The notes under the pieces were generated by a model that was given only the letters and a program-made list of their open reading frames with translations, made no database searches and was not told the DNA's origin. From contig JAWQFM010000002.1 in assembly GCA_033442325.1 (NCBI GenBank), positions 2,101,044-2,165,043 of the forward strand: a DNA stretch of 64,000 nucleotides, read 5' to 3'. Shown here piece after piece: positions 1 to 64,000 of this stretch. The stretch is from Salpingoeca rosetta (lineage: Eukaryota; Protista; Choanoflagellata). Positions within the stretch are counted from its first letter, which is position 1. Every line of letters starts with the position of its first letter. A program made the position numbers and the translations under genes.

Positions 1-161
1 TGATGTGCATGGTTTGTCGTTGGCGTTGCCGTCGTGCTTGTCTTCAACAAAGTAAATGGCCTTTCTTGATCGGAACGAATTATCATGTGCCCTTTATCTT
101 GTATTGGCGCAGCTGGCAACCAAGGACGTGGAGCTTGCCGCACACTCACACACACACTCAC

Positions 162-3111
<2,950 letters not shown>

Positions 3112-3572
3112 TCAAGTGGCATCGTGCATGCATGCATAATGCCTCACATCCTCGCCCGTGTGCACAGCCGCTTGGCGAGTGTTCCTAGTTTGCCCACTCA
3201 AATTCGTGCATCGCATCACGCCAGCCTACCCTGCCTCCATCGGTCGTATTGTATTGTTTGTTGATTTCGTCGGTGGCACGCCAAACACCACTCATCAGCA
3301 GCCGCGCCTGTCATTGTAATAGACACGCTCACACGCACACCCGCACGCGCCATATTCGTCCGTCCCGCTTGCGACACATATTGTATGCATGCGCGTCACA
3401 ACTACACCGTGGGTGGACGCATTCATTGTTGCTACCCCAAAACAACAGCACCCTTTGCTTGCCGAGGCGCCGAGGATATTTTGACGCCGTCCCCGCTTTC
3501 GGCACACGCCGACACGAGGCACCACTACAGGTCATTACCAAAACCCACCTTGCAGCCTTCAGCACCCACACT

Positions 3573-6076
3573 ATGATGGCAAGACGACTGAGGTAGGTGA
3601 GCGCATCACCAAACAGGGATGCGACGGAACACCTTGTCTTGGCCTGCCTTTCTGACTGACGACAGCGCACGTTGCCGCACAGCTGCACGTCACCTACACA
3701 CACGTACACGTGCACACACACGTACACACGTGCACACACGCACACGCGCAGCTCGGGTCACGTAACTCTCTCGCTGCGTTTGTGTGTTTGTATGGATGTG
3801 CATGAATGAAAACGTATGTATGTGTGCATAGTGGCTTGTTCCGAACAGGGTCGCTCCGCAAAGGGAGCGGCGATTCCTCCAAGCCACAGCAACCCTCGTC
3901 CTCACGCCGAAGCCTTAGCCGTTTCGTCAGGAGATCAACGAAGGTGTGGTGGCACTTCAGCTGCTCAGCTGGCAGGCGCTCGTTTACGTGTGCGCGTTTG
4001 TGGGCAACGTGTCAGCAGGATACATTGTGTTTGGCTCCATTGGTTGCCGATGACAAGACGAGATGGCCTGACTACATGATGAGCGCGCATGCCCTTGCTC
4101 ACCTCGCCACGTTGCTCTGCGTTGGTGGACATGCATTTAACAACAGAGGCAAATTCAGGATGTGTGGGTCTCGAGGCTGCCCGATGGATCTCTCGGTTTT
4201 GAACTTGTTGGCTGTATTGACTTTCGAAAAGACCCGCCAGGTTCGTGCGTACCACCCAGATGGTTTAACAGCAGAACAGCACCGCATGCTACATGCACAG
4301 CACCTTTACAAGCCAGTGCCCTTACGCATTCACACTTGTCCGTGCTCGCTAACGGCAATAGCCACTCTTGGGTGTTTTGGTTTGATTGGGGTTTGGCAGG
4401 TGTATTTGTATCACATCTGTCCGATGATTGCCCACTGAGCGAGGGTGCCCGCATCCTTGAAATCAACGACATTGACGTGCAGAGCGCAACTGTAGCGGTA
4501 CGTCCACGATTGGTTTGGGTGGGGGTGGTGGTGATGGTGATGGTGGTGGTGGTGGTGGATGGCATATTGCACATATGTGGGTCTGACAGTGAGCCGCCTT
4601 GAGCCACTGCAGCTGTTGTGGCTGACAATGTTCTCTGCATATGTTGTCTGTGTGCATTGGGGTTTATGCTTCTTTCAGGCTGTGAAGAAGCATTTGAGCG
4701 GGAGCGATCAAGCGGTCAAAATCAAAGTTGATACCAAGCCCGAGCGTACGTCCACTTGTGCGTGCAGATGTGCGTGTGTGTGCGTATGCATGTGGTGTGG
4801 TGTGTTGATATGTGCGCAAGTGTGTGCATGCGAAATGTTGGCCTGCGCGAAGAGAAAGATGTGTGCATACCCAAGGATGGGTGTGAGCACTTTCGGCAAC
4901 CATGCTAACATTACTTTCGCGTTCTGAATGTTATTCCTCCCCCCCCCGCCTTTGTTTCAAGGTGGTGATGAGCATGGGCGGAGAGGAGTGGTGTCTTCGG
5001 GAGGGACAGACAATGGCTACGGTTCACACAGCGATGGTCAGGGGTACACCACGTCCGGGGAAAGTGACACATCGCACTTGGTACGTCACTCGGGAAGGGG
5101 TGACACGTGGGCTGTGCGTGCTTTCAACCTTTGCATGCTCGTGTTGATTGACATGAATGGCATGTATGCATGAATGGATTAACAAGCATGCTCCCTGTCT
5201 CGACAACGGTTGTACGATTTGTTTGCTGGGCCGTGCTTGGCTGTTACAGACGCAGTCTCCGCTGTTGATTCGCGCACGCCACAGCCAGAATTGGGAACAG
5301 GTGCGCGCGTGCATTGATCCGGGTACTGCCCTTGTCATGCTATTTTGTTGGTGACCCGCTTGAATTGAGCAATCGCCAGTGGTTGTGTGGTTGTGTGGTT
5401 GTGCAATCGTATGTTCTCCCTCACGGGTATGCGACTTGCGTGCTTTGCCCTTGTCAACTGGGGGATCGGCTGCGGGGGGGGGGACCAACACAGATCCACA
5501 GTCGAAGCAGTGAGTTGTGCTCGCTGTTGACCTGAGGATGACGCGCAGGACGGGGCGTGTGTGCGTGTGTGCGTGTGTGTGTTGGTGTGTGTGTGTGTTG
5601 GTGTGCATGTGTGTGCGTGTCTTTCCGTGTATCTGTGGTCGTATCTCTGTCTGCATTGTTTTCTGCGCGTGTGCTGAAGCGGTGGACCGACGCGCTGAAG
5701 GGCACTTCAAAACATGGTCACGCTTGTCGTTGTCTGATATTCTGGTCTTCACTCCGCTTGCCGTACGCTTCCCTCAGGTTTCGCTGAAACAGATCCGAAG
5801 ATTCTGGCGTGCGAGTTGCCACTACCAACGATGACGCGGGAGGAGGCAGAGGCCGCCCTTGAAGGCAAGGAGGCTGGCACGTACATCATTCGCGCCAACA
5901 GCGGCCTGCGCCTGTCTATCATGACGCTGGATGGCCCGAGGCACCTCGTCATCTACACACCGTTTGAAGACGAGTTTTACCTCTTTCCAGATCAGCGCTT
6001 TTCCACCCTCTTTGACCTCGTGTCCCACTACAGGTGTGGGTTGCTGCTGCTGCTACTTGTCGTTGGTTGTTGTCTC

Positions 6077-6110
<34 letters not shown>

Positions 6111-6118
6111 GCTGTTGC

Positions 6119-6214
<96 letters not shown>

Positions 6215-6446
6215 CGTCGTCTAAGCTGTTAGGCTCCTCCTCCTCCTCCTCCCTCCTCCTCCTCCCTCCTCCTCCTCCTCCTCTTCTTCCTCCTCCTCCT
6301 CCTCTTCCTCCCGTTCCCTCCCCTGCTCTGCCGGCCACAACATGGCACTCACTCTGCACCACACAATGCCGTGCTTTCCTTGGCGCTGCAGCATAACCGC
6401 CATCGCCAACGCATTCTTGATGGAACCCCTTCTGTTCCGGTCATAG
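3573..6446 (+). CDS. PDZ-SH2 domain adaptor protein (multi-exon)
   Basis: Spliced model begins MMARRLSGLFRTGSL. PDZ: VWVSRLPDGSLGFELVG...GVFVSHL...LSEGARILEINDIDVQSATVAAVKKHLSGSDQAVKIKV (exons ~4147-4240, 4400-4497, 4679-4746). SH2: MTREEAEAALEGKEAGTYIIRANSGLRLSIMTLDGPRHLVI...QRFSTLFDLVSHYSITAIANAFLMEPL (exons ~5779-6033, 6392-6446). Confidence 0.8.
6077..6312. repeat. (GTT)n followed by (CCT)n trinucleotide microsatellites in the SH2 intron
   Basis: Directly visible. Confidence 0.95.
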
Positions 6447-7606
6447 TCGGCGCCCGTGATGCCGCGACCTCCACACATGGACACGGTCTCCACTGTGGAC
6501 GCTTGCCCCGTGGCAGCAGCAGATCAGCGATCTTTGACAAGGACCACGCGAGACCTTCAACTCCAGCCGTGCTCGTGTGTTGTCTGCTGTGTACATCTTT
6601 TTTCGCTGTTCGTCCGTCTCTGTCTTTCATGCCTCAATCACGTTTGCTTCTGATGTGCTTGGTTTCACTCTTCTTACCTACCTTGACCCCACTGTTGACC
6701 TCATTACCTTAGACCTGCCTTGCTTTGACGCGCCGCACCCTTTGTGCACTGTCCCTCTTTTCACTCGCTTCGCATTTTCAGATTCAACCTGCTTTGCTGT
6801 CTTGCTTGCCCAGTCTGCTCGGTCCGTCTGCATTTATTCCTCTCTTCTTGTACTGTTCCTGCGAGAGGCAAGCACACATGATTAAAGCTCGTAAAGCCGA
6901 AGGTGCTCGCGAGTGGCGCTTGAGTGTCTGATGAGATGCAATGGGAAAGAGAACGCTGGTTGGAGGGGGAGGGGGCTTTGTGTTGGCGAACCTGGCGAAC
7001 GCATTGTTCAGCCAGTGGAGCAAACACGTTGCTTGTTGTTGGAACAGACCTACAGACAGCGGCACGTGGCGAATGGGCGTCGTGTCACAACAGCAGTGAA
7101 CGAAAGCACGCAGTAAAGAAACGTTTGCTTTTGTTTGACTTGTCATCGCGGGGCTGTACTGTGCAGGAAGCAGGAAGGAGGTGGATCAAGGAAGAGACGT
7201 TGCAAAAAGCATTGCTGGATTGATGTGACATGAGGAGATGAGGAGTAAGTACGTCCATCCTAACATCTCCACAATCATAATTCCTTGTTGCAGTTCTCGG
7301 CAACAGTTATGGCTCCAAACAAACAGACCCCACTAAGATAGGAAGAAGGAAGCCATGGCGGCTGGGCGGGTTGAAGGGTGTAGATGTAGCTCGAGGTCTT
7401 AGCAATAGCAAGGGCTCAAAGGAGGAGGCTAGGAGAGAGTTGCAACCCAGCCCCCAGAAGAAGGAATAAAAAAAAAAGAAGAAGAAAAAAGAAAAAAAGA
7501 AAAAGAAAACCGCATATCCACGCCATATCCACAACCACACAACACACAACACACACAACACACAACCCAACGGCCACAACATCAACACACCAGTAGGAAC
7601 ACGAGT

Positions 7607-9445
7607 ATGGGCGAGTTGGACGACGTGGAGCTGGTTGCTGCGTCTGCGGTGGCTGGCGCCGTGTGCTTCCCTGTGACCCTGGCCGTGCTGCAGAAGGCCG
7701 TGTTTGTACCCTTGCGAATACGCGCGCACCATCGCGTCGTTGGTACGGTTGCGGGACTTGCGTCCGTGTCCGTGGCCGGCCTGGTGTCCACAATGGCCTG
7801 CAGCACCACTGCACGGCACCTGCCGCGCCTGCGCCGCCAGCTGCTTGACCCACAGCCAGAGAAGATGGCAGATCGCGCCCTCGCTTGGGCAGAAGCCACG
7901 GCACGAGACGTGGCATCCGCATGCGAAGGCCTGCCAAACACCCTGCCGGCGGCCATCGACAGCTACCAGCAGGAGCTGACGGCCATCGCCGACGACCCCA
8001 TGTGCTTCCTGGAGGAGGTGGTGCATTCCCGCACGTTCAAGCACACCACCATCGTCTCTGCAGCCACTCTAGCCACCTTTTTCCTGCTGGGGGGCAGCGC
8101 CCGTCGAGTGCTCCCAAGCAGCCTGTGGCACAGGGGCGCTTTCGCCAAGGAAGGCCTGCCGGCCAGAAGCGCCAACTACGCAACCGCCACCGAGCGCGTG
8201 CTGCTCACCAACATCGGTCGCCTCCACGGCTGTCACACCTGCGGCACGCGCCGCACAGCCACCTTTGTCGGGGACCACATGCCGCCCAACAAGTTCGCCA
8301 ACGGCAGGCCCCAGCGATTCCTGCCACAGTGCACCCGTTGCTCCAGCATGCAGGGCGGCAGCGTGTCCAGCATGAGGAACCGCGCCATCACACACGGCAC
8401 GTCGCTCCGCCTGTATCACCTCTGGCTCCCACTGCCATGGGTGCTGTCCTCCATCCTGCTTGGTCCGGGATTTCCGCCACAAAGCGAACGCAAGTCGTTT
8501 GTCGATGAGCTGTGGGACTACTTCTCATCCTCCTCGTCCTCATCCTCCTCATCCTCCTCATCCTCCTCGTCCTTTATCGCGAGCGGCGGTGGCGCACGTG
8601 GCACTTCGGGCAGCAACGGCGACGCCGTGCCCACGTGGACAGAGATGGCAGACACCCTGCAAAGCACGCTGGCTGCGCTTGCATCCACCACTGCGTCGAT
8701 GAGCGTTGCTGCCGCGGATTCGCTGCTTGGGCGAGCCACAGACGTGCACAACGCGGTGCTGGCCATCTTGCAGGAGGCGTTCGACTCGGCTGTCACCGCG
8801 ATTGCCACCGCCGTCGGCACAGATAGCGCTTCGCGCGGCGGCGGTGGACACGGTGGCACTGCAAATGACAGCGGGGCTGGTGGCGGTGGTGTGGTGCAGA
8901 CGATTGTGGCCACTGTTGCCGCCGCTACCACCAGGCAAGACAGCGCACATGACAGCACACGCGCACAAGCGCAGGCAAATGCGTCAGAGTCACAAGCTGC
9001 TCCACATGGCAGCGATGGCGGCAATCGGAGCAGCAACAACAGCAGCAACGGCAGCAACAACAGCAGTAACGGCAGCAGCAACAACGGCAGCAGCAAGACC
9101 AACACCAACACCACTACAAGCAGCAACAGCAGCAGCACCCGTCGCACGCAAACAGATACAGATTTGCGAGCGGTGTTGTTTCCGCAGGAGGAGGTTGTAC
9201 TGTCCATGCAGCACACGCTTCTGCCACGCCAGACGCCTGGGCGGCCCGGTGCCACGCGCGAAGCGCTGGAGCGCACGCATGCGCAGCTCGCACGCGCGCT
9301 TTGCTTGCAAGCAGCAGCCGCTGGCACCGCCGGTGCGGACGCAAGCGTGCAGCGGCATCGGGAGCTGATTGAGGATGATCTTGCCATGCTTGACGTCGAG
9401 ATGCGGCTGCTCTACGACGAGGCGCCAGGGGAGCAGGAAAGGTAG
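7607..9445 (+). CDS. Intronless 612-aa predicted membrane protein with a Zn-binding HNH/His-Me-finger-like motif and a low-complexity C-terminal half
   Basis: Long ORF with coding-like codon usage and 3-4 hydrophobic segments. Motif GCHTCG-x8-GDHMPP-x13-PQCTRCSSMQGG at ~8228-8359. Confidence 0.8.
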   Translation: MGELDDVELVAASAVAGAVCFPVTLAVLQKAVFVPLRIRAHHRVVGTVAGLASVSVAGLVSTMACSTTARHLPRLRRQLLDPQPEKMADRALAWAEATARDVASACEGLPNTLPAAIDSYQQELTAIADDPMCFLEEVVHSRTFKHTTIVSAATLATFFLLGGSARRVLPSSLWHRGAFAKEGLPARSANYATATERVLLTNIGRLHGCHTCGTRRTATFVGDHMPPNKFANGRPQRFLPQCTRCSSMQGGSVSSMRNRAITHGTSLRLYHLWLPLPWVLSSILLGPGFPPQSERKSFVDELWDYFSSSSSSSSSSSSSSSSFIASGGGARGTSGSNGDAVPTWTEMADTLQSTLAALASTTASMSVAAADSLLGRATDVHNAVLAILQEAFDSAVTAIATAVGTDSASRGGGGHGGTANDSGAGGGGVVQTIVATVAAATTRQDSAHDSTRAQAQANASESQAAPHGSDGGNRSSNNSSNGSNNSSNGSSNNGSSKTNTNTTTSSNSSSTRRTQTDTDLRAVLFPQEEVVLSMQHTLLPRQTPGRPGATREALERTHAQLARALCLQAAAAGTAGADASVQRHRELIEDDLAMLDVEMRLLYDEAPGEQER

Positions 9446-9767
9446 GTAACACATGCGACAGCGCGCATGTATGTGCGTGCGTGCGTGTGCGCGTGCGTTG
9501 GTGTGTTTTGGGCGTGAGTGTGCCTGTGTCTGTATATCTGCGTGCAAATTGACCTAGTTCCTGTCTATTCACTCGATACATGATGCCATAACTGCACACC
9601 AGCGAGTGTACAACGAGAATGAAGGCGGAGGTGTACACAACTGAGGGAGAGGCAAGCACGGCAGGCAGGCCAGCTGTCTGGCATAGAGATGGCGAGGTGG
9701 TGGGGGTAGAGCGATGGCGAGATAGTGATGCAGAGGTGCAGAGACAGCGACGCATACATTGGCACAC

Positions 9768-9885
<118 letters not shown>

Positions 9886-9945
9886 GCACGCACAAAACAC
9901 ATCCTCACACACACGCGCGCGCGCGCGCACGCACGTACACATGCT

Positions 9946-11088
9946 TCACGCCTTGAGGGCGCCAAGGCAGATGTTGCCTTGTGTGTCTGCAAAGACGATG
10001 GATGTCGCACTGATGGCGCGCAAGTCATTGATCTTGTACTTGCATCGTGTGCTGTGTACCAATCGACTGCCGCTGTCACTGCTGTCAACATCAGTACCGG
10101 CATCTGGCGCCCCCTCGTCCTGTGTCCGTGCATCGGCCGCCATCTTTGTGCTCGATGTTGCGGGGCCATTACCACCGCTTGACGCAGGGCGCGGCAGGCC
10201 TGGCCTGCTGATGTCCCAGACGCAGACACGCCTGTCGTTTCCACACGACACGAGGCGGGCGTTGTTGTCGTCGTGGTCCTGCAGGAAGGCGACGCGCGAG
10301 GCGTCATACGTGTGCTTGCCCGTGAGCACGAGCGACGGCTGTAGCCGCTGCCGCGTTTCCGCCTGCTGGTTAATGTCGAGCACGTGCACATCTCCCGAGC
10401 CGAGAGCAATGGCCAGGCGGTTGCCGGGGCCATTGATGGCCATGTGGTGGACGAGCGGCGGGTTGAACATGCGGCCGTCCTCCTCGGTGTCTGTCTTGAA
10501 GTGCCGCCGCTCCAGCACGCGGCCTTTGCTGAACAGCCAGCGCAGCAGCATGCAGTCCATCCCTGCTGTCAGCACCTCCCACCGCTGGTTTGGCAGGAAG
10601 GCAGCCGTGGTTGTGATGAGCGTGTGCGCGCGCTGGCTTGGCGCCAGTCGCTTGAACACCTTGCCCTGTCGTGCATCGAGGATACTGACGGAACCGTCGT
10701 CGTCGGTCGCCGCCACAAAGTGCTTGCTGGGGTGCGGCCAGAGCCCGTTCACCTCCTCGCCGCCGCTGCAGTCGATGTCGTGGGCCGGCCGGTCTGGCCT
10801 TCTCCTGTCATACACGCACACGTGCCCGTCCTCCCGTGCCACGAGCATGTTGTTCTTGTCGTCGCCCTGGTAGCATGCGGCCGTGAACCCAGCGCCGCCT
10901 GCGCCTGCAGCCGCGGTGATCATGGTGCGCTGTTCGCGCGTGCGTGTGTCGAGCAGCAGCACACGTTGTTCAGAGCACACGAGCGCCTCGTCGGACGCCT
11001 GCCGCTGCTGTTGCTCCCATGTCGTTGCCACTGACACCACTTCCCCACACTCATCCCCTCGCAGCTTCACCACACCACTCACCTCCAT
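9946..11088 (-). CDS. WDR53: WD40-repeat protein, WDR53-like (single exon, 380 aa)
   Basis: WD repeats (DGHVCVYD, DDGSVSILD, LVSCGNDRRVCVWD). The segment AHTLITTTAAFLPNQRWEVLTAGMDCMLLRW...MFNPPLVHHMA resembles WDR53. Confidence 0.75.
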   Translation of the reverse strand: MEVSGVVKLRGDECGEVVSVATTWEQQQRQASDEALVCSEQRVLLLDTRTREQRTMITAAAGAGGAGFTAACYQGDDKNNMLVAREDGHVCVYDRRRPDRPAHDIDCSGGEEVNGLWPHPSKHFVAATDDDGSVSILDARQGKVFKRLAPSQRAHTLITTTAAFLPNQRWEVLTAGMDCMLLRWLFSKGRVLERRHFKTDTEEDGRMFNPPLVHHMAINGPGNRLAIALGSGDVHVLDINQQAETRQRLQPSLVLTGKHTYDASRVAFLQDHDDNNARLVSCGNDRRVCVWDISRPGLPRPASSGGNGPATSSTKMAADARTQDEGAPDAGTDVDSSDSGSRLVHSTRCKYKINDLRAISATSIVFADTQGNICLGALKA

Positions 11089-11245
11089 GACTTCCCCCTG
11101 CAAGTCGCAAGTTGCGAGTTGCGTGTGTGGCTTGCTTGCTTGCTTTCTTTTTGCGTTGCGCGATTTTGCGCTGCTGGTGGTGGTCTGCTGAGCTGGCGCT
11201 TTCCCCACAAGACAAGCCACACAGACAGACAGACACACAGGCACA

Positions 11246-11279
<34 letters not shown>

Positions 11280-11342
11280 CACAGGTGCAACACCGTCGCC
11301 TGTTGTGCCTTGCCCCTTGCCGCGTCCCTCCTTCTCCACAGG

Positions 11343-14300
11343 ATGTCTGGGTACCGTGAGTTTGGGCAGCACGTCCTGCCAGACGGGCGTGTGTATTCGG
11401 GTGAATGCATTGATGGCAAGCCCACGGGCATCGGCGTGCTGCGACGCGAGCAGAAGCTGGATGCCACCGTGCCCCACTGTCCTGAGACGGTTGATGAGGC
11501 TGCCTGCATCGACGCCACCACCATGCCCTACGGCGAGTACCGCGGGCAGGTCGTGGACGGCGAGGCGCACGGCTGGGGCGTCTTCATCTTCCCCGACGGC
11601 TCCTGCCAGCGGCTCCTCTCGGGTTACTTTCGGCAGGGGCACCACTGCATGCAGCGGAGCTTCACCCGAGGGCCTCGCAGCACGGACAGCATCCAGGATC
11701 GGCAGCACGACGACGACGCGTGTGCCATGGATGTAAGCAAGCACGGCGGTGATGGCGATGATGGTGGCGGCCATGGCGAACACGATGAGGAGCCAGACGA
11801 GATTGTGTGGGACTTCCAGCGCGCCGCCATCGCCCACATGTTTGAGATGCAGCGGCTTCGCAGCATGCCGCGCCTCGAGACACAGCCTGCCGATCTCTCC
11901 GAGCGCGAGCTGGCGGGCCTCTTCGCCGTGGACTCGAGCGAGCTCGTGGAGAACCTCTCCTATATTGCGCAGTGCCTCGACATCGCCCGCGTCCCGATTC
12001 AGTCGCTGTCGGCAGCGCTGGATGCCAGCCGCCAGGCCGGCGTCGTCAACACCACGCTCAACCTCACCCACGGCACGCTGCTGCACCCAGAGTTCAACTA
12101 CGCCTACACGGTGCTGATGCGGGAGACGCTCTCTGTCACTGGCACCGAGGAGCGCACCGACCGCCACTTTGTGCTCTTCAACTCGCCATCGCTCAGCCAG
12201 GCCCGCACGGAGGAAGACCTTCGCTTCCTCGTCGACGACATCACGAGCGAGCTCTCCCCGCAGCACGTCGCCTCGTTGCTCATGACGGGCTCCGAGGTGT
12301 GGATTGCAGGCCACTCCGTTGGCGGCACCATCGCATACGTCTTTGCCATGGAGGTTGTCTGGCGGCTGCTCTCGTGCCCGCAGTCTGCCGCGTGCCTTGC
12401 GCGCCTGCACGTGTACACGCTTGGCCAAGCGCTGCTACCTGCGCTGAGCCCAGATCTGGACACCATGGTGCGCACAAACCCGCCGCCGCGCACCATCAAC
12501 ATTGCGCAGCTGACCAGCCCCACCAAGAGCCGTGCAGACACCATCAACAGAACCATCGCCACACAGAATGCAGGCACGACGCGTGGCGCACGCGGTGCGA
12601 GCACACGCACAGACACTCCGTCAGGCAAGCAGACGCCCACACCAGTGCCCAACTCACAGCAGCATGCAAAGGTGGAGAAGGGAGAGGCGGAGAAGGGAGA
12701 AGAGAGTGAGCAGCCACAGCAGCCACAGCAAGAACAACTGGGACACCAGGACGAGGAAAAGCCGCGAAAGGAAGCAAGCGCATCTGAGTCTGCTGATGAG
12801 ACGACAGCTCATGTGGGTGGGCCGCCACATGTTACAGCAACCGCACCCACACACGAGAAGGATGCGGATGCTGGTGATGGCGACAGCGAGGAGGTGAATC
12901 AAGCACCTTCAGCAACAGAAGCAGGACACACAGATGCGCACAGCGCAGATGGCACTGGCACTGTGACCGATTCACAGCAGCAGCAGCAGCAGGGGGAACA
13001 GAACCAAGAACAAGAGGCGGGCCAAGGCGACACACACGATGCAACCAAGAGTGTGGAAGGCGCATGCGAGGATGAAACGACAGACGCAGAGCCCGCCGTC
13101 GGCACTCACAGCGATGGTGATACTGATGACGGTGACGCTGGTGTTAGTGTTGGTGATCGTGGTGATCATGATGGCAGCAGCAAGGATGTGCACAGTGAAG
13201 AGCAGGCAACTTTGAGCGAGAGTGACAAGAACACCAGTGACACGGCAGAGAGCACAGCATCAACAGCAACAGCAGCTGTGGAGCGAAAGCTAACAGGTTC
13301 ATCTGTGCAGATCACCATCTCCCACGATGACACCACCACGTGTTCTGACCCCTTTCAAGATGGCGGCAACGACGACGACGACGACGACGATGGCGATGCT
13401 GACACAACCACCCCAACAACAGCAACAACAGCAACAACAGCAACAGCAGCAACAGCAGCAACAGCTGCAACAGCTACAGCAAGAATACCACACGACATGG
13501 GCTCGCTCCCGCCCGAGGAACTTGACAGTGAATGCGCGAAGACCACAACAGACACACGGGATGGGCAGAGCAATGAAACTGACAGCGGGCAGTTGACAGT
13601 GAGCGATACCAATATCACCCACGATGATGAGCGCGGCGACGCGGGTGATGCTGCTGCCCCTGCACATGATGACCACGACGATGATAATGATGCTGGTGAT
13701 GATGTTGGTGATGATGATGATGATGGTGATGATGGTGATGGTGATGATGGTGATGAGGAGGGGGAGGAGGAGGAGGAAGATGAAGACTTGGCGGCATCGC
13801 AGGAGAGCACTACCGCCGAGCCGGCGGCTGTGGCGATGGTCCGAGAGAGCATCAGCACGTTGGAGCATCTCGGTGTTCACGATGCGCGTCGCCTCAGCCG
13901 CAGCCTCACCATGTCCGGCAACCCCCGCTCCCGCCTCTACTCCCAGCAGAACACCAAGCATCACCTACAGCAACACGAGGGCGCACACGACGTGTCCCAC
14001 CGCCACTCCATTGTGGGCGACGCCGTGCTGTCTGCTGCGCTTGCAGCCTCGGCAGCGCGCCGTGCCAGCATCTTTGGCGGTGTTGTTGACCCCCGCACGG
14101 CCAGCGTCCTCTCCCGCGACCCAGCGGAGCCGGGCCCAGAGGGGCTGGTCTCGGAGCGCGAGGAAACAGCCCGCACGCGTCTGCTCACGGCGTGGTGTGC
14201 GCGGCGTGCGTTTCTCATCTTCTCCCGCGGAGACGTGTTTCCGTACGTGTATGGGCTGCAGGCGCAAGCGGACCTGTTTTCCCGCCTGCACGAGGCTGTG

Positions 14301-17300
14301 ACGCACCACAGCACTTTTGTTGAGCAGAACGACGCGAGCGCGAACATCGGTGTTGGCGGCGGCAGCGGCGACGCTGGGGAGCGCAGCAGCACGAAGCACA
14401 AGCCGTTCAAGTACAAGATGACGGTGAGCGAGGAGCAGCACGCGGCGCTGCAGATGTTCGCGCGGCAGCTCATGCAGCGGCACGCCACGTTCTTTGGGCT
14501 GGGCACGGATCTCGGCGCTGCGGAGGACTACGGATACGAGGCGCCCTGGCTCACGCTGCTGCCCACACTCAACTTCAAGAAGGGTGCAGCCACGGTGCTG
14601 CTTGGCAAGGGGCGTGGCCAGACGCCGCACGTGATGCACATGTGGCGGACGTACTTTGAGCACGTGCGTGGCGCCGCGAGGAAGCTGGGCGTTGGCGCGT
14701 CGTTTGCGCCGCATGCACACGTGGCGAGCAACGAGCTCATCAACGAGCCCCCCGGCTCGATGCGTGTCACCTCGCGCGTGGCCATGCTGCAGGATGGCTT
14801 GCTGCGGGTGTTTCTCGTCGGCACCAACCTCAACCTCACGTCCGATATCGAAGTCAACTTTGCGCTTGTGCTTGACAACGAGCGCTGCACATTCACGCGC
14901 ACTCTGCTGATTGTTGAGCCGCCCACACGCAACTTTGGCGCCAACGGCCGCTCCTACCTTGAACTGTCACTGGAGGTTCCCGACGATGCACGGCTGGACC
15001 TCCACCCGGACTTTGTTGTGCGCACGGACGGCCACAAGGCCCTGCCCTCAAGCCGCTACTTCTTGCGCTGTCGGCTGCGGTCTGCGTTTGGGGAGGCGAC
15101 GGTTACGTTCAACCAGCGCATGCTTCTCACGGGGACGTGGGTTGCCCACCGCGACGCCGTGTGGACGGAGACGTTCAGCGTGCAGTCGCCAGATCTGCTG
15201 GTGCGTGGCGCTGTGCTGAGCGCACTCCTCGCGCACCAGGTGAAGCAGCGGGCGCAGCTGCGTGAGCGCGAGTTGGAGGAGGACCACACGAAGCAGCGCA
15301 TTACACAGGAGGACACCACGCTCAACGTGGAGCGCTGCGTCGCGCTGGATGCGTTGAAGAAGCGTGTGGATCTGGCCACACTTGTGCAGACGTTCCAGCA
15401 CGCACAGTCACACAGCGGTGGGTGGCAGACGTGTGTGTGTGTGTTTGTGTGTGTGTGTTTGTTTGGTTTTTGTTCGTGTGTGCGCGTGTGTGCATGTGTG
15501 TGTGCACGTGTGTGTGTATGTGTGTGTGTGTGTGTGGTTTACCTGAGCTGCCGCAGCGTTTGGATGATGGCTATTGGCACCAGTGGCACAACTCACTCTG
15601 TCTCTTACGCAACAAACACCCACCCACCCACCCACCCACACCTACACAGGGAACGGGCTTGTGTTGGTTGAGATGCAGGAGCAGTACAAGGATGCGGTGA
15701 TGGCGACATTCCCTGTGAAGATCACGGGCGCGACAGACGAGGAGAAGGAGAGCCAGCGTCGGCGCCTGCAGCAACAGCAACTCTCCATGGCCGAACACGA
15801 CAGGTGCATTTACTTCCACCACCTGCTGCTGCCTGACCAGTGGCTGGGCACGCTGCACGGTATCCTGGACACCAGCACGGGCAACGTCGTGTTTCCTTCG
15901 CAGGATGTCCCACGCGACTCGCTCGACCCACCGCCACTGCCAGTAATGCCTCCGCTCCGCACCGCCGCTGTTGCCGACGGCGCCGCGCCAGATGAACGCG
16001 TTCCGGTGTGTTGCGTGTGAATGGTTTGGTTGGATTGTGTTGGAGTTTGATTGGGCGGGTTCTGCGTTGTTCTTGTTTTGTGTGTGCGCGCGTACGTGTG
16101 TGCGTGCGCTTTGTGTGTGTGTGTGTGCATGTGCTGCAGCTCTCATCTCCCATTGTGTCTCGCGCGCTTGCTTGTGACATTGTTTGTTGCAGTCGCTGCT
16201 TCTTCACTCTTTCTTCGCCACTCTGAATGCCCTCGACGCAGAACAACTCGGTGTGTGCGTGTGTGTGTGCGTGCGTGTGTGTGTGCGTGTGTGTATTGTC
16301 CCTCACCCGTCGCAGCTGATGGTGTTTCCTCTCCTCGTTGGTCCCCTCGTTGGTCTGCTTGTTGATGCCGGTTTTACTCGCAACACATGTGCGTCCCTCA
16401 CACACACACACGACATGTATCTCACGTTGTTCGCTGATGGTATTGAAACGCCGCGCTATTGTTTGGTGTCGTGTGTCTCTGTGTTGTATTTTTCCGACCA
16501 ACTCTGTGATAGTTGACCCATCCAACGTCTATTTCTTCCATTTCCTGTGGAAGTGCGAGCCGGTGATCCAATGCATGATCAACTACTGGGTACGCGCTTG
16601 TTGCCTTGTGCGTGTGTGTGCGTGTGTGTGTGCGTGTGTGTGTGTGCGTGTGTGTGTGCGTGTGTGCGTGTGCGTGTGTGCGTGTGCGTGTGTGCGTGTG
16701 CGTGTGTGCGTGTATGTATACATGGAGGGCGCTGTACATTGTATTGCGCACACGAATGGCTCCGGAGAGCAAAACAGGTCGCAGCTCCTCCAAAACTTCA
16801 ACCAACTCACGCTTGTTATGCTTCACACTTTACATTTACGTCTGCGCGTGCGTGTGCGTGTGCGTGCGTGTGCGTGTGCGTGCGTGTGCGTGCGTGTGCG
16901 TGCGTGTGCGTGCGTGTGCACAGAACGGCAAGTGTGAGCTCCCCGTTGCGCGGAAGAAAGGCCGCCGCCGCCGCCTGATGCGGAAAGCGGGCACAGCCGC
17001 ATACTTCAGTGTCAAGAGCATATTTGCAAAGATCCAGGAGGTATGGAGCCATGCCACACTCACATGCACACCTGCACACAAGCACACACAAGCACATGTG
17101 TTGTGGTGCGACCTTCTGCGTTGGCTGTGTTGGCTGTGTTGGCTGTGTTGGCTGTGTTGGCTGTGTTGCATCTCAATGGTTGGTATTTCGCGTCTCACAT
17201 GCACATTGGCTCGCCACTGCCACCTTTAATTGCTGACCGCCAGCGCGACCACCCTGCGCTGCCTGAGGACCAGCCGGTCTCCATCGCCGCGCAGACGAAA

Positions 17301-17665
17301 CTCGACGCCGTCAAGCGATCTGCCGCATACCAAATCCGTACGAACCAACGAGCACACTTGCAAGCACACACTATCTGTGTACATGCACACACACACACAC
17401 TTACACACTCTTCACCCAACTGTGTTCGAAGCATGCTCTTGTCAAAGCTTGCTTCTCACACAATCATTGCGACCATCCACCCGCCCACCACCATTCGTGC
17501 GTTCAGAGGAAGTTGTAGGGGAGAAAGGACGGCTGGATTTCATCTGCGAGCTGCTGTATGGGCGCAGCGATGCCATGCCGCTCTGTGACCTCGAGCGCAC
17601 TCTCCTCCGCCTCTTCCCAGACAACCAGATCCCAGGGCCAGGATGGTGCGCTGTGTTGTGTTGTG

Positions 17666-17729
<64 letters not shown>

Positions 17730-18922
17730 AACGGACGTGCTGTTCTTCCCCCCTCTCTCTCTGTGTTTGTTGCCGTGTGGTTTGGGCTGTGGTGGTTGCG
17801 CAACTCAACACGGGTGGTCTCACCTTTCCTGCACGCCCACAATACCTCGCTTGGCCTGGCAGCTTCAACTACATTGCGAGTTTGCTGACACCACCAGACC
17901 GTGCATCAACATCAACCAGCGAGTGCGTTGCTTCTTGGCTTGTGGTTTGGGGGTTTGGCTTGGGAGCCGTCACGTCACACTTGCGTTCTGCCTGACCAAT
18001 AGCTGTTATTTGAGCCCATGTGTTTCGAGTTACCTGCGTGTGCATTCACGATAGTGCTCCCCCCCTACATGTCATCATCTCCCCCCATCTCCCATGTCAC
18101 AACCATCTCACGACAACGACGACGACAACGACGACGACAACGACGACGACGACGACGACCACGATGATGAGCAGTGCTGACGAGCGGGACCCGCGGCTGC
18201 AGCACGCAGCGGAGCAGCTGCGCCGCATTGGCGCCGGACACACGCGCGACAACTACACGTTCCGCACCATTGTCGACTGGATTGCGACAGGTACGCCCTG
18301 CATGCTGGTGGTGTTGGGGGCGGTAATGATGATGATGATGATGATGATGGGTGTGACACAGCGATAGTGCTGGTAACCTGTGTTTGAGTTGGGTCGTGCA
18401 CAGTGCTCGAACGACGTCAACGCTCTTGTGTCCAACCAATACCACTGCATTCACATGAGTGCATTCACATCACTCGCACATCACACCACTGTCGCACATG
18501 GCTCCTATCACTCTCACATTACCCTCTCTTGTTGCATTCACCGCGCCCAACCAACGCCTAATGTACAGTGACGTCCATCAAGCGGCCACTGGCGCGTCTG
18601 CGCGTGCAGGCGCCCGTGATTGCTGTTGTTGGCCCTCAAGGCGTTGGCAAGACGCAGATTGTGCAGACGCTTGGCTTTGATGTGAAGCCCGCGTTTGGCG
18701 GCGACGCCAACACCAAGGTGCTGCAGCTGGCATGATGGGCATCGATGTGTATGTGTGTGTATGTGTGTGTGTATGTGTGTGTATGTGTGTGTATGTGTGT
18801 GTGCTGATGTACGTTGTTGTACGTGCGTGTCACCACTCTAGCATCCTTCGAATCTCTGCCTCTCTCTCTCTCTCTCTGAGTCGCGCTCACACACACACAC
18901 ACACGCACACACACACACACAC

Positions 18923-18967
<45 letters not shown>

Positions 18968-19793
18968 ACACACGGCCACACACAAGCACACACTCACACA
19001 CACCGACGCACACACTGACACACACATGATCACAGACAGAGCGCCCGCGACACAACACACGCATTTGACATTTTGTGTTTCCAGGGACGAAAGTGATGCT
19101 GGTGGACTGTCTTGCGCTCACAGAGGCGCTCGCGTCATCGCAGCGCACGAACTATAGCGCGCAGCAATGATCACAGGTGGATGTAATGTTCGAGTACTGT
19201 GGCTACACGTACTTGCAGCTATTCTCTCTTAGCACGCCATCGTCATCGTCGAGGTTAACTACCCTCGCAAGAATAGACAGNNNNNNNNNNNNNNNNNNNN
19301 NNNNNNNNNNNNNNNNNNNNNNNNNNNNNNNNNNNNNNNNNNNNNNNNNNNNNNNNNNNNNNNNNNNNNNNNNNNNNNNNCGTCATCATCATCATCATCA
19401 TCATCATCATCCGCAGAGGCAGGTGCGTCACCCACGCTGGAAGACATGACGCCGGAGACACGGCAGTTCCTTGCCTCGTGCAGGCAGATGGCGCAGGACA
19501 AGCACGAGCTGCTCTCTGGCCAGCTTGGCGCACGCAGCATCACCACGCGTCTGTTCTGGGTGACGCGGTTTGGGCGCTCCAACCCGCTGCTGCCACTGGC
19601 GTGCCGCCCGCCCGCGCCAACGGCTGGCATCATGTGGAACGAGACGCACCTGCGCACGTTCCTGCGGGACTTCCTTGTGTATGATCTTGGGTTGACGGCG
19701 GCGGCGGCGTGCAAGGCGCTGCAGCTGCCAGCCACCGTCACCACGCGCTCGTGGCTCGGCAGCGATCCCTGGGCCGCCACAGACACGCCATGA
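11343..19793 (+). CDS. Large multi-exon protein: N-terminal MORN repeats, class-3 lipase (alpha/beta hydrolase) domain with a long low-complexity insert, C-terminal P-loop GTPase-like domain
   Basis: First exon 11343-15417. MORN: DGRVYSGECIDGKPTGIG and YGEYRGQVVDGEAHGWGVFIFPDG. Lipase elbow IAGHSVGG (12309-12326) and VYTLGQ. Walker A VIAVVGPQGVGKT (18631-18654). Last exon ends WAATDTP*. That all exons form one gene is inferred; exons near the gap are uncertain. Confidence 0.7.
19281..19380. other. Assembly gap (N run)
   Basis: 100 Ns. Confidence 0.99.
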
Positions 19794-20356
19794 GGCGGGC
19801 TTGTGTGCGTTTGCGTATGTGTGTTCGTGTGTGTTTGTGTGTGTTTGTGTGTGTTCGTGTGTGTTCGTGTGTGTTCGTGTGTCTGCGTGTGTTCGTGTGT
19901 GTTTGCTTGTGTGTGATATTAGCGAGTCGGGCTACAAATGCCTCTTGCTTGCTTGCGGTGCGTTGCGGTGCGTTGCCTATCTTGGCGTTGGTGGTGAGGA
20001 GTGTGTGTTCGATCAAGCCCACGCGTCTGCTTCAATTGCTTCTTCTCTTGTGTGAATGCGTTACTATCTGTGCACCTTCATCGTTCTTCCCTGATGCTGT
20101 CAGCCGCGCGCCAAGTACACGATGCGACCACACAGCCAAGCTGGTTGCTGCCAATCGAAAGAACAAGAACATGTGGGTGGCGTTGGCGAAGAAGCAAGAA
20201 GGGGGGGGGGGTTGAGAGGGAGGGAAGGGTCAAAGTTGGAAACACACAACAAACAACAATCACTCACACAACAACCCGCCAACAACGACGCCTGCGCACA
20301 AGCGAGCCAAGACAACTGCGCCTGTAGCGACTCCGACAGAGACCAGCAGCAGCAAG

Positions 20357-20497
20357 ATGGCGAACCGAGTGGGCAAGGTCGTGGCAGACACGGCCAGGTT
20401 CTTCCTGTGTGACATGCAGACCAAGTTCCAAAGCACCATCTGTCACTTCCCAGCCATCCTCGAAGTCAACCGCCGCCTGGTCAGTGAAGTGTTGCTC

Positions 20498-20591
<94 letters not shown>

Positions 20592-22098
20592 ATGTGTGTG
20601 TGTGTGTGTGACCAGTGGTACTGCCAGAGTGCGTGCTGTGATGCATGTGTGCTCCTGCCTGTTGTTGTGTTTGGCAGGTGGAGGCGTCGCGGATCATGAA
20701 CATCCCGCTGACGGTGACGGAGCAGGTAAGGAGGGTCAACTCGTGCGGCTGTGAGTGGCTGTGAGTGGCTGTGAGTGGCTGTGAATGGCTGTGAGTGGCT
20801 GTGAGTGGCTGGGCTGTGCGGGACTATGAGTGAGTGCTCTTGTGGGCTCGTTGTTGTTGTGCCACACATTGGTGATGTTGATCCGCTCAGTCCATCACGC
20901 ACGTCTCACGACGACGCTCCAACGTTTGCGTTGTTTCCCACCCTGGGCATTGGCGGGATGCAGTATCCCAAGGGTACGTGCAGGTTCTGTGTGCCTCCGT
21001 ATCACATGGATCTGTTTGGCCGTGTTTGTGCTGCTCTCTCCACAAGATGGGGCGAACGATATGGAAGAAGCTGCAACCACTCAACTCAACTCGTGTTGTT
21101 CACACACACATACGCACACATACACATGCACACACTGTCTGTCTCTCTCCCTCTGTCTGCCTGTCTCTCTATCGGTGTGCAGCCCTTGGCGCCACAGTGC
21201 CAGAGCTGAACATCCCAGAAGGCCTCGCGTACCCCAAGACCAAGTTCAGCATGGTCATTGACGAGGTTGTCAAGGATATGGAGAAGGAGCCCGAGCGCAA
21301 CAACATTGTCCTCTTCGGCATCGAGGTGTGCGTGGTTGTACGTGTGTGTGTGCGTGCATGTGTGTGCGTGCATGTGTGTGCGTGCGTGCAATAATGTTGT
21401 GCGTGGTTGTGTGCGTACGCGTGTGTTAGTTGTTGCAAGCTCGTGTTGTCATGCCACCACCAGGTGCAAACACGCTTTCTGCCCCAGTGTCCATCCCCTC
21501 TCTCACGACAGCACTCTTCGCACGCCGCGGTGGTCAGACGCACGTGTGCATCCTGCAGACAGCGCTTGATCTGCTCGACAAGGGCTACTCTGTCCACGTC
21601 GTCGCGGACGGCGTCTCGTCCCGCAACATGGTTGACCGCATGTTCGCCATCGAGGTGTGTGTGTGTGTGCATGTGTGTTTGTGTGTGTGCATGTGTGTGT
21701 GCATGTGTGTTTGTGTGTGTGTGCATGTGTGTGTGCATGTGTGTGTGTGTGTGTGTGGATGTGTGTGTGTGTGTGTGTGGATGTGTTGGGCGCGTGTGTG
21801 TTTTCGTGTATGCGTGTGCGTGTGCGTGTGCATGTGAATGCTAGCTCTTCTTGCCATTCTGCACCTCGTCGTCTTCTCGCATCCTCCCTTTCCTCCATCT
21901 TACACCACCACCACCACCACCACCACCACCACCATCTTAACCATTTCCCAGCGCATGCGTCATGCCGGGGCGCACATCACCACGTGCGAGTCCATTCTCT
22001 TCCAGCTCATGGGGGACAGCCGCAACCAGCACTTCAAGGAGATCCAGAAGCTCATCATGGACCTGTCCCCAGACTCTGGCCTCCTCTCTGGTCGCTGA
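20357..22098 (+). CDS. ISOC2: Isochorismatase domain-containing protein (ISOC1/ISOC2 family), 6 exons
   Basis: [11 protein letters not shown]...[16 protein letters not shown]...PKTKFSMV...[20 protein letters not shown]...VVADGVSSR...[12 protein letters not shown]. The family is clear; ISOC2 vs ISOC1 is inferred from the lack of a long N-terminal extension. Confidence 0.9.
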
Positions 22099-22104
22099 TT
22101 TCGC

Positions 22105-22176
<72 letters not shown>

Positions 22177-22403
22177 CCGCACGTGGTTCCTACCACCATC
22201 TCACATGCATGTGCATCGTGCACAGTGCAGCTGTCACTGATGCTTTCAATTGCTGTTCCTTTAATCAAACCCGCATTCGCGTACACGTTCTCGCAATCAA
22301 GTACAAGTGCATCATCAATCATCACCTCAAAGCTGGAAGGAAACATGTCGCATCAGCTGTCGCATCGTCCAAATCACCACCACCACCACTACCACCACGG
22401 TCA

Positions 22404-23693
22404 TCAGTGCATGTCCACCTTCGCCCGCTTTTCCGGCACATCTCCATACTGTTGCTGCTGTTGTTGTTGTTGTTGCTGCGCTTGTCGCTGTATCCGTCGC
22501 ACCAGCTCGACAACGGACGCAACGCCGCCCGTCTGCACATTCAAAACGCATGGTATTGGGTGACAGTGGTGAGGACGCACACAGGCACAGACAGAGACAG
22601 ACAGACAGACAGACACAGACAGACAGACGGACATAGACACAAACAGACAGACACACAGACACAGACAGACAGACATAGACACAGACAGACAGACGGACAG
22701 ACACACAGACATAGACACAAACAGACAGACGGACAGACACACAGACATAGACACAAACAGACAGACACACAGACACAGACAGACACAGACACACAGACAC
22801 AGACAGACACAGACAGAGACAGACACACAGACATAGACACAAACAGACAGACACAGACACACAGACATAGACAGAGACAGACAGACACACAGACACAGAC
22901 AGACAGACACACATGCACAGACACACCACACACAGACAGACAGACACGCACACACACACACACACAACAAAGCACGAAGCACGAAGCAAAGGACAGCTGC
23001 GCTGACCGCGTGTGTGTCCTCGAGGGCCTCCTCCATGATGCAGAGCCACTCCATTTCGCTGAAGACGCACGTGTTCATGGCTGCACACGACAGGGCGACC
23101 GTCTCTGTTGCCTGAAGACCGTTCAGACGCGTGCGCAATCGCTGCTCCTCTGCCGCGTGTTCCTCTTCCTCCTGCTCCACGAGCTGCGGGCAGCATGGCA
23201 GTTGCACGCGGTAGTGGTGGTGGTGGTGGTGGTGGTGAGCCCGCATATCTGTCGAAAGGGCGACGCAAGGCGAGCAGCGGCGCAGCGCGAAGTTGTATTC
23301 ACACGCACACACATGGACAGGCAAACAGACAGGGATTGCTTGAACATACACGCTTGCGATATTCAATGGTGGTGCGTGCATAGTCGACAAGAGGAAAGGC
23401 GTCGAGTTCTGCTGCAGAGAGACGGGCCAGCTGCTGCTTCGTCTGTCGCCAGGCCGGCGCGTGCATCGCAACGAGCAGAGACCTGAAGGTGGACGGCGGG
23501 CCAGTGTGAGCGGGAGCACGCCCGTGAGCATTGTTAGTTTGGTGTGTAGCCGGGTGGCAGGCAAGCCGTGTGACAAAGATGGACAGCTGAGTATGTATGT
23601 GTGTTCGTGAGGGTTAGGGCTGGTACGGCTTGGCAGGATAAACGAGCCAGCGTACCTCAGCTGCTCATACGACGCAGCGGTGCCCTCTTGTAG

Positions 23694-23779
<86 letters not shown>

Positions 23780-24260
23780 GGTTGCTCTTGCGCTTGCCTT
23801 TGCGGCACTCGTCCATGTGTGCCAGCATCTGCAGAACGGGCAGAGGGACGTGTGGGGTGTGACCAGGGTGGATTTGAGTCAAATCACATCAAGCACACAC
23901 ACACACGCACACGCACACAGTGTCGTGCCGTCAAACCTATGCCTTAAAGCCCCTCCTTCCACATACACGTGTGAGCACCTGGTACTGTTCCTTGTAGCCT
24001 GCGCCACAGAGCGGGCAGAGGGAGGGTGGCTGCTCGAGGTCTCTTGGGCGCTCCCAGGTCGATGCCTTTGTGTTGTTGTTGAAGAAGAACGGAATGCCGT
24101 TTGCGTCGTGATACTCGACCCACGCGCCTGCTTGTCGAACTAGAATCGGGCTTTGTTGACCATCCGCACGCGGGCTGTTGCGGCTGCTGTTGTTGTTACC
24201 GCTGCCATTGTTCGCAGTAGACGCCACTTCTACCGCAGCTTCACTGCCGCTTGCCTCCAT
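22404..24260 (-). CDS. WW domain + UBZ-type C2HC zinc finger + polyQ + coiled-coil protein
   Basis: WW: [27 protein letters not shown]. Spliced finger [13 protein letters not shown]|MLAHMDEC. PolyQ from (CAA)n at ~23693-23781. Last exon ends [10 protein letters not shown]. Middle exon borders approximate. Confidence 0.7.
22585..22965. repeat. Compound (GACA)/(GACACA)n microsatellite, intronic
   Basis: Directly visible. Confidence 0.9.
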
Positions 24261-24572
24261 GATCAGCGAGGGGCAGGTGGCTGCATGTGAACAGAGCGCA
24301 ATAGTGGGGTGGGGAAGAAAGCAAAGAGTGAGCGTGGTGGTGTGGTGGTGTGTTGTTTCTTGGTTCCGTCCGACTGCCGAATGTTGATGCGCATCATTCG
24401 CAAATCGTCACAACTTTGCTTGCCAGCTTTGATCAACAAGAAGCTGTTGTCGCGCATCCATTCAACGTTCATCCACACTGCACCTGGCTCAACCAGCGAC
24501 AAAGTTTGTTTGGGTTTTCGTCTGTGCTGTTTGTCGTCGACTTTGGCCACTGCGTACAACCCCCTCGACATC

Positions 24573-25139
24573 ATGTCAAACACGGATCGTGGAGGCGGTC
24601 CACAGTCTGCCTCTCTGCCCATGAACTACTTTGCTTCTGTAAGGCAATGCGTGTGCGTGCGTGTGTATGTGTATGTGGTTGTGTCTGTGCCTGGCGCGTG
24701 TTGGTGTGGTTCGCGTGCTTTGGTTTCCGTTGTGTTTGTGTGGTTCTTGTTGTGGCTTGGTTGGAGTGCTGTGTGGGAAGTGCCAGCGTGCCTTGGCTCC
24801 ATTTGTGCTTCAACCTGACCGGCTACCGCTCTGCTGTGTGTGTGTGTGTGTGTGAACACCAGCCTTCTCCAGCTCACCTCGATCTTGTCTGCGCGTGTTG
24901 CTTTGCCCGCGGGTTGCTTCGCGTCTTTACCCTCCTGTCAGTGGGAGGTCAGCAACCGGCTGAATCCAGGCTGGGTTCCAAGGTACACGCGATGACAGAA
25001 AGAAAGAAAGAAAGCATGAAAGAAAGAAAGAAAGAAAGCATGAATGTGATTGGTTTTGCTCTGTGTCACTCTTCGGCACAATCATTACCATGACTTCCAT
25101 CGCCATCCCCATCTCATCGGTGACTGCCGTGCACACACA

Positions 25140-25204
<65 letters not shown>

Positions 25205-25562
25205 ACACACACACTCGTGGGTCAGGGAGCTGTTGCTGAAGATTGACCACATCAAGCTGTTGCAGCCAATTGATGTGGACAGCACTCGCCAGGAGATCCT
25301 CAAGTTCCCAACCCGCTCCATCGTCGTTGCTGTGTCTGCTGAGGTGCCATCGCTGTGCCTGTTTGAAGTGCCAGTGTCGCTGCTGTTGTACGCGCTCTCC
25401 TGTGCTTGTGTTTGAGAACAAGGGGCCGGTTCGCTGTTTTGTGTGACTATGCGATGTGGTGCCATGCATGGCGTTGGGGCAGTGTGGTGTAGACCAGTGT
25501 TGCGCACTCATCCTTGCATTCATCTCTGATCACACGCACCGCGGCCCATTTCTAACTCACCC

Positions 25563-25631
<69 letters not shown>

Positions 25632-25755
25632 GTGTGTGCGTGTGTGTACAATCGTGGCAGAGTTCGCGGCGCGTGCTTCGCTCGAGCGAGCTTGATCTGG
25701 ATGCCGACAACAGACTTGATACCGCTGTCCATCTCTCCTTCACTCTCCCCGTGAG

Positions 25756-25788
<33 letters not shown>

Positions 25789-28700
25789 TGCTGTTGCTGC
25801 TGTTGCTTGCGGTGGTGGTGTGCATGCCAGCACATTTGTTTGTTTGTTTGTTTGTGTGTGTGTGTGTGTGCATGTTGCTTATGTGTGTGTGTGTGTGTGT
25901 GTGCGTGCTTGTCGATGCGTTTGTGTGGTTCCTTGTCTGCGTGATGCTGATGTGAGTGCCCACCCATTTGCCATCGCCCTGTTGCCGCATGCGCAGTATG
26001 CTCACTGCTTGAAGAATGACCTGAGCAACATCGTGACCATCAGCATCCAGCGCCGAAAGCGGTGCGTTGTGAAATGAACACTGCTGCTTTGACCTGTTGT
26101 GTGTGCAATGCGTGTACATGTTTGTGTTGGCATGTGCGCGTGCGCGTGAAGTATAGTGCTCACGGGTTTGTGTGGGCATATGTGTGCATGTGTGCATGTG
26201 ACTTGGATGACGACAGGTACAAGCACCGGCCCATCAAAGGCTACAAGACACTCGGTACCAGCACCATCAACCTGTCACAAGTGAGCATTCAACACACGCA
26301 CACGCACACGTTCAAACAACTGGCATGTCTTGCTCTTTCTCTCTCTCTCTCTCTCTCTTGAACGTCATGTAATCGCTACCAAGATGCTCACACACACACA
26401 CACACACACGCACACACACCCACGCACACACCCACGCACACACGCACCCACGCACACACGCACACACCCACCCACACACCCACCCACGCACACACCCACG
26501 CACACACCCACCCACGCACCCACCCACGCACACACACACGAAACATCTCGGCTGTCGGCGGCAGGTTCTGCAGCACGACTTCAGCGGGCAGGTGGAGATG
26601 GTGGATAAGGAAGGGCGGGTCATTGGCGTGCTTGGCATTGAGCGTGCTGTCACCACATCCATCGAAGGGAAAACCACACAGGGTATCCCCATTGATGCCT
26701 GCCTTCTCGCACTTGCTCCTGCACCCGCAGCCGTGAAAAGTGTGCATGTGTTGGTGGTATGCGTTTGTGTTCTGCGACCGGAGCCTGTTCTGCGTGTGTG
26801 TGTGTTTGTGTTTTTTTTTTTTTTGTGTGTGTGTTGTGGTTGTGTGTGCATCTCGCTCATGACTGTGATCTGTGTCGGTTTGATCGCATTTGCGCAGATG
26901 ATGGCGCTGATTCGGACGATTCTCTCGAGGTCGCGCCCCACCACTCTGGTGGCATGTGTCCATGTGAACTTGTTGAGGGTTGTTGGTGTACAGATCGAAG
27001 CACGCATACGTTCACCATTCACGGCCATCACCCTCACCATCGTGTCGTGATCTGTTCATTGCTCTGTGCTGACATTTGTACAGGCGAGCGACATTGAGGA
27101 CGAGGACCGCGCACGCCGCCCGCAGTGAGAACACCCACTCACCCACCCACCATCCCACACACACACACACACACACACACACCCTCCATCCCACGCCCAT
27201 ACCCCCCCCCCCCACACACAAAGTGCACACACACACACACACAGACAGACAGTACACACAGACAGTACACGTGGTGGTGTCTTGCTGATGACAGCTTTTG
27301 TAACTCGTGCCTCGGTGTGTGCGTGTGTGTGTTTTTGGCGTGTGCGTGTGTGCGTGTGTGTTCAGGCGAAAGCCCATCGGCCAGCTGCGCAAGTTCATGG
27401 CGCGCATGATTCACGATCCGATGCTGCTCTCCAAACTCAAACGTACGCGGACGCAGACACCACATGAGCCAATGCATTCCTCCACCGCCCATGCCACCAT
27501 GTGCTCCGTTCTTTGCTTTGCTCGTCTCGCTTCTCGCCACTCCATTCTCCATTCTTACTTGCGATTGCCCGTCGGCCATCACCACCAATAACCAACAACA
27601 TCAACAACCAACATCAACAACATCACCACCATCACCACCAATAACCAACATCATCAACAACCACCACCACCAACATCACCACCACCGCCGTGATGTGCAT
27701 GGTGACAGGGCGACGGCGCAATCGGGCGCATCCGCCCGAGGGCCAACAGCCCGGCACCGAGGATGAGGATGATGATGACGACGACGACGAGGCTGAAGGT
27801 GCCGGCATGTGGAAGTGCACGCGCCTGTTGTGGCTCCTGTAGAAGAAGGAGCATGTGTGGCTGCTGCTGCTAGTGGTGTGTTGCGGTGTTTGTGCTGCTG
27901 TTGCACAATGGCACAGGCTCATTCCTGCCGTGTGCTCGTGCGCGCATGTGTGTGCATGTGTGTGCATGTGTGTGCATGTGTGTGCATGTGTGTGCATGTG
28001 TGTGCATGTGTGTGCATGTGTGTGTGTGTGTGTACAGAGCTTGACGAGATTGCGCTGCTGGAGATGCTGCGCATGGGATCCGAGGTCGCATCGCTCTACA
28101 GCGACGAATCAGACACAGACGACGTCCCCGTCACAAAGTCAGCTCGCAGCACACACATGCACCCTTGTCCACACTCTTACAGACAAGACACTCTTGCACA
28201 CACACACACACATACAGTCACACACAGACTCATACACATGCACACATGCACACATACACACACAGTCACACACACAGTCTCACACACTCTGTTGGCAACT
28301 CACTGTTCTCGACCACATCCCTCACTGCTTCCTCCTTCCGTTTCTTGCTGCCCATAGCCTGCCGTATCTTGCGCCGTTCTACGGCCCGCGAACAGGGCGA
28401 CGTGCGGGCGCGCCGGCAGCAGCGACCGGCGCGCACCACCGCCACAGCCTCGGCCATGCACACGGCCTCGGTATCGGGTACACGAGCCATGCACAGCAGC
28501 AGCAACAACAACACCAAGAGCCGCAGCAGCAACAGCAACAAGAGCCGCAACAGCCACAGACACAGCAGCAACAGCCACAGCACACCGGGCGGTCTGTTGC
28601 CGCTGCGTTTTCGCTGCCGTTTGGCCAGCGCAGCCCCGCCGCACCCGCCCAGCATGCACCCAGGACCCCGGGCAGGAGGTGTGTGCGTGTGTGCATGCAT

Positions 28701-29754
28701 GTGAACGTGTGAGCATGTGTGTGTGTGTGTGTGTGCATGTGTGCGTGTGTGCATGTGTGCGTGTGTGCGTGTGTGCGTGTGTGTGTGAGCGTGTCGCCGA
28801 AAGTACATGTGCTCTCAGTGGCTTGGTTGTTTGTGGGGACCCTGTTTGGTTGATTTCGGCTGACGCCAGCTCACGTCTCTGCTCCTCTCTGTATCTGTTG
28901 TTCCATGTGCAGCCGCAACAAATCAGAGAAGGATGGTACGTCTCTGTGTTGCTCTGCCATGCACGATTGCTTGCTAACATGCATGTATGCACCTGTGCAC
29001 TGACCTGCCGAAGGTTTGCCCTCCCCACGCGCTCTCCTTTTCATATGGTTCATGTGTACATGTTTGCATGTGTGTGTGTGTGCGCATCTCTGTGCGCGCG
29101 CGTCTGTGTGTATGTGTATGTGCACCTGTCGTCGTGTGCATATGCCGCCTCCTCTCCCCCACCCCGCTGTCATGTGTTCAGCAGCGGAATCGCCCACGCG
29201 AGCGCAGCAGCTCTTCCGCGCGGGCAGCCTCACCCGACGTCAGTGGACAGCACCCGTGTCGTCGTCCATGCTCCCCTGCCCTTGTGTCATTTATGTCATT
29301 CGCGTCGCTTGCGTCGCTTGCATCGCTCGTGCCGTTTGGGCAAATTCCAACCTCTTTTTCCAAATGCTCTGAGAGCTGGTCTGTTCGTGTGTCTGTGTGC
29401 GTGTGTATATGTGCATGTGCGTGTGTATGTGTGTATGCGGTTTAGGGTTCCGTTGCTGTTATTGCCGCTCTTCTCACCACAACACCTGCGTGCTGTCTCC
29501 ATCGTGTCGTTGCTGATGTTCTGCTATTCTGTGCAGAGTACGCGTCACCGCCCAGGTCAGTGTGGCATGACGCGTGTGTGTTTGACGTGTTTGCACCTCT
29601 GTATCACCCCTCTTTGTCATGTGCCCCTGTGCGTGGTGCGTTGACCACAACTTGCCATGCTCCACTGCTGCATCCTCAACGTTCACGCCATGCCATGCTT
29701 GCAGGCATCAGGGTCTCTCCACATCGCCGCGCGTCTCCCGCAGCGACCTGGTGC

Positions 29755-29812
<58 letters not shown>

Positions 29813-32103
29813 CATGCATGAGAAGCCGAGCATGCGCATGCCAAACACTGCACACGCGTGACTGCTTCCTTGTTCTCCTTTCCTGCCCTGTTTGCCTTTG
29901 CTGTTCTCCCTCCTCTATTCACTTCAATACTGCCACCACCATCATGAACCCCCCCCGGCCCACACCAGCCGCCGCCTGCTGGCCTCGTTGCGACGGCGCC
30001 GGACGAAATTTCCGCTGCGCTGGAGCGAAACCCGGACTGCGTTGTGGTTGGGTGCGCATCTGACCGCATGTACACGGCGCTGGTGCAGTCATCCTCCCAC
30101 CCGCTGCACCACGCGCTGACAGAGCGCGGAACGGCGACGGAGGCCATTGTGCTGCCGGACGATCCATCCAGGGCGCGGGCTTGCATCACGACGCTGCTGT
30201 CGACAGCGGAGAGCATGGCCAAGGACCGGGAGGCGCGATCGGGCGTGCGCACGGGCCTGCAGCCGGCATTCACATGCGTCGTGGTCACCGACGGCACGGC
30301 AATTGCGCGGCTACTGGATGCGATGGTGAGCACCACGACGCGCGCCAGGTGCCCGCCCTCGTTCCGCGTTGTGCCGTCGGACAAGCAGGACCACCTGTGC
30401 CGGCGCATCGCTGCTGTCGACAGCGAATACCAGCTCCGCTTTGGTGGCGACGACTGGCACATGCTGGTACGGCGGTGGGGTGAAAGGAAGTGAAAGGGGG
30501 GTGGAGGGGGGGGGGGCAACGTGTGTATGTGTACTGTGGTATATCGGGTGCGAATATTGTATGCAGTGTATGCGTGGCCCGTGTATGTTTGTGCGCTTGT
30601 TGTGGATATCTGTTGAACCGGGTGCGCATCAGTGTCTCATGATGAAACTTGTTGTTGCCACACGCCTTTGTGTGTGTGTGTGTGTTGCGCTGGCCTGTGT
30701 GTGTGTGTGTTGCGCTGGCCTGTGTGTCACTGATGCTGTGCAGTTGTCGCACTACTCTGTGGAGGCGGCGAGCCAAGACCAGGTGCTGCAGCGGCTCAAG
30801 ACGTACATCACCACCGCCACCCGCCCGCTCTCCTTCGAGGCCGGGCAGGTCCAAGGTCTGCATGACGCATGCAAGCGGTGCACGTGTGTGTGTGAGTGTG
30901 AGTGTGAGTGTGAGAGTGAGAGTGAGTGTGTGTGAGTGTGAGTGTGAGTGCGGGTCATGTGTGAGTAAGTGTGTGCGTGTGTGTCTGGCTGTATGAAGAT
31001 CAGAATGCGTTGCCCGCACGCCTGTTCTAATTGTGCTTGATCGTGTTGCCACACCTTCCGTTTCGTCTCTTCGCTGTATGTCACTCACTCACATGCCCCA
31101 TCGCATGACATTGTGCCCACGCTTCATGCTGCGTTCTCATCACCAGTTCAAACGGACAAGGAGGGCTCGGAGTCGCTTGTGTTTCTGTCGCGGGTGCAAT
31201 TTGGACTGGGCGATCCATCCGATACGGACCTCTCCTCCTCCACGCCGCGCGATGATCTCGACATTGAGCTCGACTTCAAGCCCGTGCCGCGGGAGCGGGA
31301 GGACGCAAACATGGTGCGCTTTGCTTGGGTTGGGGTATTGGGGGGGGGGGAGGTTGAGTGAAGGGGAGTGGAATGCAGTGGGGTGGGGAGGTGCGCGTTG
31401 GATGAGTTGCAGGTGGCGACAGCCTTTCGTCTCAAAATCATACGCACACACACATCCACCCTCACACACTCAAACATGCACACACACATATGCACACACA
31501 CACACGCATGCACACACACACACACTAACACACACACATCCTAACACGCACGCACACACACATACACATACACACCCTAACACACACATGCACACACACA
31601 CATACACACACACACACACACTAACACACACACACACGCATGCACACACACACACACTAACACACACACACATCCTAACACGCACGCACACACACATGCA
31701 CACACACACACATGCGCACACATATGCACACACGCATACACACACACACACACAGACTGGGGTCAAAGGGACGATCAAGGCAGTGGTGATAGAACGTATT
31801 CAGGACCCGTTTACGGCGGAGCAGCCGAAGCACGGGCGGCTGAAGCTTCACGTGACACGTGGCCCGCCCAAGCAGAAGATCAAGCGGCTGATGACCAAGA
31901 AGGAGCTGGAAGGCAACCTGGACGTGGACGCAGAGGCCGTGCTGTGCAAGCCGTCGCGCGGAAAGCCGAAGCTGTGCTTGGTCGTTGATGGCTGCATCTA
32001 CCCCGACATTGATCAGTGCTACATCACTGGTGTTCACCCAAGCACCTCCCGCCGCATTGCCATTGGCTCTTTCCCTCCTGCATCCTCCTCCTCTGCTGCT
32101 TAA
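24573..32103 (+). CDS. PACS1: Phosphofurin acidic cluster sorting protein (PACS1/2 family), many exons
   Basis: LPMNYFAS|WEV...VPR, SRRVLRSSE, LSFTLP|YAHCLK, SIQRRKR|YKHRPIKGYKTLGTSTINLSQ match the PACS furin-binding region. Acidic cluster at ~27760-27795. C-terminal exons FVSRVQFG-like (LVFLSRVQFG) and LCKPSRGKPKLCLVVDG. Confidence 0.88.
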
Positions 32104-32248
32104 TCACCAGGCCCGCAGCCGTGTTGTGTGGTGTGTTGTCGGTGTGATGATGAGTTTGTGGCTGAGCAAGAAGAAGTGTTGTTGCTGTTGTTGTTGTTGT
32201 TCGCCGAACATTGTTTATGTTTTGCATTAAACTTCTACAACAACGGCT

Positions 32249-33001
32249 ATGGCAGACCAGCACAACAAGGTGTGTTTTTGTGGCACCCCCCCACCCCAAA
32301 GCACCCACGCTCATGCCCACGCTCATGCCCACGCTCATGCCCATGCTCATGCCCATGCTCATGCCCATCCGCGTACAGGCGCAAGGAGAAGGAGAACAAA
32401 GGGGTGCTGAGCGGGCTGCGTTGATTGAGGAGGTACTCGGCTTGCAAACAGCATTGGACGGTGCGTTCGAGCGCATGTGTGCGTTGGTGATCATGTGTGG
32501 ATGGAGCCTGCATGGAAACTTGTGAGCGCACGACATGATTGGTGTGATCTTGGAACTTCGATTCATCTTCTCGTTTCTATTTTTTTTTTTGTGTGTGTTT
32601 GTGTAGCGCTCTCTGAGCGGGTGGACGAAGTTCGGGAGGAGAACGTTGGCCTCAAGCAACAGAACCAGGTGCGTGCATGTGCAAGGGAGTTGTACTCGTG
32701 TCCAGCATGAGCTACGGTCCTTTGCGCTGTCGTCTTTCCTGTGTTCCCTCTCTCAATTGCCCTGCGCAACATTTCCTCCTTCTTCCTTCCATCGCAGTCG
32801 CACACGCACTCACATCACATCAACCGCATGCACGCACATCTCCACTATCCCATGCCATGTGCTACGCACATGCTGCAGCAATTGACCCAGTACATTGAAA
32901 ACGTGATGGCTGCTGCCACGACAGAGACAAGCGCAAGCCAGGGCAACACCACCACTGCCAATGGGAGCAGCCGCAACAGCAGCAGCTCCACCTCACGCTG
33001 A
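32249..33001 (+). CDS. SCOC: Short coiled-coil protein (SCOC/UNC-69/Slo1 family), 4 exons
   Basis: ERAALIEEVLGLQTALD|ALSERVDEVREENVGLKQQNQ|QLTQYIENVMAA matches the SCOC core. Confidence 0.88.
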
Positions 33002-33999
33002 CATGATGCCTCTCCGCCAACCCGCTGCTCGTCTGCTCTTGTCCTTCCTCTTCAAGGGCAATTTTGACGTTGACTGCCAATTTTGACTTTGATAGTAGAC
33101 TGTTGTTGATATCTTCCTGCGATGTTCCTGACCCGTGAAATAAAGAGTGATTTTAGCACCGTAAATTTCACGCCTGGCGGATGGTCTGTGCCTTTTTCTC
33201 TGCGTCGCGTGTTCCTTCCCCTTCCACCGCACACACAGACAGCCAGGTGAGCGATATGAGCGTGGTGGCGGATGAGACTGGGCGAGTGAGGCCTGTGGTG
33301 GCATTGAGTGTACATGCGCGCGCGTATGTGTATGTGTGTGTATGTGCGTGCACGTGTGTGCGCGCGTGTGTGTGAGGTGTTGATGAAGGCGCGCATCTTC
33401 GCTGAGCAGCGACGGCAGCGTGTGAAGCAGCATGATCCAGGAACAACGAACGAACACCCCACTCGTGCTCGTTTGTGTTGGTTGTGGCGCACGTGATGTT
33501 GAAGCTTGGGCAGCAGCCATGCATACCGCTTGCAAGCCGAAGCAACAGAACACCGGCCGAGCCGCCAACGTCACTCCCACTCGCATCATCAACACCAGTG
33601 TTGCGAGTGCGTGCGTTGTGGCAGCAGTGGTGGTGAGGCCAACTCAGCAGCAGCAACAGCAGCCCACACGACACGACGCGATGCAAACGACGCGATGCAA
33701 ACGCCGCGTGGTGTTGGTGCTCGAGTTGGGCGACATTGCCGTGACAAGAACAGCACTTGTGGACGTGTGGCGCGTGTGGCCATCCACCCGGGCGTGCATG
33801 GCCCTGACATTGAGGAGGAGGATGCCATCGCAAGAACGATACACCCGCCACCAGCACCACAAAACACTGCTGCAACACACTGCCTCCACCTTTACCCACT
33901 ACTGTTGTAGCTCACAACACACGCACTGCACCGCTGTTGTGTGTTTCCTCTTCTCTCCCTCTCTCCCTTCCTACCCTTGTTGTTTGATTGTTGAGCAGG

Positions 34000-35243
34000 A
34001 TGTCCAAGGAGACCCCTCAGCTTGGCCCCGACGTGAGTTGTGCATGACCTCCTTAAGCAATGTGTCTTACATGTTTGCGTCTGTGCTGATTGTCTTCATC
34101 TCCACACTCGCACACACACACACACACACATCCAACGCGCGCACACCATTGCCGCCTTGCTTCGCACGCGTACTCACCACGACCACCCTCCCCCATGCTT
34201 GCTCCAATCAGGTCAAGGATGGCGAGCTCGTCTTTGGCGTTGCACACATCTTTGCGTCCTACAACGACACTTTCGTTCATGTGACTGATCTTTCTGGAAA
34301 GTGAGTGAAGCGGCGCCTCATGCTTGTACATCACATCACAAGACTCCATTTGTTACTACGTGCTTGTCCTTGTGCGTTGCTTGTCTTTGTCTTTGTGTTT
34401 GTTTCGTGTTATCGTAGTGCTTCGATCGATCCTGTATTTATGCTGCCCTGTGGAGCTGACAACATCTCACCATTTCGCTTTGACTTCTTGTCCTCGTGCT
34501 TAGGGAAACCATGGTTCGTGTGACTGGCGGTATGAAGGTGAAGGCCGATCGCGATGAGGTACGTCGCCAGTTCATTGTCACCTGCCACTTTTTTCCATGT
34601 GTGTGTGTGCGTGGCGTGTGCGTGTGTGTGTGTTTTCATCGTGTGGCACCACGCTGCTCTCGTTTGCTTTCCTCCCCGTCTGCACTTCTCTCCGCCGATT
34701 CCCTCCTACTTTCCCCTTTTTCTCATCTTTGCATTGCGTTTTTATGTGCTTGTGTGCGTGCTTGCGTGCGTGTATGCAGTCGTCGCCATACGCTGCGATG
34801 CTTGCCGCCCAGGACGCCGCTGCCCGCTGCAAGGAGCTCGGCATCACCGCTCTTCACATCAAGCTCCGCGCCACCGGCGGTGTGCGCTCCAAGACCCCTG
34901 GCCCCGGCGCGCAGTCCGCGCTCCGTGCCCTTGCCCGCTCTGGTCTCCGTATTGGCCGTATTGGTGCGTTCAAACTGTGGTGTATGTGTGTTTGTGTGTG
35001 TGTATTCGTGTGTGTGTGTTGTTTGCTGCAGCTTGCTGTGGGGTTGCGTGTTGTTGCGTGTTGCGTGAGGGTGTGCACGTTCCGTGCTCGTCCCCCGAGT
35101 CCCTGTTTCTCCTTGCAACGCATGGCTCACATACCTCCACCCACCACGTCAATACCATCAACAAACAATTGGCAGAGGATGTCACTCCCATCCCCAGCGA
35201 CAGCACAAGGAAGAAGGGTGGTCGCCGTGGTCGCCGTCTGTAA
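34000..35243 (+). CDS. RPS14: 40S ribosomal protein S14 (uS11), 5 coding exons
   Basis: [24 protein letters not shown]|[18 protein letters not shown]|[12 protein letters not shown]...[18 protein letters not shown]...[22 protein letters not shown]. Confidence 0.97.
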
Positions 35244-35638
35244 ACCACACATGCACGCACACATTTTGGCTTTTTGGTCCCCAGTTCTTGGTGTGTGAGT
35301 GGCGGCGTTGGTGATGATGTGTTTGTCTCCTTTACTTGAGATGTACGTGTGCCATGACGGTTCCCTCCCTCACAAGTACACGTGCATCAACGGACAACCG
35401 ACCACGTATTCGAGTGTCTGTGTGTGCTGGTTGTGGTGAAACCTCGCGGTTGAAAACTTGCGCACATTAATTTGAGTGCAGCGTTTACTTGTCTGTGATT
35501 GTCACGAGCAGAGCGTAGAGTGGGGGAAGGGGACAAGGGGTGTTTGTTGGGAATGCAGAGATAGAGAGAGGGGGGGGGGATGGAGCGAGTCAACACACGC
35601 ACAGACAAGACAGACACGTGAACACACACACAAACAGT

Positions 35639-35681
<43 letters not shown>

Positions 35682-35726
35682 AAACACACACACACACACA
35701 CACAAACAGTCAAACACACGCGGCAT

Positions 35727-35987
35727 CTAGTCGTCGTCTTCCTCTGGCCTCCAGATGTCGTTGTCTTCCACGTATTGTACAATGTTCTTTGCCGCCGAGG
35801 CACCGGCATACACCACTGTGGGAAGCACAACGGTGATGCCTGCAAACACAAGAACGCTGGCCTTGCTTGGCATCTGGGGAATCAGGTCGTGGCCAGACAA
35901 GCCGCTTGTGGACCGCCGCGCAACCAGCGCAGCGCCGTTTGGCCTTGCCGCACTTCTCGCGGCCCGCACAAGCGTGGTTCCAAGCAT
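35727..35987 (-). CDS. SMDT1: EMRE/SMDT1-like essential MCU regulator (86 aa, single exon)
   Basis: Arg/Ala/Ser-rich, acid-free presequence, then LIPQMP, one TM helix ending YAGASAAKN, and acidic tail YVEDNDIWRPEEDDD*. This parallels animal EMRE ILPKP...YVGTLISKN...LEEHDIFVPEDDDDDD. Confidence 0.8.
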   Translation of the reverse strand: MLGTTLVRAARSAARPNGAALVARRSTSGLSGHDLIPQMPSKASVLVFAGITVVLPTVVYAGASAAKNIVQYVEDNDIWRPEEDDD

Positions 35988-36646
35988 GGTTCTGGGTGTT
36001 GCAAGAACGAGCGCAGACAAAAAAGGGTCAGCAAGGAAAGACGGCCAGCAGCGGAATGGCCAAAGGCAAGGAGGAATCTCAGTCAGAGGGTGTGCGTGAT
36101 GAGTGTGCGTGTCGTGGGAGGTCAACAAGGCCAGGAGGTGAAGGAGGAGAATTGAACGATCGGCAAGTGCGGGAGAGCGCAGTGTGAGAAGAACACACGG
36201 ACAGCATGGACAACGCAACTACAAGACCACCCCAGTGCTTTCATGGCGCAGGCAGGCACGGGAGCAACGCAAACACCAAACATGCACACGCACGCACACC
36301 CATCCAAACATCACAAACACCACCACCACAACAACACACGAACCTCCTCTTCTTTTTCCTCTCTTCCTTCTCGGCTTGCTTGGCAATCAAAATGAAGGCT
36401 CGACTATTCGCGGAAGATATTCGTAATTTGTGCCGCACACTCAAAAAGGCAAAAGGGCAGCAGCCAAACCGTTCACTCTCCACTCACCACCTGCTTGGTT
36501 TCATGTCAACGCAGTCCACGTTGTTCGCCCGCCAAGCAAGCCAGCAGCCAAGTTCTCGCGTCAGCACGACTCACCTCACTTGGGAGCCAAAGCAAGCAGC
36601 ACTTGGGTTCATAGTTGGTGTGCGGGTGCATCTGCGAATCCGAACC

Positions 36647-39003
<2,357 letters not shown>

Positions 39004-39690
39004 CGCTGTGTGTGTGTGTGTGTGTGTGTGCAATTGGCTGCGACAAGTATTGACGCGTGTGCAGTGGTGCATCTCTTCGGGTTTTTCCCGCGTACTCGAT
39101 GCAAGCGAGCGTGCTTCTTGGCTTTAGCGCGTGTTGTGTGTATTTCGTTGGTTTCGCGTGCTAACCGACGACTAGAGCTTCTCATAACATAAAGACATCC
39201 GATGACCCATTATCAACACACACGCGCACGCGAGCAAGGCTGTGCGTGCGCAGTGTGAAGTAACGACGTGACGACAGGCAGGAAGCGAGCAATGTGGCAA
39301 AACAATAACAGTGACACGCACGGTGTTGCACAGTTGGACAGCTGTACATCAATGCTGAGTTGTGCCGACAAGGACCGTGAGAGCACACACACACACACAC
39401 ACACACACATGCACACGGCAGCGGGTTGACTTATGTATGTACAAGGAAAAAAAAAAGAATTGCAATATTTGAACAGCGACGGGCTGGAGCGCGTTGTAGG
39501 TGGCGTGTTGTGAGTTGCGCATCTACACAAGCAGGTTGCGCCCAGCAACGCCAAACTTCGCCCTGGGAGTGGAGAGCACATGTGGAGGTTGGAAAGGCGG
39601 GGGAGGGGGGAGGAGGAGCGGGCGAGTATGTGAGTGCGTGGGTGGAGAACAGACGTACAGCAGCAAGCCTTTAGCAGAGGTTGAGAGCAA

Positions 39691-42556
39691 CTACGCATCA
39701 AAGGCGCCAAATGCATCCAGGCTTCGCACGCCACTGCTGCAACAAAATATGTATACAGTGTCGAACACACACACAAACAAACACACACACACACAGAGAC
39801 ACACCAAGACATACACCAAAACTTACGGGTCGAGAAACCTTGATCTGCAGTTAATGTACTTCTCCGGTCGCTCGTTGGCGAGGCCGCGAAGCTGCTGCGC
39901 CACGAGCATAATGTGCCGGTGGTCCAGCTTAAATAGCGCGCTGTGGTCCTCAGACTGTGACAAGGAAAGAGCGAGTAAGGCGTGCCAGTGTCGAGCTTGC
40001 GTGAGCTCTGTCAGGACACCACAGCAGTAACGCCACCACCTTCGCCCCTTCTCACCACCACCGTCCAGAACAGCACCCAGTCGTATCAGCAGCGACATCG
40101 AAACCAACAATTTAGCACGACACCAAGCAGCGGCAGTGCTCACCCAGCCAGGGCCGTCGCATGTCTTTGAAGCAATGTGGACGGCTGCGGCCCCGCGGAC
40201 GGAGGGCCGGAGACCGTAGAAGCGCTGCTCTTGCAGAGGCAACGTGATCAGGTACTAGAAAACACACATGACACAGGCATATGAGTGGCGTGCCATACAA
40301 ACAGCCCTTGTGCATGCGAAGGTTGTACAGCCAGACAGGGGAGGACAAACAGGCGCTGCCGTGTTGCATGTGAAGGGCACACACCTCTGCGAGAGCCATG
40401 CCTTCGAGGGAGAGCTGAAGCACAATGGCATATACGGAGATGAAGTCCAGTGGTGTGACGTTCATCACCTGTCAAGTGTCGGGGCAGAGCAAAAAGGAGG
40501 CAGCGGGCGTTTGCGTCAGTGGCATGCTGCAAGGCTGATGTGCGGGCATGTGTTGGTGGCTTGGCAGTTTGGTGTGTGATGTCATGGGCTTGCAATGGGC
40601 ACTACAGCGAAGCGTGTGTGTGTTGATAGCACGCTCACCCAAACAAAACTAAACGCGACCCCCACGAGCGCCAATGACGTCATTTTTCGCTCGCACCCAA
40701 ACCATCACAACGTCGGAGGGCAGACAGCAGGTGTTCACACCACACACACACACCCACACCCACATAAACACACAATCCCAATAGACGCAGCCACACTGCC
40801 GTCTTTCTCTCTGTCTTTGTTTTTGGCAGAGGCAGGGGCGCCACGTACGTAGAAGCGGAGAGCGGTGAGCATGGTGAGTTCCTTGTCGATAAACGCCTGT
40901 CGCGGGTAGAGGCCAGCGCACACGTACTCAAAGTCTGCAAGCTCTGGGGGAAGCACCTCCAGAAACTTGGATGCGATCCATAGGGATGTTGCGCCGCAGC
41001 ATTGGTAGTCGTGGCGTTGCTCGTCGGGGCGGGCTGCCAGGTACCGGTCGAGAATGTCCACAGCACAGAACAGCGTTTCGTCCCGCAGCTTGAAGCTCAC
41101 CTGCGTCAAGCAAGCACAAACAACACGCAAGCAAGCGACGGAAGAATGTGTGCGTGTGTGTGTGTGTGTCGGGGAGGTGGGAGGGGAGAACAGCACATTC
41201 GGAAGGGGGGTGAGCGTGTGCAGAGCAACCTCGCCTCAGGCAAAGACACCGGTTTGTGTACACCAAAAGAAAAAGGAGAGGCATGGGGATGCGGTCGTGT
41301 ACATTACCTGAATCTCAATCATCCAATCAATAACAACGGTGCGCATGGCAAGGTTGATTCCACGCGATGGCCGAGGGTTGAGCAGATACTTTTCCTGTTA
41401 AAGCAATGTGGGGCAACGGCACGGCAGGGCGTTTCAGCACATACCGCAACTAGCCATCACACAGAAACGCATGCTGGAGGGCAAGCACAAGCCACAGAAG
41501 CACACCCACACCCACCCACACATGCAGCCGTACCTCGCGTTGCAAGTTCTTGGCGTAGATGGCGTCGACGTAGTTGAGGGACATGACATCAGAGTGCGGT
41601 ACATCCTGCGATGGCTGGTGTTGCGGGGGAGCTTCTCTCGATGCTGGCACAGGGGCGGATGACCTCGGTTGCTTCTGGGGGCGACGTGTGTTGCTCGCGG
41701 ATGTCACAGGTCGTGGTCGTGCACTTCTCCCGGCCTGTGATCTGCTCCTAGACCTGACAATTGGCATCATGCAAAGCAAGACAGCCGTGAATGGTGAGTC
41801 ACACAGCTTTGGGCGGGGGGGGGGGGGTTACTGGGCGAGTCAAGGGGGCGGCGCAGGTGATGGTTGCTCGACAAGTGGTCAATGTGGGACTGATGCAAGT
41901 GGCAACGGCATCGCACCACACGGCCGGCAGCGTGTTTGAACGACTCACGTGGTGGAGGATGAGGGGACGGCCACGACTTTGGGCGAGGAGGCGTTTTCCT
42001 TGTCGCCAGCAATGGCCTCATCCTGGGGTTGCTGCTTGCCCCTTTGAAGGGCAGGGAACTTGTGGTACAAGTGAGCACGCCCCGCCTTTGACATCCGCCG
42101 GTGGCTGGTGGTGGATGATGGTGTCTGCGTGCAGTTTTGCGTGCGTGCGTGCGTGCGATCATTCAAGCAAACAGTGAGTTGCAACGCAGACATCACACTT
42201 CAAAGCAACAACAACAGCAACGATGACAGCAGCACAACAAAAAGAGCAACACAGACTTGATGACGACACACAGCACCTCAACGTACCCTGCAGCTTTCTC
42301 CCCAACTGACAAAACAGACAGCACGCAAATGCACTCACCAAGTCAAGCGCATCGTCATCCTCTGGGATGTCGATGCCAGACTCATCGTGCCTCCTCTTTG
42401 CTCGATCAGTCTACGTCCGCAGTGTGTATGTATGTGTGTGTGTGGTATTGTGTGAGCGTGTGAGTACAGGTTTGGTGGAGCGGAGCGAGTAAGGCACACA
42501 GACAGACACACGCACAGACGCAGTCACACACACACACAGACGCACAGACACAAAGC

Positions 42557-42587
<31 letters not shown>

Positions 42588-42735
42588 TGCGGTGTTTTTG
42601 TTTTGGGTGTGTTGGTTGGGTGGGTGACGGTGGCATTCAGGCACGGTGTGACAATAACGTAAAGCACCGGTTCATGGCAGCATCACCCCTCTCCCCTCTC
42701 GCAGTCGCATGTGGCGTGTGAGATAGCCTTACCAT
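39691..42735 (-). CDS. A/B-type cyclin (divergent), multi-exon; 5' exons approximate
   Basis: YVDAIYAKNLQRE; MRTVVIDWMIEIQ|VSFKLRDETLFCAVDILDRYL; QCCGATSLWIASKFLEVLPP; DKELTMLTALRF; C-terminal cyclin fold TPLDFISVY...RPSVRGAAAV. Confidence 0.9.
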
Positions 42736-42879
42736 CTTGGGTGTCGGCTGTTGTTGTGGGCTGGCTTGTCGACTGCTGGTGGACTGGTTGGCTGCCCGGA
42801 CGGCCTTCTTGGGAGTGCCACGGAGATGAGTGAGTGATGGATGATGAAGGAGAGGAGAGGTGGCAGCTGGTCGGGCATC

Positions 42880-42980
42880 AATACCAAACCGCGCCGGCGC
42901 GCAAAAAAGGGCACCTCAAACCGCGCGCTTTCCGCCTGATTTGCCCGGTTGACCGGGTTTTAAAATGTTGGCGGGGCCTT
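42880..42980. promoter_or_regulatory. Probable bidirectional promoter (cyclin / GOLGA7) with E2F-like GC motifs
   Basis: Lies between divergent starts at 42735 and 43229. Contains GCGCGCAAAA, TTTCCGCC, TTGGCGGG and the inverted repeat CCCGG-N4-CCGGG (42944-42957). Confidence 0.45.
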
Positions 42981-43228
42981 CTTCGCTCTTGTGCGCATTG
43001 GTGCTGCTGGCGCTGTATCCACCATGGAGTCGTTGATCGAAAACGTGCTGACTCAGCTCATAGGGCGACAAGCGACACACGGAAAAGTGCAAGAAAGAAG
43101 AACGCCAAAAGGCAAGCAAGCAAGCAAGGAAGGAAGGACACACACCCTTCTTCTTCTGCTTCCGCTGCTTCCGCTTTGCGCACACCCACCCCACGCCACA
43201 GCGCCACCTTGCTTTGCTCGTCAACAAC

Positions 43229-43499
43229 ATGGCCACGCAGACGTCGAGTGGAGGAGGTGATGGCAGTGGAGCACAGCAGCCATCACCGCCGGCGCCCTCG
43301 GCGATCTTTATCCAGCGTGATTTCTCAAAGGGCACCACACCCCGCTTCGCTACAACGCTTCCACAACAGCTTGCCTCAAAGGTGAGTTGTGTTGTGTAGT
43401 GTTTGTGTGTGTTTGATGGGTTGTGTGTTGTGAGTTGTGTGCGTGTGTGCGTGATGGGTGCTCATGCGCGTTTCTCAGGTCTATCATCCCTCACGCAGC

Positions 43500-43568
<69 letters not shown>

Positions 43569-44701
43569 GTGTGGTGCAGATCTCCGCGGAACAATTTGCA
43601 CATGCCATCACACAGATCAACGACGTCTTTGAGGAAGCAGAAGCGCCTTCCCTCAGCCTCTACATGACGGTGTGTGTGTGTGTGTGTGCGAGCGAGTGTG
43701 AGCGAGTGTTCCGTGTTGTGCGTGTATGTGGTTGTTGGTGGGAATGTCTTTCTCCTTCTCCTTCTCCTTCTCCTTTTCTTCGTCTTTGGCTTTCTCTCCC
43801 TCCCTCTCTCCCTCTCTCCCTCTCTCCCTCTCTCCCTCTCTCCCTCTCTCCCTCTCTCCCTCCCTCCCTCCCTCCCTCTTTCTCTCTCGCTCTCTCTCTC
43901 TCTCTGTGTGCTCAGCCGTCTTGTCGTGGCGTGTTCAGTGGACCATGTCGCAAGCTCATTGCTTCGAACTGTGTCGCGTCATGACTGACTTGTGCACATG
44001 TGGGGGTGTTGGTGTGCAGAACGTGCTGTCGTGTTTGACGGGGCATCTCCTTCAATTCTGCGTCGAGAATCCCTACGAGAAGGTGCGCGCTTGACTATCA
44101 TGGGAGTGCGGTTTTGCCGCAAGGCGGGTGCTGGTGCCTGTGCTGGTGGCTGTATCTCCCTTTCCAACAACGTCACAACGCATGCTATTGACTTTGTTTT
44201 GTACACGCAGAGGTTTCGGGAAGTGTCGGCATTAACGGAGCAGCTCAACCAGCAGGTGCGCGCGGTGCACGCACGCATTGTGTGTGTGTGTGTGCATTGT
44301 GTGCACATGTTGTGGATGTGTACGTGTGCATATTGTGAATGCGTGCGTATGTGTGTGTGTGTGTGTGTGCACGCCACGTCGGGGTAGCTCACACCTGCTC
44401 GAATGCACCCATGACAACAGGTGTTTGGACCGAAAGGCTTGCGCATGGTGGACCCGTTAAGAAGAGGACTGAGAGCGGTAAGGGCTAGGCGTAGCTGTTC
44501 ACACATTTCAGTGCATGTCTGGTGGCACGTTGCTTGGCACATTTCGTCGCACGCTGCTTGGCACGTTTTGTGTGGACCTCCGCACAGACGAGCTCTCGCA
44601 ACAACTTGGCAGGCACCTGCCATGTACACAAGCCACATCCTGTGCCACAATGTTGTTGTTCACGCCACACACACATGCACACACATGCACACATGCACAC
44701 A

Positions 44702-44754
<53 letters not shown>

Positions 44755-44806
44755 CTCATGCCCTTGTGTTCAGATTGAAATTCAAGTGCTCAACGTTGCA
44801 GTGTAG
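43229..44806 (+). CDS. GOLGA7: Golgin A7 / ERF4 family (Ras palmitoyltransferase accessory subunit), 6 exons
   Basis: IFIQRDFSKGTTPRFATTLPQQL|ISAEQFAHAITQINDVFEEAE|VLSCLTGHL...NPYEK|...|VFGPKGLRMVDPLRRGLRA|IEIQV. Confidence 0.9.
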
Positions 44807-45567
44807 GTGGGGTGGGGCGTACGTTCGTTACTGGATCACATTGTCGATAGAAGAAGGTGTGTATTTGCTTTGGGATAGGGGAGGGTGGTGGTGGTTGTGC
44901 CAGCATCATGGGGGGAAACACAACAGGCAGCGAGAAGACGAAAGGAAAAGAGACGAGCAGTCAACGACGATCTGGCTTGGAAGAGGAGTGAACGTTTGTG
45001 CATATGCATCAAGGGATGGGGGGGAGGCGTAGAGGTGCTGCTAGAGGGTGAAGCGCAGGGAGTGGTGCATGCGTACGGCTGCTTGTTTCTTGAGTGGAAG
45101 GTCAGCACGCGGTGGGTGCATGTGATTGCGTGGGTGCATGTGCAGGGTGTGTATTGGTGCTGCCTATCGATCAAGTACACAATCACAAACGCCATGGGAC
45201 GAAGAAATGAAACAATCGAGTCGTGAAACAGCCGCAGCAGTGAGCGCGGTGCACACGCGTCTCACATTAGTTGAACCAAGCAGGCAAGCGAGTCAGTTAG
45301 AGATGAACGCGAGAAGCACACCGACGAGAAACGAAAACGGGGGCATGGTAACCAGCTGGTGTGTTGGGGAGAGAGAGAAGGGGTGGGGGTGGGAGAGGGA
45401 GACGCTGCAACAGCGGGTGAACAAGATGAACAACAGCGTGGACAGGCGAGAGAAGAGAAGCCGTAACAAAAACAAACTGCCTTGAGGGGGGGGGTGTGGG
45501 GGTGTATGTGTGCATGTATGTGTGCGCGCGTGTATGTGTGTGTGTGTGTGTTTGTATGCGTGTGCCA

Positions 45568-56675
<11,108 letters not shown>

Positions 56676-56879
56676 TCTCGCTTGTTGCTTGCGGTGTGTG
56701 GAGTCGGTTGATTGAGGAGAATTTTCGAAAGATATTCACAAAAATTATCGACTGGGTCAATTAACAAACGTCTTGTTTGTGTTTCCGTGTTGCTTGTTGG
56801 GCGACCACCTGCCTGGTGATGCTGGCTCTGCCTGCTCTGCCTGCGACACGTGCAACGACAAGGTGCTGCTGGAGAGGAT

Positions 56880-58444
56880 GATGGCCATGCTGGGGGTGGG
56901 GTTCAGCAGCTAGCGGGCCACCACCGCGTACAAGGTTCGCCTGCGGAGTGCGCGCGAGACCACTACGCCTCGTGGGACGACCTGAAACGGCTGGCAAAAG
57001 ACATTGATTGCCAGACACCGTGAGCGCAGCGACGGCGCAGCAGCTGAACGCTTACTGGACGCTTACTGGACGCTTACTGGACGCAAGAAGCTGTGTCTCC
57101 CTCCTCCACGCCACCACAGGACGGTGCAGCGGGTGGTGCTGTCGCTGTTCGACATCACGCTGCCGCCCAGCCTGCACAAAATGGACACAACACCGCCAGA
57201 GCAGCAAGCACACTGGCTCGCGTGCATTGGGCAGCAGCTGCACGCGATTCTGACGGATGAGAAGACCAAGCTGAGGCGGACCGAGGAGGACAAAGAGCGG
57301 GAGAAGGCGAAGAAAGCAAGCCAGCACACGGGCACAGCAACACCAACAGCGACGACGAGAACGGCGGCAGCAACGAAGAAGAGGAAGAGCCAGAAGAAGG
57401 GGGAGAAGGGGAAGAAAGGGGTTGAATCGTTGGAGAGGAAAGAGGAGCCGGGGATGATGTGGATGCAGGCGACTGCTAGGAGCACACGACATGACCTGAA
57501 CAACGACAGGAATTTCGGCAACGGCGACTGCGATTGTTATGACGACCGTGATGGCGACGACCGTTTCGATGGCGACGCCTGTGACTTTGGCTGTTACAGC
57601 AGTCGTGGCGACGACGACGACGACGACCGTTTCGATGGCGACGCCTGTGACTATGGTTGTTTCAACAGTCGTGACGACGACGACGACGACGACCGTTGCG
57701 ATGGCGACGACTGTGACTTTGGCTGTTATAGCAGTCGTGGCGACGACTCCGATGTCGAGGCTGCAGAAGTGCGGCGTGTGGAGATCACAAGACCACAAAC
57801 CGGAGCCAGCAAGGTCAGTGGTAGCATAGAACGCCAGCCACGTGCAAATGCGCGTTTGTGTGCTTCTGCCATGCAATTTGCAAGCTTGTTCCCAAGTTGT
57901 GCCGAGTGTGAAAGGCGTGTGTTTTGCGCAGGTTGTGACGCCTTGGACTGCACTCACACCAACGCCCATTGGCGGCCGGGGGGGGGATCTTTCACTGTCA
58001 CGTGCTTGCTGTTCTGCAGCAGCGGCAGCGGCGGCGGGGCACGCCATCAGGGCAGCACGGTGAAGACATGCAGCTGGAGCCGGAACTGCGCAGGCGCCTT
58101 GAGGACTGGAACGTTCTTCCCCATGCGACGCCGTTTTTTTTGCAGAGCACGGCATTGCGGGCATGGATGACTTGCTGTGCGAAGTGAGCAGCAGTGTGTC
58201 TGCGATGCGGAAGATACGGGCGTGTGGAGTGGACAGCGCGCCTGCGCGTCGGCTGTTGCGACGCACGAAAAAGCTTCGACAAGGACAGCGAGTCACCAAG
58301 GCCTTGGCTGTGGCTGCGTTTGGGGTTGTGTTATGTGCTGCTTTGGCTCCCGCTGGACCAGCGCACGCTCTCCTTGATGCCTGGGCAGTGGCGTGTATGA
58401 ACATGAACTTGCGCGTGTGTATGAACTTGTGTATGTGTGTATGA
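56880..58444 (+). pseudogene. Probable frameshifted relic gene with Asp/Cys tandem repeats and a SAM-like segment
   Basis: Protein-like text switches frame at ~57008, at an 11-bp triplication (~57050-57082) and at a T8 run (58134-58141). No clean upstream ATG for the 388-codon ORF. Confidence 0.45.
57561..57750 (+). repeat. 66-bp tandem repeat, about 3 copies
   Basis: Units start at 57561, 57627 and 57693 and encode RFDGDACDFGCYSSRGDDDDDD variants. Confidence 0.9.
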
Positions 58445-59034
58445 ACTTGTGTATGTGTGTATGAACTTGTGTACGTGTACGTGTGTGTGTGTGTGTGGTA
58501 TGCATTTGGTGTGCGTGTGCGTGCATAAACTTCTCTGTGTGTGAACTTGTGTGTATCTGTGCGTCTATGCGTGTGTGTGTATCGGCACCCTGACTCTGTC
58601 TCTCTGACACACATGCACAACCCCCCCTCTGTGTGTGTGTCCCCCACTCTCTCCCTCGGTCTCTGTGTCTCTGTCGCCGTGCCTCGCGCACTTTCTCCAC
58701 TCAATGAGCCGTGCGATTGATCGCTCCTTGGTTTGCTGTTGTTGTGATGTGACATCTTTCCACCTTGCCACCATTCCACCTTCCTTTTCATTCACGACCC
58801 TCGGGGGGGGTTTTTTGTTGTATCTCGGGCTCTGATGATAGAAGATTGACATGAGTATTGGCGATATGGCATGGAAGGACATTGAGGAGGGCAGGGAGTG
58901 CATGGTGTGGAGCATGGTGTGGAGCGCTTGGTGGAGAGAGGGGAGGGCAAGATACAAGGCATGATTGGTGATGGCCAATCAGCAGCTTGCCGCGCGAGGT
59001 GCATGTTGTGGGTTGTGGGGTTGTCTTTTCTCTC

Positions 59035-59230
59035 TGCGAAAGAAATTTCGCGTGGAATCCCGCGCGTGGAAAATCGTGCACATTTTTAGGGCGTGGGAAA
59101 CGTTTGGCGGGCAACCACGCGTGGATTTTTTTGTTTAATTTTTTTTTTGCGTCGTGGTGCCAAAGTCAAAACTCCTCTCGCCGGGATTGCTTTTCTGCTT
59201 TTGTTCTGCTGCACCAATGGCCGCGGGCAT
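59035..59230 (+). promoter_or_regulatory. Histone H1 upstream region with clustered E2F/MCB-like motifs and a CCAAT
   Basis: AAATTTCGCG, CCCGCGCG, GCGTGGGAAA, TTTGGCGGG, ACGCGT, poly-T tracts, and CCAAT about 100 bp before the ATG. Confidence 0.5.
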
Positions 59231-59317
59231 TTTTCTTTTCGCGCTCCATCCACCCCTGCTGAGATCTCTCTTCCCCGCCTATCCACCAGCAAAACACACC
59301 ACCGCTTACCAGACACA

Positions 59318-60181
59318 ATGGCACCCACCAAGGCACCCACGGTCACGGACCTCATCAAGGAGGCCATCGAGAACCTGAAGGTCAAGGGCTCCGCCAAGGG
59401 CGTCAGCCGCACGGCCATCAAGAACTACATTGGTGACCGCTCCACCATTGCCCGCATCAACCTTTCCCTGAAGCGCCTGGTCGCAAAGGACGAGCTTGTG
59501 CAGGTCAAGGACAGCTTCAAGTTCAACGCCAAGGCGCTCGCTGCCAAGAAGAAGGCAGCAACCAAGAAGGCCGCCCCCAAGAAGAAGAAGACCACCACAA
59601 AGAAGACCACCACCACCAAGCCCAAGAAGGTGGGGTTCTTCTGCGATTGCTTTTTGTTTTTGTGTGGGGTTGATCCATATGGGAGCTTGCCTGCGTGCAC
59701 CAAATGCCAATGCGCACTATCCACCATGAGCCCGCCTGTGCCGGTCTTGGTGCGAGGTGGCATGGTTGATTGGTCCTTGGGCTTTGCAACACCGCCGGAC
59801 ACGCTCATGTGCACGGCAACCCCATCAGACGAAGCCCTCCCCCTCTTTTCCCCCCCCCCCCCCGCTTTTGCTCCCTTATTTGTTGTGGATACCCAATGCA
59901 TATTTCGTTGGCCAACGTATTTTGGACCCTGACAATATTTTGCGTGTGTAACCCACCACCTTTTCCTCATCATCACCGCACCACCTCTCCCATCCATTGG
60001 CGATGCCAACCGCGTTCCTACGCACCTTCTCACCCATCTCCCATCCTTTCCTTGCTCCACCTCACAGTCTGCCGCCGCTAAGAAGAAGAAGACGACCAAG
60101 AAGTCCACCAAGAAGACGACCACCAAGAAGGGCGCCAAGAAGTCCACGAAGAAGACGACCAAGAAGTCCACCAAGAAGTAA
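59318..60181 (+). CDS. H1: Linker histone H1 (141 aa; exons 59318-59629 and 60068-60181)
   Basis: Globular domain PTVTDLIKEAIENLK...GVSRTAIKNYI...INLSLKRLVAKDELVQVKDSFK, followed by a Lys/Thr/Ala-rich tail. Confidence 0.93.
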
Positions 60182-61128
60182 ACAGGCATGGCCCTGCCAA
60201 GCTTCGTGTGCTTGCATTCACGGGCACGCTATTCTCCCCTCTTTCATGTTTTGTTTGTACGCCTCCTTCATCTCTGCTACCCCTCTTCTGTCCTTAATCT
60301 TCCTCTCTCGCTCTCTCTCTCTCTCTCATGGTCGTGACTATGTCGCACGATGTACGTCTGTGTTTTGGCGAGTTGCTTGTCTTATGATGAAGCAGTCAAG
60401 TCGCGTGCGTGCGTGTGTGCGGAGCGTGACGTCTCTTGAGACCTGTTCCCCCATTTCTCTCCCTTGCCTCTGCCAACCTTGTGTTTCAACGGGCTGGGTT
60501 GTGGTGTCTTTGGCCGTGTTTGCTGTGCACGTCTGTTGGTTCGATCGCGCGTGTACGTGTGTGATTTCATGTACTGGGTCAATTGCTGCCTGCACAGAGC
60601 AGAGATGCTTGTCGCTTGGCGCGTTCCTTTTTTGCCCCTTGTGTCTTTTTTCGATTTGTGGGCATGCCAGAGCCAGTGTGGTGCGTGCGCCCTCTTAAAT
60701 GAGGTGCACTTGCTGGTTTGGTGTCACATGTGTGCATGTGCGTGGATCGCCGGGTTTGCTCGCTTCCCCCTTTTTTTGTATCCTCACGGTCTTCGTTGAG
60801 GATTGCTTGAGCACTCGGTTGGCTGTTCTGTTGTGTCTTTGTCCTCATGCCCACAACGGCATAAAGAGCAGAAAAGCAAGTGCCACCAACGCGCAGACGG
60901 AAAACGAAAACCAAAAAATCATGGTGCGCCCACTGGCTGCGTTGATATTGGGTGGTGGTGGCGGTTTTTTGTTTTGTTTGTTTGGGTTTTGGGCGCCTCA
61001 GAAATCCGGACCTTTGCAACGTAACGGTACACGCAGGTGCTTCAAGGCATGAAATTTGGCGAAAGAAATGTTGTAATGTAGGGGTGAAAAGGAAACAGCA
61101 AATTTCGCTATGATACACGCAAAAAATC

Positions 61129-61476
61129 TCATGCCTCAGTTGTGTGGTGCTGTTGTTGCTGGGCTGTGGTGGATGTGGCGGATGGGGTGATGGTGAGCTG
61201 CTGTGCTTGTTGCGCAGCATCTTCAATCTCAGCAGAGGTTTCCGAGAGAGCGAGGCGGCGTGGGGATTGGCTGCTGGAGCTTGTACTTCCCAACGCAAGG
61301 GCTCGCAAGCTCCATGTTCGGCTCTTTCTTTCTTCTCCAGGCGCATGGCCAACCTAGATGGTGGTGGTTGGTTGGTTAGTTGGTTAGTTGAGTTGGTTGG
61401 TTGGGTGGTTGATTGGTTGGTTAGTTGATGTTGTTGTTTAAGGTGTTGTTGTTTAAGTTGTTGTTGATGTTGATGT

Positions 61477-61523
<47 letters not shown>

Positions 61524-61587
61524 TTGTTGTTGTTGTTGATGTTGATGTTTATGATGATGATGATGATGTTGTTGTTGTTGTCGTTGA

Positions 61588-61653
<66 letters not shown>

Positions 61654-63154
61654 CAGCTTGTGAGTGCCAGCTTTGTGACCAGTGCATGTGGTCGTTTGGG
61701 ACCAGTCTCAAACACAAAGCACCAAAAGAGGTGGCAGAAAAAAAGCACACACCAACAAGCAGCACCGATGGCAACGTACCGAGAGGCGCGGGTTGTGCGG
61801 GCTGAGAATGGAGTCTCGGCACACCTTGAAGTCTTTCGTGTCCTGATCGCAGTGCGAACCAAACAACAAGCACGTGAATATCAAACAACAAGAACGTGAA
61901 TATCAAAGAACAAGAACGTGAATATCAAAGACCCACACGCGAATGGAAGCGCACACACACACACGCACGCACACACACGCTCACACACACACATACACAC
62001 ACACACGCGCACACACGCACGCACACATACACACACACACACACGCTCACACACACACACACATACACACACGCGCGCGCGCGCACACACACACACCATA
62101 CACACAATCCATGCCCACATGCTCTATACCTGGAACAGCTTCTCGCCCGCCGTCGCCGTGGCGGCGCCGCGTGGTTCAAGCTTCAGCGATTGCTCGTACA
62201 TGATGTCCTGATGAAGACAGACAGTGCGTAACCAACCGACCAACCAACCGACCAACCAACCAAGCAGCACCAACAGTGAGCCCAAGCCCATCACAACCTC
62301 AACACCTCAACCAGGCGCTCGCACGATGACGAGTACGCTCGCGTACACAAACCACTCTTGTCGCGCACCTCGAATTGCTGGATGGAGGCCTTTGAGCCAT
62401 CAGGCAGCGGTTGAGCCCGCTCATGAACAGGCGGCAGGCGCAGCAAAAACTCCTGTTCGTGTGCGTGTGTGCGTGAATGTGTGAGTGTGTGAGTGTGTGG
62501 GTGTGTGTAAGTGGCGCACTCACGTGCCAACAACTTCGATGGCATGTCTCCTGATGGCATATCTTCCCAATACACAAGCACACACACATACACACACACA
62601 CGCACGCAAGCCAACAACACACCTTGATGATGTCTTCGGTTGCCAGGTTGTATGTGCGGTTCTGGAACTGTTGAATGGTCATGCACGTCTCTCCAACCAG
62701 GCGCCTGCAAGTGATTGTTACGCATGCGTTGGACATGGTCATGATCAAAACAGACACACACACAGACACACACAGACACAGACACAGACACAGACACACA
62801 CACACACACACAGACACACACACACAGGACCAGAAAGACAGAGGGACAGAGAAATGGTAGACAGACGCAGATCAGACAAACAAACACACACACACACACA
62901 CACCACATCGTACCGTTTGGAAAAGTTGATAATGTCTGAGCCTTGCACGTCCTTGCCGGGTGCGGATGGGTCGAGAGAGAGATAGTCTGGGGAGCCATCC
63001 TCCATGAATGTGATGTCAGTCAGATACAGCCCGAGGAACGGGATGCATGGCGGTGACGCCTGCGCAATCGTCTGTAACATTCGGCGTTGTGGTGCAAGGA
63101 GGTTGAAACGAAATGAGTTCGGCAGGCAGCAAACGACACTTTTCCACACACACG

Positions 63155-63223
<69 letters not shown>

Positions 63224-63230
63224 AAACACA

Positions 63231-63315
<85 letters not shown>

Positions 63316-63772
63316 CACGCGCGCTCTCTTCAATGCTCACCGCCCGCAGGTTGGCGTGATTTGAGCCACCGACTTCCTCCTCAATTGCAGCAAACTTCTC
63401 CATCTTCCGCTCCGGAACCGCCTATATGCACACACGGGCACCGCAGGTGAGTGTTCACGAATTTGCAGGCAAAACAGACTTGTACGCAGAGGCAAACACG
63501 CAGACTATGACAAGTCAATGATAAGAGAAAGACTACACAACAAAGTCAAAACAACACAAGAACGAAAACACAACCGAACACAAACACGCAAAGACATGCA
63601 CACACACACACACACAACACAAAAACACAACACAACACAACCCGACTCAACACAACCCAACAGCACGCACCGCCCAGGTGTGTTTGAGGCGCGAAATTGC
63701 CGAGTTGCGCAGGGCCTCCTTGAGCGCCATCAGCGAGTTGAAGTTGTTGAGGTGGCGAAGTTCAAACAACAC
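61129..63772 (-). CDS. CDC25-type RasGEF (SOS/RasGRF-like), 3' part; gene continues beyond the window and terminal exons are uncertain
   Basis: [10 protein letters not shown]...AISRLKHTW; [25 protein letters not shown]; IINFSKR|[20 protein letters not shown]; [11 protein letters not shown]. Confidence 0.9.
61425..61652. repeat. Compound (GTT)n/(GAT)n microsatellite
   Basis: Directly visible. Confidence 0.95.
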
Positions 63773-64000
63773 CTGCGATTGAAGTGTGTTTTGTGTTGCA
63801 AAGCGGCACAGATGACACGGACACATGGTGGAAGGTGGTGGTGGTCACACATGTCAACAATGAAGGCGCAAGCAGGTGACGCACACACACAGAGACACAG
63901 ACACACAGATACACAGGCACACACAGACACACGCACACACACAGACAGACACAGACAGACACAGACAGACACAGACACACACGCACAAACACACACACAC

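Follow-up and report, generated by a model that had tools for sequence, protein, structure and literature searches.

The window analysed here, a stretch of 64,000 nucleotides from Salpingoeca rosetta, carries on its minus strand, at positions 35727-35987, an open reading frame of 86 codons from ATG to stop, followed by the stop codon. We are confident that the product of this frame is the orthologue, in S. rosetta, of EMRE (SMDT1), a subunit of the mitochondrial calcium uniporter that spans the inner membrane once. S. rosetta is a choanoflagellate and as such belongs to the Holozoa, being a close unicellular relative of the animals.

Directly after the EMRE stop codon follows a microsatellite of the (CA)n type at 35622-35719 (Tandem Repeats Finder: period 4, 24.5 copies), which is interrupted by AAACAGTCAAA units and probably lies inside the EMRE 3' UTR. 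Similar CA/TG tracts occur in many spacers and introns of the window and also at the MCU locus described below. Such CA-rich spacers could suggest a trypanosomatid, for which an EMRE would have been novel; this reading was rejected, as the neighbouring ribosomal protein S14 gene and the MCU gene contain introns and the identical protein is that of S. rosetta. Further along lies a ribosomal protein S14-like gene with an apparent intron (approximately 34597-35243, plus strand). It and EMRE are arranged tail-to-tail, with some 480 bp between its end and the EMRE stop codon. On the other side, an ATG-led open frame begins at 36393 on the plus strand (MKARLFAEDIRNL...), 13 bp beyond the start of the EMRE transcript and on the opposite strand. 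Neither of the raw RNA runs has any coverage at 36402-36450, and this frame may not be a gene.

Transcript and gene model

RNA evidence over positions 35727-36450 came from four runs, namely two with raw RNA-seq reads (X21 and X22) and two older ones that are kept as contigs (X13 and X15). All four report a junction between 35991 and 36344, which reads CT..AC on the plus strand and is carried by 90 reads in X21, 32 reads in X22 and one contig of 322 nt each in X13 and X15, the latter two contigs reaching 37 nt beyond 35727. The gene consequently consists of a non-coding first exon of 37 nt without any ATG (36344-36380, minus strand), an intron of 352 nt with GT..AG borders (35992-36343) and a second exon, whose coding part (35727-35991) opens with AACC, runs from the ATG to the stop codon and continues into the 3' UTR below 35727. 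Over the EMRE frame, X21 reaches a depth of 100-300 and X22 one of 40-130; the intron is covered at a depth of 2-12 in X21 and of 2-20 overall, which is consistent with a small amount of unspliced precursor. In almost all reads over the frame the first mate lies on the plus strand, a pattern that points to minus-strand RNA in stranded libraries of the usual type. In X21 as well as in X22, read ends accumulate at 36380, so that transcription likely starts at about this position. Within the intron, at position 36174, four reads of the minority mate orientation in X22 show G instead of A, as opposed to none of the 12 reads in the main orientation, a number too small for interpretation.

In the spliced mRNA the first AUG stands at position 42 and corresponds to the ATG at 35987, and since the reads join the non-coding stretch 36344-36380 to 35991, this first AUG yields the protein of 86 amino acids. 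The deposited product PTSG_01435 is 89 amino acids long and consists of MLT followed by the same 86 residues. Such an MLT start can only be obtained via a mini-exon of 5 nt at 36207-36203 with a GT donor, and at the report threshold none of the four RNA runs gave a junction for this mini-exon, the only reported junction being 36344/35991. We therefore rejected the 89-residue start, as the read junctions support the non-coding exon at 36344-36380 instead. The expressed product is most likely the 86-residue protein and the deposited first exon of PTSG_01435 most likely a prediction artefact.

Parts of the protein and family membership

The N-terminus (residues 1-30; 35898-35987, minus strand, as are all parts that follow) resembles a presequence by composition alone, with five Arg/Lys, no Asp/Glu and 13 Ser/Thr/Ala among the first 30 residues. 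It is followed by a juxtamembrane proline motif, P37-Q-M-P40 (35868-35879), which lies N-terminal of the helix and in the phmmer alignments to the PDB chains 6o58_L and 6xqn_E pairs with the human P-K-P, the EMRE chains having a gap of one residue here. Hydropathy and alignment place a single transmembrane helix at residues 45-66 (35790-35855); it represents the sole hydrophobic stretch of the protein, with the best 19-residue Kyte-Doolittle window at residues 45-63 (mean 2.13). At the helix end, G62-A-S-A-A66 (35790-35804) matches the human G-T-L-I-S column for column, such that G62 and A66 stand opposite the human Gly and Ser, and GXXXA/S/G is an accepted conserved form of the EMRE helix motif (PMC7423614). 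The subsequent K67-N68 is identical in human EMRE. The protein ends in an acidic tail (residues 74-86, EDNDIWRPEEDDD; 35730-35768), which aligns with EEHDIFVPEDDDD in human and EENDLFVPSDDDD in Tribolium EMRE. Eight of the last 20 residues are acidic, the C-terminus reads DIWRPEEDDD, and its EEDDD end, preceded by EDND, pairs with the aspartate tails of human and Tribolium EMRE. All motifs which a sequence-only reading had listed for this frame are found in it.

The Pfam profile PF10161 (DDDD, the EMRE family) matches the 86-residue protein with 28.2 bits (E 1.5e-6) over profile positions 14-74 of 76. This score is 1.2 bits above the curated gathering cut-off of 27 bits, with nearly the full profile covered; scores close to the cut-off are typical for the short and poorly conserved EMRE/DDDD family. 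A six-frame search of the genome (55.4 Mb, 68 contigs) with the same profile recovers the frame at 28 bits. It also gives a second match on contig 29 (419969-420133, minus strand; 27.6 bits), which covers only profile positions 8-62. As an EMRE paralogue this match was rejected: it is an I/L/V-rich low-complexity frame inside an open frame of 979 codons, lacks the acidic tail and is to be counted as a false positive, the DDDD profile being short. The opposite strand of this match would read as an acidic stretch rich in D, E and N.

Against all PDB chains, phmmer returned EMRE chains only, namely Tribolium castaneum EMRE (6XQN chain E) as the best pairwise match (E 4.8e-5), human EMRE (6O58 chain L; E 8.4e-5) and, as the remaining matches, two shorter human EMRE constructs. 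Together with the profile score above the cut-off, these matches bear out the proposal of an EMRE homologue in a non-animal. The human chain aligns over S. rosetta residues 15-86 and shares the order of parts, from the presequence-like N-terminus via the proline motif to one transmembrane helix with a small-xxx-small motif, and then K-N, D-I-aromatic-x-P-E and an aspartate run. No gap interrupts this alignment between the tyrosine that precedes the glycine and the C-terminus, and it retains the aspartates as well as the columns Y-x-G-x-x-x-[S/A]-K-N and E-[E/D]-x-D-I-[F/W]-x-P-E. The Tribolium chain, likewise an animal protein, shares A-x-S-K-N-I and E-[D/E]-N-D-[I/L]-[W/F]-x-P with the S. rosetta protein, the alignment having two one-residue gaps around the transmembrane helix. 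Because these specific columns are conserved, the match to EMRE does not merely reflect a hydrophobic stretch with an acidic end. The S. rosetta protein differs from its human counterpart in length (86 versus 107 residues) and in having GxxxA and PQMP where the human protein has GxxxS and PKP. The acidic tail is indeed shorter, as had been noted before, since the human chain extends two residues past the aligned DDD, whereas the S. rosetta run is EEDDD.

A homologue of 81 residues (P0002) with 57% identity to S. rosetta EMRE is found on 25 contigs of environmental assemblies, presumably from another choanoflagellate-like organism. Its last 15 residues are identical to those of S. rosetta EMRE, and the helix core PTVVY-x-GAS is common to both. 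As this homologue conserves the C-terminus and the helix core, the EMRE protein appears to be under selection.

Uniporter genes in the genome and earlier surveys

The sequence-only reading had proposed a search for MCU in the same genome, and an intron-split MCU gene is found there. On contig 30 the MCU profile PF04678 scores 44.4 bits at 418160-418432 and 37.8 bits at 418692-418754, both above the cut-off, and an intron separates the two pieces. The open frames at this locus contain a transmembrane segment, and the exon that follows has the pore motif WDLMEPVTYF with the WDLMEP selectivity motif, the transmembrane region being spread over at least three exons.

The EMRE gene had been suspected to be missed by annotation and possibly unreported, neither of which is the case. 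A word-based protein search found a 100% identical protein of 89 amino acids from S. rosetta, the hypothetical protein PTSG_01435, which exact look-up assigns to EGD80849.1, XP_004997410.1 and UniRef100_F2U0C1, and for this database entry the PF10161 match is already precomputed. Furthermore, PF10161 at the gathering threshold served Pittis et al. (2020; Nat Commun 11:4031, PMC7423614) for a survey of 1156 eukaryotic genomes. In their Supplementary Data 1 the entries for S. rosetta are EGD80340, EGD80277, EGD80849, blank and EGD75575, with EGD80340 listed as MCU, EGD80277 as MICU and EGD80849 in the EMRE column. The same column is filled for Monosiga brevicollis (EDQ91579) and Capsaspora owczarzaki (KJE89364). 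A full-text literature search gave one further paper, a survey of calcium channels in diatoms. S. rosetta EMRE is thus already annotated, already listed in that paper and not new. What the present analysis adds to prior knowledge is the expression evidence and the corrected 5' exon and start codon only.

The notion of an EMRE outside animals, in a protist, holds insofar as the host is a non-animal; it loses its force insofar as this host is a choanoflagellate and hence belongs to the Holozoa, for which EMRE is expected and already on record. In the paper of Pittis et al. (2020; PMC7423614), holozoan EMRE serves as the baseline, and the headline is that EMRE occurs outside Holozoa, in chytrids. 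The chytrid EMREs have an additional domain at the C-terminus, absent from Holozoa, and the S. rosetta protein stops at the acidic run. EMRE-dependent uptake was reconstituted with chytrid MCU/EMRE pairs, EMRE dependence was placed at the opisthokont ancestor, and MCU, MICU and EMRE were argued to be the ancestral opisthokont uniporter, with the holozoan MCUs representing the animal-type paralogue (PMC7423614). Whereas the chytrid pairs have been functionally tested, the choanoflagellate EMRE is known here from sequence and transcripts.

Predicted function and evolutionary meaning

By homology with the solved animal complexes, the putative presequence would bring S. rosetta EMRE into mitochondria, where its transmembrane helix would pack on the transmembrane helices of MCU via the GxxxA face. 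The proline segment before the helix, on the matrix side, would help to hold the MCU pore open, and in the intermembrane space the acidic tail at the C-terminus would tether the calcium sensor MICU1. On these grounds we infer for S. rosetta a putative mitochondrial localisation, binding to MCU and MICU and a requirement of the protein for calcium uptake; its MCU would, to judge from sequence kinship, depend on EMRE.

From our point of view, two other explanations can be imagined, of which the first is the main rival, namely that (i) the protein is a true EMRE homologue that is not needed to open MCU and acts only as a tether or modulator of MICU, strict dependence having arisen later or being weaker here; or (ii) there is no kinship to EMRE, and a single-pass microprotein of another family, or a frame open by chance, resembles the short DDDD profile through its hydrophobic stretch and acidic end. 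The first would fit the shorter acidic tail, the replacement of PKP by PQMP and the finding that non-opisthokont MCUs such as that of Dictyostelium function without EMRE (cited in PMC7423614); it is nevertheless improbable, because EMRE dependence is seen on reconstitution even with the chytrid MCU/EMRE pairs, whose divergence is older (PMC7423614), and choanoflagellates moreover branch within the opisthokonts and keep the GxxxA and K-N columns. The second is already largely refuted and has very little left to recommend it, for although the profile is short, the score lies near the cut-off and the same profile produced the spurious 27.6-bit match on contig 29, nearly the whole profile is covered, including the Y-x-G...K-N and D-I-W-x-P-E columns, the frame is the first-AUG frame of an abundant spliced mRNA, and it is conserved in a second organism (P0002) and co-occurs with MCU.

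Taking the protein as the EMRE orthologue, one could speculate, with some reserve since we consider it unlikely, that the shorter acidic run and the PQMP insertion go along with a coupling of MCU and MICU unlike that of animal EMRE, for example with weaker gatekeeping. If this were true, choanoflagellate EMRE would represent an instructive intermediate in how the regulation of the uniporter evolved.

Overall, S. rosetta EMRE has little significance beyond confirmation, as it is already catalogued and expected for a holozoan. S. rosetta is genetically tractable, and as such it could serve for testing EMRE dependence in a non-animal, an idea that follows directly from published work.
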